Assembly (NCBI GenBank): GCA_965203485.1
Contig: OZ241892.1
Location: 384,001-448,000 of the forward strand
Length of the DNA stretch: 64,000 nt
Direction of reading: 5' to 3'
Source: Longimicrobiales bacterium
GTDB taxonomy: Bacteria > Gemmatimonadota > Gemmatimonadetes > Longimicrobiales > Gaopeijiaceae
Positions 1 through 64,000 of the stretch are shown here, piece by piece (positions within the stretch are counted from its first letter, which is position 1; every line of letters begins with the position of its first letter). Below the pieces are notes generated by a model. That model was not told where the DNA came from. It saw nothing but the letters and a program-made list of their open reading frames with translations, and did not search any database. The position numbers and the translations under genes are program-made.

Positions 1-2
1 GC

Positions 3-2168
3 TACTTCGCGTTCCGCGACGTGGCGCCGGGCGCCTACGCGGTCCTCCTCGCCCTGATCGGCTACGAGTCCGCCGGGCAGGACGTGGCGGTGGCCGCGGG
101 CGAGCGCGCCGAGATCGAGGTCGTGCTCGCGATCCAGCCGATCGCCCTCGCGGGCGTCACCGTGGACGCGGAGCGGAGCCGCGTGCGCACCCGCTTCGAG
201 GAGACCGCCGGCACCACGGTCCAGGACATCGACAGACGGAGCATCAAGTCGGTGCCGACGGTGGCGGAATCGGACCCGCTCCGGGCCGTCGAGGTCCTGC
301 CCGGCGTGACCACCGTGTCGGACATCTCGTCGGCCTTCAACGTGCGCGGAGGCTCGGCCGACCAGAACCTCATCCTGCTGGACGGCGTGCCGATCCTCAG
401 TCCGTTCCACCTGGGCGGCTTCTTCTCGGTCTTCAACGCCGACATGATCCGCCGCGCGGAACTGCGTTCGGGCGGCTTCCCGGCCGAGTACGGCGGGCGC
501 GTGTCCTCGGTCCTGCTGCTCGACTCCGACGTGGGCGACGGCGCGCTCGGCGTGGACGCGGGCGTAAGCCTCCTCGCGTCGCGGGTGGCGGTCAACGGGT
601 CGCTTCCGGGGCGCATGTCGAACGCGCTGGGACTCGCGAGCGCGCGCTGGCGCATGTCGGCGCGCCGGTCGTACGCCGACGCCGTGCTGCGGCCCTGGGC
701 CGACGTGCCCTATTCGCTCCGGGACCTGCAGGGCGTCTTCGAGACGTGGACGAAGGGCGGCAACCGTTTTCGCCTCACCGCCTACTCCGGCAGCGACCGT
801 CTCGACGCTCCCAACGGCCTGGGCGGCTCCGGGGCTGACGGCGACGAATCGATCAAGATCGTTTGGGACTGGGGCAACAAGGCGATCGGCGCCTCCTGGA
901 CGGACCCCATGACCGGCGGCGGCGCGCTGGAGGTGCGGGGCTACTTCTCGCAGTACGAGTCCGACCTCTTCTTCCCCGACTTCGAGGACGTGCGCTTCGC
1001 CACGCAGATTCACGAGACCGGCTTCGGCGCGGACCTCGAGAGGCGTCCCACGCCCCGCACGCGCTGGAAGTCCGGCGCTTCGGCCAAGAGGGCGTGGTAC
1101 CGCAACAACGTGCAGGACAGGGCGACGGGCGTCGGCGGGCCGCCGGGCGGACGGGGTGAGGGATGGGAGATCTCGGGCTACAGCCAGCTCCACTGGGAAC
1201 CGAGCCGGCAGTGGCTGATCGAGGCCGGCGCGCGGTTGGACCACTGGAGGCCCGGCCGGGGGCGGGACGAGACGACGGTGTCGCCCCGCGTGGCCGCGAA
1301 GCGCTTCCTGGAAGACAGGAAGTCGGCGGTGCGGCTCTCGTTCGGCCGCTACTCGCAGTTCGTGCACTCGACCCGCAACGAGGCGCTTCCCTTGGGCCTG
1401 GATCTCTGGTTGCTGGCCGGGGACAGGGCCCCGCGCGTGGTCTCCGATCAAGTGCAGGCGGGCTTCGAGCGCTTCTTCGGCGAAGACGAGCAGTGGTTTG
1501 CGACCGCCGAGGTCTACTACCGCGGCTTCGACGGCGTGATCACGAGGAACTTCGCCGACGATCCCAACGATCCTCTGGACGACCTCCTGCCCGGCCGGGG
1601 CCGCGCCTACGGGCTCGACTTGTTCCTCAAGCGCGACCAGGGCGCGACGACGGGATGGCTGTCGGTCTCCTTCATGCGCACCTCGCGCACGTTTCCCGAC
1701 ACGAGGTCGGGCCTCGATCCGTTGCCCGAGATCACGTTTCCGCCCCCGTACGCGCAGGAAGTGGACCTGGACCTCGTGTTGCAGCGGAGCTTGGGATGGG
1801 AGATCGAGGCGGGACTGCGGTTCAACTTCTCGGCCGGGAGGCCCTACACGCGTCCCTTGGGCACGTACGAGGGCAACAGGTTCGGTCCGCTCGCCGGCAT
1901 TTGGGACTTCGGAGCCTTTCCGGGGTTGCTTCTGGGGCCGCGCAACGGCGAACGCTTTCCGGTGCGCCACCGGCTGGACGTGAGCTTCAGAAAGGAGATG
2001 CGCTGGGACTGGGGCCGGGTGACGCCTTATCTCAGCGTGCTCAACGTGTACAACCGCAAGAACGTCCTGTTCTACTTCTTCGAGTTCGACAGGGAGCCCC
2101 CCAGGAGGAGCGGCCTGTCGATGACTCCGATTCTACCCACCCTCGGAGTGGAGGTGTCGTTCCGATGA
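3..2168 (+). CDS. TonB-dependent receptor with N-terminal carboxypeptidase-regulatory-like domain (5' end outside window)
   Basis: Frame open from the window edge; plug motifs (LPGV, FNVRGGSADQNLILLDG, GGFPAEYGGRVSSV); C-terminal NVYNRKN and terminal aromatic strand (GVEVSFR). Confidence 0.9.
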   Translation, partial: YFAFRDVAPGAYAVLLALIGYESAGQDVAVAAGERAEIEVVLAIQPIALAGVTVDAERSRVRTRFEETAGTTVQDIDRRSIKSVPTVAESDPLRAVEVLPGVTTVSDISSAFNVRGGSADQNLILLDGVPILSPFHLGGFFSVFNADMIRRAELRSGGFPAEYGGRVSSVLLLDSDVGDGALGVDAGVSLLASRVAVNGSLPGRMSNALGLASARWRMSARRSYADAVLRPWADVPYSLRDLQGVFETWTKGGNRFRLTAYSGSDRLDAPNGLGGSGADGDESIKIVWDWGNKAIGASWTDPMTGGGALEVRGYFSQYESDLFFPDFEDVRFATQIHETGFGADLERRPTPRTRWKSGASAKRAWYRNNVQDRATGVGGPPGGRGEGWEISGYSQLHWEPSRQWLIEAGARLDHWRPGRGRDETTVSPRVAAKRFLEDRKSAVRLSFGRYSQFVHSTRNEALPLGLDLWLLAGDRAPRVVSDQVQAGFERFFGEDEQWFATAEVYYRGFDGVITRNFADDPNDPLDDLLPGRGRAYGLDLFLKRDQGATTGWLSVSFMRTSRTFPDTRSGLDPLPEITFPPPYAQEVDLDLVLQRSLGWEIEAGLRFNFSAGRPYTRPLGTYEGNRFGPLAGIWDFGAFPGLLLGPRNGERFPVRHRLDVSFRKEMRWDWGRVTPYLSVLNVYNRKNVLFYFFEFDREPPRRSGLSMTPILPTLGVEVSFR

Positions 2169-3244
2169 AAAGCGATGGCAGGGGTTGGAAGACGGCGCCG
2201 AGGGCCGCGGCCCTGGTTTCTCTGCGGCGGCAACCTGCGAGCGAGACCGTGGGGCGCGTTGCGAAGACGGCGCTGGTGGCCGTGGCGTCGGCGGCTTCGT
2301 GGAGTTGCGAGCTCGTCGAAGTCGAGGTGGCCAGGCCCGACGACGTGGTGGTGGCCGAAGCGGCGCTCGTTCTCGCGAGCGACGCCGGCGCCGGGCGAGG
2401 ATTCGCGATGTCCGCGTTGGCGTTGCTGCACCGCACGCGCCAGGAGACGGGCGTGGCCCCGGTCGACGGGGCGACCGTGCGCGTCTCGGACCAAGACGGA
2501 CGCTCCGTGGTCCTGTTGCCGGAGCCGCGTGGCCTGTGCGTCGACAGCCTCGACTGGCGGTTCGCCCGCGATCTGTCGGGCGCCTCCTGCTACCGCGCCG
2601 CGCCGACGGAAGAGCCGTTTGTCCCGGGAGACCGGCTGACCCTCGAGGTCGTCCTGGCGGACGGCGGCGCGCTCGAAGGCGCTTCGCAGGTTCCGTCGCT
2701 CTTCTCGATGCCGGACTTGCGCTTGGCGAACGGCGTCTGCGGGATGTTGCCCGAGACCCAGCAGCGCATCGACTGGACGCAGGCGGAAGGGGCCTGGGCC
2801 TACAAGAACGAGGCGCGCATCTCGGGGTACGCTCCCAGCGCCGGTAGCGCTGGCCGTTCCAAGCCCGTGCACCTGGAGCTGCTCGCCATCGGCCGAGAGG
2901 AGACGGGCTTGGTGTTCCCTCGCTCGTTCGGACTCTCCGAGTACCTCGACGAAACCTACGACCGCGAGCTGATCCTCAGGCTGCGCGACGGGTTGCCCGA
3001 AGGCGCCTCGGCCGAACTCTCCGTGACCGCCATCGACCGAAACTGGATGAACTGGGCCCGCACCTCGGGCATCACTTTCTCCGGCGTAGTGCGCATTCCC
3101 TCGGTGTTCGGCGACGGGACGGGCGCGTTCGCGACGGGAGTGCGGCGGCGGTTCGAGGTGGCCGTCGAAGACGCCGCGGACTTGCCGGCGTGCGGACCGG
3201 CGGCGGTAGGGAGCGCGGGCGTGCAACTGCCCTTGGCGCCGTAG
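2165..3244 (+). CDS. Putative lipoprotein, DUF4249-like, partner of the TonB-dependent receptor
   Basis: ATG at 2165 overlaps the receptor stop (ATGA); hydrophobic stretch ending in SWSC; V-x-GATVRVSD and C-terminal SVFGDGTGAFAT typical of TBDR-adjacent lipoproteins. Confidence 0.65.
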   Translation: MKSDGRGWKTAPRAAALVSLRRQPASETVGRVAKTALVAVASAASWSCELVEVEVARPDDVVVAEAALVLASDAGAGRGFAMSALALLHRTRQETGVAPVDGATVRVSDQDGRSVVLLPEPRGLCVDSLDWRFARDLSGASCYRAAPTEEPFVPGDRLTLEVVLADGGALEGASQVPSLFSMPDLRLANGVCGMLPETQQRIDWTQAEGAWAYKNEARISGYAPSAGSAGRSKPVHLELLAIGREETGLVFPRSFGLSEYLDETYDRELILRLRDGLPEGASAELSVTAIDRNWMNWARTSGITFSGVVRIPSVFGDGTGAFATGVRRRFEVAVEDAADLPACGPAAVGSAGVQLPLAP

Positions 3245-3347
3245 GCGAGGCTGCAACGCTCTTCCGCAACGCGCGCCGGCACCTCACGCGCGGGCGCTTG
3301 CGGCGACCGGCCGCCACAGGCTCCGACGCCCTCGGCCGCGCGCCTGT

Positions 3348-4527
3348 TCAGTTGCTCCGGTAGGACCGGACCGGCGGCAGCCGCGCTCCCGTGCCGCCCG
3401 GCGGCTCCTCTTCCGCCACCACGGGGATACCGAGCGTGCCGATTCCGTCGATCGTCGCCTCGATCAGGTCGCCGGGCTCGAGGAAGCGTTGCTCGCCGCG
3501 CACGGCGGTGCCCATGCCGACGCCGCCGGACGTCCCGTTGTTGACGACGTCGCCGGGGAACAGGGTGATGATCGACGAGCCGTACTCGATGAGTTCCCAG
3601 AGGGTGTGGATCATGTCGCCGGCGCGCGCCTCCTGCATCTGCTCGCCGCCGATGCTCAGGGTCTGGCGCAGCTTCTCCATGGGGTCGCCGTAGAACTCCT
3701 TGGGGACGATCCACGGTCCCATGGGCGCGAAGGTGTCGTGTCCCTTGCCGACGAACCAGTCGGAGCGAAGAGGGTTGCCGCCCGGGGGACGCCCGCCCCG
3801 GTCCGAGATGTCCAGCGTCACCGTGTAGCCGAAGACGTGGTCCTGGGCCTCGTCGGCCGACACGTACTTCGCCGCGCGTCCGATCACGGCGCCCAGTTCC
3901 ACTTCCCAGTCGGTCCGGTCCCGGCCCCAGGGAATCACGACCGAGTCCCCGGCGCCGACGACCGCGCCCCGGCTGGGCTTCAGAAAGAGATAGGGCACGC
4001 CTCGGTTCTCCCGGCGCTGCCGGCGGGCCTCGGCGCGCTCTTCGGGCGTCCCCGTCTCCTCCACGTGGCTGTAGAAGTTGACCGCCGCGTTGAGGATCTT
4101 GCCCGGATACATGATAGGGGGAAGCGTCCGCACGTCTTCCACGGCGTGGACGAAGCCGGGGCGGGGGCCCGCGTCGATCAACTGGTTGGCCGCCAGGTAG
4201 TCGACGATCTCGTATAGCCGCCGCTTGACGCCGTACTCGTAGCGGCCGATCAGGTCCAGCATGTCGGCGGGCATGGGAACAGCCGGGTACGCCGCGTTGC
4301 GCTCCAGCGTCCGGTTCGCTTTCTCCGATCTCCACGACCAGGGCGTCGCGAAGCACGAGTCCAACCCGCGCCGCGCCGTCGATCTCGAACGTGCCGACCT
4401 TGAAGGGCTCGGCCACTCGGGCTTGCGCAGCGGCCGCCGTCTCCTGTCCGGGGGCGCTCTCCGCTCCAGTGGCGGCTGTTGCCACGAGGGCGCCGGCAAC
4501 GGTTGCGCGCCGCGTCGCGAGCTTCAT
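3348..4527 (-). CDS. Fumarylacetoacetate hydrolase family protein, interrupted by an apparent +1 frameshift near 4325
   Basis: FAH motifs (PGKILNAAVNF, DWEVELG, DISDR, GKGHDTFAPMGP, LFPGDVVNNGTSGG); the N-terminal signal-like part (MKLATRR..., RBS AGGAG) is in a different frame from the catalytic part. Confidence 0.8.
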
Positions 4528-5024
4528 TGGTCCGTCTCCTGTCCGGGGGATGTCCGCGCCGGGGGCTCGGCGCCCCTTCGACTGTCCAACCTCCCGCGCT
4601 GTCCGCCGTCCAGCCGCGCGGGGATCGGCGTGCCGTGGGGATCCGTGTGCGGGTCGCCCATCGCTTCGGCCATCCGCTCCACGAGGCGGTCCGAAGCGGC
4701 GTGCTCCAGGCGCTCGGCTTCCTCGTGCACTTCGGCGGACGGGAAGCCCAGCTGCCGCACCAGGAACGACTCGATGATCCGGTGCCGCCGCACCACGCTC
4801 ACGGCGACGGCGCTGCCCGCTTCCGTCAGGCGAACGCCGCGATAGGGCTCGTGCGCCACCAGCCCGTCCTCGGCGAGACGGCGGATCATTCCGCTCACGG
4901 ACGCCGGCTGCACGTCGAGCGTCCGCGCCAGTTCGGTCGTGCCGGCGGCCTCGCCGTTCTCGTTGAGGCTGTACACGGCCTTGAGGTAGTCTTCGACGGA
5001 GCGCGAGAGGGTCGGAGCGGTCAC
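4524..5024 (-). CDS. mntR: DtxR/MntR family metal-dependent transcriptional regulator
   Basis: EDYLKAVY, LDVQPASVSGMIRRL, RRHRIIESFL, EAERLEH, DPHGTPIP motifs; GTG start at 5024. Confidence 0.9.
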   Translation of the reverse strand: MTAPTLSRSVEDYLKAVYSLNENGEAAGTTELARTLDVQPASVSGMIRRLAEDGLVAHEPYRGVRLTEAGSAVAVSVVRRHRIIESFLVRQLGFPSAEVHEEAERLEHAASDRLVERMAEAMGDPHTDPHGTPIPARLDGGQRGRLDSRRGAEPPARTSPGQETDQ

Positions 5025-5155
5025 TGGGCGGCCGGGCGGCGGACGAGCGGAGGCAAGGGCGCGAACCTCCAAACATAGACGACCAGCCTGCGCTTCCCGA
5101 TATTCACGCGATATTCCGGGGCGCAAGACGCGAGAGCATCCTTTGGCCAGGAGGC

Positions 5156-5353
5156 ATGGTGGCAAACACGGTGGCGGTGGACGCCAAGCGCATCCTGCTC
5201 CGCTACGGAGCGCCGATTGCAGTTCTGGACAAGGTGCCGAAGGCGGTCCGCATCGACTTGGCCCGCACCATCGCCCGCACGCCCCTGGCCGAGCGCGAGG
5301 CCCGGTTGCGCGCACTTCTGACCGAACGCGGGTACCTGAAGGCGAGCGAGTAG
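5156..5353 (+). CDS. Small hypothetical protein (65 aa)
   Basis: Strong RBS AGGAGG just before the ATG, host-like codon usage, fills the gap between flanking genes. Confidence 0.7.
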   Translation: MVANTVAVDAKRILLRYGAPIAVLDKVPKAVRIDLARTIARTPLAEREARLRALLTERGYLKASE

Positions 5354-5376
5354 CGCCCTGCCCCAGGTTGCGACCG

Positions 5377-7155
5377 CTACGACGCCGGCGGGGGCGCGGA
5401 AGCGGAGGGAGCGGTCACGCGCAACGTCCTGAGCCGGCTGAGGGCGGCGGCCACTTCCTGCATCCGGGGCTCCGCGAGGTCGCCGCGGCGTTCGGTGCTC
5501 AGCGAGTCCAGCCCGCCGGACTCCAACACTTCGCGCAACGCTTCCAGCACGTCCTCGACGGTCCGTTCCGCGCCCATTGCGTCCCGCGCCCGCGCCAAGG
5601 CGAGCCCGACCGCCCGGACCTGCGCCGCGGAGACGATCTGCGGCACGCCCGCGAGCTGAACCCGCTCGCGCCCGAACTCCATCGCGTCCCGTCCGCGCGC
5701 CTTGACCGCGACCCGCCGACGGCCCCGCTCCGGGCGGATGGACGCAGGGTCGGGACACCGGTGCCTGAACGGCCAGCGGACCGGCCCTGCTTCGGCCAGC
5801 CTGCCGGTGGGGTGGGCGGCGGCGACCTCGCGGGCCCGGGCGGTCAGGTCGCGAGGCTCGTAGGAGGTCATGCCGATCACGCGGTCGGCGACGTCCAAGT
5901 AGTCGCCCGAGCCGCCGATCACGATCAGGGCGCTGGCGTCGGCGCCCTCGAACAGCGCGCGGGCGCGGTCCACGAACGGGGTTATCGGCTCGTCGTCGCC
6001 TTGGACGAGGGCCTGCATGCGACGGTCGCGAATCATGAAGTTGGTGGCCGACGTGTCTTCGTCGACGAGCAGGAGGCGGGCGCCGGCTTCGAGCGCTTCG
6101 ATCACGGCGGCGGCCTGGCTCGTGGAGCCCGAGGCGTTGGCGGTCGAGAACCGGCCGGTTCCTGCGCCGCCGGGCAACGTGCCGATGAAGGGCGAGATGT
6201 CCACGCCCGCGACGGAACGGCCGTCCTCCGCCTGCACCCTCGTGGCGGTGGGCTCCGCGACGACGCGCTCGCGGCCGTCGCCCGGCCGGTGGTTGTAGAC
6301 GCCGCGCGCCACCGCGTCGAGGAGCGTCGACTTTCCGTGGTAGCCGCCACCGGCAAGAAGCGTCACGCCCCCGGGAAGCCCCATTCCCGGAACCGGAGGG
6401 CCGTTGGGGCGCTCCAGCACGACCCGAAACGGCTCCGGCGCCTCGAAGAGGACGGCCTTTTCCCGTCGCAGCGGCCTGTCGTCGTCCCCGCTCCGGCGGG
6501 GCAGCAGCGATCCGTCGGCGACGAAGGCCACGAGCCCCCGCTCCGGCAACTGGGCGCGCAGGTGGTCCGCGTCTTCGTTGGTCTCCGCGTGCAGCGTCAC
6601 GTCGGCGGGGTCGTGGGCACGCGCCACCAGGGAGGCGGCCACCAGAGACGGCAACGTCTCCAGGAGGAGGCGGGCCGCGTCCCGGCCCCGAACCCGTCGT
6701 CCGTTGGCGGGCAACCCCACCGTGAACCGAGCCTCGAGGCTACCGTCCGGCCCGGCGAGGACCGCCGTCTGGGGCAGCACGACCTGCCCCGGGTCGGCCA
6801 TCGCGATCTCTCCGCTCCTGCCGTGGCCAGCGTCTCTCTCGCGGCCGAGCCGCCGGGCTTGGGCCGCGAACGTTCGGGCCAGCAGGCACGACAGTCCCGT
6901 CCGGCGCGCTTGCGTGGCCGTGGCCTCGTCCGGGAAGCCTGCGGCGCGGGAGTCGAGCAGCACGGCGACCGAGCTGGGCGCCGCGAACGGGTCGCCTTGC
7001 ACGCGGCGCACTACCAGGGTGAATCCGGGCACCTGCCACGCGCCCCGAATGTCGCGGTACGCCGGGTATCCGCGCCCGTCAATGCGATGCAGCAACTGCT
7101 CGAGTTCGGCCGCGGTCCCGTTCACGGGCCGGCCTCGGGTCGACGTGCGCGCCAT
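5377..7155 (-). CDS. ABC-ATPase domain-containing protein (ABC_ATPase / MRB1590-like family)
   Basis: IDGRGYPAYRDI, VQGDPFAAPS, Walker A GGGYHGKST, ASGSTSQAA, LLVDEDTSATNFMIRD; start 7155 or 7125. Confidence 0.85.
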   Translation of the reverse strand: MARTSTRGRPVNGTAAELEQLLHRIDGRGYPAYRDIRGAWQVPGFTLVVRRVQGDPFAAPSSVAVLLDSRAAGFPDEATATQARRTGLSCLLARTFAAQARRLGRERDAGHGRSGEIAMADPGQVVLPQTAVLAGPDGSLEARFTVGLPANGRRVRGRDAARLLLETLPSLVAASLVARAHDPADVTLHAETNEDADHLRAQLPERGLVAFVADGSLLPRRSGDDDRPLRREKAVLFEAPEPFRVVLERPNGPPVPGMGLPGGVTLLAGGGYHGKSTLLDAVARGVYNHRPGDGRERVVAEPTATRVQAEDGRSVAGVDISPFIGTLPGGAGTGRFSTANASGSTSQAAAVIEALEAGARLLLVDEDTSATNFMIRDRRMQALVQGDDEPITPFVDRARALFEGADASALIVIGGSGDYLDVADRVIGMTSYEPRDLTARAREVAAAHPTGRLAEAGPVRWPFRHRCPDPASIRPERGRRRVAVKARGRDAMEFGRERVQLAGVPQIVSAAQVRAVGLALARARDAMGAERTVEDVLEALREVLESGGLDSLSTERRGDLAEPRMQEVAAALSRLRTLRVTAPSASAPPPAS

Positions 7156-7398
7156 GACCTTTAAGAAAACACGACGGCCGCGCGCATGCGCCGCGTCGTG
7201 GGCAAGCGGCGACCGCGCCGCGCCGAGCGGGACCGAGCCGGAGCAAGCGTAGGCGACGGTCGCATCCAGAGGCGGCGCCCACATGCGCTTGGGCAACTCG
7301 CTGCAAGCCGCCGCTGCCGCAGGATCCCTCGCTTCCCGCCGTTTGGTTCCTCTGCCCGCCGCTTGCGCGCCAAGGAACAATCGGCTACTTAAGGCCCC

Positions 7399-9117
7399 AT
7401 GACTCGACCCTTCGGCGTGCGGAGGCCGCCCGGCATCCGCGCTCGCGTTTCGGCGGCGCTGGCTTCGGCGAGCGCGTTGGCGGCGTGGGCGTGCGGACCC
7501 GCCATGCCGCCCGAGATCGCGGACGCGCCCCAGGCGGCGACTTCGATGGACGGCGTGGTCGTGGCGGCGCAGCCGCTGGCGGCGGAAGCGGGGGCGAGGA
7601 TGCTTAGGGCGGGCGGCAACGCGGCCGATGCGGCGGTGGCGGCGGCGTTCGCCGTGTCCGTGGTCGAGCCGTCGATGAACAGCATCGGAGGCCGCACCCA
7701 GATCCTCGTGCGCCTTCCGGACGGCGGGTTCGCCGGCGTCGACGCGACGACCCAGGCGCCGGCGTCCTACGATCCCGAGACGGCGCCGCAGGCTTCCTAC
7801 GGATATGCGACGGTGGGAGTGCCCGGCGCCGTCGCCGGACTGGTGCGGCTGCTCGACGACCACGGCACCATGCCGCTTGCCGAGGTCGTGGCGCCGGCCA
7901 TCGCGTTGGCGGAAGAGGGCTTCCACCTGCTTCCGGGCGAGGCCGCCCGCCACGCCGCCGGAGCCGCCCAGCTGGGCGAGTTCGCGGGGTCGCGCGCCCA
8001 CTTCCTGGACTCGGCGGGGCAGTCCCGTCCGGCGGGCAGCCTGTTCGTGCAGCCGGACCTTGCCGAGACGCTCCGGGCGATCGCGTCCGGCGGCGCCCGC
8101 GCCTTCTACGAGGGCGAGATCGGGCAGGCCATAGCGGCCGACGTCGCCGGCAACGGCGGCGCCGTGACGGCCCGCGCGCTGGCGGACTACCGCGCCGAGG
8201 ATTCCCGCATCGTGCACGGCAGCTACAGGGGCCACGAACTCGTGGGAACTGACTTGCCCGCGTCGGGGGCGGTGACGATCGGCGTCCTGCAAGTTCTCGA
8301 GCGCTTCGACATGGCGGCCTTGGACGAGCCCGAATGGGCGGCTCTCGTGGGGACGGCCGTCGCCGAGGTGTTCGCGCGCACTAGGGAGGACGGAACCGGC
8401 GACGCGACCAGCAAGGCGTGGGCCGCCGAGATCGCGGCGGGAATCGAGCTGCCGGGCGTGGCGCCGGTTGCCGCGGCGGCCTCGCCGGGTGCGCAGCCCG
8501 TGGAGGCGTTCACGGCGCCGTCGGCCGCGTCTCGCCTTTCGTTCGCCGGGGCCTCCGCGAGCTCCCACACGACGCACCTGTCCGCGGGCGACTCGGCGGG
8601 CATGTTCGTGTCGCTCACGCAGACGATCGGACCCAACCTCGGCTCCAAGGTCGCGACGCCCGGCTTGGGCTTCCTCTACGCGGCCACGCTCGGCGGCTAC
8701 CTGGGGCGGATGGAGCCGGGCGAGCGCGCGAGTTCCAGCATTTCGCCGCTCATGGTGCTTCGCGACGGGGAGCCGGCGCTGGTGCTCGGAGCGGCGGGCG
8801 GCAGCCGGATCGTGTCGGCCGTTGCGCAGGCCGTCCTGCGGGTCGTGGACCACGGAATGACGTTGGCCGATGCGCTGGCGGCGGCCCGCGTGCATCCGGT
8901 TGCGGGTGGAGTCGCGATGGAGACGTCGCCGGAGATCGGCTGGAGCGAGGCCGACGTGGAGACCGTCGGGTCTTGGGGACTGGAGGTGCAGGCGATCGCG
9001 CGCGCCGGTGCCTTCGGCCGCATCCACGGCATCCAGATCGACCCCGTTAGCGGAGAGATGACGGGCGTGGCCGATCCGGACTGGGAGGGAGCGGCGATCG
9101 TGCCGGACCGCAAGTGA
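7399..9117 (+). CDS. ggt: Gamma-glutamyltransferase family protein (Ntn hydrolase), probably an exported lipoprotein
   Basis: GGNAADAAVA, VVEPSMNSIGG, VGVPGAVAG, nucleophile HTTH, SSISP, LGAAGGSRI, GVADP. Confidence 0.9.
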   Translation: MTRPFGVRRPPGIRARVSAALASASALAAWACGPAMPPEIADAPQAATSMDGVVVAAQPLAAEAGARMLRAGGNAADAAVAAAFAVSVVEPSMNSIGGRTQILVRLPDGGFAGVDATTQAPASYDPETAPQASYGYATVGVPGAVAGLVRLLDDHGTMPLAEVVAPAIALAEEGFHLLPGEAARHAAGAAQLGEFAGSRAHFLDSAGQSRPAGSLFVQPDLAETLRAIASGGARAFYEGEIGQAIAADVAGNGGAVTARALADYRAEDSRIVHGSYRGHELVGTDLPASGAVTIGVLQVLERFDMAALDEPEWAALVGTAVAEVFARTREDGTGDATSKAWAAEIAAGIELPGVAPVAAAASPGAQPVEAFTAPSAASRLSFAGASASSHTTHLSAGDSAGMFVSLTQTIGPNLGSKVATPGLGFLYAATLGGYLGRMEPGERASSSISPLMVLRDGEPALVLGAAGGSRIVSAVAQAVLRVVDHGMTLADALAAARVHPVAGGVAMETSPEIGWSEADVETVGSWGLEVQAIARAGAFGRIHGIQIDPVSGEMTGVADPDWEGAAIVPDRK

Positions 9118-10766
9118 GAGAGTCCCGCCGAGCACGGCCCGCTGGATCCGAGGAGGCCGGAACGCACCGGCCGCCTGCGGAGTCGCCGGCCCGCCGCGTC
9201 GCCCGTGGCGGACTTCTTGCGGCTCTGGCTTTGGCCGGGTGCGAGGCCGCGCCCGCCTACGACCTCGTGTTGCGGGGCGGCCAAGTGCTGGACGGAACCG
9301 GCGCCCCGGCGCGCGTGGCCGACGTGGCAGTGCACGAGGGACGCATCGCGGCCGTGGGACCCTTGGGCGACGTGTCCGCCACGCGCGAGCTGGACGTGAC
9401 CGGCCTCTACGTCGCTCCCGGCTTCATCGACTCGCACTCCCATGCGGGCCCCGGCTTGGCCACGCCGGAGCTGAGCCACGCCGAGCCGCTTCTGGCCCAG
9501 GGGATCGCGACCGTCCTGGCGAATCCGGACGGCGGCGGCCCGGTCGATCTGGCCGGCCAGAAGCGCGCCTTGGAGACGGACGGCCTCGGCGTGAACGTCG
9601 CGCTCATGGCGCCCCACGGCTCGGTGCGGCGGGCAGTGATGGGCATGGAGGACCGCGACGCCTCGGCGGACGAGCTGGACCAGATGCGGACCCTGGTGCG
9701 CGCCGCCATGGACGAAGGCGCCTGGGGCCTCTCTTCGGGCACGTTCTACGCCCCCGGCAGCTACGCGGACAACGCCGAGCTGGTCGAGCTGGCCCGCGTG
9801 GCGGCCGAATACGGCGGCGTCTACTCCAGCCATATTCGCGACGAGTCGGACTATACGATCGGCCTCGAGGCCGCCGTCGAGGAAGTGATCGACGTGAGCC
9901 GGCAGACCGGAATCACGGCTGTGGTCACGCACGTCAAGGCTCTCGGCCCGCCCGTTTGGGGCGCGTCGGCGGCCGTCGTCGAGCGCATCGAGGCGGCGCG
10001 GGCCGCAGGACTGCCGGTGTACGCGGACCAGTATCCGTACTTGGCGTCGGCCACGGGCTTGTCGTCCGCCCTGCTGCCCCGCTGGTCGCAGGCAGGCGGC
10101 GCCGGCGCCCTTGAGGAGCGGCTCACCGATCCGGCGACGAGGGCGCGCATCCGAGAGGCGGCGGTGGAGAACTTGGCACGCCGCGGCGGCGCCGAACGCA
10201 TCCAGTTCCGGAGCTTTCGCGAGGACCCCTCCATCGAGGGGCGGCGGCTGTCCGAAGTCGCGGCGGAGCGCGGAGGCGATCCCGTGGACGTGGCGCTGGA
10301 GCTCGTCCGCGAGGGCGGTCCCTCCATCGTGTCGTTCAACATGCACGCGGACGACGTGCTCCGGCTCATGACGCAGGAGTGGACGATGACCTCCTCGGAC
10401 GGCGGCCTGCCCGCGTTCGGCGTGGGCGTGCCCCATCCGAGGTCCTACGGCGCCTTCGCGCGCAAGATCGGAAAGTTCGTGTTCGAGGACCGGGCCATGT
10501 CGCTGGAGGCCGCGGTGCGCAGCATGACGGGCCTGCCGGCGGACGTGCTGGGCATGGCCGACCGAGGGCGCGTCGCCGAGGGCATGGCCGCCGACGTCGT
10601 GGTGTTCTCGGACTTCTTCAAGGACAACGCCACCTTCGCCGAGCCCCACCAGCTGTCGTCGGGCGTCGTCCATCTCTTCGTGGCGGGCGAAGCGGCCATC
10701 CTGAACTCCGCGTTCACGGGCGCGCGGGCCGGATCGGTGCTGGCGCGGGAGAACGTTCGCCGCTGA
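9114..10766 (+). CDS. N-acyl-D-amino-acid deacylase (amidohydrolase family), lipoprotein
   Basis: VAPGFIDSHSH, YSSHIRDE, ADQYPY, SSDG, PHPRSYGAF; lipobox LAGC; GTGA overlap with the ggt stop. Confidence 0.9.
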   Translation: MRESRRARPAGSEEAGTHRPPAESPARRVARGGLLAALALAGCEAAPAYDLVLRGGQVLDGTGAPARVADVAVHEGRIAAVGPLGDVSATRELDVTGLYVAPGFIDSHSHAGPGLATPELSHAEPLLAQGIATVLANPDGGGPVDLAGQKRALETDGLGVNVALMAPHGSVRRAVMGMEDRDASADELDQMRTLVRAAMDEGAWGLSSGTFYAPGSYADNAELVELARVAAEYGGVYSSHIRDESDYTIGLEAAVEEVIDVSRQTGITAVVTHVKALGPPVWGASAAVVERIEAARAAGLPVYADQYPYLASATGLSSALLPRWSQAGGAGALEERLTDPATRARIREAAVENLARRGGAERIQFRSFREDPSIEGRRLSEVAAERGGDPVDVALELVREGGPSIVSFNMHADDVLRLMTQEWTMTSSDGGLPAFGVGVPHPRSYGAFARKIGKFVFEDRAMSLEAAVRSMTGLPADVLGMADRGRVAEGMAADVVVFSDFFKDNATFAEPHQLSSGVVHLFVAGEAAILNSAFTGARAGSVLARENVRR

Positions 10767-10979
10767 AGCGAGTCAGGTCGGGCGGCCGCGTGGCTGCTTG
10801 GCCAGCGACGTGCGATTGCTTGGTCTTCGCCGCCAAGGCACGAGACGGCCGTCCAGCGCCTCGTGAGCTTCGCGTCGAATGTCCCGGCGCAGCGCTCGCT
10901 CCGACTCGGCGGGCGTGAGTGAATGGCGGCCGGGCTTGTCGCCGAGCCGGCAATCGGGCGGCCGGATCCTCCACGGGCG

Positions 10980-11008
10980 GGAACTTCTTCGAGGCCTCCG
11001 GTGTACTT
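10980..11008 (+). promoter_or_regulatory. Candidate ECF-type promoter GGAACTT-N16-GTACTT upstream of the ECF sigma gene
   Basis: RpoE-like -35 element with 16-nt spacer; the same architecture occurs at 24951-24980 (+) and 18581-18609 (-). Confidence 0.45.
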
Positions 11009-11069
11009 GCTAGCAGGCCCGGCTCCGCAACGGAGGAACGGGCGGCTACCCGCAAGGAGCAGGAGAACG

Positions 11070-11690
11070 ATGACAGACCCGAACACGGCGCGACCCTTGG
11101 AGGCTCCTGCGGACGACCAGACGGCGCCTCCCCAGGAAGGGGACCTCGGCAGGGCCGACGGGAACGCCGAGGCCGCCGACGGCGGCCGGTGCATCACGGA
11201 CGAACACTTTGGGCACTTGGTCGAGCAGCACCGGACCTGGCTTCTCCATGTCGCGGAGCCCTACCGAGGCCGAGCCGTAACCGCGGAAGACTTGGTTCAA
11301 GAGGGAATTTGGGCGGCCTATCGCAACCTACACAAGCTGCGCAAGCCGTCGGGAGCGCGAGCTTGGCTGGCGCGGTTCGTTCGCTACGCCGGTCTGAAGG
11401 CTGCAGAGAAGCACCGGACACGGGCCGAGCTGATGGAGAGCTACGCTGTCACGCGAGAGCAGGAGTACGCCGATTCGCCTGAAGAAATCATGGAGCGCAG
11501 GATGAGGAACGAGGCGCTCGACCGCGCAATCGACCGCCTGCCCGCCGGCATGCGAGCCGTGATCAATTGCCGTCGCGACGGACTGTCGGTGAGAGCGACC
11601 GCTCGACAGCTCGACATGCCGGAGGGCACGGTGAAGTGCTACACCAGCCGTGGCATCAAGGCGTTGCGCGAAGCCATGCGCCAGGCCTGA
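11070..11690 (+). CDS. ECF-type RNA polymerase sigma-70 factor
   Basis: Region 2 (AEDLVQE...WLARFVR) and region 4 (AIDRLP...GLSVRATARQLDMPEGTVKCYTSRGIKALR); RBS AGGAG before ATG 11070. Confidence 0.85.
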   Translation: MTDPNTARPLEAPADDQTAPPQEGDLGRADGNAEAADGGRCITDEHFGHLVEQHRTWLLHVAEPYRGRAVTAEDLVQEGIWAAYRNLHKLRKPSGARAWLARFVRYAGLKAAEKHRTRAELMESYAVTREQEYADSPEEIMERRMRNEALDRAIDRLPAGMRAVINCRRDGLSVRATARQLDMPEGTVKCYTSRGIKALREAMRQA

Positions 11691-11695
11691 CCCGC

Positions 11696-12625
11696 ATGTC
11701 CTCGTCCCTCGGCGCCGTTCTGCTCGCCTCGTTGGCGTTCGTCCCGCCCGCGTACGCGCAAGTCGACGCGTTTCCTGCGACGTCGCAGCAGTACCGCTGG
11801 GGACGGATCGTCTATCCCGTCCAGGAGCACGCCGAGCTCGGCGGGCGGGCGGGGTTCGAATCCATCGACAGCATCATCGGCGCCCTGGCAACGCGGCCGC
11901 AGTTCCCCGGATTGCCGCCCACTGCCCGCTTCGACGATCGCGTGACGATCAGCTTTGCGGTCGCCGAAGCGAAGGTCGGCATCGAGGGCTGGAGTCGGCC
12001 GGAGCAGGCCTTGATCGTCCTGCCCCTGGACCGATTCTTGGCGTGGGACGACGACCGGCTCGGCCGCGTCCTTCGCCACGAATACGCCCATATTCGGATG
12101 CATGCCTTTCTGGGTCTGGACGACCCGCCCCAGTGGTTGCAGGAGGGGTTCGCCGAATGGGCCGCCGGGGGTCTCACGTGCCAGAGCGCCTGGCGGCTGT
12201 GGTTCGACGCGCGCCAGAGGAGCGACTCCGAACGGTCGCCGCCGCTGAGCGACCTGTGGCGGAAGTATCCGGACCGGCTGGCGTACGACTACTCGGCGTC
12301 GTTCTTCGAATTCTTGGAGGCGAAACGGCCCGGATTCGTGTCGGGAGGCAGCCTCATGAAGGCCATCAGGGACTACGGTCTGGCGAGTGCCTTTGCAGCG
12401 GTGTGGGGTGCCGAGCTGGAAGTGGCCGAAGACGACTGGCGGCGCTACCTTGCCGACCGATTCGAAGAGGAGCCGGACAGGCGCGGTTGCAACGAGGCCC
12501 TGGTGGTGGGACAGCGAGGCGCAGTGCGCCCGGCGGAGAACAAGCGTCAGGAACCCGGCCGACCGAGGGCCCCATCGGCGGTCGGCGGGCCCGCGTTGCA
12601 ACCAATCTCGATTTCATCGGGATAA
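11696..12625 (+). CDS. Secreted zinc metallopeptidase, peptidase MA-like (gluzincin)
   Basis: Signal peptide ending AYA|Q; HEYAH plus PQWLQEGFAEW third-ligand motif. Confidence 0.8.
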   Translation: MSSSLGAVLLASLAFVPPAYAQVDAFPATSQQYRWGRIVYPVQEHAELGGRAGFESIDSIIGALATRPQFPGLPPTARFDDRVTISFAVAEAKVGIEGWSRPEQALIVLPLDRFLAWDDDRLGRVLRHEYAHIRMHAFLGLDDPPQWLQEGFAEWAAGGLTCQSAWRLWFDARQRSDSERSPPLSDLWRKYPDRLAYDYSASFFEFLEAKRPGFVSGGSLMKAIRDYGLASAFAAVWGAELEVAEDDWRRYLADRFEEEPDRRGCNEALVVGQRGAVRPAENKRQEPGRPRAPSAVGGPALQPISISSG

Positions 12626-12726
12626 AGGGGTAGGAGCGGGATGGAACGAGGCCAATCCGTCGGCCGACCCGCCCGGGAGGCCGCGAGGGCGGCCTGCCAT
12701 TCACACTCACGCGAGGAGTAGAGACC

Positions 12727-13248
12727 ATGAAGACGGCTGTCACACAAGCTGCCTGGATGGTGGCGGCAATCGCGGCGTTGGCGGCATCGCCGATGGCGGC
12801 GGCCGCGCAGCAGGACTGCGGCCGCACGTGCCATTCGTGCGGCTTCCTTAAGCTCTCCGACGAGGGCAGAGACTACGTGGGCAGGGCAAACGGCTTCGAC
12901 ATGGATTGCCGCTTCCTGAGTTGCCGGCGTTGCCAGCTAGCGCCGAACGACGTCGGCGACGCTGGCCTTCCGGCCGCCCACGCCCTGCGTGCGATCCAGG
13001 GAGCCTCGGCGGACTCGCTGTCTGCACTGGTCGCTCACTATTCCGGTCGCTTGCTTCTGGACGAGTCGCGACGGTTGCTGGCGATGCGGGGTATCGGTTG
13101 TGCAAGCGACCATGTGACGGCGGTCGTCTTCTTGAGCCGAGAGACAACGATTGCCGTAAGCGCCCTGATTGACGGGCGCCTGCCCGCTGTCGTTGCGCCA
13201 CGGCCGATGCCGGGATCTCGCAGCTTGGACTTGGAGGGTGGGCGATGA
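12727..13248 (+). CDS. Secreted Cys-rich hypothetical protein, copy 1
   Basis: RBS GAGGAG; Ala-rich signal peptide ending AAA|Q; CX3CX2C-X22-CX4CX2C; clear paralog at 14519-15040. Confidence 0.8.
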   Translation: MKTAVTQAAWMVAAIAALAASPMAAAAQQDCGRTCHSCGFLKLSDEGRDYVGRANGFDMDCRFLSCRRCQLAPNDVGDAGLPAAHALRAIQGASADSLSALVAHYSGRLLLDESRRLLAMRGIGCASDHVTAVVFLSRETTIAVSALIDGRLPAVVAPRPMPGSRSLDLEGGR

Positions 13249-14462
13249 AGGCACATCTGAAGTCGCTGGTTGCGCTCCGTCGCCCGGGAACGTGGTGCGT
13301 TGTCGCGACGTCATGCATTGGCGCGTGCCAGCCAGACGATGCGAGCCGGAGTCTGGATTCCTTCGTCGACGGCACGTGCGCGATTCCCGAAGTCAATCAA
13401 GAAGAAGGTCGTATTCGCCTTGAGCTGGCCGCCCAACTAGGTACGGACGATTCGGAAAACGCGGCGCTCATTCCGGTTCCCGGCGCGACTCACCCGGTCC
13501 GCGACCGCTTGGGCCGATATTGGGTAGGCCAGACGGGAGAGTTGCTGTTGTTCGAACCGGGCGGCTCTTACGCCGCGACGGTGGGAAGAAAAGGGCAGGG
13601 TCCGCTGGAGTTCTTGGATGCGTTGCCGTTCTACGTTGATCCGCTTGACCAAGTGCACGTCTTGGACCCAGAGAACGGCAGGGTATCGGTGATTCGTCAA
13701 GACCTCTCCCTTGCAGCCGCCATCTCGTTGCCGGCGTGGGTTCACGACATCGTGCCTCTATCCGAAGGGGATCGCTATGCGTTCACGTCCTGGATCACCG
13801 ACGGCGAGAGCGCGGGATTTCCGATTCACGTCTTGGACGGCGGCGGGATTGTGAGGTCAATCGGCGCCCTCCCGGATGATCAATCCTCCGAGGCTGCCGG
13901 CGACGTGCTCGTTGCCAGCATGTATCTGGCCAAGGGCGCAGGAGATCTGCTTTTCAGCGCTCATCGCGACCGGTACGTGGTCGATGCTTGGCGGAGCGAT
14001 GGATCGAGCGCCGGACGCCTGGAGGGACCCGTGCTCAACGGACGAGCCGAAGCTTCACAACTTCCGGGTGATGCCCAGCCGCCGCCGAACATCATTAAGG
14101 ACATACACGTCGACGACGACGAGAGACTGTGGGTGATCGCCGCGTTCACAAGGTCGAATTGGCGGGACGCCATGATCGAGCGAGTGGCGCCGGACGGTAG
14201 CGTGATTTTCGTGCCAGCCGACATGGACGCCGTTGGGAGGATATGGCGATTTCGTTTGGACGTCATCGACTTGGGCGCATGTCGGGCAGTGGCTTCCCAA
14301 TGGCTGGATCGCCCTACCAGCCTGGGATTTGGTTCCTTTCTGCCGTCTCGAGACGTCGTTTCGTTGACGGATGGCATGTACGGAGACTTGGGAGCGTTGC
14401 TCGTCAACATTTGGAACGTCGAGTTGATAACATCGTCATCAGGAACACGTCCTGGAACTTAG
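13245..14462 (+). CDS. 6-bladed beta-propeller lipoprotein, copy 1
   Basis: Lipobox-like IGAC; VGRKGQGPLEF motif typical of NHL/6-bladed propeller lipoproteins; ATGA overlap with the upstream gene; paralog at 15037-16224. Confidence 0.8.
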   Translation: MKAHLKSLVALRRPGTWCVVATSCIGACQPDDASRSLDSFVDGTCAIPEVNQEEGRIRLELAAQLGTDDSENAALIPVPGATHPVRDRLGRYWVGQTGELLLFEPGGSYAATVGRKGQGPLEFLDALPFYVDPLDQVHVLDPENGRVSVIRQDLSLAAAISLPAWVHDIVPLSEGDRYAFTSWITDGESAGFPIHVLDGGGIVRSIGALPDDQSSEAAGDVLVASMYLAKGAGDLLFSAHRDRYVVDAWRSDGSSAGRLEGPVLNGRAEASQLPGDAQPPPNIIKDIHVDDDERLWVIAAFTRSNWRDAMIERVAPDGSVIFVPADMDAVGRIWRFRLDVIDLGACRAVASQWLDRPTSLGFGSFLPSRDVVSLTDGMYGDLGALLVNIWNVELITSSSGTRPGT

Positions 14463-14518
14463 CCGAGGACGTTGCACTAGATCGGCGACGAATACACCGA
14501 GGAACCGAGGATCATCAC

Positions 14519-15040
14519 ATGACATCAGAGAAGAAGCGAAGCCGTCCTGCCGTTATGGTGTTAGCGCTGGCGTTCGTGGTCGTTATGTCTCCTTTGCCTG
14601 CGATCGCTCAATTGGCAGATGGTGAAGACTGTGGAAACAGATGTCGGACATGTGGCTTCTTGTGGCTCTACCATGAAGGAAGGGGCCATGATCCAGACGG
14701 AACGAACAACATGGACTGTCGTTTTTTGGACTGCCTGACGTGCATTGGAGCGCCGACTTCCGTGAGCGATGTCCAGGCCACGGAATCGGCAGTGCTGGAT
14801 TCCATCCGCCGAGCCGATTCTCGCGCACTACATGCTCTCGCGAGGAAATACGCAGGTCGCCTAATCCTGAATGAGTCGCGAAATCTGCTTGCTATGCGCG
14901 GTTTCGGATGCCGCGCCGAGCAGATCACTGCTGTCATATTTTTGGGTGCGAACACGACGGCGGCCCTCAAGCGTCTCAATGTCTTGGAACTCACCGGCGC
15001 TGAAACCATGGCGACAAAACCAAGAGGTCCGGCCAATTGA
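14519..15040 (+). CDS. Secreted Cys-rich hypothetical protein, copy 2
   Basis: Signal peptide ending AIA|Q; CX3CX2C-X21-CX4CX2C; shares CGFL, EGR, MDCRFL and LLAMRGxGC with copy 1. Confidence 0.8.
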   Translation: MTSEKKRSRPAVMVLALAFVVVMSPLPAIAQLADGEDCGNRCRTCGFLWLYHEGRGHDPDGTNNMDCRFLDCLTCIGAPTSVSDVQATESAVLDSIRRADSRALHALARKYAGRLILNESRNLLAMRGFGCRAEQITAVIFLGANTTAALKRLNVLELTGAETMATKPRGPAN

Positions 15041-16224
15041 GCATTCCGCGCACGAGAATGGTTGGTCGGGCTGGCCGTCGGCGACAGTGGATTGCATGCG
15101 GGCTCGTCGGCTTGGGGGCATGCCGACCAGACTCTCCGAGAGGGTCCTTTATAGAGGGTACGTGCACGATTGCGGAGATCACGCAGTCACAGGGCCAGCT
15201 TCGCTTTGAACTGGCGGTGCAACTGGGTGGCGAGGGCACCGAACAAGGTCTGCTGATGCCGGTGCCCGGGACGACGCGTCCGTTGCAAGACTCCCTAGGA
15301 AGGTACTGGATGGGCCAAGGCACCCTGGGCGAGGTGCTGGTCTTCGAGCCGGACGGAACCTTTGCGGCGACCGTCGGCAAGAAGGGCCAGGGCCCGCTGG
15401 AGTTTCTCGATCCCGTTCCGTTTCACGTCGATCCAACGGGGCTGGTTTATGTCTTCGACTGGGAAAACGGCAGGGTCTCGGCGATCGGAGAGGACCTGTC
15501 GTTGCGCGCCGAGATGACTGTACCAGCGGCAGCCCACCAGATGGTCGGGTTGCCCGGGCGAATGCGATTTGCGGCCACGGCATGGGTTCCGAGCAGCAGG
15601 GAGGCCGGATTCCCGATTCACATTCTGGAAGACGGCCAGATCGTGTCGTCCGTGGGAGCTGTGCCCAGCGACCTCGCTGCCGACGTGCTGGAGGATTACG
15701 ACGTGCGGAACACGTTCCTGTCAACAGACCGTGACGGCAATATATTTTCCGTCGGCCGGCACAGGTACCGCGTCGAGGCATGGAGCCACGACGGATCGAG
15801 AATTGGACGAATAACAGGACCGTCTCTCGGAAACGAATGGCGCCGGAGCGTGCCGCTGAGCGACGATAACCCTCCACCGAACATCATGACGGACATTAGT
15901 GTTGACGACGATGGAAGGATATGGCTTCTCATGGCCGAACGACGACCGAATTGGATGGGAGGGATGGAAGAAAGGATTTCGGCCAGCGGCGATGTGTCGC
16001 TCATGCCGAAGGATGGCCTCGTCAGTGGCGTGTACCGCTTTCGCCTAGACGTCATCGATGTCGACGCGTGCACGCCGTTGGCGTCACAGTGGCTGGACTT
16101 CCCGGAAACTCATGGAGTCGGCGCCTTCATGGCGGACGGAAACCGCACTTCCATTGTCGACCTGACGATCGGAGAAATCGGCGATCCGTTCGTGCGGGTG
16201 TGGAATGTCGACTTGGTGCGCTGA
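15037..16224 (+). CDS. 6-bladed beta-propeller lipoprotein, copy 2
   Basis: Lipobox LGAC; VGKKGQGPLEF; shares ELAxQLG, GRYW, ENGRVS, AGFPIH, PPPNI, FRLDVID, ASQWLD and WNV with copy 1; TTGA overlap with the upstream stop. Confidence 0.8.
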   Translation: MSIPRTRMVGRAGRRRQWIACGLVGLGACRPDSPRGSFIEGTCTIAEITQSQGQLRFELAVQLGGEGTEQGLLMPVPGTTRPLQDSLGRYWMGQGTLGEVLVFEPDGTFAATVGKKGQGPLEFLDPVPFHVDPTGLVYVFDWENGRVSAIGEDLSLRAEMTVPAAAHQMVGLPGRMRFAATAWVPSSREAGFPIHILEDGQIVSSVGAVPSDLAADVLEDYDVRNTFLSTDRDGNIFSVGRHRYRVEAWSHDGSRIGRITGPSLGNEWRRSVPLSDDNPPPNIMTDISVDDDGRIWLLMAERRPNWMGGMEERISASGDVSLMPKDGLVSGVYRFRLDVIDVDACTPLASQWLDFPETHGVGAFMADGNRTSIVDLTIGEIGDPFVRVWNVDLVR

Positions 16225-16334
16225 GGCGGCTAGGTGACCGCGCGGAGTTCTCCACGAAGGCGCGAAGCGGCCGCTCGTCGCGTCCCGATCGTCGCGCCTA
16301 ACGCGCCCGGCGCCAAGAGCGGCGATCCGTTGGC

Positions 16335-17564
16335 TTACGGCGGCGGCGCGACGCCGTGGCGGCGCAGGACTTCGACGACGGCGTCCACGGGAAGGGCCTC
16401 GCGGGCGCCGAACCGGCTATTGACCGTGGTCGCCGTCAGGATGGAGTTGTAGATGGCTTCTTCGGTGGCCTCGACGGTGGCCTGGAAGAGGCCGGACATC
16501 GCGGGGTTCGCGAGCGCTTCGACGGTGGATACGGGGTTGCCGAGCCGTCGCCGCACCGAGGCGGCCGTCGAGAAGGCGATCACGTAGTCGCCCGATCCGT
16601 TGCTGGCGAACGATCCGGTGCGCGACAAGCCCATTATCGCGCGGCTGGCCAGGCGTTCCAGGTTGCGGGCCGAGAGCGGGGCGTTGGTGGCCACGACGAT
16701 CATGATCGAGCCTTGGGACTCGCCGTCGCGTTCTTCCGCGCGGCCTCCGCGCTCCCGCTCCACTTGCGCCCGGAAGGCGTAGCGTCCCAGCGCCTTGCCC
16801 ACCGGCGCTCCCGCGATCCGGAGGATCCCTCCGAAGTTGGACTGGACGAGCGCTCCCAGCGAATATCCCCCCAACGACGCCGGCAGCCGGCGCGAACTCG
16901 TTCCAATGCCGCCCTTCCATCCGAAGGCGGACGTTCCGGTCCCGGCGCCGACCGAGCCTTCTTCCACGTGGCCTCCCGACGCGCCCTCCAGCGCCTCGCG
17001 CACGTGCTCGGGTCTCACCGGGCGGTTGCGAACGGCGTTGAGGCCGCCGTCGTTCGTCTCCCCCACGACGGGGTTGATCGATCGCACGCGCTCCATGCCT
17101 TCCTGCGCCAGAGCCCACTCCGCCATTGCGTCGGCCGCTCTCCAGACGCAAAGCGTGCAGGTCAGGAGAAGCGGCGTCTCGAGTTCGCCGAGTTCGGCCA
17201 CCTGCGTCACGCCCAGCAGCTTGCCGAAGCCGTTGCCCACGTGAATCGCGGCGGGGACGCGGTCCAAGTAGAGGTTGCCGCCGTGCGGGCGGACGGCGGT
17301 GACGCCTGTGCGAACGCTGTCGCCTTCGACGACGGTGGCGTGGCCGACCAGCACCCCCTCGACGTCGGTGATGGCGTTCAGCGGGCCGGGCTGGAACACG
17401 CCGGGCTGGATGCCCAAGTCTCGTGCGCGGGGGCGGGCGGCGGCCTCTTGCGGCTGCGCGGGGGCGGCGAAGGCAGGGTTGCCGAGGGGGAGCACCGCGG
17501 TGGCCAGCGCGACGGAGGCGGCGTGGCGTCGGGCCGAACGGCCGAAGATGGGTCGCATGGTCAT
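16335..17564 (-). CDS. dmpA: DmpA-type L-aminopeptidase/D-esterase (peptidase S58, P1 family), exported
   Basis: RARDLGI, NAITDVEGVLVGH, NGFGK, VGETNDG, EGSVGAGTG, GWKGGIGTSSR, autocleavage G|SIMIVVATNAP. Confidence 0.9.
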   Translation of the reverse strand: MTMRPIFGRSARRHAASVALATAVLPLGNPAFAAPAQPQEAAARPRARDLGIQPGVFQPGPLNAITDVEGVLVGHATVVEGDSVRTGVTAVRPHGGNLYLDRVPAAIHVGNGFGKLLGVTQVAELGELETPLLLTCTLCVWRAADAMAEWALAQEGMERVRSINPVVGETNDGGLNAVRNRPVRPEHVREALEGASGGHVEEGSVGAGTGTSAFGWKGGIGTSSRRLPASLGGYSLGALVQSNFGGILRIAGAPVGKALGRYAFRAQVERERGGRAEERDGESQGSIMIVVATNAPLSARNLERLASRAIMGLSRTGSFASNGSGDYVIAFSTAASVRRRLGNPVSTVEALANPAMSGLFQATVEATEEAIYNSILTATTVNSRFGAREALPVDAVVEVLRRHGVAPPP

Positions 17565-17583
17565 GGGAATTCGCTCTCAGTTG

Positions 17584-18468
17584 TCAGTCCAGGGCGCCGG
17601 CCACCATCAGGGCCAGCAGCAGCGGGTGGTACAGAAGGGACCCGACGAACACGCGGCGGCAACGCTGGCGGGTGGGCTTGAGCAGGAAGGCGGCGCTGGC
17701 GGCCAGCATCGTGGCGCCCAGGGCCATCGCGCCCGCGAAGTAGGGTCCGCCGGCCATGCCGAGAAAGGCGGGCAAGGCGCTCGCGAGGACCAGCGCCCCC
17801 GCGTAGCCGACGAGGAACACCGCGACGACCCGGGACGACACTGGAGGGATGAGGTGGAAGCCGGCCCGCTCGTAGTCCTCGCGGAGCGTCCATCCCAACG
17901 CCAGAACGTGGATCAGTTGCCAGAAGAAGAGGATGCCGAACAGCGCCATCCCGCGGCCGTCCACCCCGCCTGCGCTGGCCGTCCATCCGATGAGCGCCGG
18001 CAACGCGCCCGGCACCGCTCCTACCGGCGTGGCCACCGGCGACCGGAGCTTGAGCGGCGTGTAGACGGCGTTGTAGAGAACCGCCGCTGCCGCCGCGACC
18101 ACCGCCGGAACCCATCCTGCCCAGAACGCCAAGTGCCCCACGCCGGCGGCCACGAGCACGGCGCCGAAGAGGCGGGCCCGTCCGGGGGCCAGGCGGCCCG
18201 AGGGCACGGGGCGGTCCTGCGTGCGCACCATCAGCGCGTCGGGACGCCGCTCCAAGTACTGGTTCAGCGCCAACGCGCCGCCCGTGCTCAGTCCGGTGCC
18301 CAGGACGACGTGCGCCACGTTCAGCCACTGCATCTCGGCTGCCGCCACGACGTGGGCGGCCGCGGCCGTGGCGGCCACGAACGCGGTGATCCCGGGCTTC
18401 GAGAGTTCCAGGTAGGCGGAAACGCCACCCCCCGGCCTAGCGCGGCGAACGCGCTCCTCAAGGCTCAC
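17584..18468 (-). CDS. cyoE: Protoheme IX farnesyltransferase (heme O synthase)
   Basis: YLELSKP, NQYLERRPDALMVRTQDRPVPSG, YTPLK, GAVPGALPALIGW, EDYERAG; multi-TM. Confidence 0.92.
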   Translation of the reverse strand: MSLEERVRRARPGGGVSAYLELSKPGITAFVAATAAAAHVVAAAEMQWLNVAHVVLGTGLSTGGALALNQYLERRPDALMVRTQDRPVPSGRLAPGRARLFGAVLVAAGVGHLAFWAGWVPAVVAAAAAVLYNAVYTPLKLRSPVATPVGAVPGALPALIGWTASAGGVDGRGMALFGILFFWQLIHVLALGWTLREDYERAGFHLIPPVSSRVVAVFLVGYAGALVLASALPAFLGMAGGPYFAGAMALGATMLAASAAFLLKPTRQRCRRVFVGSLLYHPLLLALMVAGALD

Positions 18469-18580
18469 GAACCCTCCGGCCCCGCGACGGTAGCCGCGCG
18501 CCGGCGCGCGAAGCGAGTTGAGCGCTGGGGCGCCGCCGTGGCCGTCCTTGTCCTCGCGGCGGTCGTCCTGGAGAGACTGC

Positions 18581-18609
18581 GGATGCGGGTGCGCGAAAGC
18601 CGGAGTTCC
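18581..18609 (-). promoter_or_regulatory. Candidate ECF-type promoter GGAACTC-N16-GCATCC upstream of cyoE
   Basis: Same spacing as the motifs at 10980 and 24951, in intergenic DNA and oriented toward the gene. Confidence 0.35.
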
Positions 18610-18642
18610 CGGCCCGTACCCCGCTTCACGGGGCCGCCGGGT

Positions 18643-19440
18643 TCACAGGAGTCCCTGCAGCAGCCCGCCGTCGATCTGCAACGTGTGTCCCGTAACGTAC
18701 GAAGCGGCTTCGGACGCCAGGAACGCCACCGCCGCCGCCAACTCCTCGGGCCGCCCCAGCCGCCCCATGGGAACGCCGCCGGCCACTTGCTCGCGAACCG
18801 ACTCCCAGTCCGTCCCCTGCTTCTCGGCGCGCGCGTCGAAGAGTTCGCGCAGGCGGTCCGTCTGGATGAAGCCGGGCGCCACCACGTTGCAGAGGATGCC
18901 GTCGTGCGCCACCTCGCGCGAAAGCGTCTTGACGAAGCCGACCACGCCGGGGCGCGCGGTGTTCGACAGGATCAGCCCCTCGACGGGCTGCTTGACCGAC
19001 ACGGACGTGATCGCCACCACGCGGCCCCACCGGTTCTTGCGCATTTCGGGCACGGCCGCGAGCGCGAGCTGGACCGTGGACATGAGGTTGAGCTCCAGCG
19101 CCCGGCGATAGGCGTCCGGCGCGAAGTCGTCCGCTCCGCCGGGCGGTGGGCCTCCGGCGTTGGCGACCAGCACGTCCAGCCGGCCGAAGGTGCGCACTGC
19201 GGTTCCGACCAGCTCGGCGCAGCACTGCTCGCTCGCGACGTCGCCCGGCGCGGGCACGATCCGGCGGCCCGTCTCCTGCGCGATCTCCGCGGCGGCCGCC
19301 TCAAGCGTCTCCGCGCTCCTGGCGTTGACGACCACGTCCGCGCCTTCCTGGGCGAGCCGCTCCGCCACGGCCCTCCCCAATCCGGTAGAAGCGCCGGCGA
19401 CCAGCGCGGCCCTGCCCTCGAGCCCGAGGTTCACGTGCAT
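18643..19440 (-). CDS. SDR family oxidoreductase (3-oxoacyl-ACP reductase-like)
   Basis: GASTGLG Rossmann motif, VANAGGPP, SNTAR, NVVAPG, YVTG..IDGG; start 19440 or GTG 19434. Confidence 0.9.
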   Translation of the reverse strand: MHVNLGLEGRAALVAGASTGLGRAVAERLAQEGADVVVNARSAETLEAAAAEIAQETGRRIVPAPGDVASEQCCAELVGTAVRTFGRLDVLVANAGGPPPGGADDFAPDAYRRALELNLMSTVQLALAAVPEMRKNRWGRVVAITSVSVKQPVEGLILSNTARPGVVGFVKTLSREVAHDGILCNVVAPGFIQTDRLRELFDARAEKQGTDWESVREQVAGGVPMGRLGRPEELAAAVAFLASEAASYVTGHTLQIDGGLLQGLL

Positions 19441-19567
19441 TCTCCTTTCACGCGCGTTCTCCTTGCGATGAGCGGCGGGCCGTGCCCCCCCCGCCGGCGA
19501 GCCGCTCCGAAACGCCGGAACCGCCCGTATGGTAATATTGGATGAGACTAGGCAAGGTTGCGACGCC

Positions 19568-20347
19568 ATGGGCACCAACGACACGGCCGGCCAGGGCACG
19601 GGCGCCGGCCGGAGGGACGACAGCGGGCGGACGACGCGAAGCGGGCGAGGCAACCGGGGCGCGGCGGGCATCCGGGGCCGCCCGGGGCCGCCGCGCGCGG
19701 AGAGCGCCCGGGGCCGCCGCCGTGCCGAGATGCGGGTGTGGCGCAACGGGTTGCTGGCCTCCCTCGCGCTTCACCTGCTGTTCCTGCTGAGCGGCGGCCG
19801 CCCTCCAATTCCCGAAATGCCGCTCGCCGCCGCGGGCCCCGACGCGGACGACGACCGAGCCGCGCGGGGGGGCATGCAGGCCGTCAACGTGGCGGTGCCG
19901 CCCGCGCGTCCGCTCGTGCGCCCGCAGATTCCGTTGCCGGTCGATATCGAGATGGACCCCGTCGAGATCGATGCCGAGCCGTCTTTCGACTTGGCCTCGC
20001 TCCTGGGCGACCCGGGCCCGCTGGGCCCTCCCGGCCAGGACGACGGCGAGGGAGAGGGGGACGGGGGCTCCGCCGATGCCGGCCGGATCGAGGTGGCGCC
20101 GCCGGTTCCCCGCATGATGATCATTCCGCCGGCCAACAAGAACCTGCGCGGCGTGCGATTCGAGGTCTGGGTGTTCGTCGACGAAGAGGGCAGCGTCGTC
20201 CCGGACTCCACGCGCATCGATCCGCCGACCAAGGACCGCGGCTTCAACCGCCAGCTCGCGCGCGAGGCCGCCGGATGGATGTTCGCGCCGGGGAGGCGCG
20301 GCGGGCGGCCCGTGGCGGCTTGGTTCTCCTACATGGTGACGATGTGA
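19568..20347 (+). CDS. TonB-like energy transducer protein
   Basis: TM anchor SLALHLL, Pro/acidic linker, C-terminal domain VFVDEEG...WMFAPGRRGGRPVAAW; start uncertain (19529 possible). Confidence 0.7.
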   Translation: MGTNDTAGQGTGAGRRDDSGRTTRSGRGNRGAAGIRGRPGPPRAESARGRRRAEMRVWRNGLLASLALHLLFLLSGGRPPIPEMPLAAAGPDADDDRAARGGMQAVNVAVPPARPLVRPQIPLPVDIEMDPVEIDAEPSFDLASLLGDPGPLGPPGQDDGEGEGDGGSADAGRIEVAPPVPRMMIIPPANKNLRGVRFEVWVFVDEEGSVVPDSTRIDPPTKDRGFNRQLAREAAGWMFAPGRRGGRPVAAWFSYMVTM

Positions 20348-20360
20348 GGGCGCGGCGGCC

Positions 20361-22004
20361 GTGACCGGGCGGACGGCCAGCTCGCCCGGCTCGAGCGAAC
20401 GCGCCTCCTTGCCCGGGCCGGACAGCCCGGCCGGCGGAGCCCGCGCGCCGAAGCGCATCCTCTGGGTGGACGACGAGATCGACCTCCTGCGCCCTCATCT
20501 TCTCTTCCTGCAGCGGCGCGGCTACCACGTGGACGCCATCCCCAACGGGGACGACGCTCTGGCGCTCCTGCGCGGGCGCGCCTACGACCTGGTCCTGCTG
20601 GACGAGCAGATGCCGGGCCGGCGGGGCCTGGACGTGCTCGAGCTCATCCGCCGCGACGATCCGCACGCGCGCGTCGTCATGATCACCAAGTCCGAAGAGG
20701 ACCGGACGATGACCGAGGCGATCGGGCGCTACGCTGAGGACTACCTCGTCAAGCCGACCAGCCCGCGCCAAGTGCTGTCGGTGGTGACGCGGCTCCTGGA
20801 GGGCTCGTCGATTCGCCAGCAGCACACGGCGCAGGACTTTGCGGCCCGTTGGCCGGGGCTGGCCGGCCGCCGCGAGGAGGCTCCCACGGCCCGGCGCTTC
20901 GAACGGGCCTACCAGGAACTCGTCGACTGGCACCTGCGGTTGGAGGCGGCCGGCGAGTCGGGGCTGCTGGACACCGTCGAGTCGCTTCAGGCGGAGCTGC
21001 GCCACGACTTCGGGCGCTGGGTGGGCAGGGAGTATCCGTTGTGGGCGAGGGGCGAGGGAGACCGTCCCGAACTCTCGGTCGACGTGGTCGAACGGCGGCT
21101 CGTGCCGCTGCTGGGACGCGACCCCGTGTTCTTCGTGGTGCTGGACTGCATGAGGCTCGACCAATGGCGGGCGATCTCCGCGCTGCTCGGCGAGAGCTTC
21201 GAGATCGACGAGGGCGTGCACTGGTCGATCTTGCCGACGGCGACGCCTTACGCGCGAAACGCCCTTTTCTCCGGGCTGTTCCCCGACGAGATCGCGAAGC
21301 TCCGGCCGGGGTGGTGGGACGGCGCGGGCGACGAGCGGTCGATGAACGCCTTCGAAGACGAGCTCCTGCGGACCCAGCTGCGCCGCCTCGCCGGCCGCGA
21401 CGTGCCGGTCCACTACGACAAGGTCTTCACCGACCGCAACGCCGAAGCCGTGCTGGGGCGAGTTCGCTCGGCGGCGTCCACGCCGGCGTCGGTCACGGCC
21501 CTCGTCTTCAACTTCGTCGACCTCATGACGCACGGGCGTTCGGAGTCGCCGATCCTCATGGAGGTGGCGAAGGACCAAGCCGCGCTCCGGCAGCTCACGC
21601 GCTCCTGGTTCGAGCGCTCGACGGCGTTCTCCGTGCTCATGGAGGCCGCCCGCCGCGGGTGCCGAGTGCTTCTCACGACCGATCACGGCTCGATCCACTG
21701 CCGCAGGTCGGCGACGGTGCGCGCGCGCCGCGGCACCACCGCCAACCTGCGCTACAAGTTCGGCGCCGCCCTGCGGGCCGAGAATCCAAGCTCGGCGTTC
21801 GCCACGCGGCGGGCGTCCGACCTGCGTCTCCCGCCGGGCGAACCGGGCACACGCTACCTCGTTGCCCTGGAGGACTTCTACTTCGTGTACCCGACCCGGC
21901 TGCGCGAGTACCGGCGCCGGTACGCCAACTCCTTCCTGCACGGCGGCGCGTCGCCCGAGGAGATGATCGTCCCGCTCGCCACGCTCAAGCCCCGCCCGCG
22001 GTGA
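20361..22004 (+). CDS. PorX-like response regulator: REC domain plus PglZ/alkaline-phosphatase-fold domain
   Basis: ILWVDDEIDLLRPH, LLDEQMPG, MITKSEE, YLVKP; PglZ part LDCMRLDQW, ILPTATPYARNALFSG, TTDHG, FLHGG. Confidence 0.88.
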   Translation: MTGRTASSPGSSERASLPGPDSPAGGARAPKRILWVDDEIDLLRPHLLFLQRRGYHVDAIPNGDDALALLRGRAYDLVLLDEQMPGRRGLDVLELIRRDDPHARVVMITKSEEDRTMTEAIGRYAEDYLVKPTSPRQVLSVVTRLLEGSSIRQQHTAQDFAARWPGLAGRREEAPTARRFERAYQELVDWHLRLEAAGESGLLDTVESLQAELRHDFGRWVGREYPLWARGEGDRPELSVDVVERRLVPLLGRDPVFFVVLDCMRLDQWRAISALLGESFEIDEGVHWSILPTATPYARNALFSGLFPDEIAKLRPGWWDGAGDERSMNAFEDELLRTQLRRLAGRDVPVHYDKVFTDRNAEAVLGRVRSAASTPASVTALVFNFVDLMTHGRSESPILMEVAKDQAALRQLTRSWFERSTAFSVLMEAARRGCRVLLTTDHGSIHCRRSATVRARRGTTANLRYKFGAALRAENPSSAFATRRASDLRLPPGEPGTRYLVALEDFYFVYPTRLREYRRRYANSFLHGGASPEEMIVPLATLKPRPR

Positions 22005-23944
22005 GCCCCGCGTCCGGCGAGAGCGGCCCGGATCGGCCTGCGACCCGTCCCGCGTCCCGGAAGCCCTCCCCGCCCTCCTCGCGAAGCGGCGCGCTCGCGG
22101 CGGCGGGCTCGGCTCCGGCCGCGCCGCCAGCGGCTCGGTCCCGCTACGGCCGCATCCTCTCGTACCTGCGTCCTCACCTCGGCACGCTCCTGCTGGCCGG
22201 CTTGGCCGGGGCCGCCTACGCCGCGCTGGACGCCTTCTCGTTCGTGGCGCTTCTGCCCTTTCTCGCCACGGTGTTCGGCGGCGAGGCCGGGCTGGGGCTT
22301 CAAGCGGAGCCGCCCCGCATTCGAGCCGCGCTCGAAGGCACGGCGGGACGCCTGGTCGACCTGGACGGCGACCCGCAGGCCGTCGTGGCCGGTGTCATCC
22401 TGTTCGTCCTGCTCCTCGTGCTGTGCAAGAACGTGGTGGACTTCCTGCGGTCGTACTGGACGGCCCGGGTCGAGCAGGGAGTGGCGCGCGACCTGCGCAA
22501 CGAGGTGTACGAGCACGTTCTGAGGCTCGACCTGGCGTTCTTCGGGCGGACGCGGACCGGACAGGTCGTGTCGCGCCTCACCCACGACGTCGAGCAGCTG
22601 CGGGCGCTGATCGCCAAGGAGCTGGTGCAGGCGGTCTCGCACGTGCTGAGCTTGGCGGCGGTTCTGTTCTGGATGACCCAGATTTCGTGGCGGCTGACCG
22701 GCGCCGCCTTCGTGGTCGTGCCCGTGACGATGGTCGTGTGGGGGCCGCTGGTGCGGCGGTTGCGCCTGCGCGACAGCGCCGCGCTCGACTTGGCGGGCGA
22801 CCTGGGCTCGCGCATTCAGGAGACCGTGTCGGGCATCCGCATGGTCAAGACGGCCGCGGCCGAGGGCCACGAGCGCCGCCGGTTCCGGGCCGCGACCGCC
22901 GCGTACTTCGACGCGGTCATCCGAACGGTGAAGCTGAGGGCGCTGGCGGGGCCGATCACCGAGGTGCTCGTGGCCGTGGGGACCTCGGTCCTGCTCTGGT
23001 ACGGAGCCCGCATGGTCGTCGTCGACGGTTCCCTGAGCGGCGAGGCGTTCCTTCTGTTCATCGTGCTGAGCACGCGCCTGTACGCGCCGGTGAAGTATCT
23101 GAGCAAGTTGCCGGCGTTGGCGCAGCCGGGGCTGGCCGGAGCCGAGCGCCTCTTCGAGTTCGTGGACGCGCCTTCCGGCATCGGCGACCGCCGGGGCGCA
23201 AAGCCGTTCGCGGGCGTCGGCGAGGGGATCCGCTACCGGAGCGTCGGGTTGGCCTACCGCGAGGGCGACTCCGTGCTTCGCGACGTGGACTTCTGGGCGC
23301 CCCAGGGCTCGGTGGTGGCGCTCGTGGGCCCGAGCGGGGCCGGCAAGACCAGCATCGTCGATCTGCTCGGCCGCTTCTACGACGCCACGGAAGGCGCGGT
23401 CGAGATCGCCGGCGAGGACGTGCGCAACTACCAGCTGCGCGGCTTGCGGGCCGCGCTCGGAATCGTCTCGCAGGACACGGTGCTCTTCCACGACACGGTG
23501 CGCGCCAACATCGCCTACGGAACGCCGGGGGCGACGTCGCAGCAGGTGGAGCGCGCGGCGCGGGCGGCGCACGCGCACGACTTTGTGTCCGGCCTTCCCG
23601 ACGGATACGACACGCTCGTGGGCGAGCGGGGCACGGCGCTCTCGGGCGGCCAGCGGCAACGCGTCGCGATCGCCCGGGCCGTGCTCCGCGACCCGCCGAT
23701 CCTGGTGTTGGACGAGGCCACCAGCGCCCTGGACGCCGAGTCGGAGCGGCTGGTTCAGGACGCCATCGACCGTCTCTTGGAGGGGCGCACGGTCTTCGTC
23801 ATCGCGCATCGCCTGTCCACGATTCAGCGAGCCGACTTGATCGTGGTCGTGGACCAGGGACGCGTGGTTCAGCGGGGGACGCATGCCGAACTCCTGGCGG
23901 AAGGCGGACTGTACGGCCGCCTGCGCAAGCTGCAGTTCCGGTGA
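22001..23944 (+). CDS. msbA: MsbA-like ABC exporter (fused permease/ATPase), probable lipid A flippase
   Basis: 6-TM domain, Walker A GPSGAGKT, LSGGQRQR, LVLDEATSALD, IAHRLST; adjacent to a lipid A acyltransferase. Confidence 0.85.
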   Translation: MSPASGESGPDRPATRPASRKPSPPSSRSGALAAAGSAPAAPPAARSRYGRILSYLRPHLGTLLLAGLAGAAYAALDAFSFVALLPFLATVFGGEAGLGLQAEPPRIRAALEGTAGRLVDLDGDPQAVVAGVILFVLLLVLCKNVVDFLRSYWTARVEQGVARDLRNEVYEHVLRLDLAFFGRTRTGQVVSRLTHDVEQLRALIAKELVQAVSHVLSLAAVLFWMTQISWRLTGAAFVVVPVTMVVWGPLVRRLRLRDSAALDLAGDLGSRIQETVSGIRMVKTAAAEGHERRRFRAATAAYFDAVIRTVKLRALAGPITEVLVAVGTSVLLWYGARMVVVDGSLSGEAFLLFIVLSTRLYAPVKYLSKLPALAQPGLAGAERLFEFVDAPSGIGDRRGAKPFAGVGEGIRYRSVGLAYREGDSVLRDVDFWAPQGSVVALVGPSGAGKTSIVDLLGRFYDATEGAVEIAGEDVRNYQLRGLRAALGIVSQDTVLFHDTVRANIAYGTPGATSQQVERAARAAHAHDFVSGLPDGYDTLVGERGTALSGGQRQRVAIARAVLRDPPILVLDEATSALDAESERLVQDAIDRLLEGRTVFVIAHRLSTIQRADLIVVVDQGRVVQRGTHAELLAEGGLYGRLRKLQFR

Positions 23945-24876
23945 GTCGGCGCGGCGACGGACGGCACCGGCTGGAGTACGCGCTCGTACGGAGCTTCGGC
24001 GCGGGGTGCAACGCCGTGCCCGAGAAGCTGGCCCAGAGCGGCGGGGCGGCGCTCGGACGGCTGGCGGCGCGCTGGGGACGGCCGCGCTGGGGCGTGATGA
24101 TGGAGCAACTCCGCATGGCCTTCCCCGAGGCCGGCGAGGCGTGGTGCCGCGACGTGGCTCGCCGGTGCTACGCGCATTTCGGGGCCGAAGCCATGGCCAT
24201 GCTGCGCTTGTCCCGCTTGGGGCTCGCCGGCGTGCGGGCGCGGACCGAGGTCGTGGGGCGCGATGTGCTGGAGGCGGCCGCGAATCACCCCGCGGGCGCC
24301 GTCCTCGTCACCGGCCACGTCGGCAACTGGGAGATCTGCGGAGCCGCCATCGTGGCCGCGGGCTTGCCCATGGACGTGATCGCCGCGCGCCAGCGAAATC
24401 CGTACTTCGACCGCTACATCACCCGGTGCCGGGCGAACTTGGGGATGGAGGTGATCCCGCGCGAACATGCGCGGCGGCGAGTCGTCCAAGTGCTCAGGAC
24501 GGGGAAGTCCGTGGGCGTGGTCGGCGACCAGGACGCCCGCGACGCCGGCATCTTCGTGGACTTCTTCGGCCGTCCCGCCGCGACCGCCCGAGGCCCCGCC
24601 GTGCTGGCCCGCCGCGCCGGCGCGCTCATGGGCACGGCCTTCGCGACTCGCGTGCCGGGTCCACGCATTCGCTACCGCCTCGAGCTCGAGGCCCTTGATC
24701 CGGGAGCGGGCGCCAACGCCCTCACGCAAGCCTGCGCGTCCCGCCTGGAAGCCAAGGTCCGCGAGCTCCCCGAACAGTACTTTTGGATGCACCGCCGGTG
24801 GAAGACGCCGCCGCCGGGTCTTCATGCTTCCCGCAACGTCGGCGCTTCGGAGCCGCGGTCCTCGTCGTCGGCGTAG
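23941..24876 (+). CDS. Lipid A biosynthesis acyltransferase (LpxL/HtrB family)
   Basis: GHVGNWE, GDQDA, VDFFG, PEQYFWMHRRWKT. Confidence 0.9.
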   Translation: MSRRGDGRHRLEYALVRSFGAGCNAVPEKLAQSGGAALGRLAARWGRPRWGVMMEQLRMAFPEAGEAWCRDVARRCYAHFGAEAMAMLRLSRLGLAGVRARTEVVGRDVLEAAANHPAGAVLVTGHVGNWEICGAAIVAAGLPMDVIAARQRNPYFDRYITRCRANLGMEVIPREHARRRVVQVLRTGKSVGVVGDQDARDAGIFVDFFGRPAATARGPAVLARRAGALMGTAFATRVPGPRIRYRLELEALDPGAGANALTQACASRLEAKVRELPEQYFWMHRRWKTPPPGLHASRNVGASEPRSSSSA

Positions 24877-24950
24877 GCCCCCGAGGGTCCGTCTTGGGCA
24901 GGGCCGCGCTCCATCGCAGGTGGACGGTTCCGCGTCCCCGGGGCTACCCC

Positions 24951-24980
24951 GGAACTTTCGGCGCCGTTCGCGGGTATAAT
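24951..24980 (+). promoter_or_regulatory. Candidate promoter GGAACTT-N16-GTATAAT upstream of the GT2-DUF3108 gene
   Basis: ECF-like -35 element plus a perfect TATAAT at 24975-24980, 38 nt before the ATG. Confidence 0.5.
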
Positions 24981-25018
24981 GGAAGAGGTGCGGGAGTTCG
25001 TCCCGAGGAGGTTCCGCA

Positions 25019-26644
25019 ATGATCTACATCTGCATTCCGGCGCGCGACGAGAGTCGCACGGTTGGCGTTCTGCTCTGGAGGATTCGGGAGACCATGGCCG
25101 AACTCGGCCGCGACTACCACGTGCTGGTCCTGGACGACGGTTCGAGCGACGACACCGCCGCCCTGCTCAAGCGGTACGAGCGCGTGCTGCCGCTGACCGT
25201 ACTGGCGCACGACCGTCCGCGCGGCTACGGCCGCGGAGTGGAGCGGCTCCTCAAGGAAGCGGCGAATCGAGTTCGCTACCCCAAGAGGGACGCGGTCGTC
25301 GTCATGCAGGCGGACTTCACCGACCCGCCCGAGCACTTGGCCAAGCTCGTCAGGACACTGGAGGGCGGGGCGGACGTCGTGGCCAGCGTGCCGTCCGGTG
25401 CGGCGCCGGCGCCGTGGCCCGTTCGTGCCGCCCTGCGCCTCGCGCGATTCGTCTTGGGGCGCCGAGGCGCGCCCTCGGACGCGGGCCGCCTGTGCGGCTT
25501 CCGCCTCTACCGCGCGAAGGTCGTCACGGCCGCCTTCGAAGCCGCGGCCGGACACCGGCTTCTTGCCCGCGACGGCTGGGCGGCCAATGCGGAGCTCCTT
25601 GCCAAGCTGGCGCCTTTCGCGCGCAGGGTGGCCGTCGCCCCCATGGAGCCGCGCTACGACATGCGGAGCCGCAGGAGCCGCGTGCGCCCGATCGCAGTTG
25701 CCGGCGAGCTGCTGCGTCTCCGCAGGACAGTTGCCGCGTTGGCATTGTGGTCGTCTGTGGGCTTGGCCGGCGTTCCCGGCGCGGCGCCGGGTCAAGCCTT
25801 CGTCCGCGATACGTTGCGGATGTCCACTCCGGCCCCGGCCCGCATCCCCTTCGCGGTCGGCGAGACGTTGCGCTACAAGGTCAAGTTCGGCTGGTTCAAC
25901 GTCGGCGAGGGCTGGATGTCGGTGCCCCGAGTCGACACGGTCGGGGAGTTTCCGGCGTACGCGGCGGAGTGGCGCATCAGTGGCGGCGTCCCCTTCTACA
26001 AGATGGACTCGAAGTTCTACAGCTGGATGGACGAGAGGACGCTGGTGTCCCGGCGCTTCGTCAAGGATCAGCACGAAGGAGGACGCAAGTCGTTCAAGGA
26101 ATACCTGTTCTTTCCCGAGGAGCGCAAAGCGCGGCGGATCGACTACGACACCACGAGCGTCATGCCCACTGCGTTGCCGCTGGACGACGTGTCGTTCGTG
26201 TACTTCGCGCGCACGTTGCCGCTGGAGGTCGGCGAGACCTACGTGTTCAACCGCTACTTCAAGGAGGAGGGGAACCCCGTCGTCATTCGGGTGCTGCGCA
26301 AGGACGAACGGAAGGTCGGCGCGGGCAAGTTCAATACGATCGTGGTGCAGCCCGTCATCAGCACGGACGGCCTGTTTTCGGAGGGCGGACGCGCGGAGAT
26401 ACACTTCTCCGACGACGAGCGCCGCATGGTGGTCTACATGGAAACGCATTTCGCCGGCATCAGCCTGTCGCTTCATCTCGAAGAGATCCTGCCGCCGGGG
26501 TCCGCCGAGGTGGAGTCGGCCGGCAGCGACGGGCCTGCTTTCGCTTCCGGCAGCGCGGCGACGGCGGGCCGGGGTTTCGCCGCCGCCGGCCTCGGTTGCG
26601 GTCCCGCCGACTCCGGGCGCGGCGTGGAGGGAGCACGGCGCTGA
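25019..26644 (+). CDS. Glycosyltransferase family 2 domain fused to a DUF3108-like domain
   Basis: N-terminal CIPARDE, LDDGSSD, MQADF; an internal hydrophobic segment, then PFAVGETLRY...VGAGKFNT...FSDDERR typical of DUF3108. Confidence 0.8.
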   Translation: MIYICIPARDESRTVGVLLWRIRETMAELGRDYHVLVLDDGSSDDTAALLKRYERVLPLTVLAHDRPRGYGRGVERLLKEAANRVRYPKRDAVVVMQADFTDPPEHLAKLVRTLEGGADVVASVPSGAAPAPWPVRAALRLARFVLGRRGAPSDAGRLCGFRLYRAKVVTAAFEAAAGHRLLARDGWAANAELLAKLAPFARRVAVAPMEPRYDMRSRRSRVRPIAVAGELLRLRRTVAALALWSSVGLAGVPGAAPGQAFVRDTLRMSTPAPARIPFAVGETLRYKVKFGWFNVGEGWMSVPRVDTVGEFPAYAAEWRISGGVPFYKMDSKFYSWMDERTLVSRRFVKDQHEGGRKSFKEYLFFPEERKARRIDYDTTSVMPTALPLDDVSFVYFARTLPLEVGETYVFNRYFKEEGNPVVIRVLRKDERKVGAGKFNTIVVQPVISTDGLFSEGGRAEIHFSDDERRMVVYMETHFAGISLSLHLEEILPPGSAEVESAGSDGPAFASGSAATAGRGFAAAGLGCGPADSGRGVEGARR

Positions 26645-27186
26645 GAGCCGGGGAACGACGTTTGCGCCTTCGCAGCGCGTGGCTTCTGGCCGCGGTGTGC
26701 CTCTGGTTCGCTCGGCCAACCGAGTGGTCGCTCTGGTTGGGGGCCTGCGTGGTCTTGACGGGCTTGGCCGTGAGGGCCTGGGCCGCTGGCACGCTCGAAA
26801 AGGACTGGCGCCTGACCGTCGCCGGCCCCTACGCCTTCACGCGGAACCCGCTCTACCTTGGGAGCTTGATCATCGGCCTGGGCGCCTCCGCGGCTTCGGG
26901 CCAACCGTGGCTCGCAATCGTCTTCCTGGCCTTCTTCGCGTGGACGTACCTGCCGACGATGACGTCGGAAGCCCAGCGCCTTGAGAAGCAGTTCGGCCCG
27001 GACTACGCGCGCTACAGAGCTCGGGTGCCACTTCTGATTCCTCGCCTCCGCCGCTACCGCGTCGTCTCGCCCGGCGCCGCTGACACGTCCTTTTCGCTCG
27101 GCCGCTACGGTCGCAACAAGGAGTACGAAGCCCTGCTCGGCGCCGTCGCCGGCTTCGCGGCGTTGCTTGTCAAGGCGGCGTGGTAG
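26641..27186 (+). CDS. Isoprenylcysteine carboxylmethyltransferase / PEMT family membrane protein
   Basis: GPYAFTRNPLYLGS, EAQRLEKQFGPDYARYRARVP; start uncertain (CTG 26641 after GGAGG, or TTG 26662). Confidence 0.8.
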   Translation: MRAGERRLRLRSAWLLAAVCLWFARPTEWSLWLGACVVLTGLAVRAWAAGTLEKDWRLTVAGPYAFTRNPLYLGSLIIGLGASAASGQPWLAIVFLAFFAWTYLPTMTSEAQRLEKQFGPDYARYRARVPLLIPRLRRYRVVSPGAADTSFSLGRYGRNKEYEALLGAVAGFAALLVKAAW

Positions 27187-27649
27187 GCTGCTCCGGCGCT
27201 TCGTCGTTTCCGTCGGCCTGAACTAGATACAGCACGGGTCCGCCCAAGGTTGCGCCCTTGGCGTGCACCTCGAAGTCGTAGCGTCCGGGCACGGGGAAGA
27301 CGACGTCCTTCAGCGGGACGGCCAGCCGCATCCGGGGAGGAGGCCGGTCGGGGGGGCGCCGTTGCACGTCGGCGTGCCCGTCGACCGTGAGCGTCGGGCG
27401 TCCGCTCGGGCCCTTGACGTGGACCCGAAACTGATGGCGTCCTTCGTCTTCCCGGTCCCATTCGAGGGACAGGACGAGCATCAAATGGTCTTGCTGGGCG
27501 GGGAAGCCCGGGGCGTACAAGTCGTGGAACACGCCGCTCAGGTCCAGCTTGCCGTCGGGCGAGACCGATGCCCGGTCGCACAGAACGGCCGCCAGGAGCC
27601 TCAAGCGTCCGTCCCCCGTCGGCCGGGGCGTCCCCGCCGCTGTCCGCAA
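27170..27649 (-). CDS. Hypothetical protein, DUF6941-like beta-sandwich
   Basis: LCDRASVSPDGKLDLSGVFHDL...FPVPGRYDFEV pattern. Confidence 0.7.
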   Translation of the reverse strand: MRTAAGTPRPTGDGRLRLLAAVLCDRASVSPDGKLDLSGVFHDLYAPGFPAQQDHLMLVLSLEWDREDEGRHQFRVHVKGPSGRPTLTVDGHADVQRRPPDRPPPRMRLAVPLKDVVFPVPGRYDFEVHAKGATLGGPVLYLVQADGNDEAPEQPTTPP

Positions 27650-29319
27650 CTAGAGTCTGCAACGGGCTCCGGCCCCTGCCGGCCGGGGCGTCCCCATCCG
27701 CCGCCCCCCGGAGAGCGAATGCTGATCACGTCGCCCGCCCGGGCGCTCACCGTGGCCTTGCCGCGCAGGGTCGTCTCCTCGCCGCCGCGCACGAGCGCGT
27801 TGACGCCGGGCGCTCCGGCCTCTCCGCCTTGCGCGCCCGCGGGCCCGCGCGAACGCCGGTCGCACAGCAGCGTCACGGTTGCGTCGGCGAGAAGCATGAC
27901 GTCCCGGCGCAGCCCGTCGCCGCCCCGGTGGATCCCGCGCCCGCCCGTGTCCCGGCGAATCGAGTATCGAGTCACGCGAAACGGATACGAGTGCTCCAGC
28001 GCTTCGACCGGCGTGTTCAGGGAGTTGGACATGTGGCAGTGCACGCCCGAGAGGCCGGGCCCGCCGGGTCCCGCGCCCATTCCGCCGCCCACGGTCTCGT
28101 AGTAGGCGAAGGGACGGTGGGTCCGGGAATCGGTTCCGCCCATGGCGGTGTTGTTCATGGTTCCCTGCGACAGCGCAGGCATCAAGTTCGGGAGGGCGCG
28201 CGCGAACGCGAGCATGAGCACGTCGGTGATCCGCTGGCTGGTCTCCACGTTGCCGGCCGCCACCGAGGCCGGCGGCTGGGCGTTCACCAGCGAACCGGAC
28301 GGCATACGGAGCTCGACGGCGCTCATGGAGCCGCCGCCCGCCGGCAGGGTCTCGCCGAGGATCGCTTCCACGACGCACCGAACCACGTAGCGCGCTGCCG
28401 ACGAGGTGATGGCGGCAACGGCGTTCACGCCGCCGGCGGCTTGGGGCGCGGTTCCCGCAAAGTCCACGACGAGGCGAGAGCCGCTGACCGCCAGCGCCGC
28501 TTGAACTCGCAACGGGCCCGACCCGAAGCCGTCGTCGTCAAGGTGGTCCACCGCGCTGTACTCGCCGTCCGGGATGCGGGCCACGCCCGCTTCCACCAGG
28601 CGGTCCGCGTACGACACCAGCGCCGTCATGGCGGCCAGCGTCTGCGAGAGACCCCGCGAATCCACGATGTCCAGGAGACGGCGCCTGCCGGCGTGCAACG
28701 CGGCCATCTGCGCGTCGAGGTCGCCGGCCCGCTCGTTCGGGGTGCGCACGTTGGCGAGCAGCGTGCGCCAGAGATCCTCGTTGCGGACGCCCCGCTCGTA
28801 GAGCCGGACCGGCGGAATCCGCAGTCCCTCCTGAAAGATCTCGCGCGCCAAGGGCATCGAGCCCGGCGACATGCCGCCTACGTCCGAATGGTGGGCCCGC
28901 GACGCGACGAATCCAACCAGCGTGTCGTTGGGGGCGGCGCAATGGACGGGCGCTACGACGGTCACGTCGGGCAGGTGCGTGCCGCCGTCGAACGGATCGT
29001 TCAAGCACGCGACGTCGCCGGGCGCGAGCTCGCCGAGATTGTCGAGCGCGGCGGCCACGCTCATCGGCATGGCCCCGAGGTGCACCGGCATGTGGTCGCC
29101 CAGCGCCACGGCCGTGCCGTCGGCGTCGAACAGCGCACATGAGTAGTCCTGGCGTTCCTTGATGTTGGGCGAGAACGACGCCCGCTTGAGCGCGGCGCCC
29201 ATCTCCTCGGCGAGCGCCGTGAACAGATGGCGGAAGACTTCGAGGGCGACCGGGTCCACGGTTACGGTCTGGTCCTGTGCGCCAGGAGCGCCGCCACGGC
29301 GAGGCGCGGACTCAGTCAT
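27601..29319 (-). CDS. Hydantoinase B / 5-oxoprolinase subunit family protein
   Basis: EEMGAALKRASFSPNIKERQDYSCA, PVHLG, NDPFDGGTHLPD, HHSDVGG, GTMNN, NTPVEALE, SPGGGGWG. Confidence 0.92.
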   Translation of the reverse strand: MTESAPRRGGAPGAQDQTVTVDPVALEVFRHLFTALAEEMGAALKRASFSPNIKERQDYSCALFDADGTAVALGDHMPVHLGAMPMSVAAALDNLGELAPGDVACLNDPFDGGTHLPDVTVVAPVHCAAPNDTLVGFVASRAHHSDVGGMSPGSMPLAREIFQEGLRIPPVRLYERGVRNEDLWRTLLANVRTPNERAGDLDAQMAALHAGRRRLLDIVDSRGLSQTLAAMTALVSYADRLVEAGVARIPDGEYSAVDHLDDDGFGSGPLRVQAALAVSGSRLVVDFAGTAPQAAGGVNAVAAITSSAARYVVRCVVEAILGETLPAGGGSMSAVELRMPSGSLVNAQPPASVAAGNVETSQRITDVLMLAFARALPNLMPALSQGTMNNTAMGGTDSRTHRPFAYYETVGGGMGAGPGGPGLSGVHCHMSNSLNTPVEALEHSYPFRVTRYSIRRDTGGRGIHRGGDGLRRDVMLLADATVTLLCDRRSRGPAGAQGGEAGAPGVNALVRGGEETTLRGKATVSARAGDVISIRSPGGGGWGRPGRQGPEPVADSSCGQRRGRPGRRGTDA

Positions 29320-29639
29320 CGCCCGGCGACCGCCGCATGCGTCTTGGCCCGCCCCCGGACCGGCGCGCGCGGGCTCCGTCACGGGACGGCGCCGACTCTC
29401 TCGCGCCGCGGTCGGCCGGAGCACGCGGCTCGCCGCCGCGCGGAGAGTGGCTCCGTCGCAGGGGCGTGCCGGCTCGCCCACACCCCGATGCGCGGACCGT
29501 CTCACGCCGGAGGGGTTCCTTCATGGGCTTACGACCCTCGCCCGGTACGCGTGGCGCCGCGCCTCTTCCATGCTCGTTTCGTCATCTCTCGGAGGTCCTC
29601 GGCTTTGCTTCGTCCGGGTCTCGCGCGACCCGCCACCGC

Positions 29640-29820
29640 TCGCAGGCGCGCGAAAGGTACCGTGACGGCGCGCCTCGAAGGGAACGCGAACGGTTGCCAT
29701 CAATAACGGCGAAAGCCTTCGGGCGAGGCAAGAGCCGGGCGGGTCGGGGTTTCCTCGTGAACCCCCAGCCGCCCGAGGGAGCCGCCCGCCCTGACGGACT
29801 CCTGTTTGGGTTCGTCAGCG
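29640..29820 (+). ncRNA. Candidate structured RNA or cis-element (no known family recognised)
   Basis: Several stems with GAAA and UUCG tetraloops and G-U pairs inside a 700-bp intergenic region. Confidence 0.25.
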
Positions 29821-29925
29821 CGCGGGCCATGCAGGAGCCGCCCTTGCCCGCGCCCGCGGTCCGGTTGCGGGGGCGGCGTCGGTTGCCACGGGTCGTCCAT
29901 TCCCCGAGGGCGGCGCAATGGCGGA

Positions 29926-29955
29926 TTGCGCCTGCAGGCCGCTTCAACGTATGTT
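29926..29955 (+). promoter_or_regulatory. Candidate sigma70 promoter TTGCGC-N18-TATGTT
   Basis: Upstream of the co-directional run that starts at 30028. Confidence 0.35.
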
Positions 29956-30027
29956 CCAAGGTTGCCTTGCGGCCGGGCGGCGGATGCCGTGGCCGCTTCC
30001 ACACGTCAACCAACAAGGGGAAGTAAG

Positions 30028-30297
30028 GTGCCTAAGCAAGAACCGATGGACCGGGCGCGCGACGAATTGTTCAGCCACATTCATCGTTGCGGCGTCTTGG
30101 AAGCGAACGTGGACGACCAAGATTCATGGATGAACGAGACGATGGGGTATTTGGCCGAGCGGTACCCCGACCTGGGCGAGAAGGACCTGGTGCGTCTCAA
30201 GGCAGTGGGAATGCGTTTCTGCCAACCCGTCATATCGAGGCTGTCGCGCGACGAGGCTGCGGAGCACCCCGTGTTGGGACCCCCGAAGGAAGCATGA
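30028..30297 (+). CDS. Small conserved-looking hypothetical protein
   Basis: GTG start after AAGGGGAAG; globular composition (RARDELFSHIHRCGVL...YLAERYP...RFCQP); overlaps the next start (ATGA). Confidence 0.75.
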   Translation: MPKQEPMDRARDELFSHIHRCGVLEANVDDQDSWMNETMGYLAERYPDLGEKDLVRLKAVGMRFCQPVISRLSRDEAAEHPVLGPPKEA

Positions 30298-31421
30298 CAC
30301 CGAATTCTCCAGCTACGGAGCGCGCGATGAAGACGCGTCGAGACTTTCTGAAGGCTTCGGCGGGCGCCGGCTTGGGCGCGGCGGTCGTTGCCGGTGGAGC
30401 GAGGCCCTTGGCGGGCGCCCCTGCGGTTCTGAAGTTGCGCAAGGCCCCCGTGGCCGTGGCCAGCGCCAATGGGCTGGAGTCCGTGGCCACGGCCGTTGGG
30501 GTCGTCGCCGACGGCGGCGATGTGCTGGACGCGGTCGTGCAGGGCGTGAATTCGGTCGAGCTTGATCCGGGCGACGCCTCCGTGGGCTACGGCGGGTTGC
30601 CCAATGCCGACGGCGTCGTGCAGCTGGATTCGTCCGTCATGCACGGCCCCAGCCGCGGGGCGGGAGCCGTCGCGGCCTTGGAGGGAGTGAAGATGCCGTC
30701 GCGGGTCGCCGTCGACGTCATGCGGCACACGGACCACGTGTTGCTCGTGGGCAAGGGCGCCCAGCGCTTCGCCGTTTCCATGGGGCATCCGATCGAAGAC
30801 CTGCTGACCGAGCGGGCGCGTCGCCGTTGGATCGAGTGGCGTGCTCGCATGAGCGACCGGGACGACTACCTGACCGCCGAGGAATCGGGGTATCCGCCTC
30901 CGCCCCCCAGCGACACGGGCGAGCCGGTGGATCCCTTCGACTCGCACGACGGCGTTCGGCCCCACGGCACGATCAACTGCAACGTCGTGAACCAGGACGG
31001 CGACCTCGCGGGCGTCACCACGACGTCGGGACTGGCGTGGAAGATTCCCGGCCGGGTGGGCGACTCGCCGATCGTCGGCGCCGGCCTCTATGTCGACAAC
31101 GACGTCGGCGCCTGCGGTTCGACGGGGCGCGGCGAGGCTGTCATCAAGACATGCGGCTCGCACTCGGTGGTGGAAGCGATGCGCGCGGGGATGTCGCCCC
31201 AGGACGCGTGTCTGGAAGCGTTGCGCCGAATCGTCCGGTACACCGTCGAGCCCCGCCTCCAGGACGAACAAGGCCGGCCGAACTTCAACGTCAACTACTA
31301 CGCCGTGAACAAGAACGGAGACTACGGCGGAGCCGCCATCTGGTCTGGCGCGCGGTTCGCGGTTTGCGGAGACGACGAGGCCCGCCGGGAGGATTCGGCA
31401 TATCTCTTCGACCGCGGCTGA
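30294..31421 (+). CDS. N(4)-(beta-N-acetylglucosaminyl)-L-asparaginase / asparaginase-2 family, Tat-exported
   Basis: TRRDFLK Tat motif; SVGYGGLP, LDSSVM, HG|TI nucleophile, TTSGLAWKIPGRVGDSPIVGAG, STGRGE. Confidence 0.9.
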   Translation: MTPNSPATERAMKTRRDFLKASAGAGLGAAVVAGGARPLAGAPAVLKLRKAPVAVASANGLESVATAVGVVADGGDVLDAVVQGVNSVELDPGDASVGYGGLPNADGVVQLDSSVMHGPSRGAGAVAALEGVKMPSRVAVDVMRHTDHVLLVGKGAQRFAVSMGHPIEDLLTERARRRWIEWRARMSDRDDYLTAEESGYPPPPPSDTGEPVDPFDSHDGVRPHGTINCNVVNQDGDLAGVTTTSGLAWKIPGRVGDSPIVGAGLYVDNDVGACGSTGRGEAVIKTCGSHSVVEAMRAGMSPQDACLEALRRIVRYTVEPRLQDEQGRPNFNVNYYAVNKNGDYGGAAIWSGARFAVCGDDEARREDSAYLFDRG

Positions 31422-31428
31422 CGAGCGT

Positions 31429-32595
31429 GTGAGCGGCGGAGCCACCACGGCGACGAACCAGTCGGCGGACGACGAGGCCGGCGCCGCCCAATCCAGCCGG
31501 CCGGCCCGCAACGCCGCAAAGCCCAGCACGCCCAAGGCGAGGGCGTCCAAGTCCGCCGGCAAGTCCAAGGCGGCTAGGCCCAGCGTGCGCAGTGGCGTCG
31601 CGCCCAAGCCGAAGGCGAGCGCCAAGGCGGCGAAGCGCGCACCCAAGGCCAAGACTGCGACGACGGGCGCCAAGCCCAAGTCCCGCGGGCGCGCTTCCAC
31701 GTTCAGCGCCGCCGAGTCCAAGGCGAGCGCGAAGCCGACGACTGCCAAGAACACGCCGAGCTCCAAGAGGGCCGCGCCGAAGCCGTCCGCGAAGCCGAAG
31801 GTTGCCAAGGGGACGCCCGAGTCCGAGACGGACAAGCAGCCTCCTTTGGAAGCCAAGCCTGCCGGGGTTGCGTCGGCGTCGAAGGCGGCGAAGTCCAAGG
31901 CGGCGCCGAAGCCGTCCGCGAAGCCGAAGGTTGCCAAGGGGACGCCCGAGTCCGAGACGGACAAGCAGCCTCCTTTGGAAGCCAAGCTTGCCGGGGTTGC
32001 GTCGGCGTCGAAGGCGGCGAAGTCCAAGGCGGCGGCCAAGCCGTCCGCGAAGCCGAAGGTTGCCAAGCGCGCGTCCGGCTCCAAGGCCGTCAAGCCGAAG
32101 TCGGCTTCGAAGGCCAGCGCCGCCGAGTCCAAGGCGGGCGCCGAGTCCGGGCCCACCAAGCCCAGGGCCGCCCGCCGTCGATCCGCGCCCGCCGCCCGTA
32201 AGCCCAGACCCAAGTCCGCCCGGAAGCCCAAAGCCCCCAAGCCGCCCCGCATCGGCTTTGGCGCGCCGACGCTAGAGAGTCCGCGGGCCATGGAGCGGCT
32301 CTATTGCGGCGGCGGCCGGTTGCCGTCTCCCATGGGCGGCTCGCTAGCGGACTTGGGCGTGCGGATGGAGCCCGACGGTACGAGCACGGTTCTCTTCGAG
32401 TGCCGGGTCTCGGCCCTTCGCTTCGAGTTGCCGATGCGGATCAGCACGTGGCGCGAGCGGCGAAAGGTCAAGGTGCAGATGGAACAGGGAATGGAGCCGC
32501 GGTGCCCGCGCGGCGAGCCGGGCCCGCAGCTCGTCAGACGCCAGGACGTTTGGTTTTGCCCGCGTTGCAACATCAAATTCGGCAGAGCGACGTAA
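31429..32595 (+). CDS. Protein with a long Lys/Ala/Pro/Ser-rich histone-H1-like region and a C-terminal Cys-containing domain
   Basis: About 270 aa of KPxAK-type low complexity with strong AAG/GCC codon bias, then a globular domain ending CPRG...WFCPRCNIKFG. Confidence 0.7.
   Translation: MSGGATTATNQSADDEAGAAQSSRPARNAAKPSTPKARASKSAGKSKAARPSVRSGVAPKPKASAKAAKRAPKAKTATTGAKPKSRGRASTFSAAESKASAKPTTAKNTPSSKRAAPKPSAKPKVAKGTPESETDKQPPLEAKPAGVASASKAAKSKAAPKPSAKPKVAKGTPESETDKQPPLEAKLAGVASASKAAKSKAAAKPSAKPKVAKRASGSKAVKPKSASKASAAESKAGAESGPTKPRAARRRSAPAARKPRPKSARKPKAPKPPRIGFGAPTLESPRAMERLYCGGGRLPSPMGGSLADLGVRMEPDGTSTVLFECRVSALRFELPMRISTWRERRKVKVQMEQGMEPRCPRGEPGPQLVRRQDVWFCPRCNIKFGRAT
31774..32067 (+). repeat. 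In-frame 129-bp (43-aa) tandem repeat, two full copies plus a partial third
   Basis: GTTGCCAAG recurs at 31801, 31930 and 32059; the copies differ by very few bases (e.g. AAGCCT vs AAGCTT). Confidence 0.95.
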
Positions 32596-32605
32596 GTCTC
32601 CACCG

Positions 32606-33667
32606 ATGACCAAGCTCGCCGTGGTGGGCGGGGACGGAATTGGCCCGGAGGTCACGGAGGCGGCGGTTCTGGTCCTGGAGGCGGCCGCGGTGCGGTTCGG
32701 CGTGGCGTTGTCCATGGACCGCTGGGACCTGGGAGCCGAGCGTTTTCTGCGCGAGGGCGTGACCATCACGGACCGGGAGATGGACCGCCTCACCAGCGAG
32801 CACGCCTTGGCGCTGCTGGGAGCGCTCGGCGACCCGCGGGTTCCGGGCAACGAGCACGCGCGCGACATCCTTCTGGGACTGCGCCGCCGAGCCGACCTCT
32901 TCGTCAACCTTCGGCCCTGCAGGTTGCGCCTTCCGTCGCTGTGCCCGCTCAAGGACCCGGGCGGCCCGGTCGACATTGTCATTTTCCGCGAGAACACCGA
33001 GGGACTCTACGCCGGCTTGGGAGGCCGCTTCAAGCCGGGCACCAGCGACGAGATCGCCACTCAGGAGAGCGTCAACACGTACAAGGGCGTCGAGCGAATC
33101 GTGCGGGCGGCCTTCGACTACGCGGGCTCCAACGGGCGCGAGCGGGTGACGCTGGTCGACAAGGCGAACGCGCTCGTGCACGAGGGCTGCCTGTGGCGCC
33201 GCGTGTTCGCGGAGGTGGGCAGCCGGTTCCCGGGCGTCGAGCAGGAAGTGCAGTACGTGGACGCGACCGCGATGGAGATGGTTCGCCGGCCGGCCCGCTA
33301 CGACGTGATCGTCACGTCCAACCTGTTCGGCGACATCGTGAGCGACCTCGCGGCCCAAGTCACGGGAGGACTCGGCTTGGCTCCGTCGGCCAACCTCCAT
33401 CCGGGCGCGTGGGCCCTGTTCGAGCCCGTCCACGGCTCCGCGCCGGACATCGCGGGCACGGGCAAGGCTAATCCGGCCGGGGCCATCGCTTGCGGAGGGC
33501 TTATCTTCGAACATCTCAACCAGCCCGACGCGGCGGCCGCGGTGGAGAACGCCCTCTTGGCGTCCTTCCGCGCGGGCGTCGCAACGCCGGACTTGAACGG
33601 ACGCGCCACGACCCACGAGGTGGGCGAGTGGGTGGCGGCCCATATCCTCGAGGAGAAGTGCGCGTGA
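32606..33667 (+). CDS. leuB: 3-isopropylmalate dehydrogenase / isocitrate-isopropylmalate dehydrogenase family
   Basis: GDGIGPEV, NLRP, RENTEG, VDKANAL, NLFGDIVSD, FEPVHGSAPDIAG; no other leu genes adjacent. Confidence 0.8.
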   Translation: MTKLAVVGGDGIGPEVTEAAVLVLEAAAVRFGVALSMDRWDLGAERFLREGVTITDREMDRLTSEHALALLGALGDPRVPGNEHARDILLGLRRRADLFVNLRPCRLRLPSLCPLKDPGGPVDIVIFRENTEGLYAGLGGRFKPGTSDEIATQESVNTYKGVERIVRAAFDYAGSNGRERVTLVDKANALVHEGCLWRRVFAEVGSRFPGVEQEVQYVDATAMEMVRRPARYDVIVTSNLFGDIVSDLAAQVTGGLGLAPSANLHPGAWALFEPVHGSAPDIAGTGKANPAGAIACGGLIFEHLNQPDAAAAVENALLASFRAGVATPDLNGRATTHEVGEWVAAHILEEKCA

Positions 33668-34869
33668 CCACGAAGGACGCGACGAAGGACATCGTATTCC
33701 TGTCGGCGAGGCGCACGCCGTTCGGCACGTTCGGCGGCTCGCTCAAGGACTGGACGGCCACTGATCTGGGCGCGCATTCCGCGACGGCAGCGCTCGAGGC
33801 GGCGGGCGTCGAGCCGGGGGCCGTGGACCACGTCGTGTACGGCAACGCGCTCCAGACTTCGGCGGACGCGCTCTACTTGGCGCGGCACGTCGGTCTGCGG
33901 GCGGGCGTTCCCCAGGAAGCGGGGGCGCTCACGGTGAACCGCCTGTGCGGCTCGGGCTTCCAGGCCGTCGTCTCGGGCGCTCACGAGATGCTCGTGGACA
34001 GCGCGGACGTGGTGCTGTGCGGCGGCGCCGAGTCGATGAGCCAGGCGCCTCACGTGCTTCGGGGCGCCCGCTGGGGGTCTCTTCGCCTTGGGCCCGCGGC
34101 GGGCGCGTTGCAGGACCTGCTCTGGGAATCCCTGCTCGACACGAACTGCGGCCTGACGATGGCCGAGACGGCCGAGCGGCTGGCCGCAGAGTACGGCGTG
34201 ACCCGCGAGGAGGCGGACCAGGTGGCGCTCGACAGCCAGTCGCGCGCGCAATCCGCATGGGACGCGGGCCGCTACGAGGCCGAAGTCGCGCCGGTGACGA
34301 TCAAGACGCGCCGGGGCGAGAAGACGTTCGGGCGCGACGAACACATTCGCGCGGACGGCACGATCGAGGCGCTGGGCAAGCTCCGGCCCTACTTCAAGAA
34401 GGACGGCCTCGTGACGGCCGGCAACGCGAGCGGCATCGGCGACGGCGCGGCGTCGCTGGTTCTGGCCCGGCGCCGGTGGGCTGAGGCCAACGGCAGGGCT
34501 CCGATAGGCCGCTTGGTCGCATGGGGCTTCGTGGGCGTCGATCCTTCCGTCATGGGAATCGGTCCTGCGCCGGCGGCGAGGCTGGCGCTGAAGCGGGCCG
34601 GCCTTTCGCTCTCGGACATCGACTTGGTCGAGGTAAACGAGGCGTTCGCCCCGCAATACAAGGCCGTCGAGAAGGAGCTGGGGCTGGATCCGGAGCGGAC
34701 GAACGTGGACGGGGGCGCCATTGCGCTGACGCATCCGCTGGGCGCGTCGGGCGCGCGCATCGTGGTCCATCTTCTGCACGAGCTGCGTCGGCGCGGAGGA
34801 CGCTACGGGCTCGGGTCCGCGTGCATCGGCGGAGGCCAAGGCGGGGCGGTGATCGTCGAAGCGTGCTGA
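33664..34869 (+). CDS. Acetyl-CoA C-acyltransferase (thiolase)
   Basis: VNRLCGSG, TAGNASGIGDG, EVNEAFA, THPLGASG, ACIGGGQG. Confidence 0.93.
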   Translation: MTTKDATKDIVFLSARRTPFGTFGGSLKDWTATDLGAHSATAALEAAGVEPGAVDHVVYGNALQTSADALYLARHVGLRAGVPQEAGALTVNRLCGSGFQAVVSGAHEMLVDSADVVLCGGAESMSQAPHVLRGARWGSLRLGPAAGALQDLLWESLLDTNCGLTMAETAERLAAEYGVTREEADQVALDSQSRAQSAWDAGRYEAEVAPVTIKTRRGEKTFGRDEHIRADGTIEALGKLRPYFKKDGLVTAGNASGIGDGAASLVLARRRWAEANGRAPIGRLVAWGFVGVDPSVMGIGPAPAARLALKRAGLSLSDIDLVEVNEAFAPQYKAVEKELGLDPERTNVDGGAIALTHPLGASGARIVVHLLHELRRRGGRYGLGSACIGGGQGGAVIVEAC

Positions 34870-34990
34870 AGGACGAGGCGCGGCGCGACGGGGCCCGGCC
34901 AACCGTTGCGCCGCCAAGCGGGTTCTCGTCCGGCCGGGCGAGGCCCTGCCCAACCGGAATCGACAAGAGCACTCAAAGGAGAGCGGCGCG

Positions 34991-35869
34991 TTGAGCATAC
35001 GGACGGTGGGAGTGGCGGGTTGCGGGCTCATGGGGAGCGGGATCGCCGAAGTTGCGGCCAAGGCCGGATGCCGGGTGGTCGTGCGCGAGGTGGACGAAGC
35101 CGCGTTGCGGGCCGGCCGGGCCCGGGTCGAGAAGTCGCTTGCTCGCGCCGTGGCCAAGGGCAAGCTCGGGGAAGCGGAACGGGACGGCGCGTTGGCGCGG
35201 ACGATGTTCACGACCAAGCCGGGCGACTTCGCCGGGTGCGACTTGGTCGTCGAGGCGATCGTGGAGTCGCTGGATGCCAAGAACGCGCTGTTCGCCGAGC
35301 TGGACGATGTGTGCGGGCCGGAGACGATCTTCGCGTCCAACACCAGCTCGTTGCCGATCACCGACATGGCCGCGGCCACGTCGCGCGCCGACCGCTTCGT
35401 CGGACTGCACTTTTTCAATCCGGTGCCGGTGATGAAGCTGGTCGAAGTCGTGCGGACGATCGCCACCAGCAAGAAAACCTTCGACGCCGCGTTCGCGTTC
35501 TCCGAGGCCGTCGGAAAGGCGCCCGTCGCCGCCCGCGACAACTCCGGCTTCGTGGTCAATCTGCTGCTCGTTCCCTACATGCTCGATGCGATACGGCAAC
35601 TGGAGCGCGGCGTTGCAACCATCGAGGACATCGACAAGGCGATGACGCTGGGTTGCGGCTATCCGATGGGTCCGTTCACGCTGTGCGACTTCGTCGGCAT
35701 CGACACTTTGCAGAGGATCGCCGAGATCATGTTCGACGAATACCGGGAAGAACGGTACGCGCCGCCCCCGTTGCTCCGGCGCCTCGTCGCCATGGGGCGC
35801 TTCGGACGCAAGACGGGCGCCGGCTTCTACGAATGGACGCAAGACGGCCCGGTGGCGCTGGAACTGTAG
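34991..35869 (+). CDS. hbd: 3-hydroxybutyryl-CoA dehydrogenase
   Basis: GCGLMGSGIA, EAIVE, ASNTSS, GLHFFNPVPVM, GYPMGPF, GRKTGAGFY. Confidence 0.92.
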   Translation: MSIRTVGVAGCGLMGSGIAEVAAKAGCRVVVREVDEAALRAGRARVEKSLARAVAKGKLGEAERDGALARTMFTTKPGDFAGCDLVVEAIVESLDAKNALFAELDDVCGPETIFASNTSSLPITDMAAATSRADRFVGLHFFNPVPVMKLVEVVRTIATSKKTFDAAFAFSEAVGKAPVAARDNSGFVVNLLLVPYMLDAIRQLERGVATIEDIDKAMTLGCGYPMGPFTLCDFVGIDTLQRIAEIMFDEYREERYAPPPLLRRLVAMGRFGRKTGAGFYEWTQDGPVALEL

Positions 35870-36004
35870 CGCGCAAGTGTCGAGTCGGGCGCCGGAGCGG
35901 TCGATGAGCAACCTGCTCCTGGACTAACTTGGCGGGCGGGTGGCCCGCCAACTGACCCGAGGGAGAACCGGGCGCCGCCGAGATGCCGGCCGTCGGGACG
36001 GCGC

Positions 36005-36199
36005 CTAGCGGCGGCCCCTGCGTTGCCGGCGGCGTTCACGCCGAATCGCGGCCTCGCGCCTCCGCTTGCGCCTGGCGCTGGGCTTCTCGTAGAAGCGGCG
36101 CTTCCGAAGCTCCGAATAGAGCCCCGAACGCTGGACCTTTCGCTTGAACCTGCGAAGCGCGCGCTCCAGGGTCTCGTTTTCCTGTACGACGACTTCCAA
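36005..36199 (-). CDS. rpsU: 30S ribosomal protein S21
   Basis: [18 protein letters not shown]...RRFYEKPS...; TTG start at 36199. Confidence 0.95.
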
Positions 36200-36934
36200 G
36201 GATTGCCTTCCGTTCTGAATGCTGGTGGGCCGCCGGCGCCTCTGGGCCGAGGGCCAAGGAAGATAACGCGGACGCAGTTGCGCGCAAGCCGGCGGCGTCG
36301 CGCCCGGTATCGCACCAAAACAGAAATGCGGGCCGGCGCGCGCGAAGGGCGGCCCCAGAACTCCCGGCGACCGCCCGAGCTCCGCCTCGTCCAGACGATG
36401 CGAATGATCCGGCGCGCGCCGACAGTCGCCGTACACGCCGCCGCCGGGAGCCGGGGCGGCCTTCCGCGGATGGGCAGGGCGCCCCGTGTCCCGTTCCTGG
36501 GTCCGGCGGCCGCGCAGGCTCGGCTCGGGCGGCGTGGGATGTCCCCCGGGGCGCCGTGGGGGCTCGAGGGATGCCGTCGGGTCCGGCGCGACAGCGGACG
36601 ATTGGCGTCAAGGTCGGGGACTCCACGTGTTGGCCGGTGGCCCCAGGCAGCTCTTCGAGTCGCCATGGCCGTGCTTCCCCTCCCGTAGCCGTGGCTCTTC
36701 GGGGGCTGCACGGAGGCGCCGATCGGCGCCGAAATCGCCTCGCCGGAGAGAGGCGCGGGGCGTCTCGAAGCTGATCAATTTTTCGGAAAAATATGTTTCC
36801 TCCCTAGATGGCATATGCCGTGCAGGCCGGGCGGCTTCCGCGTATCAGTTCCGTATTTGGACGGAAACAAATGTGCATCGCGGATCACCTGGCGCGAAGC
36901 GGAAAACAACTGATTACGGACGTAGCTTGATTTC

Positions 36935-36965
36935 TCCTAAATCCTTGCTCAGCAACGATTTAGGA
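36935..36965. promoter_or_regulatory. 31-bp near-perfect palindrome in an AT-rich intergenic region
   Basis: TCCTAAATCCTTGCT-C-AGCAACGATTTAGGA: 15-bp arms with one mismatch. Confidence 0.6.
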
Positions 36966-37117
36966 TGATTTCGGACGCCCGGCTCGGCGATCGGCCCGAT
37001 TTGCGGGCGGCCGTCCGTTTGCCTATCGTTGGGACGCTTGCCGCCTCCGGTGGCCGCCACGAGGCGGTCGGTCGGCCCAAGACCCGAACACCCTCCTGCT
37101 TGAGAGCGAATTTGCGC

Positions 37118-37312
37118 ATGTGGAGCACGCGATCCGTCCGTTTGAACGTCCGGTTGCCCGACGACGTGTCCGTCCAGGCGGAGGAGTTGCAGCAGTCCGA
37201 CCCGGACTTCATGAGTTGGATCATTCAATACGGCCTCACGCGCCGTTCGATCTATCGCGACATGCGCGACGCGGAACGCGATTCCCCGGGGCCGCCGCTG
37301 GCCGTCACGTAG
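37118..37312 (+). CDS. Small hypothetical protein, possible ribbon-helix-helix fold
   Basis: SVRLNVRLPDDV alternating strand followed by helices; 64 aa. Confidence 0.6.
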   Translation: MWSTRSVRLNVRLPDDVSVQAEELQQSDPDFMSWIIQYGLTRRSIYRDMRDAERDSPGPPLAVT

Positions 37313-37476
37313 GACTCCGTCGTCCAGCACCGGCATCGGCCCGGCGGCTGGAACTGTCGATTCGGCTTGACGGCAGGCCGCCAGTGATCGAATGTTATTG
37401 TCAAGCTCAAGCGCAAGACGCATGATCACCAACGGTCTTCCCTCGTGCACTGGGCACGGATCCGGCGGAGGGAGCA

Positions 37477-37779
37477 ATGGTGGACCAGAACGAAGAATCG
37501 GTGTTGCGCGCGAAGTACAGGGACTACTGCTCCGCGCGGGTAGCCGACGCGTTGTTGTCCCTCTCGCCGAACGACATCTATTCGCTGGCGGAAACCGAGG
37601 CCCGGGAAGCGGGCCAAGCGTCGCCTGCTTCCTACAACGAGGCCATCCGCTTCGCCACGCGCAGCATACGATCTCGGCTGGACCTGCCCGACTTTCGCGT
37701 GTGGGCGGAGGAGTACCGAAGCGAACCCGGCCGGTTCGACCCGCACTTGATGGGGTTGTGGAAGTCGGAAGAAGAGTAG
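37477..37779 (+). CDS. Hypothetical protein (100 aa)
   Basis: RBS GGAGGGAG; protein-like composition (KYRDYCSARVAD...LPDFRVWAEEY...GLW). Confidence 0.75.
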   Translation: MVDQNEESVLRAKYRDYCSARVADALLSLSPNDIYSLAETEAREAGQASPASYNEAIRFATRSIRSRLDLPDFRVWAEEYRSEPGRFDPHLMGLWKSEEE

Positions 37780-37807
37780 TCCCGCTCCCGGCGCGGCTCT
37801 CCGCCTT

Positions 37808-38023
37808 CTACTTGTAGCGGTACGTCACCCGGCCGCGCGTGAGGTCGTACGGGGACATCTCGACCTTTACGCGGTCGCCGGCAAGCACGCGGATGTAGAA
37901 CTTTCGCATCTTGCCGGACAGATAGGCGAGGATCTCGTGGCCGTTCTCGAGCTTCACCCGAAAGTTGGTGTTGGGCAACACCTCGGTGACGGTGCCCTCC
38001 ATCTCGATCGCGTCGTTGGCCAC
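37808..38023 (-). CDS. infA: Translation initiation factor IF-1
   Basis: [39 protein letters not shown]. Confidence 0.97.
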
Positions 38024-38029
38024 GGCCCG

Positions 38030-38524
38030 CTAGAACGGCAGGTCGTCTTCGGGCTCGCCGCTGCCGCTCCCGGCTTCGGAGCCGGCCGCCGCACCGGATG
38101 CAACCTCGGCCGGCGTCGCCGGCTCGCTCTGCGGAGACCAGCCCCGGCTCGCCGCGCCGTCGTAGCCGCTTCCCCCGGCGTCTCGGCCGCCACGGCCACC
38201 CAACATGATCATCTCGTGGACTTGGATGTCCGTCCAGTACCGCGTGCCGCCGCGCTCGTCCTGGGTCTGGGAGTACTCGATCCTTCCCTCGACGTACAGC
38301 CGGTCGCCCTTGCCGACGTACTGCTCGACCACGTCCACGAGCTTGCCCCAGAACGTCAGGCGGTGCCACTGCGTGCGCTCCTGCTGTTGCCCCGAGCGGT
38401 CTTGAAACGAGCGGCTGGTCGCCAGCGACAGCTTCGCCACGGGAGTTCCCGACGCCGTCGCGCGGACGTCCGGATCGCCGCCCACGTTGCCGATCAACGT
38501 GACCTTGTTGAGTGATCGCGCCAT
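38030..38524 (-). CDS. ssb: Single-stranded DNA-binding protein
   Basis: SLNKVTLIGNVGGDP, TQWHR, KGDRLYVEG, C-terminal DDLPF. Confidence 0.96.
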   Translation of the reverse strand: MARSLNKVTLIGNVGGDPDVRATASGTPVAKLSLATSRSFQDRSGQQQERTQWHRLTFWGKLVDVVEQYVGKGDRLYVEGRIEYSQTQDERGGTRYWTDIQVHEMIMLGGRGGRDAGGSGYDGAASRGWSPQSEPATPAEVASGAAAGSEAGSGSGEPEDDLPF

Positions 38525-38960
38525 GTTGCCGTCGCTTCTCCAAGGAAAAGTTCTGTCCGTCGAGCCACGCTCTTGGAAGGGCGGCCGGACTCGCAAGAAT
38601 AACGAGCCGCCGGGCCTCCCCGCCACCACATGCGGCCTCGCAACCTCGACAAGGTAGCGTCCGGGCGCCGCCTCGGCCAGTTCGCGCCACCCTACCGGAA
38701 GCTCTGCGGACCCCCAACGCCGACTAGGCGCCGACGTGCATGTCGCCCGGCCGCCCCGGAAGCTCGGCGGCCCCGTCTCCGAGTCGCCGGCAGGGCATCC
38801 CTTCAGCCGGCCGGCCGCCGGCCGCGCTAGATTGTTGCGACCACGGCCGCCGACGCCTGGGCGACCTCCGAAGCCGACGCGAACCCTTCGGCCGCGCCGC
38901 CGCCCGCCTGGCCGGATCTCCTTCGCCCACGCCCCTTCCCTCCCCGCCTATCCCTCCCCG

Positions 38961-39746
38961 ATGAGCGACAGCCGATACGTCAGGACCGAGGTTCACGACT
39001 CGATCGCCACGGTCACCATCGACCGCCAGAACAGGCTCAACGCATTGAACCCGGAGGTCGTCGACTCGCTCGAAGGGGCGTTCGCCGACTTGCGCCGCGA
39101 CGACGCCCTGCGCGCCGTCGTGCTTACGGGCGCGGGCGACAAAGCGTTCGTGGCCGGCGCCGACATCGGCGAGCTTGCGAAGATGACGCCGCGCTCGGGC
39201 ATCGCGGTCAGCGAGCGCGGGCAGGCCGTCCTGCGGTCCATCGAGACGTTCCCGCGGCCGGTGGTTGCCGCCGTGGGCGGATACGCGCTCGGGGGCGGTT
39301 GCGAGCTGGCCCTGGCGTGCCACTTGCGCGTCGCCGGCGACCGTGCCCAGTTCGGCTTGCCGGAAGTGGGGCTCGGCATCATCCCCGGATACGGCGGCAC
39401 CGTGCGCTTGGCGCGGCTGGTGGGACTGGGGCGCGCCCTGGAGATGGTGCTCACGGGAGAACCGGTCGGGGCCGCCCGCGCCTTCGACATCGGATTGGCC
39501 AACCTGGTGGCGCCTCACGACGAGTTGCCGGAGCGCGCGCGGGCGTACGCGGCCAAGATCGCGAAGAAGGGCCCGGTGGCCGTCGAGATGGCCCTGAAGT
39601 CGGTATACGGGTCGCTGGAAAACTCGCCGGAGGCCGCCATGAAGTTCGAGGCGGCGAGCTTCGGCGTGCTCGCGTCCACGGACGACATGAAGGAGGGGAT
39701 GGCCGCGTTCCTCGAGAAGAGGAAGCCCTCGTTCCAAGGTTGCTGA
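38961..39746 (+). CDS. Enoyl-CoA hydratase / crotonase
   Basis: LNALN, AFVAGADI, ALGGGCELALAC, GLPEVGLGIIPGYGGT, EGMAAFLEKR. Confidence 0.93.
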   Translation: MSDSRYVRTEVHDSIATVTIDRQNRLNALNPEVVDSLEGAFADLRRDDALRAVVLTGAGDKAFVAGADIGELAKMTPRSGIAVSERGQAVLRSIETFPRPVVAAVGGYALGGGCELALACHLRVAGDRAQFGLPEVGLGIIPGYGGTVRLARLVGLGRALEMVLTGEPVGAARAFDIGLANLVAPHDELPERARAYAAKIAKKGPVAVEMALKSVYGSLENSPEAAMKFEAASFGVLASTDDMKEGMAAFLEKRKPSFQGC

Positions 39747-39970
39747 ACGCAGCGTTTGCGCGCGACGGCCCCGAAGCGCGCGACCAGCCCGTTCATGGAA
39801 CCCCGGTTCCAGTTGGCGACGGCGCCCCCCCCGCCGCCCGTTCGCCGGGTTTTTCGTTAGCTTTCGCAATGCGATGCACGGGTTCCTCGCTTCGAGCGCC
39901 GTCGGTGTGAGCAGGTGGCCGCGCGCGGCGTCGCGCCCAGGTCTCGGAGCCGCCGAGCCGGAGGCCGCCG

Positions 39971-41118
39971 GTGGTCTTGCAGGCCCTTGAGCTGCGCCAC
40001 TTTCGCAACTTGGGAGTCCAGACGCTTCGCTTCCCTCCCGAGGGAGTGGCCTTGATCGGCGACAACGCCCAGGGGAAGACGAACCTTCTCGAGGCCATCT
40101 ACTACCTCGAGTGCTTCCGCTCCTTCAGGGGCGCCCGCGACGCCGAGCTGACGTCCTTCTCGCAAGACGCGTTCCATGTTCGCGGCATCCTGGAAGGCGA
40201 GCGTTGCGCCACCGTCTCCGCGGGATTCGACCGGCCGAACAAGGCCAAGAAGGTCGCCGTCGACGGCAAGGAGGCCGCTCGCTTCTCCGAGGCCCTCGGG
40301 CGCCTGGGGGCCATGATCTTCTCGCCCGCCGACGTGGATCTGGTCAGGGCGGGTCCGGCGCGCCGCCGCCAGTTCCTGAACGTCGTCCTGTCTCTCAACT
40401 GCCCGGGCTACGTCGAGGCGCTCCGGTCGTACAAGAGAACGCTGGCGCAGCGCAACGCGGCGCTTCGGGACGGAGCGAGCGGCGCGGCGGCAAGGGCCTG
40501 GGACGGCTCGCTGGCCGGGCACGGCGCGCGCGTCACCCTCATGCGGGCCGAGTGGGTGGCCGCCTGGACGGGACCGTTCGCGTCGTACTACGCGGCGATC
40601 GCGGGCGGCGGCCGCGCGGAGTTGGCCTACGGCCCCGACGTGCCGCCCGGCGAGAGCGGAACCTGGGCGGCCTCGGGCGACGGCGCCGTTGCGGAGCGGA
40701 CCGAGGGCGAGATCGCCGAGGCGTACCGGCGCCGTTTGGACGAGAGCTGGACCGGCGACCTTCGGCGGCGGCGCACCATGGCGGGTCCGCACCGGGACAA
40801 CCTGCACGTGACGGTGGAGGCGTCGGGGCGCCAAGTCCCGGTGCGGGCGTTCGGATCCGGCGGACAGAGCCGCACGGCCGCGCTGGCGCTTCGCCTCGTG
40901 GAGGCGGCGACGATTCGGGAGCAACGCGGCGCCGAGCCGATCCTTCTGCTCGACGACGCGTTCGCCGAGCTGGACGAGGGCCGCTCGGAGCGCGTGGTCG
41001 CGCTGGTGGAAGAAGAGTCGGCCGGACAAGTCGTTCTCACCGCTCCGAGCGAGTCGGACGTGCTGCTCCGCAAGCCGTCGCTTGCCCGCTGGCGGATTTG
41101 CGGTGGGGTCGTCGAAGC

Positions 41119-41122
<4 letters not shown>
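39971..41122 (+). CDS. recF: DNA replication/repair protein RecF
   Basis: FRN, GDNAQGKTNLLEAI, QRNAAL, GPHRD, GSGGQ, LLLDDAFAELD. Confidence 0.95.
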
Positions 41123-43438
<2,316 letters not shown>

Positions 43439-43485
43439 CTTGGTGCGCCGCTGGTCGAGGGGCACCGGTTGGGGATTGGCTGTCC

Positions 43486-44367
43486 ATGTCGCGCCCCGAT
43501 CTCTGCGTCATGGCCGTAGCGCCGCCGACTAAATCTATCGACGCCGAAGACGCGGAGGCACGATTGACGCTCTTTCCATCAACCGATTTGGATAAGCTGG
43601 CCACGCAGATTGAGAAATTTGAAGCTGACGAGAGCGTGCCCAGCACGGGGACAGGCAGCCGGCGTGAAGGAGAAAAGTTCGAGGGTCTAGTGAAGCGTTT
43701 CTGGGACGCCTTGCGCGTTCACCTGGAGTGCGGCGATGTGACTTCCGAGGTTGTTGAGCAGATGGTGCCTCGACGGGGACTCTGCACTTGGTCCCGTCTT
43801 TCTGTCGGCAGTCGAGCAGTTTACGTTCCTTCCCTCGCGACGGGGCCGCCTGGGAATGCTCCCGATGGCTGGCTAGATACATCTTTTGAAGTCGGTGCAC
43901 TGGTTGCCAGCTTTCCGGGCACAGGAGAAGCCATTAGGCGCTATGCACCTGATCAAGGACGGTACAAGAGCCAATGTTATCCGAAGATGTTCGAAAAGAA
44001 GACCACTGTTTTTGATGAAACGATATTGTTCGAAGAAGACTGCATCCTGAAAGAAAAAATGCTATTAGAGTACAAGACGGCGAAGTCAAGCAAGGGTAAG
44101 TCGCTAGACGGTAACGCGCACGAAAGACTATCGTTTCAAATCATGCAATACCTTGAGGTCGCCACTCGATTTCCACATTGTTCACTTTGCGTACTGGCAA
44201 ATGGTGCCTTTGTGAAATACGAAAACAAATATCATGTGAATTTCCACATCCAGGCCGATCGATTGAATGTGTTTCGGTGGTTTTCCATGTTCTTTGCATG
44301 CACGCGAAGAGAGTATGCCGCCCTTGTTGAGCGCATTGTGAAGTGGCTGCATCCTCACGAATCATGA
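43486..44367 (+). CDS. Putative type II restriction endonuclease (PD-(D/E)xK)
   Basis: FDE...LLEYK catalytic-like motif, GNAHER motif, low GC (27/60 in 44161-44220), ATGA-coupled to a DNA methyltransferase. Confidence 0.7.
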   Translation: MSRPDLCVMAVAPPTKSIDAEDAEARLTLFPSTDLDKLATQIEKFEADESVPSTGTGSRREGEKFEGLVKRFWDALRVHLECGDVTSEVVEQMVPRRGLCTWSRLSVGSRAVYVPSLATGPPGNAPDGWLDTSFEVGALVASFPGTGEAIRRYAPDQGRYKSQCYPKMFEKKTTVFDETILFEEDCILKEKMLLEYKTAKSSKGKSLDGNAHERLSFQIMQYLEVATRFPHCSLCVLANGAFVKYENKYHVNFHIQADRLNVFRWFSMFFACTRREYAALVERIVKWLHPHES

Positions 44368-45479
44368 TCAAGTACATCGGTTCGAAGCGCATCCTGGTGC
44401 CAGCTATTGTTGACGTTGTGCGTTCTCTCGACGGCGTGCGAAGCGTCGCCGACTTGTTTTCCGGCACCTCTCGCGTAGGGCATGCGTTGAAGAGACGAGG
44501 CTACCGCGTGCTGGCCAACGACCACATGGCGTACGCGCACGCTCTCGGAACGTGCTACGTCCAGGCAGACGCGGACGACGTGGCCGATGCGGCCGCGTCG
44601 CTGATTTCGGAGTTCAACCGACTGCCGGGCCGGCCGGACTACTTCACAGAGACGTTCTGCGAGAGGAGCAAGTTCTTCAAACCCGGAAACGGCGCCCGCG
44701 TGGACGCCATTCGGCAGGCGATCGAGGACAAGGATCTGCCGCCCGACTTGGAGGCGGTCGTGCTCGTGTCTCTCATGGAAGCGGCGGACCGAGTGGATTC
44801 CACGGTAGGAGTGCAAATGGCCTACCTGAAGTCGTGGGCTCCCAGGGCGTTCAACGATCTCGTGTTGAAAATGCCCGACGTCTTGCGACGTCCTCGGAAC
44901 GGGCGATGCCAGGCGCATTGTCTCGACGCGGCGGACGCCGCATCGACCCTCGCAGCCGATTTGACGTACATAGATCCGCCGTACAATCAACATTCCTACC
45001 TGGGAAATTACCACATATGGGAATCGTTGGTGCAATGGGACAAGCCCGCGCACTATGGCGTGGCGTGCAAGCGGATCGATTGCCGCACGCGGAAGAGCGA
45101 CTTCAACAAACGCGGAACGACCATCTCTGCATTTGAGCAAGTCGTGGCGAATACGCAATCTCCCTTCTTGCTTGTCTCGTTCAGCGACGAGGGCTTCATC
45201 AGCCGGGCGGAGATGGAACGGGTCCTGGGGAGCCGGGGCGACGTCCATGTTCTGGCCTTTTCCCACAAGCGCTACGTCGGAGCGCAGATCGGCATCCACG
45301 ATCCTCGCGGCAGGCGCGTGGGCGTGGCCGGCCACCTGCGGAACACCGAATACTTGTATGTCGTGGTTCCGCCGGGACACGCGTGGTCGATGCCGGAGCT
45401 GTTCGACGCTCAGGGCCTTCTTTTTGGGGAAGACGGCGCTGGGCCGGAGCGGATGCGCGTGGAGTCCGGCCGGCAGTGA
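44364..45479 (+). CDS. N6-adenine DNA methyltransferase (D12 class)
   Basis: KYIGSK, DLFSGT (motif I), YIDPPYN (motif IV), NYH. Confidence 0.92.
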   Translation: MIKYIGSKRILVPAIVDVVRSLDGVRSVADLFSGTSRVGHALKRRGYRVLANDHMAYAHALGTCYVQADADDVADAAASLISEFNRLPGRPDYFTETFCERSKFFKPGNGARVDAIRQAIEDKDLPPDLEAVVLVSLMEAADRVDSTVGVQMAYLKSWAPRAFNDLVLKMPDVLRRPRNGRCQAHCLDAADAASTLAADLTYIDPPYNQHSYLGNYHIWESLVQWDKPAHYGVACKRIDCRTRKSDFNKRGTTISAFEQVVANTQSPFLLVSFSDEGFISRAEMERVLGSRGDVHVLAFSHKRYVGAQIGIHDPRGRRVGVAGHLRNTEYLYVVVPPGHAWSMPELFDAQGLLFGEDGAGPERMRVESGRQ

Positions 45480-48400
45480 TGAACGCGCGGACGCGCAGGC
45501 CGTCGGCAGCTGGTGCACGCTCGTCGTCGCGGCGGCGCAGCATGGTTGCGACGCCGGGGGCCCGCGGCTGGGATCGCGGGCGGCGACGGCTTGGTGACGA
45601 AACCGGGCGCGCGTTGCCGTCCGCCGCGGGCGCGCGCCGTCGCCTTCGTCGCCGACTCCGGCTTGACTTGGCGGCGGCGGCGTTCGTGGCGCTGGCGGTT
45701 GGCGGGCCGGGCGCGGCGGCGCAGAACGGAACCTTGACGGGGCGCGTCGTGGACGACAGGTCGGGCCGGCCGCTCGACGGGGCGTACGTGTTGGTGGCAG
45801 GCACGGCAATCGGGCGGGCGACGAACGCGGAGGGCAGGTTCGTGCTTTCGGGCGTGCCTGCCGGACGCCATGTCGTGCGCGCCGATGCGCTTGGTTTTGC
45901 CGGAGCCGAGCGCGTGGCCCTGGTCGAGGCGGGCGAGACCGTGGCGGTGGAGTTCCGCTTGGAGCCGGTGGCGGTGGCGCTCGATGAGATCGTGGTCACG
46001 GGGGTGGGGGCCGAGACGAGGCGGCGCGCGCTGGGGACGTCGGTGCACGTGCTCGCCGGCGAGACGATAGAGGCGGCGGCGGTTCAGTCGGTCGACCAGC
46101 TCGTGCAGGGACGGGTTCCGGGGGCGGTGGTCAACGCGGTGTCGGCGCAACCGGGGACTGGGGCGCTCGTCAACTTTCGGGGCGTGTCGTCGGTGTTCGG
46201 CGCGCAGACGCCGGTGATCGTCGTGGACGGCGTGCGGGTTGACAACGACCAGGCGACGGCGGGCAACACGGGGGGCGAGCAGTCGTCGGCGCTGTCGGAC
46301 CTCCTGGTGAGCGACATCGAGCGCCTCGAAGTGACGCGGGGCGGGGCGGCGTCGACGCTCTTCGGATCGGACGCGGCCACGGGGGTCATCCAGATCTTCA
46401 CAAAGAAGGGCAGGCCGGGACCGCCGCGGATAACGGCGAGAATGGAGCAAGGCCTGGAGACGCCAGATCTCCGGTACGTGCTGGACGCGGGCGTCGTCTT
46501 CCCCGGCAGGGTCGAAGCGGGCGAAGCGCCGGCCACGTTTCTCCGGGACTCCTACTTCAAGAACGGACACCAGCAGAGCTACTACCTGGGCGTGTCGGGC
46601 GGGACGGCCGACGTGACGTACAGCGTGAGCGGCCGGCTCGCCGACCGGGCGGGCACCCAGCCCAAGGACGCCAGCACCAGCTACAACTTGCGCGGCGGCC
46701 TGCAAGCCTCCGTCGGCGACGACTTCACGCTGGACTTCTCCGGCAGCTACGTCCGCCACAACTTCGAGCGCCACTACAACGGCGCCGCCGTGGCCGACCC
46801 GCTGACGACTTTCGAGGTGGGCGACGCGCTCAAGCTCTCGGGCCGGAACGATCTTCGCTCGGCGCTCCGCGTGTTCCTCATGCCGGACATCGCCGAGCAA
46901 GTCAGCCGCTTCATCTTTTCCTCCGGCGCCCGCTGGCGAATCCGCGACGGCTTGAGCGCCCGCGTGACCCTCGGCGCCGACAACCGCTCGAGCCAGCAGC
47001 GCATCGTCACCCCGATCGGCTTCACGCCCGGCGAACTCCGAGGCCTCGTCAACCGCCGCGACCGCACCTTCACGTCGGTTTCGCTGGACGCGGGCGCCAC
47101 GCACGAGTGGGCGGCTCCCGGCGGCTGGCTCTCCTCGGCGCTGACCGCGGGCGTACAGGCGTTTCGCGACGACGAGTCGGTGTTCGCCGCCAACGGCCGC
47201 GGTTTCGCCCTGCCGGGATCGCTCGAGTTCGACGACGCGGGGCGCATCGTGGCCGCCGAGTCCACGGTGGAGATCTTCAACGGCGGCCTGTACCTCGAGG
47301 AGCGCGTGTCGCTGTGGGACAAGCTCTACGCCGGCGGAGGCTTCCGCGTGGACGCCGGATCGAGCTTCGGGGACGAGATCGACGCCGAGTTCTATCCCAA
47401 GGCCACGGCCGCCTACGTGCTGTCCGACGACTGGTCTCCCGGGTTCGCCGACGTGCTCAAGCTGCGCGCGGCGTTCGGCCGGACAGGCAAGTTTCCCGGG
47501 GCGTACGTCAAGGACCGCACGTTCGCGTCCACTTCCTTCCGGGGCGAGGCGGCTCCGCGCTTCGCGAGTCCGGGCAACCCCGGCTTGCGGCCCGAGAAGA
47601 CGTCCACGTTCGAGGCGGGCTTGGACGCGGCCTTGCTCTCGAACCGCGTGGGCGTGGACTTCACCTTCTACCGGGCGCTCACCAGCGACGCGCTGTTCCT
47701 GGTTCCCGGCCAGCCCGTCAGCGGCGAAGGGATTCGGCAGGAGAACGTCGGCGAAATCCTGAACCGGGGCGTCGAAGTCGCGGTCGAGGCGGAGCTGCTC
47801 GCCCGGCGTTCGTTGACGTGGTCCGTGGGCGCGTCCTTCCACTACAACGACAACCGGGTTGCCGACATGGGCGGCGTGGCCGACTTCTCGGTGGACGAGA
47901 GCCAGAAGCGCGTGACGCTGGACCTGCCGGTCGGGGCTTGGCAGGTGACCACGCCGGTGGACACCAACGGCGACACGCTCTACGACGGTTCCAACCTTCA
48001 GTACACGGGAGGCTCGCCGGTGCCCGACAAGACCGGCAGCGTGACCACGACGCTGTCCCTGCGCGGCGGACTGTCGGCGAGCGTGCTGGCGGACTGGGCG
48101 GCGGGCCACGAGGTGTTCGACTGGGGATCGGTGTGGGCGACGTCGAACGGCCTCTATCGCCGCGAACTCGTCCGTTGCGGCACGGGCGCGGGCGTGGCGG
48201 GTTGCCCTTACGCATTTCCCATCCAATTCCGCACCGACGGGACCGTGCGCGGCAGGTACAGCCAGAGTTCGGCGCGGCGCGCCTTCTTGTACGACGGCGA
48301 CTACTTCAAGTTGCGCGAGGTGTCGGTCCGCTACGCCTTGCCCGAGCGCGTGGCGGCGCGTCTCGGCGCTCGCCGGGCCACGGTGTACGCCAGCGGCAGG

Positions 48401-48544
48401 AACCTGTGGACCTGGTCGCGCAACAAGATGGTCGACCCGGAGCTTGCGGGCCTCAGCGGGGGAGGATTGCGCCTGGGCGGCAGCAGCAGCATCACGCTCC
48501 CTCCGAACCGAGAGTTCAAGCTGGGCGTCGAGGTCGTGTTTTGA
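45479..48544 (+). CDS. SusC/RagA-like TonB-dependent receptor
   Basis: Carboxypeptidase-like N-terminal domain, LDEIVVTG, PVIVVDGV, DIERLEVTRGGAASTLFGSDAATGVIQIFTKKG, GNPGLRPE, YFKLREVSV, terminal F; exact start uncertain. Confidence 0.9.
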   Translation: MNARTRRPSAAGARSSSRRRSMVATPGARGWDRGRRRLGDETGRALPSAAGARRRLRRRLRLDLAAAAFVALAVGGPGAAAQNGTLTGRVVDDRSGRPLDGAYVLVAGTAIGRATNAEGRFVLSGVPAGRHVVRADALGFAGAERVALVEAGETVAVEFRLEPVAVALDEIVVTGVGAETRRRALGTSVHVLAGETIEAAAVQSVDQLVQGRVPGAVVNAVSAQPGTGALVNFRGVSSVFGAQTPVIVVDGVRVDNDQATAGNTGGEQSSALSDLLVSDIERLEVTRGGAASTLFGSDAATGVIQIFTKKGRPGPPRITARMEQGLETPDLRYVLDAGVVFPGRVEAGEAPATFLRDSYFKNGHQQSYYLGVSGGTADVTYSVSGRLADRAGTQPKDASTSYNLRGGLQASVGDDFTLDFSGSYVRHNFERHYNGAAVADPLTTFEVGDALKLSGRNDLRSALRVFLMPDIAEQVSRFIFSSGARWRIRDGLSARVTLGADNRSSQQRIVTPIGFTPGELRGLVNRRDRTFTSVSLDAGATHEWAAPGGWLSSALTAGVQAFRDDESVFAANGRGFALPGSLEFDDAGRIVAAESTVEIFNGGLYLEERVSLWDKLYAGGGFRVDAGSSFGDEIDAEFYPKATAAYVLSDDWSPGFADVLKLRAAFGRTGKFPGAYVKDRTFASTSFRGEAAPRFASPGNPGLRPEKTSTFEAGLDAALLSNRVGVDFTFYRALTSDALFLVPGQPVSGEGIRQENVGEILNRGVEVAVEAELLARRSLTWSVGASFHYNDNRVADMGGVADFSVDESQKRVTLDLPVGAWQVTTPVDTNGDTLYDGSNLQYTGGSPVPDKTGSVTTTLSLRGGLSASVLADWAAGHEVFDWGSVWATSNGLYRRELVRCGTGAGVAGCPYAFPIQFRTDGTVRGRYSQSSARRAFLYDGDYFKLREVSVRYALPERVAARLGARRATVYASGRNLWTWSRNKMVDPELAGLSGGGLRLGGSSSITLPPNREFKLGVEVVF

Positions 48545-48558
48545 GAGGAGGTCGCGTC

Positions 48559-51500
48559 TTGAGAGAAGGGGACGGGCAGGCGCAGCTTGCCTTGAACCTG
48601 TCCGGGGAGCCGCCGCGGAAGGAGGGCGTCGCTTCGGAAGCGTGCGCGGTGGTCAGGGAGCTCGAGCGCGTGGCTCGCTCCGGGTTGCGGCGGAGAACGC
48701 TCGTGGCGCGCACGCGAGGCGAGGGACGCGAGTTCTTGGGCCAGCTGGCCCGGCGGGGGTGCTCGTGGGCGGGCTTCGACGTGAGGACGCCGCTGACGCT
48801 GGCGGAGCGGATCGTGGAGGAGCGAGGCTGGCCCGGCGCGGTCGAGAGGATCGACGAATTCGACGAACAGCGTCTGCTCGAACAGGCGCTCGACGACGTG
48901 GTGGGCGCGAATGCGGGGCAGAGGTACCGCGAGCTGGCCGAGAAGGTGGGGTTTCGGCGCGCCGTGCGGAGTTCGGTGAAGGAGTTGCGCCTCGCAGGAA
49001 TCTCGGGCGACGGAAAGGCGGCCCGGACGGCGGGCTCCGCCGGCTCCCGCTTCGTCGTGGACGTGCTGCGCCGGTTCGAGAGGCTGCTGGAGGAAGGCGG
49101 ACTGGCCGACGAGGCGTGGGTGCTGGAACGCGCCGCCAAGATGCTGGACGTGGTCGGCGGTGCGGGGGACGCCGCGCGGCGCCGCGGCCGTTCGGCGGCC
49201 TTGCCCGACTGCGACGAAACGTACTTGCTGCCCGGACACCTCGACGGCGGCCTGCGCGGGGATTTCCTTCGCGCCCTGCTGCGCCGCGGCGCGGCCCTGC
49301 TGCCGGCCGATCCCGTCGTGGGCCTCGAGGCGCCGCGCCGCCGCCGTCCGTTGTGGGACGTTGCGTTGGCGGAGTCGCAGGGCAGCCGGCTTCACGCTTG
49401 CCGCGACGGCGAGCGCCGCGAGGACGTGGAAGTGTTTCGGGCGGCCTCGATCTGCGACGAGCTGAGGGGCGTTCTGCGCCGCGCGGTGGCGTGGGGCGCG
49501 TGCTGGGACCAAGTCGAGATCGTGACGCCCGACCCGATGTCGTACGGATCGGCGCTTCATGCCATTGCCGAGTCCCTGGGCATTCCCGCGACGTTCGCGG
49601 CCGGCCTGCCGGTGCAGCGGACTAGGCCGGGACGCGTCGCCGCCGCCTACTTCCGGTGGATCGAAGGCCAGTTCGCCGAGTCGGTCTTTCGAGGGCTGGT
49701 CGAGGCCGGGGACGTGCGCGCCCGAGGGGACGCGGGCGGCGTCCTGCCGCGCCGTCTGGCGGAAGCCCTGCGCCGCCTCCGCATCGGATACCGCCGCGAC
49801 CGCTACCGGCCCGCCCTGGAACGAGCCGCAGCGGACCTCGGCCGCATGGAGCAGGGCAAGCACGAGTCGCCGGAAGGGCTCGAGAAGCGCAAGCGGCGGC
49901 GAAGCCGGGAACTGGCCGCGCTCGAGGACCTCGTGCTCCCGGCGCTCGACGCGACTCCGCCCACGGACGGCTCGCCCGTCTCGCCCGCCCAGGTCGCGAC
50001 GGGCGTCCGCGCCCTGCTCGACCGCGTCGCCCCGGGCACGGACGCCGACAAGTCCGCCCGCGCCGAGCTGGAACGCCGCCTGGGCCGCATCGAAGCCGAA
50101 CTGCGTCGGCCGACCGACTTCGGCTCCGCCGCCGCGACCGTCCAGGGCTTCCTCCAGGTTCCCGTGGCGCCGCCCGGCGCGGACGGGCCGACGGCCCCGT
50201 GGACTTCGGCGCCCGGGCGCCTCCACCTCTCCAGCCTCGAACACGGGGGCGCGTCGGGGCGCCCGTTCACGTTCGTGGTCGGCATGGACGCGGCCAACTT
50301 TCCTGGGACCGCCTTCGAGGATCCGCTTCTCTCGGACCGCGACCGCATCCGTCTGGACACGGAGCGCATTCGCAACCGCCGCCTGGGCCTTCGCCTGGCC
50401 GGGGACGACGCGCAGGAGAAGCGGTTCCGCTTCGCCGAGTTGTTCGCGGGCCTGCGCGGGCGCGTCGCCGTGAGCTACGCGTCGTGGGAGCCGTTCCAGG
50501 CGCGCGAGCTGGCGCCCGCCGCCGAGGTGCTCCAGGCGCACCGGCTGGCCCTTGGCGACTCGGCCGTCTCGTTCTCCCGCATGAGCGACGGCCTCGCGAC
50601 GCCCGAGTCGCGGGTCCCCGGCAGCGGAAGCGCGGCGCTGCTGGACCGCGACGACGTGTGGCTTCACGCCATCTCCACCGCAGACGGCAGGTTGCGACGC
50701 GCGACGCGCGCCGTGGCGCGAGGCTATCCCAAGCTGGCCGACGGCATGGCCGCCGCCGCCGCGCTCGGCAGGCCGGAGCCCTCGGTTCACGCCGGATTCC
50801 TGGGCGCCGGACGGCCCCCGTTCTCCTTCCAGGACATCGCCGCGCTGGGCCCGCTCTCGGCCAGCGCGCTCCAGGACTTGGGCGCATGTCCCCGGCGCTT
50901 CCTGTTGCGGACCGTGCTGCGCGCGTATCCGCCGGACGATCCCGAATTCGATCCGCACCGCTGGCTCAACGCCCGCGAGCGCGGCGCTCTCTTGCACCGC
51001 GTCTACGAGCGCACGTTGTGGACCGCCCGCAAACGAGGCATCGACCCCGGCCGCGAAGACTTCGAGGCGTTGGCGTTGGAAGAGGTGGAGCGCCAGAGCC
51101 GCCGTGCTCTGATCGAGACGCCCTCGCCCAGCGACGCCGTGCGCGGCTGGGAAGTCAGGGCGTTGCGGGAAGACGCCAAGAGCTTCGTGACGATGATTCG
51201 CGACACACGTCCCGCATGGCTGAAGTTGGAACTGGAATTCGGCCGCGCCGACGTCTTGGAGGTGGAGCTGGGCGGCCGCATGGTGAGCGTGCGTGGATCG
51301 ATCGACCGGGTTGACGATGCGGCCGGCCTGTCCGCGGAGGACCGCGGCGGCGCGGGCCGGCCCTCGGAACGTGGGGAGTCCGTGCGGGTGGTGGACTACA
51401 AGACCGGGAGCGCATCGTATTGGAGCGAAGCCAGCGGCGCCTACGACGGCGGGCGGCGCCTGCAGCACGTGGTCTACGCGGCCGCCGCGCGCGCGTCCTT

Positions 51501-51852
51501 GGGGCGGCCGATGGATCGCATGGAGTACCGCTTTCCGACCCGCCGCGGCGAGAACGACGTCAGAGCCTACGACGCGGATCGCTTGGCCGACGGCGGAAGG
51601 CTCGTTGCCGCCATGCTCGACGGCGTCGAGGCGGGTTGCTTTCCGGCGACGGACAATCCGGCCGAGGACTGCCGCTTCTGCGATTACAAGGCCGTCTGCG
51701 GCGTCGATCGGGACGTCGGCGCCGGCGAGTTGACTTGCCGGGCGGCGGCGTGGACGGCGGAGCGGCTCGAGGAGGGCGACGGGTCGGCGCCTGCGGCGGT
51801 GGCGGCTCTCCGGAAGGCTCGCGAATGGGAGTCTGGAGCGGCGTTCCCATGA
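48559..51852 (+). CDS. addB: AddB/RexB-like PD-(D/E)xK nuclease subunit
   Basis: RBS GAGGAGG before TTG; SASALQDLGACPRRF, RGALLH, RGSIDRVD, VVDYKTG, LQ..Y, CRFCDYKAVC (Fe-S staple cysteines). Confidence 0.85.
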   Translation: MREGDGQAQLALNLSGEPPRKEGVASEACAVVRELERVARSGLRRRTLVARTRGEGREFLGQLARRGCSWAGFDVRTPLTLAERIVEERGWPGAVERIDEFDEQRLLEQALDDVVGANAGQRYRELAEKVGFRRAVRSSVKELRLAGISGDGKAARTAGSAGSRFVVDVLRRFERLLEEGGLADEAWVLERAAKMLDVVGGAGDAARRRGRSAALPDCDETYLLPGHLDGGLRGDFLRALLRRGAALLPADPVVGLEAPRRRRPLWDVALAESQGSRLHACRDGERREDVEVFRAASICDELRGVLRRAVAWGACWDQVEIVTPDPMSYGSALHAIAESLGIPATFAAGLPVQRTRPGRVAAAYFRWIEGQFAESVFRGLVEAGDVRARGDAGGVLPRRLAEALRRLRIGYRRDRYRPALERAAADLGRMEQGKHESPEGLEKRKRRRSRELAALEDLVLPALDATPPTDGSPVSPAQVATGVRALLDRVAPGTDADKSARAELERRLGRIEAELRRPTDFGSAAATVQGFLQVPVAPPGADGPTAPWTSAPGRLHLSSLEHGGASGRPFTFVVGMDAANFPGTAFEDPLLSDRDRIRLDTERIRNRRLGLRLAGDDAQEKRFRFAELFAGLRGRVAVSYASWEPFQARELAPAAEVLQAHRLALGDSAVSFSRMSDGLATPESRVPGSGSAALLDRDDVWLHAISTADGRLRRATRAVARGYPKLADGMAAAAALGRPEPSVHAGFLGAGRPPFSFQDIAALGPLSASALQDLGACPRRFLLRTVLRAYPPDDPEFDPHRWLNARERGALLHRVYERTLWTARKRGIDPGREDFEALALEEVERQSRRALIETPSPSDAVRGWEVRALREDAKSFVTMIRDTRPAWLKLELEFGRADVLEVELGGRMVSVRGSIDRVDDAAGLSAEDRGGAGRPSERGESVRVVDYKTGSASYWSEASGAYDGGRRLQHVVYAAAARASLGRPMDRMEYRFPTRRGENDVRAYDADRLADGGRLVAAMLDGVEAGCFPATDNPAEDCRFCDYKAVCGVDRDVGAGELTCRAAAWTAERLEEGDGSAPAAVAALRKAREWESGAAFP

Positions 51853-54800
51853 CCGGCCACGCTCTGGACGGCCGCTGGCTGGCGACCGACGCCGATCCCC
51901 CGGATCAGGCCGCCCGGCTGCGCATCGTCGAAGACCTGGGCTCGAACTTGATGGTCGAGGCGGGGGCGGGGTCCGGCAAGACAGCGTCGCTCGTGGACCG
52001 CATGACCAGGCTGATCCTCGAGGAAGTGTGCACGGCCGACCAGATCGCGGCGGTCACGTTCACGCGCAAGGCGGCGGCCGAACTGCGCGAGCGCTTTCGG
52101 GAGAGCCTGGAGGCCGTTGCCGCCGACACCGGCGCCGCATCCGCAAAGGCCATTGCCGACCGGGCTCTCCTCGACTTGGACCGGGCGTTCGTGGGCACGA
52201 TTCACGCCTTCTGCGCCCGGTTGCTGCGGCAACGTCCGCTGGACGTGGGACTCGACCCCGGGTTCCGCGAGCTGCTCGACTCGGAGGGCGCGCGGCTGCA
52301 GGTCCAGGCGTGGGCCGACTTTCTGGAGCGTCTCGCCGCGGACGGGGACCCGCGCCTCCAGCGGCTGGAGGAACTCGGGATCCCGCCCGCCCGGCTGGAG
52401 GCAGCCTTCGCCCGCATGGTCGAGAACCCGGACGTGGACTTCGCCTGCCCGTTCGAGCCGCCGCTGCCGAACGCCAAGTCGCCGGAGGACCCCGGCGGCA
52501 CGCCGGACCGCTCGCCGGAGCCGCGAGGCGAAGTCGGCCAGGCGCCCCAGGAATCGCCCCTCGAAAGGTGGTTTCGGCACGGCGGGCGTCCATTGCCCGC
52601 CCCGGTCGAAGCCGCGCGGACGGAGCTGGACGAGCTTCTGGACCGCGCCTCCGAACTCTTGCCGGATACGGAGCCCGCCAAGGGGTGGGATTCCGTCGGA
52701 AAGAAGGTTCGCGCGCTGTTGAGTTGGCGGCGGTTGCGCGACTGGGACCGCCCGCGGGATTTCTTCGACGCGCTGGCCACGCTCTACGGGCGCAACACGA
52801 GGGTAACTCAGAACCGCTGGTCCAACACGTCCCAGGGCAAGGCGGAGGCCAAGGCGCTGGGGGAGGACCTCGGCGCGTTCGCGGCGAAGGGCGCTCCCGC
52901 GGCGGACTTGCTCGAGTCGTGGTGGGCCTACCGCTACCCGGTAGCCTTGGAAGTGGCGAAGGCGGCCGCCGACGAGTTCGCGGAGCGGCGGAGGCGGGAA
53001 GGGACGCTGACGTTCACGGACCTGCTGGTGTTGTCGGCGCAGCTGTTGCGCGGAAACGCGGCCGCCCGCCACGCTCTGGGCGAGCGTTGGCGCTACGTCC
53101 TAGTGGACGAGTTCCAGGACACGGATCCGCTTCAGGCCGAGATCCTCTTCCTGCTGGCGAGCGATCCGGGGAGCGCAGGGAACGCCTGGGCGTCCGCGAC
53201 GCCTCGGCCGGGGGCGCTGTTCGTGGTCGGCGATCCCAAGCAGAGCATCTATCGATTTCGCCGTGCGGACATCTCCCTATATCAATTTGTCAAAAAACGC
53301 TTCCGAAGCTTCGGCGACGTGCTCCGGCTGGAGGCGAATTTCCGTTCGCGTGACAGATTCGGGGTACTAGTTGACGGAGTATTTCACGGGGACGCCGCCT
53401 TCCCGCCCAAGGGAACCGACCGGCAAGCCGCCTTCGCGCCGCTCAGGCCGCACCGTTCAGGCCGGCCTCCCGCCGTCCTCAGGACGTACGACGTGGCCGA
53501 CGGCAAGCATGCCGCCGTCGCCCGCGACGACGCCGCGAGGATCGCGGCCGAGATCTCCCGCCGGGTACGCTCCAGCGAACAGCGCCCGAACGACTTCATG
53601 GTGCTGACGCGCAACCGCAAGCACTTGGCCACCTACGCCCGCGCGCTCGAGGACCGCGACCTGCCCGTGGACGTTTCCGGAGCAGGCGTGGGCTCGGAGG
53701 ACGAGCTCGCGGCGTTCGTGCTGCTCTTCGAGTGCCTGGCCGACCCGTCGCACCGCGTGCTGGCTCTGGCCGCGCTTGTCGGCCCCTTCTTCGGAGTCCC
53801 GCTGGACCAGATCGTGCGCTACCGCGAGGCTGGCGGGCCGCTGGCGATCAACTTGCCGCCGTGGCGCGAAGGGGCGCCCGACGAGGAGGGCGCGTGCCGG
53901 CCAATCGCGGGAGCCGAGCGGGCGCAAGACGCCCTTGGGACGTTGCACGACTGGTGGACCTGGGCCAAGAAGCAACCGGCCGACGTCGTTGCCGAGCGCT
54001 TGGTGCGCGAGACGGGACTGTTCCCGCTGACCGCGGGCGGGCCGATGGGTGCGTTGCGGGCGGGGACCGTCGCGTACGTGCTGGACGCCGTTCGGGCTGC
54101 GGCGCTGGACGGAGACGCGTCGCTGGCGGGCGCCGCGCGGGCGATGGAGAGGGCGCTGGCCTGGGAGGACGCGGAGGCCGTGCTGAGGCCGGGCGCCAAG
54201 GCCGTGCGGCTCATGAACCTGCACCGGGCCAAGGGGCTGGAGGCGGAGGTCGTGTTCCTGGCCGCCCCGTTCGGGGAGCGCGACCACACGCCGGACATGC
54301 ACGTCGCGCGAGCCGAAGGCGGCACGGCCCGGGGGACGCTCGTCATCGCCGAACCGTCTCGGGGGTGGAGCGGCCCGCAGGTGATCGCCCGGCCGCGCAG
54401 CTGGGAGGACGACTGCGCGGAAGAGGCGTCGTTCGAGGCCGCCGAGAAGGTGCGCTTGCTCTACGTGGCGGCGACGCGGGCGCGCAGCGAGCTCTGGGTG
54501 GCTAGGCGGACGCGGAGCGCGAACAGCAAGAAGAAGAACGACTCGCCGTGGGCGCCGATCGAGCGCTGGATGGCGAGCGCGAGCCGGATCGACTCCGGGG
54601 AGGCCGGCGCGTCCGGCGACCCGCTCGCGGCGGCGGCCGAACTGTCGCCCGGCCGCCCCTCGGAGCCCGAGCGGCTGCCCCCCGACACGGACCTCGCGGA
54701 CGCCGTCGAGGAAGCGGCGGGTCGGCGCGCCGAGGCGGCGGTTCCGTCCTACGAAGCCGAGTCGGTGACGGACGCCGCCAAGAGCGGGCCGGGCGCCGCC

Positions 54801-55355
54801 CCGGCCGCCTCGCGCGTCCTGCGCTTCTCCCCGCCTGAACTCGGCCCCGGCCCAGGAGGGGAAGCGTGGGGCAAGATCGCGCATGAAGCGCTGGCCGTCG
54901 CGGCGGGCGGCGCCCGGGGCGACGCGTTGCGGGCAGCGGCCAAGCGCATGCTCGCGAAAGAACGGCGTCCCGGCGCCGCCGACAGGCAACCTGCCGAACT
55001 CCCGGCCCTTCTTTCCTTGGCCGAGGCGGTCATGGCGTCGCCCGTTTGGCGCCGAGCCATGTCCAGTCCCGAGCGCTACGCCGAAATGCCGTTCTCCCTG
55101 CACGAGCAGCGCCCCGCCGGTCCCGCCGTCGTGTCGGGCACGATCGACTTGGTCTTCAAGGAAGCAGGGGCGAGGACCTGGACAATCGTGGACTACAAGA
55201 CCGACTCGGGCCGGGACCCCGACTTCCCGAAGCGCCTCCGCAACTATCGCGCCCAGGTGGACCGCTACGCCGCCTGCTGGGAGGCGCTGACCGACGAGCC
55301 GGTCGGCGAGCGCATCCTCCTCTTCGCGGCCCAAGGGCGAGCCGAGTCCTGGTAG
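51849..55355 (+). CDS. addA: AddA/RexA-like UvrD helicase-nuclease
   Basis: AGAGSGKT, TFTRKAA, TIHAF, VDEFQDTD, VGDPKQSIYRFR, HRAKGLE, LYVAATRA, GTIDLV..VDYKTD. Confidence 0.92.
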   Translation: MTGHALDGRWLATDADPPDQAARLRIVEDLGSNLMVEAGAGSGKTASLVDRMTRLILEEVCTADQIAAVTFTRKAAAELRERFRESLEAVAADTGAASAKAIADRALLDLDRAFVGTIHAFCARLLRQRPLDVGLDPGFRELLDSEGARLQVQAWADFLERLAADGDPRLQRLEELGIPPARLEAAFARMVENPDVDFACPFEPPLPNAKSPEDPGGTPDRSPEPRGEVGQAPQESPLERWFRHGGRPLPAPVEAARTELDELLDRASELLPDTEPAKGWDSVGKKVRALLSWRRLRDWDRPRDFFDALATLYGRNTRVTQNRWSNTSQGKAEAKALGEDLGAFAAKGAPAADLLESWWAYRYPVALEVAKAAADEFAERRRREGTLTFTDLLVLSAQLLRGNAAARHALGERWRYVLVDEFQDTDPLQAEILFLLASDPGSAGNAWASATPRPGALFVVGDPKQSIYRFRRADISLYQFVKKRFRSFGDVLRLEANFRSRDRFGVLVDGVFHGDAAFPPKGTDRQAAFAPLRPHRSGRPPAVLRTYDVADGKHAAVARDDAARIAAEISRRVRSSEQRPNDFMVLTRNRKHLATYARALEDRDLPVDVSGAGVGSEDELAAFVLLFECLADPSHRVLALAALVGPFFGVPLDQIVRYREAGGPLAINLPPWREGAPDEEGACRPIAGAERAQDALGTLHDWWTWAKKQPADVVAERLVRETGLFPLTAGGPMGALRAGTVAYVLDAVRAAALDGDASLAGAARAMERALAWEDAEAVLRPGAKAVRLMNLHRAKGLEAEVVFLAAPFGERDHTPDMHVARAEGGTARGTLVIAEPSRGWSGPQVIARPRSWEDDCAEEASFEAAEKVRLLYVAATRARSELWVARRTRSANSKKKNDSPWAPIERWMASASRIDSGEAGASGDPLAAAAELSPGRPSEPERLPPDTDLADAVEEAAGRRAEAAVPSYEAESVTDAAKSGPGAAPAASRVLRFSPPELGPGPGGEAWGKIAHEALAVAAGGARGDALRAAAKRMLAKERRPGAADRQPAELPALLSLAEAVMASPVWRRAMSSPERYAEMPFSLHEQRPAGPAVVSGTIDLVFKEAGARTWTIVDYKTDSGRDPDFPKRLRNYRAQVDRYAACWEALTDEPVGERILLFAAQGRAESW

Positions 55356-55379
55356 GCAGGGGGAGGACGGGACGCCACG

Positions 55380-55445
55380 CAAGTCGCGTTTCGTCGTTGC
55401 GAACATCACAGCGCGACAAGTTGCGTTTATTGCTAACTTATTGCC
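55380..55445 (+). promoter_or_regulatory. Putative AbiE operator/promoter: direct repeats and extended -10, probably leaderless
   Basis: CAAGTCGCGTTT (55380-55391) and CAAGTTGCGTTT (55417-55428); TG-c-TAACTT at 55431-55439, 6 nt before the ATG; no RBS. Confidence 0.45.
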
Positions 55446-56090
55446 ATGAGATTCGCAGAACTGCTCGAGATCGTAGAAGACGAACCTGTCTTCGAGACCG
55501 GCCTGCTGAGAGCGGGACGCGGACGAGAACCGGGATTGCCGGGACAGCTGGTGCGCTGGTGCACCGCCGGTCGCCTGCACCAGCTGCGCCGTGGGCTCTA
55601 CGCCCTGGCGCCGCCGTACCGGAAGGCGATCCCGCATCCCTTCCTGGTGGCCAATCGGCTGGCGCCGGGATCCTACGTGAGCGGACTGTCGGCCCTAGCC
55701 GCTGCGGGAGCGGTTCCGGAGCACGTCGCCGAAGTCACTAGCGTGGGCTTGGTCCGGCCGAGCGTGCGCGACACTCCGCTGGGCCGCTACTCGTTTCGCC
55801 GAGTGAAGCCGTCGATGCTGTTCGGCTACCGGCGAACCCCAATGGGCGGCGGCCAGCACGCCTTCGTCGCCGGCCCCGAGAAGGCGTTCCTCGACTTGGC
55901 CTACTTGGAGCCGGGAGGCGACGGCCCGGCCTGGATCGACGGGTTGCGCCTCGACACGGGCGCGATTTCGCTCTCGGCCCTTGAGAGCGCGGCGGCCCGC
56001 GCCGGCAGCGCCAAGCTGGCGCGGGCGGCCCGCTACCTGCGCACCTTGGCCGAAGATCCCTCGCTGGCCTACGAGGAGTTGCTGGCGTGA
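55446..56090 (+). CDS. Type IV toxin-antitoxin antitoxin, AbiEi-like
   Basis: wHTH with LRRGLY, SYVSGLSAL, VTSV, PEKAFLDLAY; coupled to an AbiEii-like gene. Confidence 0.85.
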   Translation: MRFAELLEIVEDEPVFETGLLRAGRGREPGLPGQLVRWCTAGRLHQLRRGLYALAPPYRKAIPHPFLVANRLAPGSYVSGLSALAAAGAVPEHVAEVTSVGLVRPSVRDTPLGRYSFRRVKPSMLFGYRRTPMGGGQHAFVAGPEKAFLDLAYLEPGGDGPAWIDGLRLDTGAISLSALESAAARAGSAKLARAARYLRTLAEDPSLAYEELLA

Positions 56091-56902
56091 GGGACCACCT
56101 TCAGCGCTTGGCGCGGGCAGTCGATCCGCTGGCCGGACGGAACGTCGTACGCGAATACCTTCAGGCACGCATTCTCCAAGGACTGCAAGGGGCAGGCGCG
56201 TTCGCGCACTTGGCGTTCCAGGGCGGCACCGCAGTCCGCTTCCTCTACGACCTGCCCCGCTATTCCGAGGACCTGGACTTCGCGCTGGAGGGCGACCGGG
56301 CCGAGTACGATCTGCGCGGCTGGCTGCACGCGCTCCGGCGGCAGTTCCAGCGCGAGGGCTACGAAGTGCGGGCTTCGGTTCGCGACGGCGGCCCCGTTCA
56401 TGGCGCCTGGTTGCGATTCCCGGGCGTCTTGCACCAAACAGGCCTGTCCGCGCATCGCGACGAAGCGCTGGCCATCAAGATCGACGTGGACACGAACCCT
56501 CCCGGCGGGGCGGTCGTCCGGACGCGCTTGGTTCGCCGCCACGTCTCGTTGCGGCTGTGGCACCACGACCGGGCATCCTTGCTGGCCGGCAAGGTCCATG
56601 CCGTCCTTCGGCGCCCTTTCGCGAAGGGGCGCGACGTGTACGACCTGGCGTGGTACTTGAGCGACACGGGGTGGCCCGCACCCAACTTGGCGTTGTTGGC
56701 GGCGGCGTTGCGCCAAGGCGCCGAGCCGGGTCGCGACGAAGCCGCCTTGGCGCCGGGCGATTGGCGGGAAGCGGTCGCAACCCGGCTCTCCACGGTCCCG
56801 TGGGAGCGGCTTTCGGCGGACGTGCGCCCGTTCTTGGAGGGTCGGGAGCGCCTCCCCGCTCGGGCCGAGCTGCTGAACCTGTTGCGCGTCTCCTCGTCGT
56901 AG
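56087..56902 (+). CDS. AbiEii-family nucleotidyltransferase toxin
   Basis: FQGGTAVRFLY..RYSEDLDF, IKIDVD, AGKVHA, KGRDVYDL. Confidence 0.9.
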   Translation: MRDHLQRLARAVDPLAGRNVVREYLQARILQGLQGAGAFAHLAFQGGTAVRFLYDLPRYSEDLDFALEGDRAEYDLRGWLHALRRQFQREGYEVRASVRDGGPVHGAWLRFPGVLHQTGLSAHRDEALAIKIDVDTNPPGGAVVRTRLVRRHVSLRLWHHDRASLLAGKVHAVLRRPFAKGRDVYDLAWYLSDTGWPAPNLALLAAALRQGAEPGRDEAALAPGDWREAVATRLSTVPWERLSADVRPFLEGRERLPARAELLNLLRVSSS

Positions 56903-57066
56903 TCCGCCGTCGGCGGGAGCGCGAGGGGAAGGTTGCGTCGGCGGGCCCAGTGCGAGCGGGTTATCGTTGTGCTGTACGACCGCGTGCCGGAATGCCCGGC
57001 GGCCCGGACCGCCAAAGTCTCCGCTCACGGCCGCGCAGGTCCACGCAACCCAGGAAGGAGCTTCCG

Positions 57067-57735
57067 ATGTTCAAGCGCGCAGCCGCTCGGTGTCTCGCAA
57101 CGACCCTCGCCGCCGCCGCCGCTTCGTTGGCGGGGGCGGCGTCGGCCCAGGACGCGCTGGACCCGCCCGCGCTCGAGTTCCCCGAGGGATGGCAGGTGCG
57201 GTTCGACCGCGACGGAGCCAGCGCCGACGACCTCTACTTGGTCGCCATGCCCCCGGGACTGCACGTCACGACCGGCCCGGCGGTGATCGCGTGGCATCCG
57301 GACTCGGCCGCCTCGGGCGACTTCCGCATCGAATCCGAGACGTTCTTGTTCGACCCGGAAGAGCGCCGCGAGGGCTTCGGCTTCTTCGTCGGCGGCTCTG
57401 GCCTCGACGGCCCGAACCAATCCTACACGTACTTCTTGCTGCGCGACGGAGGCGAATTCCTGGTCAAGCGGCGCGACGGCGAGGAGACGGCGGTCGTCGC
57501 GGGTTGGACCGCCCATCCCGCGATCGAGTCGTGGGCCGACAAGTCCGGCTCCACGGCCAAGAACGTCTTGGCTCTCGAGGCCGAGGCCGAGGAACTGCGC
57601 TTCTTCGTCAACGGCGAACAGGTGTGGCGGGGCGAGCGCGGGAACCTCCCGACCGACGGCATCTTCGGTCTGCGCGTGAACCATGGCCTCAACCTTCACG
57701 TCACTACGATCGCGAGCGGTTCGGGCGGCGGCTGA
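57067..57735 (+). CDS. Secreted hypothetical protein, concanavalin/DUF1080-like beta-sandwich
   Basis: RBS AAGGAG, signal peptide ending ASA|Q, beta-rich core (YTYFLLR, FFVNG, GIFGLRVNH). Confidence 0.75.
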   Translation: MFKRAAARCLATTLAAAAASLAGAASAQDALDPPALEFPEGWQVRFDRDGASADDLYLVAMPPGLHVTTGPAVIAWHPDSAASGDFRIESETFLFDPEERREGFGFFVGGSGLDGPNQSYTYFLLRDGGEFLVKRRDGEETAVVAGWTAHPAIESWADKSGSTAKNVLALEAEAEELRFFVNGEQVWRGERGNLPTDGIFGLRVNHGLNLHVTTIASGSGGG

Positions 57736-57737
57736 AC

Positions 57738-58346
57738 CTGGATGCGTTCCCCGGGGACGCGAGCGCAAGCGCGCGGCGGCGCGATGGCCGCGCCGGCCAA
57801 CGCCGTCTTGCAGGTCGCTGGTGGCGCTGGGCCTTGCCGGCGCTGTCCGTTGCGGCCGCGCTCGTGGCCCTCGAAGTCGCCTTGATCCCCTTTCCGGTCG
57901 CCGGCCAGCGATGGACGTGGACGCGGACGCGCGGTTCGCCGCCCGTCACGATGGCGGAGCTGAACGAGCCGGCGAACTCGGGGCCGGAGCTGCTGGCGGA
58001 CTCGCAGCGAGCCGTCGACCGCTTCTTCGATCTCTTGCCTGCGATGTCGGGATTGGCGCCTTCGCAAGTCGCCTTCGTCGTCGACGCCCCCCGATTCGCC
58101 CTCTACGAGGAAGGCGCGATGGAGCACGTCCGGGACAGCCGCCGAGTCGCGAACCGCCAGTACTTCGTGGCCGTGGCCGACCGTTTCGGGTACGAAGTCT
58201 TGGACTTGCTCCCCGTGTTTGCGGACCACTGGAAGGCGAACGGCGCCCCCTTCGACTGGCCGCAGGACAGCCACTGGAACGCTCTCGGCCACGGCCTGTG
58301 CTTCGAGGCCGTGGCGGAGTCGGCCGTGGTGGCGGGGGTGCAATAG
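57738..58346 (+). pseudogene. SGNH/AlgX-like protein remnant (TM segment plus C-terminal DxH, no GDS block)
   Basis: VLDLLPVF...DSHWNALGH present; the catalytic Ser block and a clear start are absent. Confidence 0.5.
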
Positions 58347-58347
58347 G

Positions 58348-59163
58348 ATGAGCGGCAAGGGCGCGGAGACCCGGAGCATCGACCTGTCGATCGACGTGGA
58401 TGCCGCGCCGGACGTGGTGTGGGCGTCGATCTCCGGCGGCGAACTCATGTCGCGTTGGTTCTCTCCCGCCGCATCCGTCGAGCCCGGCGAGGGAGGACAG
58501 GTGACCGTCTCGTGGGGAGCCGGCGCCGAATGGACCAGCCGCATCGCGATCTGGCGGCCCGGCGAGCGCCTGCGCTTGGTGGACCCGCCCGCGGAAGCGG
58601 CCGCGGACGCTTCCGCGCCGCCCGGCGACGCACCCGTGTCCGGGCTGGACTACCGCATTGAGCCGCGTCCGGGCGGCGCCAGGATTCGCTTGGTGAACTG
58701 GGGGTTGCAGGCCGGCGAGGGAGCGGACGACTTCCTCCGCATGATGGAGAACGGCTGGCGGTTCTTCCTCTGGAACCTGAAGCACTGCTTGGAGCGTCAC
58801 CCGGACACGCCCAGGGTCATGATCAGCGTCCGCCCGCAGGTTGGGGGAACTCGCGAGCGCGTTTGGGGACGACTCTTCGGCCCCGGCGGGCTCGGCGAAG
58901 CTCCCGAACGGGCGGGGGAGCGCTTCCGCTTCGCTTTGGTCGGCGGGGAGACCCTGGAAGGCGCGACGGTGCTGTCGGACCGGCCTTGGGCGTTCGCGGG
59001 GATGGTCGAATCGTTCGGCGACGGCGTTCTGCACGTGGAGCTCGAGGGCAGCGGCGAGCAGTGGAGGCTGGGCGTTTGGCTTTCGGCGTACGGGGTCGAG
59101 CCGAAGGTTCGCGAACGGGTCGCCGGCGCACTCGAGGCAACCGTCGGCCGCCTGTTCGGGTGA
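58348..59163 (+). CDS. SRPBCC / AHSA1-like domain protein
   Basis: IDVDAAPDVVWASI...SRWF...WRPGERL...GWRFFLWNLK. Confidence 0.85.
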   Translation: MSGKGAETRSIDLSIDVDAAPDVVWASISGGELMSRWFSPAASVEPGEGGQVTVSWGAGAEWTSRIAIWRPGERLRLVDPPAEAAADASAPPGDAPVSGLDYRIEPRPGGARIRLVNWGLQAGEGADDFLRMMENGWRFFLWNLKHCLERHPDTPRVMISVRPQVGGTRERVWGRLFGPGGLGEAPERAGERFRFALVGGETLEGATVLSDRPWAFAGMVESFGDGVLHVELEGSGEQWRLGVWLSAYGVEPKVRERVAGALEATVGRLFG

Positions 59164-59694
59164 GCTTGCTGCTGCTCGCGCTGGCCGGGTCGTCGTCTGG
59201 AACCTTCTGCTGCTCGTCGTCGGCCTGGGCCTGGTGGCCGCAGCGGGCGAGTCGTGGCTGCGTTGCGACACGTGCTCGTGCGAGTGCGCGACCTGACCGT
59301 CTGGGCGGTGGCCGCAGTGGGCGAGTCGTGGTTGCGGTTGCGACAGCCGTTCGCAAGATCCAGCAGGCCCATGCAATTCATGCCGGGCGTGGGCTCCCAC
59401 CTGCGTCCGCACACCGAAGTCCGCAGGACGGACGGACACTCGTTCTGGACGATGTCTCGCACAAACAGCTTGGGATTCCTGGACAGGGAGCCGCCGCCCC
59501 CCAGCTTGTCGGCGGCGAGTTGCCACGTCGTCTTCGTGGGCGATTCCTACGTTGAGGCGGGTGAAGTGCCGATCGCGCTGGACAACCGCGGCTCGCGGGC
59601 CGCATTCTTAATTCGTCGCGGGCGCTCCGCGCACGCGGTTGCCGATGCCGCGCCGACTCAGAGCCAAGACGAATCGAGAGGATGTCCCACATGA
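59164..59694 (+). pseudogene. SGNH/GDSL-family gene remnant (N-terminal part), frameshifted and truncated
   Basis: TM WNLLLLVVGLGLVAAAGESWLR in one frame; TNSLGFLD...VFVGDSYVE in another; 38-bp imperfect duplication at the switch; no C-terminal DxH. Confidence 0.6.
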
Positions 59695-62600
59695 CGAAGG
59701 CCCCGTTTGCTCGCCCGACGCGTTCGGCCGCTCGTTCGCCCTTCCGCGGACCGAAGCGCTTCCTCGCGGCGGTTCCGGCCCGCGTGTTCGCGCCCTGGGC
59801 CGTCGCGACGTTCGTTGCGGTGGCTGTCCCGGCCCGCGTCGCGGCCCAGAGTTCCGGCGCGCCCCCGCCCGAGGCCTACGCCGCGCTCGAATGGCGGCAC
59901 ATCGGACCGGAAGGCAACCGGTTCTCGGCGGCAGCGGGCGTTCCCGGGGAGCCATACACCTACTATGTCGGCGCCGCGTCGGGCGGCATCTACAAGACGA
60001 CGGACGGCGGCGTGCACTGGGACGCGATCTTCGACGACCAGCCGGTCCAGTCGATCGGCGCGCTGGCAGTGGCGGCGGCCGATCCCAACGTGGTGTGGGC
60101 GGGAACGGGCGAGGGCAAGATCCGCAGCCACGTGTCGATCGGCGAAGGCGTGTACAAGTCCGTGGACGCGGGGCGGACGTGGACGCTCGTGGGTTTGGAG
60201 AAGACGGGGCGGATTCCGCGCATCGTGGCGCATCCCGACGACCCGGACGTCGTCTTCGCGTGCGCGCTGGGCCACGCCTACGGGCCGCAGGCCGAGCGCG
60301 GCGTCTTCCGCACGACGGACGGCGGCGCCACATGGGAGCAGGTCCTGTTCGTGGACGAGGACACGGGGTGCTCCGATCTGGCCATGGACCCGTCCAACCC
60401 GCGCGTGCTGTTCGCGGGCACGTGGCAGCTCGAAATCCACACGTGGGGGCGGACGAGCGGGGGGGCGGGCGGAGGACTGCACGTGTCGCGCGACGGCGGG
60501 GACACATGGCGCAGGCTGTCGGGGCCGGACAACGGCATCGGACTGCCCGAAAAGCCGGTCGGCAAGGTGGCCGTCGCGGTGTCGCCGTCGAATCCCCAGC
60601 GCGTCTACGCCCTGCTCGAGACCGGGGACGGGATCCCCTGGGAAGGGCGCGAGACCGAGGACGGGCAGCTCTGGCGCTCGGAGGACGGCGGGGCGACGTG
60701 GGCGCTGGTCACGCGCAACCGCAACGCGATGGGGCGGCCGCACTACTATTCGCGCGTGGTCGTCTCGCCCGACGACGAAGACGAGGCGTACTTCCTGACC
60801 GCGTCGTTCGCCGTGTCCACCGACGGAGGCCGGACGCTCGACGTGGTGCCGCGTCCCCAAGCGCCCGGCGGCGACCACCACGACATGTGGATCGACCCGG
60901 GCGACGGCGACCGCATGATCGTCGCGCACGACCAGGGCCTTTCCATCTCCATCAACCGCGGCAAGACGTGGTTTCGCCAGCGGCTCACGAACGCGCAGAT
61001 GTACCACGTCACCGTGGACGACGCGATTCCCTACAACGTGCTGGGCAACAAGCAGGACGAGCCCACGTACAGGGGCCCCAGCAACAGCCGCATCATGGGG
61101 CAACGTCGCATCACCGGCATTCCGAGGGGCATGTGGCACCACGTGGGCGGCGGCGAGAGCGGCTGGGCGACTCCCGATCCGACCGATCCGAACATTGTGT
61201 GGTCTTCGGCGTCGGGGTCGGGCATGGTGGGCGGCATCGTCGTGCGCTACGAAGAGGACCGCCGCCAGTTCCGCACGGTCGAAGTGTGGCCGGAGCAGAG
61301 CCGGGGCGCGGCGTCGGGCGTGCGCTACCGCTTCGTGTGGGACGCTCCGATCCACATCTCGCCCCACGACAACAACACCGTCTACGTCGGAAGCCAGCAC
61401 GTGCACCGGACGCGCAACGGCGGGCAGAGCTGGGAAGTGATCAGCCCCGACCTGACGCTGAACGACCAAAGCCGCATGGGTCCTTCGGGCGGATTGACGG
61501 GCGACAACATAGGCGTGGAGTACGCGGGCACGGTCTTCGGCATAGCGGAGTCGCCCTTGGAGCCGGGGCTGATCTGGGCCGGCACCAACGACGGGCTGGT
61601 TCACGTCACCCGCGACGGCGGCGGCTCCTGGACCGACGTGACGGCCAACGTGCGCGGCCTGCCGGAGTGGATCGCCGTGCGCAGCATCGCCCCGTCGCGC
61701 CACGACGCCGGGACCGCGTACTTGGCGGCGGACGGACACCAAGTCGACATTCGCGACCCGCACGCGTACCGCACGCGCGACTATGGCGAATCCTGGGACA
61801 GGATCACCGACGGCATTCCCGCCAGCGCGCTCAGCTACACCAAGGTGATCGCGGAAGACCCGCAGCGCCCCGGCCTGCTCTACCTGGGCACCGAGAACGC
61901 CATCTACGTCTCTTTCGACGCCGGCGACCGCTGGCAGGCGCTGCAGAACAATCTGCCACATGCGCCCGTGTCGGGCATCGTGATCCAGGAGCGCTTCAAC
62001 GATCTGGTGGTGGGCACCTACGGGCGCGGATTCTGGATTCTCGACGACTTGGCGCCGCTGCAGCAGGCCACGTCCGAGGTGACCGCTTCGGCGTCCCACC
62101 TGTTCGCGCCTCGCGACGCCTACCGCTTCCGGCCGATCACGCCGCCCTCGGTCCCCTACAGCGACCCCACGGAAGGGCGGGACCCGGAATACGGCGCGTC
62201 GATCAACTACTGGCTGGCCGCGCCTGCGGACGATCCCCCTGCGATCGAGATCGTGGACGGCGCGGGCGACGTCGTGCGCACGCTGGCGGGCACGAACCGC
62301 GCGGGCGTGAACCGCGTGCACTGGAACCTGCGCGACGAGCCCAACGAGCCGATTCGGTTGCTCACGAGTCCCATGTACGCGCCCCACATTCGGGTGGGCG
62401 AGGAGGGCCGTCCCGCGCCCGGCGGCGCGCAAGTCGGCATCCTCATGCCGCCGGGACGCTACATGGTGCGCCTGAACGCGGCCGGGACGACCCACGAGCA
62501 GCCGCTCCTGGTGATCAAGGACCCGCACTCGGCCGGCGACGAAGCCGACATCGCGGCCCAGGTGGCGTTCCTGCGCGAGGTCCGCGACGACATCGCGGCC

Positions 62601-62993
62601 GCCGGCGAGACGGTGCGGCGCGTCGAAGCGATGCGCGTCCAGCTCGCCACGGTGGCCCGCTTCGCCGGGGACGACGATCTGGCGGGCGCGGTCGCGGCCT
62701 TGCAGGAGAAGCTGGAGTCCTTGCAGATGGAGATGGTGGACCTGCGGCTGACCGGCCAAGGCCAGGACGGCGTGCGCTTCGAGGCCAAGCTGCTGCAGAA
62801 GCTGTCGTACCTGACGCGGGGCATCTCGGTCGCCGACTTTCCGCCGACGGACCAGGAGCTGGAGGTGAAGGCGCGCCTCCGGGGGATGCTGCGGGAGCGC
62901 CAATCCGCGCTGGATGCCTTGGTGGCCGACGACGTGGCGGCCCTGAACCGAATGTTGCAGGCCCGGGGGATGCTTATCATTACGGACGGGTAG
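59682..62993 (+). CDS. VPS10/BNR-repeat (sortilin-like, glycosyl hydrolase-like) secreted protein
   Basis: WRHIGP, repeated S/TxDGGxTW Asp-box motifs, ISPDLT, GTYGRGFWILDD, GVNRVHWNLR. Confidence 0.9.
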   Translation: MSHMTKAPFARPTRSAARSPFRGPKRFLAAVPARVFAPWAVATFVAVAVPARVAAQSSGAPPPEAYAALEWRHIGPEGNRFSAAAGVPGEPYTYYVGAASGGIYKTTDGGVHWDAIFDDQPVQSIGALAVAAADPNVVWAGTGEGKIRSHVSIGEGVYKSVDAGRTWTLVGLEKTGRIPRIVAHPDDPDVVFACALGHAYGPQAERGVFRTTDGGATWEQVLFVDEDTGCSDLAMDPSNPRVLFAGTWQLEIHTWGRTSGGAGGGLHVSRDGGDTWRRLSGPDNGIGLPEKPVGKVAVAVSPSNPQRVYALLETGDGIPWEGRETEDGQLWRSEDGGATWALVTRNRNAMGRPHYYSRVVVSPDDEDEAYFLTASFAVSTDGGRTLDVVPRPQAPGGDHHDMWIDPGDGDRMIVAHDQGLSISINRGKTWFRQRLTNAQMYHVTVDDAIPYNVLGNKQDEPTYRGPSNSRIMGQRRITGIPRGMWHHVGGGESGWATPDPTDPNIVWSSASGSGMVGGIVVRYEEDRRQFRTVEVWPEQSRGAASGVRYRFVWDAPIHISPHDNNTVYVGSQHVHRTRNGGQSWEVISPDLTLNDQSRMGPSGGLTGDNIGVEYAGTVFGIAESPLEPGLIWAGTNDGLVHVTRDGGGSWTDVTANVRGLPEWIAVRSIAPSRHDAGTAYLAADGHQVDIRDPHAYRTRDYGESWDRITDGIPASALSYTKVIAEDPQRPGLLYLGTENAIYVSFDAGDRWQALQNNLPHAPVSGIVIQERFNDLVVGTYGRGFWILDDLAPLQQATSEVTASASHLFAPRDAYRFRPITPPSVPYSDPTEGRDPEYGASINYWLAAPADDPPAIEIVDGAGDVVRTLAGTNRAGVNRVHWNLRDEPNEPIRLLTSPMYAPHIRVGEEGRPAPGGAQVGILMPPGRYMVRLNAAGTTHEQPLLVIKDPHSAGDEADIAAQVAFLREVRDDIAAAGETVRRVEAMRVQLATVARFAGDDDLAGAVAALQEKLESLQMEMVDLRLTGQGQDGVRFEAKLLQKLSYLTRGISVADFPPTDQELEVKARLRGMLRERQSALDALVADDVAALNRMLQARGMLIITDG

Positions 62994-63091
62994 CAATCTG
63001 GCGGATCGCAGTGCCGCTTCCGTTCCGCCCCTTCTTCCGGCACGGATTGCGGCCCACCAAGACATGACTCAGGGGAGAGGTTGCGCGAGCG

Positions 63092-64000
63092 ATGATCAAG
63101 AAGCTTGTTCCGTCTGCACGCATGGCGGCGTTCCGCTTCGGACCGGTGGCGGCGTTGTTCTTCTTGGCCAGTTGCGGCGATTCGGCTGAACCGCCGCGGG
63201 CTACGAATCTCTCGATCAGTCCCACGAGCGTGGCGCTCTCCTACGTGGGCGAGACCTCCACCGTCGTCGCCACGGTCACTGACCAGCGCCGGCAGCGCTT
63301 CGAAGGAACCGTCAGTTGGTCGAGCAGCGATCCCGCGGTCTTCGCCGTGGACGGCGCCGGCGTCGTGACGGCGGTGGCCAACGGAACCGGGACGTTGAGG
63401 GCGTCGATCGCCGGGCTGTCGGCCGAAGCCATGGTGACGGTGCGGCAAGCGGCCGACAGCGTGGCCGTCGTGTCGGGGAGCGGCCAACGGGGGGTTCACG
63501 GGACCGCGTTGCCCGACTCGGTGGTCGTCCGCGTGCTCGATCGAGGCGGGACGGCGGTGGCCTCGGCGACCGTGGAGTTCGTACCCGGCGGCGGCGGGAG
63601 CACGGACCCGTCCAGCGCGCAGACGGACGCGGCGGGCCGCGCGGCCACGGCATGGACCTTGGGACCGGCGGCTGGAGCGCAGTCCTTGGCCGTGCGCGTA
63701 CCGGACGGCCCGTCCGCCGAAGCGAGTGCGACGGCGCTCACGCCCGCCGAGGTGGCAGATTCCGTCGAGGTCGTTTCGGGCGCGACCAGGCGCGCGGCGC
63801 CCGGCCACACGTTGGCAGTGTCGGTGCGGGTGCTGGACGAGAACGGACGGCCGGTTCCTGGGGCGCCGGTGACCTTTGCGCCAGGACAGGGGCATGGAAC
63901 GGCGTCGCCGGCGTCGGTCGCGACCGGCGAGGACGGTTTGGCGGCGACCGACTGGACGGTGGGCGGCGGCTCGGAGCCGCAAACGCTCGAGGCGTCGGTC
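63092..64000 (+). CDS. Ig-like (Big) repeat lipoprotein, 3' end outside window
   Basis: Own translation (absent from the ORF track because it has no stop): MIKKL...FFLASC lipobox, WSSSDPAVFAVDGAGVVTAVANG, SGSGQRG, TDAAGRAATAWTLG. Confidence 0.85.
   Translation, partial: MIKKLVPSARMAAFRFGPVAALFFLASCGDSAEPPRATNLSISPTSVALSYVGETSTVVATVTDQRRQRFEGTVSWSSSDPAVFAVDGAGVVTAVANGTGTLRASIAGLSAEAMVTVRQAADSVAVVSGSGQRGVHGTALPDSVVVRVLDRGGTAVASATVEFVPGGGGSTDPSSAQTDAAGRAATAWTLGPAAGAQSLAVRVPDGPSAEASATALTPAEVADSVEVVSGATRRAAPGHTLAVSVRVLDENGRPVPGAPVTFAPGQGHGTASPASVATGEDGLAATDWTVGGGSEPQTLEASV

Follow-up and report, generated by a model that had tools for sequence, protein, structure and literature searches.

Small proteins of the NVEALA family (PF14055) adjoin DUF5128 propellers in Bacteroidota, and cassettes for Sec-exported disulfide-bonded bacteriocins or peptide signals combine the precursor with a maturation protease and an immunity or receptor protein. 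Gemmatimonadota have cassettes in which a cysteine mini-protein and a propeller are accompanied by DsbA. Finally, NHLRC2 joins a thioredoxin-like domain and an NHL propeller in one chain, and the two share a cleft (PMC6107167).

The window studied here is the whole 64,000-nucleotide stretch of analysed DNA. Six co-directional ORFs were found at 11070..16224, as the initial annotation had claimed. The features are as follows.

10767..16334 (ends approximate), no strand: inserted block of lower G+C with the amidohydrolase gene on one side and the S58 peptidase gene on the other, delimited by the flank spacing in the congener G001
11070..11690, + strand: ECF sigma factor, 206 aa (Pfam Sigma70_r2 and r4_2; TIGR02937)
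11696..12625, + strand: gluzincin (Peptidase MA-like) with a predicted signal peptide and no C-terminal membrane anchor (HExxH, fold model, homologues)
12727..13248, + strand: CysA, 173 aa, predicted Sec signal (sequence, family alignment)
13245..14462, + strand: PropA, 405-aa DUF5128/NHL-like beta-propeller with lipobox IGAC (C28), matching PF17170; its start overlaps the CysA stop
14519..15040, + strand: CysB, 173 aa, CysA paralogue (sequence, homologue search, model)
15037..16224, + strand: PropB, 395-aa PropA paralogue with lipobox LGAC (C29), matching PF17170 and NHL

The locus is similar to NVEALA loci in that a small predicted-secreted cysteine protein is encoded beside a six-bladed propeller lipoprotein. 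It differs in the 170-aa two-domain cysteine protein, the dedicated peptidase and, by source labels, the phylum. Membership in NVEALA is not borne out, as PF14055 matches 0/109 members of the cysteine-protein family at E 0.01; searching the own genome likewise gave no match, although the control of that search gave no signal either. Like the bacteriocin and peptide-signal cassettes, the locus has a putative precursor, a protease and a binding partner in one operon, and the partner can stand alone; unlike in those cassettes, the putative pro-part would be C-terminal and folded, the protease a predicted gluzincin and the partner a predicted propeller lipoprotein. The DsbA cassettes have the propeller superfamily and the genomes in common with the window cassette; they carry an oxidase and short peptides without a C-terminal domain (C-domain), whereas in the window cassette the C-domain is present, a protease is encoded and the oxidase is missing. 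NHLRC2 (PMC6107167) similarly links an NHL-type propeller to thiol chemistry, but the cassette contains no thioredoxin-like gene or domain and the propeller's partner is a separate, predicted-exported protein.

The genes had been described as inserted among amidohydrolase genes. The insertion holds, with a small correction to the flanks: the flanking genes encode gamma-glutamyltranspeptidase, a single amidohydrolase and an S58 peptidase. The block is an insertion, since in G001 only 214 bp separate the same flanks (an empty site), and in the congener G002 they enclose another, 2.8-kb stretch. Its lower G+C was also described correctly: the counts of 33/60 and 45/60 are exact, and the block has 62.9% over genes versus 73.2% and 71.9% in the flanks, which places it at the 5.5th percentile among windows of equal length from its own genome (G000). 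An assembly artefact was rejected, given that single contigs in two of four public runs, possibly from the source sample, cover the whole stretch with zero differing letters. Both 4-nt stop/start overlaps are present in the sequence, ATGA at 13245-13248 (CysA/PropA) and TTGA at 15037-15040 (CysB/PropB), the latter only with the TTG start of PropB, for which an alternative ATG exists at 15058. PADLOC defence models matched 0/6 block proteins, no promoter motif common to 23 gene starts was found upstream of them, and scans for sigma-70 promoters and terminators remained at the chance level.

The conserved unit comprises three genes rather than six: the cysteine protein, the propeller and the gluzincin. 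This trio was found in nine genomes including its own, in four gene orders and at unrelated sites. A conserved neighbourhood had been predicted, and a co-oriented propeller gene indeed adjoins the cysteine-protein gene in 41/42 matches of the C-domain profile versus 2% by chance. In genomes with a cysteine-protein profile match of at least 56 bits, the adjacent co-oriented propeller is present in 10/10 and a peptidase within 2 kb in 8/10. The reverse search retrieved peptidases above 170 bits in 7/314 family genomes. The three copies found independently of the profile all adjoin both partner genes, versus 0/23 housekeeping-type peptidase loci (1.5 kb on each side), which supports the peptidase as a dedicated partner, as had been proposed. 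A fixed order, with the propeller following the cysteine protein and the peptidase upstream, is contradicted by the four orders observed. When 114, 301 and 401 additional genomes were scanned with the peptidase profile, nothing but profile seeds came back; in the large scans only 6–22 candidates per genome were scored, and thus weaker copies may be missed. No peptidase is present within 2 kb of 34/42 C-domain matches, and two genomes (G328, G474) contain no cassette-type peptidase genome-wide. Hence, cleavage by the cassette peptidase is not required across the superfamily.

Chance clustering of the genes was rejected, being contradicted by both the forward and the reverse neighbourhood tests. 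It is very improbable that an insertion hot spot merely accumulated these genes as cargo with no relation to each other: propellers are abundant (64 matches in the own genome) and G002 has other DNA at the same site, but the joint recurrence of three families at unrelated sites in nine genomes and the low rate of chance adjacency contradict this explanation.

The ECF sigma factor is an optional partner, and presumably a regulator, of the cassette. It contains regions 2 and 4.2 only and is about 200 aa long, which is the group 4 sigma-70 layout (Sigma70_r2, PF04542, 6.4e-11, 42.3 bits; r4_2, PF08281, 7.4e-9, 35.6 bits; TIGR02937, 78.8 bits). No adjoining anti-sigma gene was found among the ORFs and Pfam matches, in agreement with the initial annotation. 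As a fixed member of the system the ECF fails, since it is upstream in only 2/11 cassette loci and those two ECFs belong to different clades. The window ECF clusters with two other propeller-adjacent ECFs (SH-aLRT 97), and 8/13 ECF genes of the own genome have a propeller gene at most 4 kb away versus 1.6 expected. A word-indexed homologue search with the ECF yielded only itself and one 31% match.

CysA and CysB are 44% identical. Each contains a six-cysteine core (C31, C35, C38, C61, C66, C69 in CysA; C38, C42, C45, C67, C72, C75 in CysB) and a lone cysteine in the C-terminal domain (C125 and C131, respectively). The search with CysB produced 127 matches among 50%-identity representatives. 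Eight of them outside 125–210 aa were left out, and the alignment of 107 matches with CysA and CysB has 109 members. Exactly seven cysteines are present in 103/109 mature proteins, six in the core in 105 and one in the C-domain in 106; the lone cysteine is kept at 97%, alongside conserved R114, R121 and G128. The linker at about residues 76–90 of CysB is poorly conserved (columns at most 46%), and no cleavage-site motif was found in it over the 109-member alignment. The mature N-terminus varies in length. Given the predicted signal, the protein is likely exported via Sec. In two genes of the family an in-frame deletion has removed half of the core; one of them, in G294, retains its propeller and peptidase. 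Three long matches (P0085, P0114, P0126) were considered as fusions and rejected, their repeats being unrelated to the family; no fusion proteins were found among the 127 matches.

No Pfam or NCBIfam family matched CysA, CysB or their relatives. The CysB model has two domains (mean pLDDT 84.1, pTM 0.53). In fold searches the best Foldseek E was 0.27 and the best Z was 4.7 (rmsd 2.3, 51 aligned), with the N-terminal core barely covered; the sequence search of solved structures gave no match and ESM Atlas no usable match. These blank searches indicate neither a new fold nor absence. The word-indexed search with CysA returned only itself, and the locus search with CysB returned nothing. A motif scan gave 120 matches with zero family members in genome contigs, and 32 stretches with two genuine loci in metagenome contigs.

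The peptidase had been annotated as a signal-peptide HExxH gluzincin, and this assignment is supported: it has HEYAH at 128–132, E150 and a predicted signal peptide. HExxH with a downstream Glu as the third ligand is the hallmark of gluzincins (clan MA), and H128, E129, H132 and E150 are invariant in 10/10 cassette-type peptidases and 51/51 aligned homologues. The model (pLDDT 89.8) has the gluzincin fold, matching 7wss (Z 14.4, rmsd 3.6, 215 aligned) and 7bb8 (Z 13.9, rmsd 3.4, 222 aligned); the best Foldseek E was 5.8e-5. The curated cut-off of Peptidase_MA_2 (PF13485), 32.4 bits, was not reached by the window protein (17.6) or two homologues (31.6, 23.0). We consider the window peptidase a predicted protease of the gluzincin type with an intact active site. 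Residues beyond about 268 show no conservation. The hydrophobic C-terminal tail is missing in 8/8 scored cassette copies and present in 39/39 housekeeping copies, and a 99/100 branch separates the cassette-type peptidases from this anchored housekeeping paralogue. M9 collagenase peptidase domains (7wss, 4ar8), M30 lugdulysin (7bb8) and M1 aminopeptidases have the same HExxH + Glu and a similar fold (Z 12–14); unlike them, the window peptidase is a single 245-aa domain of 13–15% identity, with no accessory domains.

The lack of an anchor, the secreted M9 collagenase and M30 domains as the nearest folds, and the presence of a cysteine-protein gene within 2 kb of 9/9 cassette-type peptidases found in genomes would suit another scheme, in which the protease is the working product, an exported enzyme for outside proteins that the cysteine protein inhibits or chaperones, while the propeller tethers the two. 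We regard this scheme as unlikely, as most cysteine protein–propeller pairs have no peptidase, one peptidase serves two cysteine-protein genes in the window, and the variable mature N-terminus is unlike that of N-terminal zinc-chelating inhibitors.

PropA and PropB are 47% identical and, by family matches, are predicted to be six-bladed. PF17170 is matched by 10/17 aligned propellers; PropA (24.3 bits, 2.1e-5) is above the curated cut-off of 22.9 and PropB (22.4 bits, 8.1e-5; NHL 8.5e-4) just below it. The propeller profile matches solved NHL domains (best 6d69, E 4.4e-30). The similarity to PF17170 DUF5128 and NHL propellers (TRIM71, Brat, Thin; 6d69, 8j72) consists in these profile matches, which cover only part of the chain; unlike DUF5128/NHL proteins at large, this lipoprotein subfamily is tied to a cysteine protein and a peptidase. 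Propellers of the close clade lacking cysteine-protein or peptidase genes were found in the own genome, G001 and G002, with extra copies in G001. The orphan in the own genome is explicable by recombination between tandem copies.

CysB is weakly predicted to dock on PropB. The modelled complex scored 0.37 versus 0.00 for the best of three controls, with at least 35% of contacts in agreement between runs and partner pLDDT of at least 57. The mark for this score is reached by 116/157 solved complexes and 2/215 mismatches, but at scores up to 0.60 only by 18/157 solved complexes and by both mismatches.

Local duplication, proposed in the initial annotation, agrees with the trees: CysA and CysB are sisters at 90/87, and PropA and PropB belong to one 100/99 clade. 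The best explanation is that the cysteine protein–propeller pair in the window was duplicated long ago. Pairwise identities of the three proteins co-vary over nine loci (Mantel rho 0.79–0.90; 0.48–0.82 without the most divergent rows), which shows no more than joint inheritance. Rapid arms-race diversification of the pairs is not supported by the whole-gene dN/dS of 0.19–0.32 in four close propeller copies, which points to purifying rather than diversifying selection at the level of whole genes; for the A/B pairs the value is 0.27 with dS saturated.

Cassettes of the window type contrast with DsbA loci. DsbA or redoxin genes are within 2.5 kb of 0/42 C-domain matches, and no thioredoxin-fold gene (PF00578, PF13462) was found within 2 kb of 10 cassettes, whereas the profiles recovered 34/34 controls. 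Conversely, the C-domain occurs in 0/34 DsbA loci; 11/34 have a propeller, nine of these 11 with a short Cys-rich ORF, and in the own genome a propeller is paired with 5/7 DsbA genes. The rule (C-domain or DsbA) is not sharp: at L230 a redoxin fragment lies ~1.3 kb from a seven-cysteine protein missed by the C-domain profile, two of the nine DsbA-locus mini-proteins have an odd cysteine count as read here, and many of the loci are closely related. The pairing of propellers with DsbA and short cysteine peptides, the domain arrangement of NHLRC2 and the coupling of each window cysteine-protein gene to its own propeller are compatible with the propeller keeping the cysteine protein in the envelope as its carrier or as a platform for folding, a split analogue of NHLRC2, while the protease trims or clears cargo and no receptor or immunity step exists. 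We find this doubtful, given that the window-type cassette has no thioredoxin-fold gene and propellers are retained where no cargo accompanies them, singly or as additional copies.

Our tentative preference is for a self-folding pro-protein that is clipped by its own protease and docks on its propeller, although this could well be wrong. The cysteine protein would be exported as a pro-protein, and the lone cysteine of its C-terminal domain would likely assist the folding of its six-cysteine core. There is a precedent in BPTI, where a free pro-region cysteine speeds folding and is later cut off (PMC549202); the lone cysteine could equally form a dimer bond. The anchor-less zinc protease would then cut the protein, most likely in the linker, and the released core would dock on the partner propeller lipoprotein, which would be its receptor or protective binder. 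Two pairs in the window would share one protease. As propellers also persist on their own, we slightly favour a role in protecting the cell from a competitor's peptide rather than in signalling.

The conserved residues accompanying the lone cysteine and the excess of ECF genes near propellers could also be explained if the protein stays uncut, as a disulfide-linked dimer or a redox- or metal-responsive propeller ligand that senses or buffers envelope stress under the ECF, with the peptidase serving turnover only. This seems improbable: no transducer, anti-sigma or transporter gene is conserved near the cassette, and the ECF is missing from 9/11 loci.

Searches of the open literature, Pfam and NCBIfam found no paper or curated family describing the cassette, and the literature part gave nothing on NVEALA neighbourhoods or on DUF5128 with a peptidase; for Gemmatimonadota and 6-bladed beta-propellers it returned PQQ enzymes only. 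The cysteine-protein family exceeds 120 clusters at 50% identity with no curated family, and the cassette is a compact handle on DUF5128-like propellers, which occur in dozens per genome without an assigned role. Its genes are small and only three in kind, the operon in the window holds two natural cognate pairs, and the prediction on processing is clear. Possibly, though we would not expect it, exported disulfide-rich effectors of a new class are encoded here, in which a folded C-terminal follower domain with its own thiol catalyst replaces DsbA, a protease recruited from an anchored housekeeping peptidase removes that domain, and the released six-cysteine core is read or neutralised by the cognate propeller. 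If the propeller is instead a carrier, the finding would bear on DsbA-type cassettes and NHLRC2-like proteins. If the follower-domain model is true, it would open a new route to disulfide-rich peptides and supply a new scaffold, and the large propeller expansions would gain a function as well as a rule by which a locus has either a follower domain or DsbA but not the two together.

The block at window positions 11070–16224 encodes, all on the forward strand, an ECF sigma factor, a gluzincin peptidase and two pairs of a Cys-rich protein and a propeller lipoprotein (CysA–PropA and CysB–PropB). The six reading frames, two 4-nt overlaps and G+C counts of the initial annotation are all present in the sequence, and its reading of the block as an insertion holds, since the amidohydrolase and S58 peptidase genes that flank it are separated by 214 bp in the congener G001, and other DNA lies between them in G002. 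The G+C content is 62.9% in the block vs 73.2% and 71.9% in the flanks. The source genome (G000) is a single contig of 3.56 Mb, and public contigs cover the block unbroken in two of four runs. In G002 the same site (L295, C1:154858–157617) contains, along with the other DNA, a partial copy of the 3'-end of the S58 peptidase gene. More G+C dips in the window are seen at 43501–45000 (52–55%), 36501–38000 (64%) and 25501–27000 (66%).

The trio of Cys protein, propeller and peptidase is further referred to as the cassette. The forward set comprised ten genomes with a Cys-profile match of at least 56 bits, two of them (G472, G468) first found through the peptidase. A co-oriented propeller gene adjoins the Cys gene in 10/10 genomes. 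An ECF gene lies upstream in two of eleven cassette loci, and these two ECFs belong to different clades, so the sigma factor is not supported as a fixed part of the system. The peptidase is located within 2 kb in eight of the ten genomes, in varying positions; genome-wide, no cassette-type peptidase was found in G328 and G474. In the reverse set of 314 family genomes, seven had a peptidase scoring above 170 bits, four of which were profile seeds; all three non-seed peptidases are found beside Cys and propeller genes vs 0/23 loci of the housekeeping-type paralog. The complete trio occurs in nine genomes from three families, in four orders and with different surrounding genes each time.

Gene orders of complete cassettes (Pep, peptidase; Cys, Cys protein; Prop, propeller)
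Pep-Cys-Prop-Cys-Prop: the window
Cys-Prop-Pep: four genomes
Prop-Cys-Pep: three genomes
Prop-Cys-Pep-Prop-Prop: G001

The cassette is rare, as no more were recovered when a further 114, 301 and 401 genomes were scanned. The three proteins have correlated identity matrices (rho 0.79–0.90), which shows joint inheritance and not physical contact, given that kin share history. For the window Cys protein and peptidase, identity to the counterparts in another genus (38% and 38%) exceeds that to the congener's (32% and 35%), hinting at possible transfer or old paralogy.

With CysB as the query, 127 representatives clustered at 50% were recovered, of which three or more are spurious; cluster members have the source label "Gemmatimonadota bacterium", with one labelled Gammaproteobacteria, and G000 presumably belongs to the former phylum. 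The 109 aligned members start with a predicted signal peptide ending at an A–Q boundary, followed by C-G-x2-C-x2-C, a stretch of some 20 residues in which EG and G-x-Y-x-M are conserved, and C-x4-8-C-x2-C. After this core come a loose linker and a 70-residue C-terminal domain (C-domain) with conserved R114, R121, G128 and C131. In 103 of these members the mature protein has exactly seven cysteines, of which the core contains six and the C-domain one. No family common to the Cys proteins was found in Pfam or NCBIfam. The predicted CysB structure (mean pLDDT 84.1, pTM 0.53) consists of two confident domains with a less certain linker between them, and in other genomes the C-domain is also joined to more distant Cys cores. 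A protein of this kind might instead act uncut, as a redox or dimer ligand, which we consider improbable. In two Cys genes (L217:7997–8392 of G294 and L315:5457–5987 of G474) an in-frame internal deletion has removed half of the core and the linker. Locus L062:275–1544 contains two family members in tandem with no propeller between them; a regulator-like gene and a gene for a hybrid sensor kinase precede the pair, and the contig stops 278 nt past the second member.

Both PropA and PropB have a lipobox; the DUF5128 cut-off is passed by PropA and narrowly missed by PropB, and the propeller profile matches NHL propellers of solved structure. CysA and CysB are sisters in the tree (90/87, unstarred), PropA, PropB and a truncated G002 copy form one clade (100/99), and the A/B duplication is old, since synonymous sites are saturated. 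Propellers of a close clade are found alone in G000, G001 and G002. One such orphan (L026, G000:C1:2225104–2226279) occupies the site of the five-gene G001 cassette and is 85–88% identical to its three propellers. The suggested diversification of the pairs by duplication stands as to the duplication itself; propeller dN/dS (0.19–0.32) does not point to an arms race. The orphan fits a partner useful alone, and also simple collapse of a tandem array. The G001 copies look mosaic in 100-nt windows.

There are 64 propeller-profile matches in G000. Unrelated small signal-bearing Cys-rich ORFs lie upstream of propellers at C1:139257–141298, 187070–187363, 8634–9615, 131769–133882, 2027256–2027459 and 2415984–2417545, three of these six sites also having a DsbA-like gene. 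In G002, L023:2–5573 contains radical SAM, small Cys-rich, propeller, ABC transporter and S8-like genes, two propeller genes being adjacent; judged from translations, we take this set to resemble a quinohemoprotein amine dehydrogenase cluster.

The window ECF is not a stray, because eight of thirteen ECFs in G000 (three in one cluster) have a propeller gene within 4 kb vs 1.6 expected, and it groups at 97 with two more propeller-adjacent ECFs. The heptamer GGAACTT, presumably similar to an ECF −35 element, occurs at 10980–10986 (90 nt upstream of the ECF start) and 14454–14460 (65 nt upstream of CysB); it was picked after the fact, has a frequency of 3.8e-5 per position, and is not common to other loci.

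The modelled PropB–CysB complex scored 0.37, whereas the best among three controls scored 0.00; the individual runs gave 0.50, 0.37 and 0.19, with at least 35% of contacts common and a partner pLDDT of 57 or more. Of 157 solved complexes, 18 passed with a score at or below 0.60, as did the only two mismatches among 215 that passed. The model weakly supports this binding; overall, binding of the Cys protein to the propeller is probable. A propeller serving as a carrier, akin to a split NHLRC2 (PMC6107167), seems unlikely.

The HExxH motif and E150 are invariant in the peptidase alignments, and the predicted structure (pLDDT 89.8) matches those of known gluzincins (7wss: Z 14.4, rmsd 3.6, 215 aligned; 7bb8: Z 13.9). 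A weaker, housekeeping-type paralog is present in 56 of 61 related genomes. A C-terminal hydrophobic helix is found in 39/39 housekeeping copies vs 0/8 scored cassette copies; the ninth, left out by the motif filter, stops right after the domain. The two types are divided by a 99/100 branch in an unrooted tree; the cassette peptidase may derive from the housekeeping gene. In the cassette peptidase alignment, the Cys after the zinc motif and the C-terminal Cys are both absent in G001 and G294, which suggests that they form one disulfide; peptidase P0136 has only the first. Whether the peptidase acts on the Cys protein we consider evenly balanced. That the protease itself is the product, accompanied by an inhibitor, is hardly likely.

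No PF00578 or PF13462 genes were found within 2 kb of ten cassettes. The C-domain profile, built partly from the same loci, gave 42 matches, including fragments and close kin, in 36 of 42 loci. A co-oriented propeller lies within 700 nt of 41 matches (2% by chance) and a peptidase is found at eight, with no DsbA or redoxin within 2.5 kb of any. Conversely, the DsbA profile recovered 34/34 control loci, none with a C-domain; 11 have an adjacent propeller, nine of these with a short signal-bearing Cys-rich ORF. Two observations speak against a strict either/or rule: in L230 a redoxin fragment lies near a seven-Cys protein missed by the C-domain profile, and two mini-proteins at DsbA loci have odd Cys counts. 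Replacement of DsbA by the lone cysteine is proposed tentatively. A precedent is the BPTI propeptide, whose free cysteine speeds folding and is later cut off (PMC549202).

In the model that we propose, with somewhat less than even confidence, the Cys protein would be exported as a pro-protein, the lone C-domain cysteine would help the core to fold, the soluble gluzincin would cleave the protein, and the core would then dock on the propeller. No published description of the cassette was found in the non-subscription literature searched. Since its parts (ECF, gluzincin, NHL-type propeller) are partly familiar, and the pairing of Cys proteins with propellers belongs to a wider, uncharacterized theme, we place the cassette within that theme; its new elements are an unnamed protein family and a dedicated protease.
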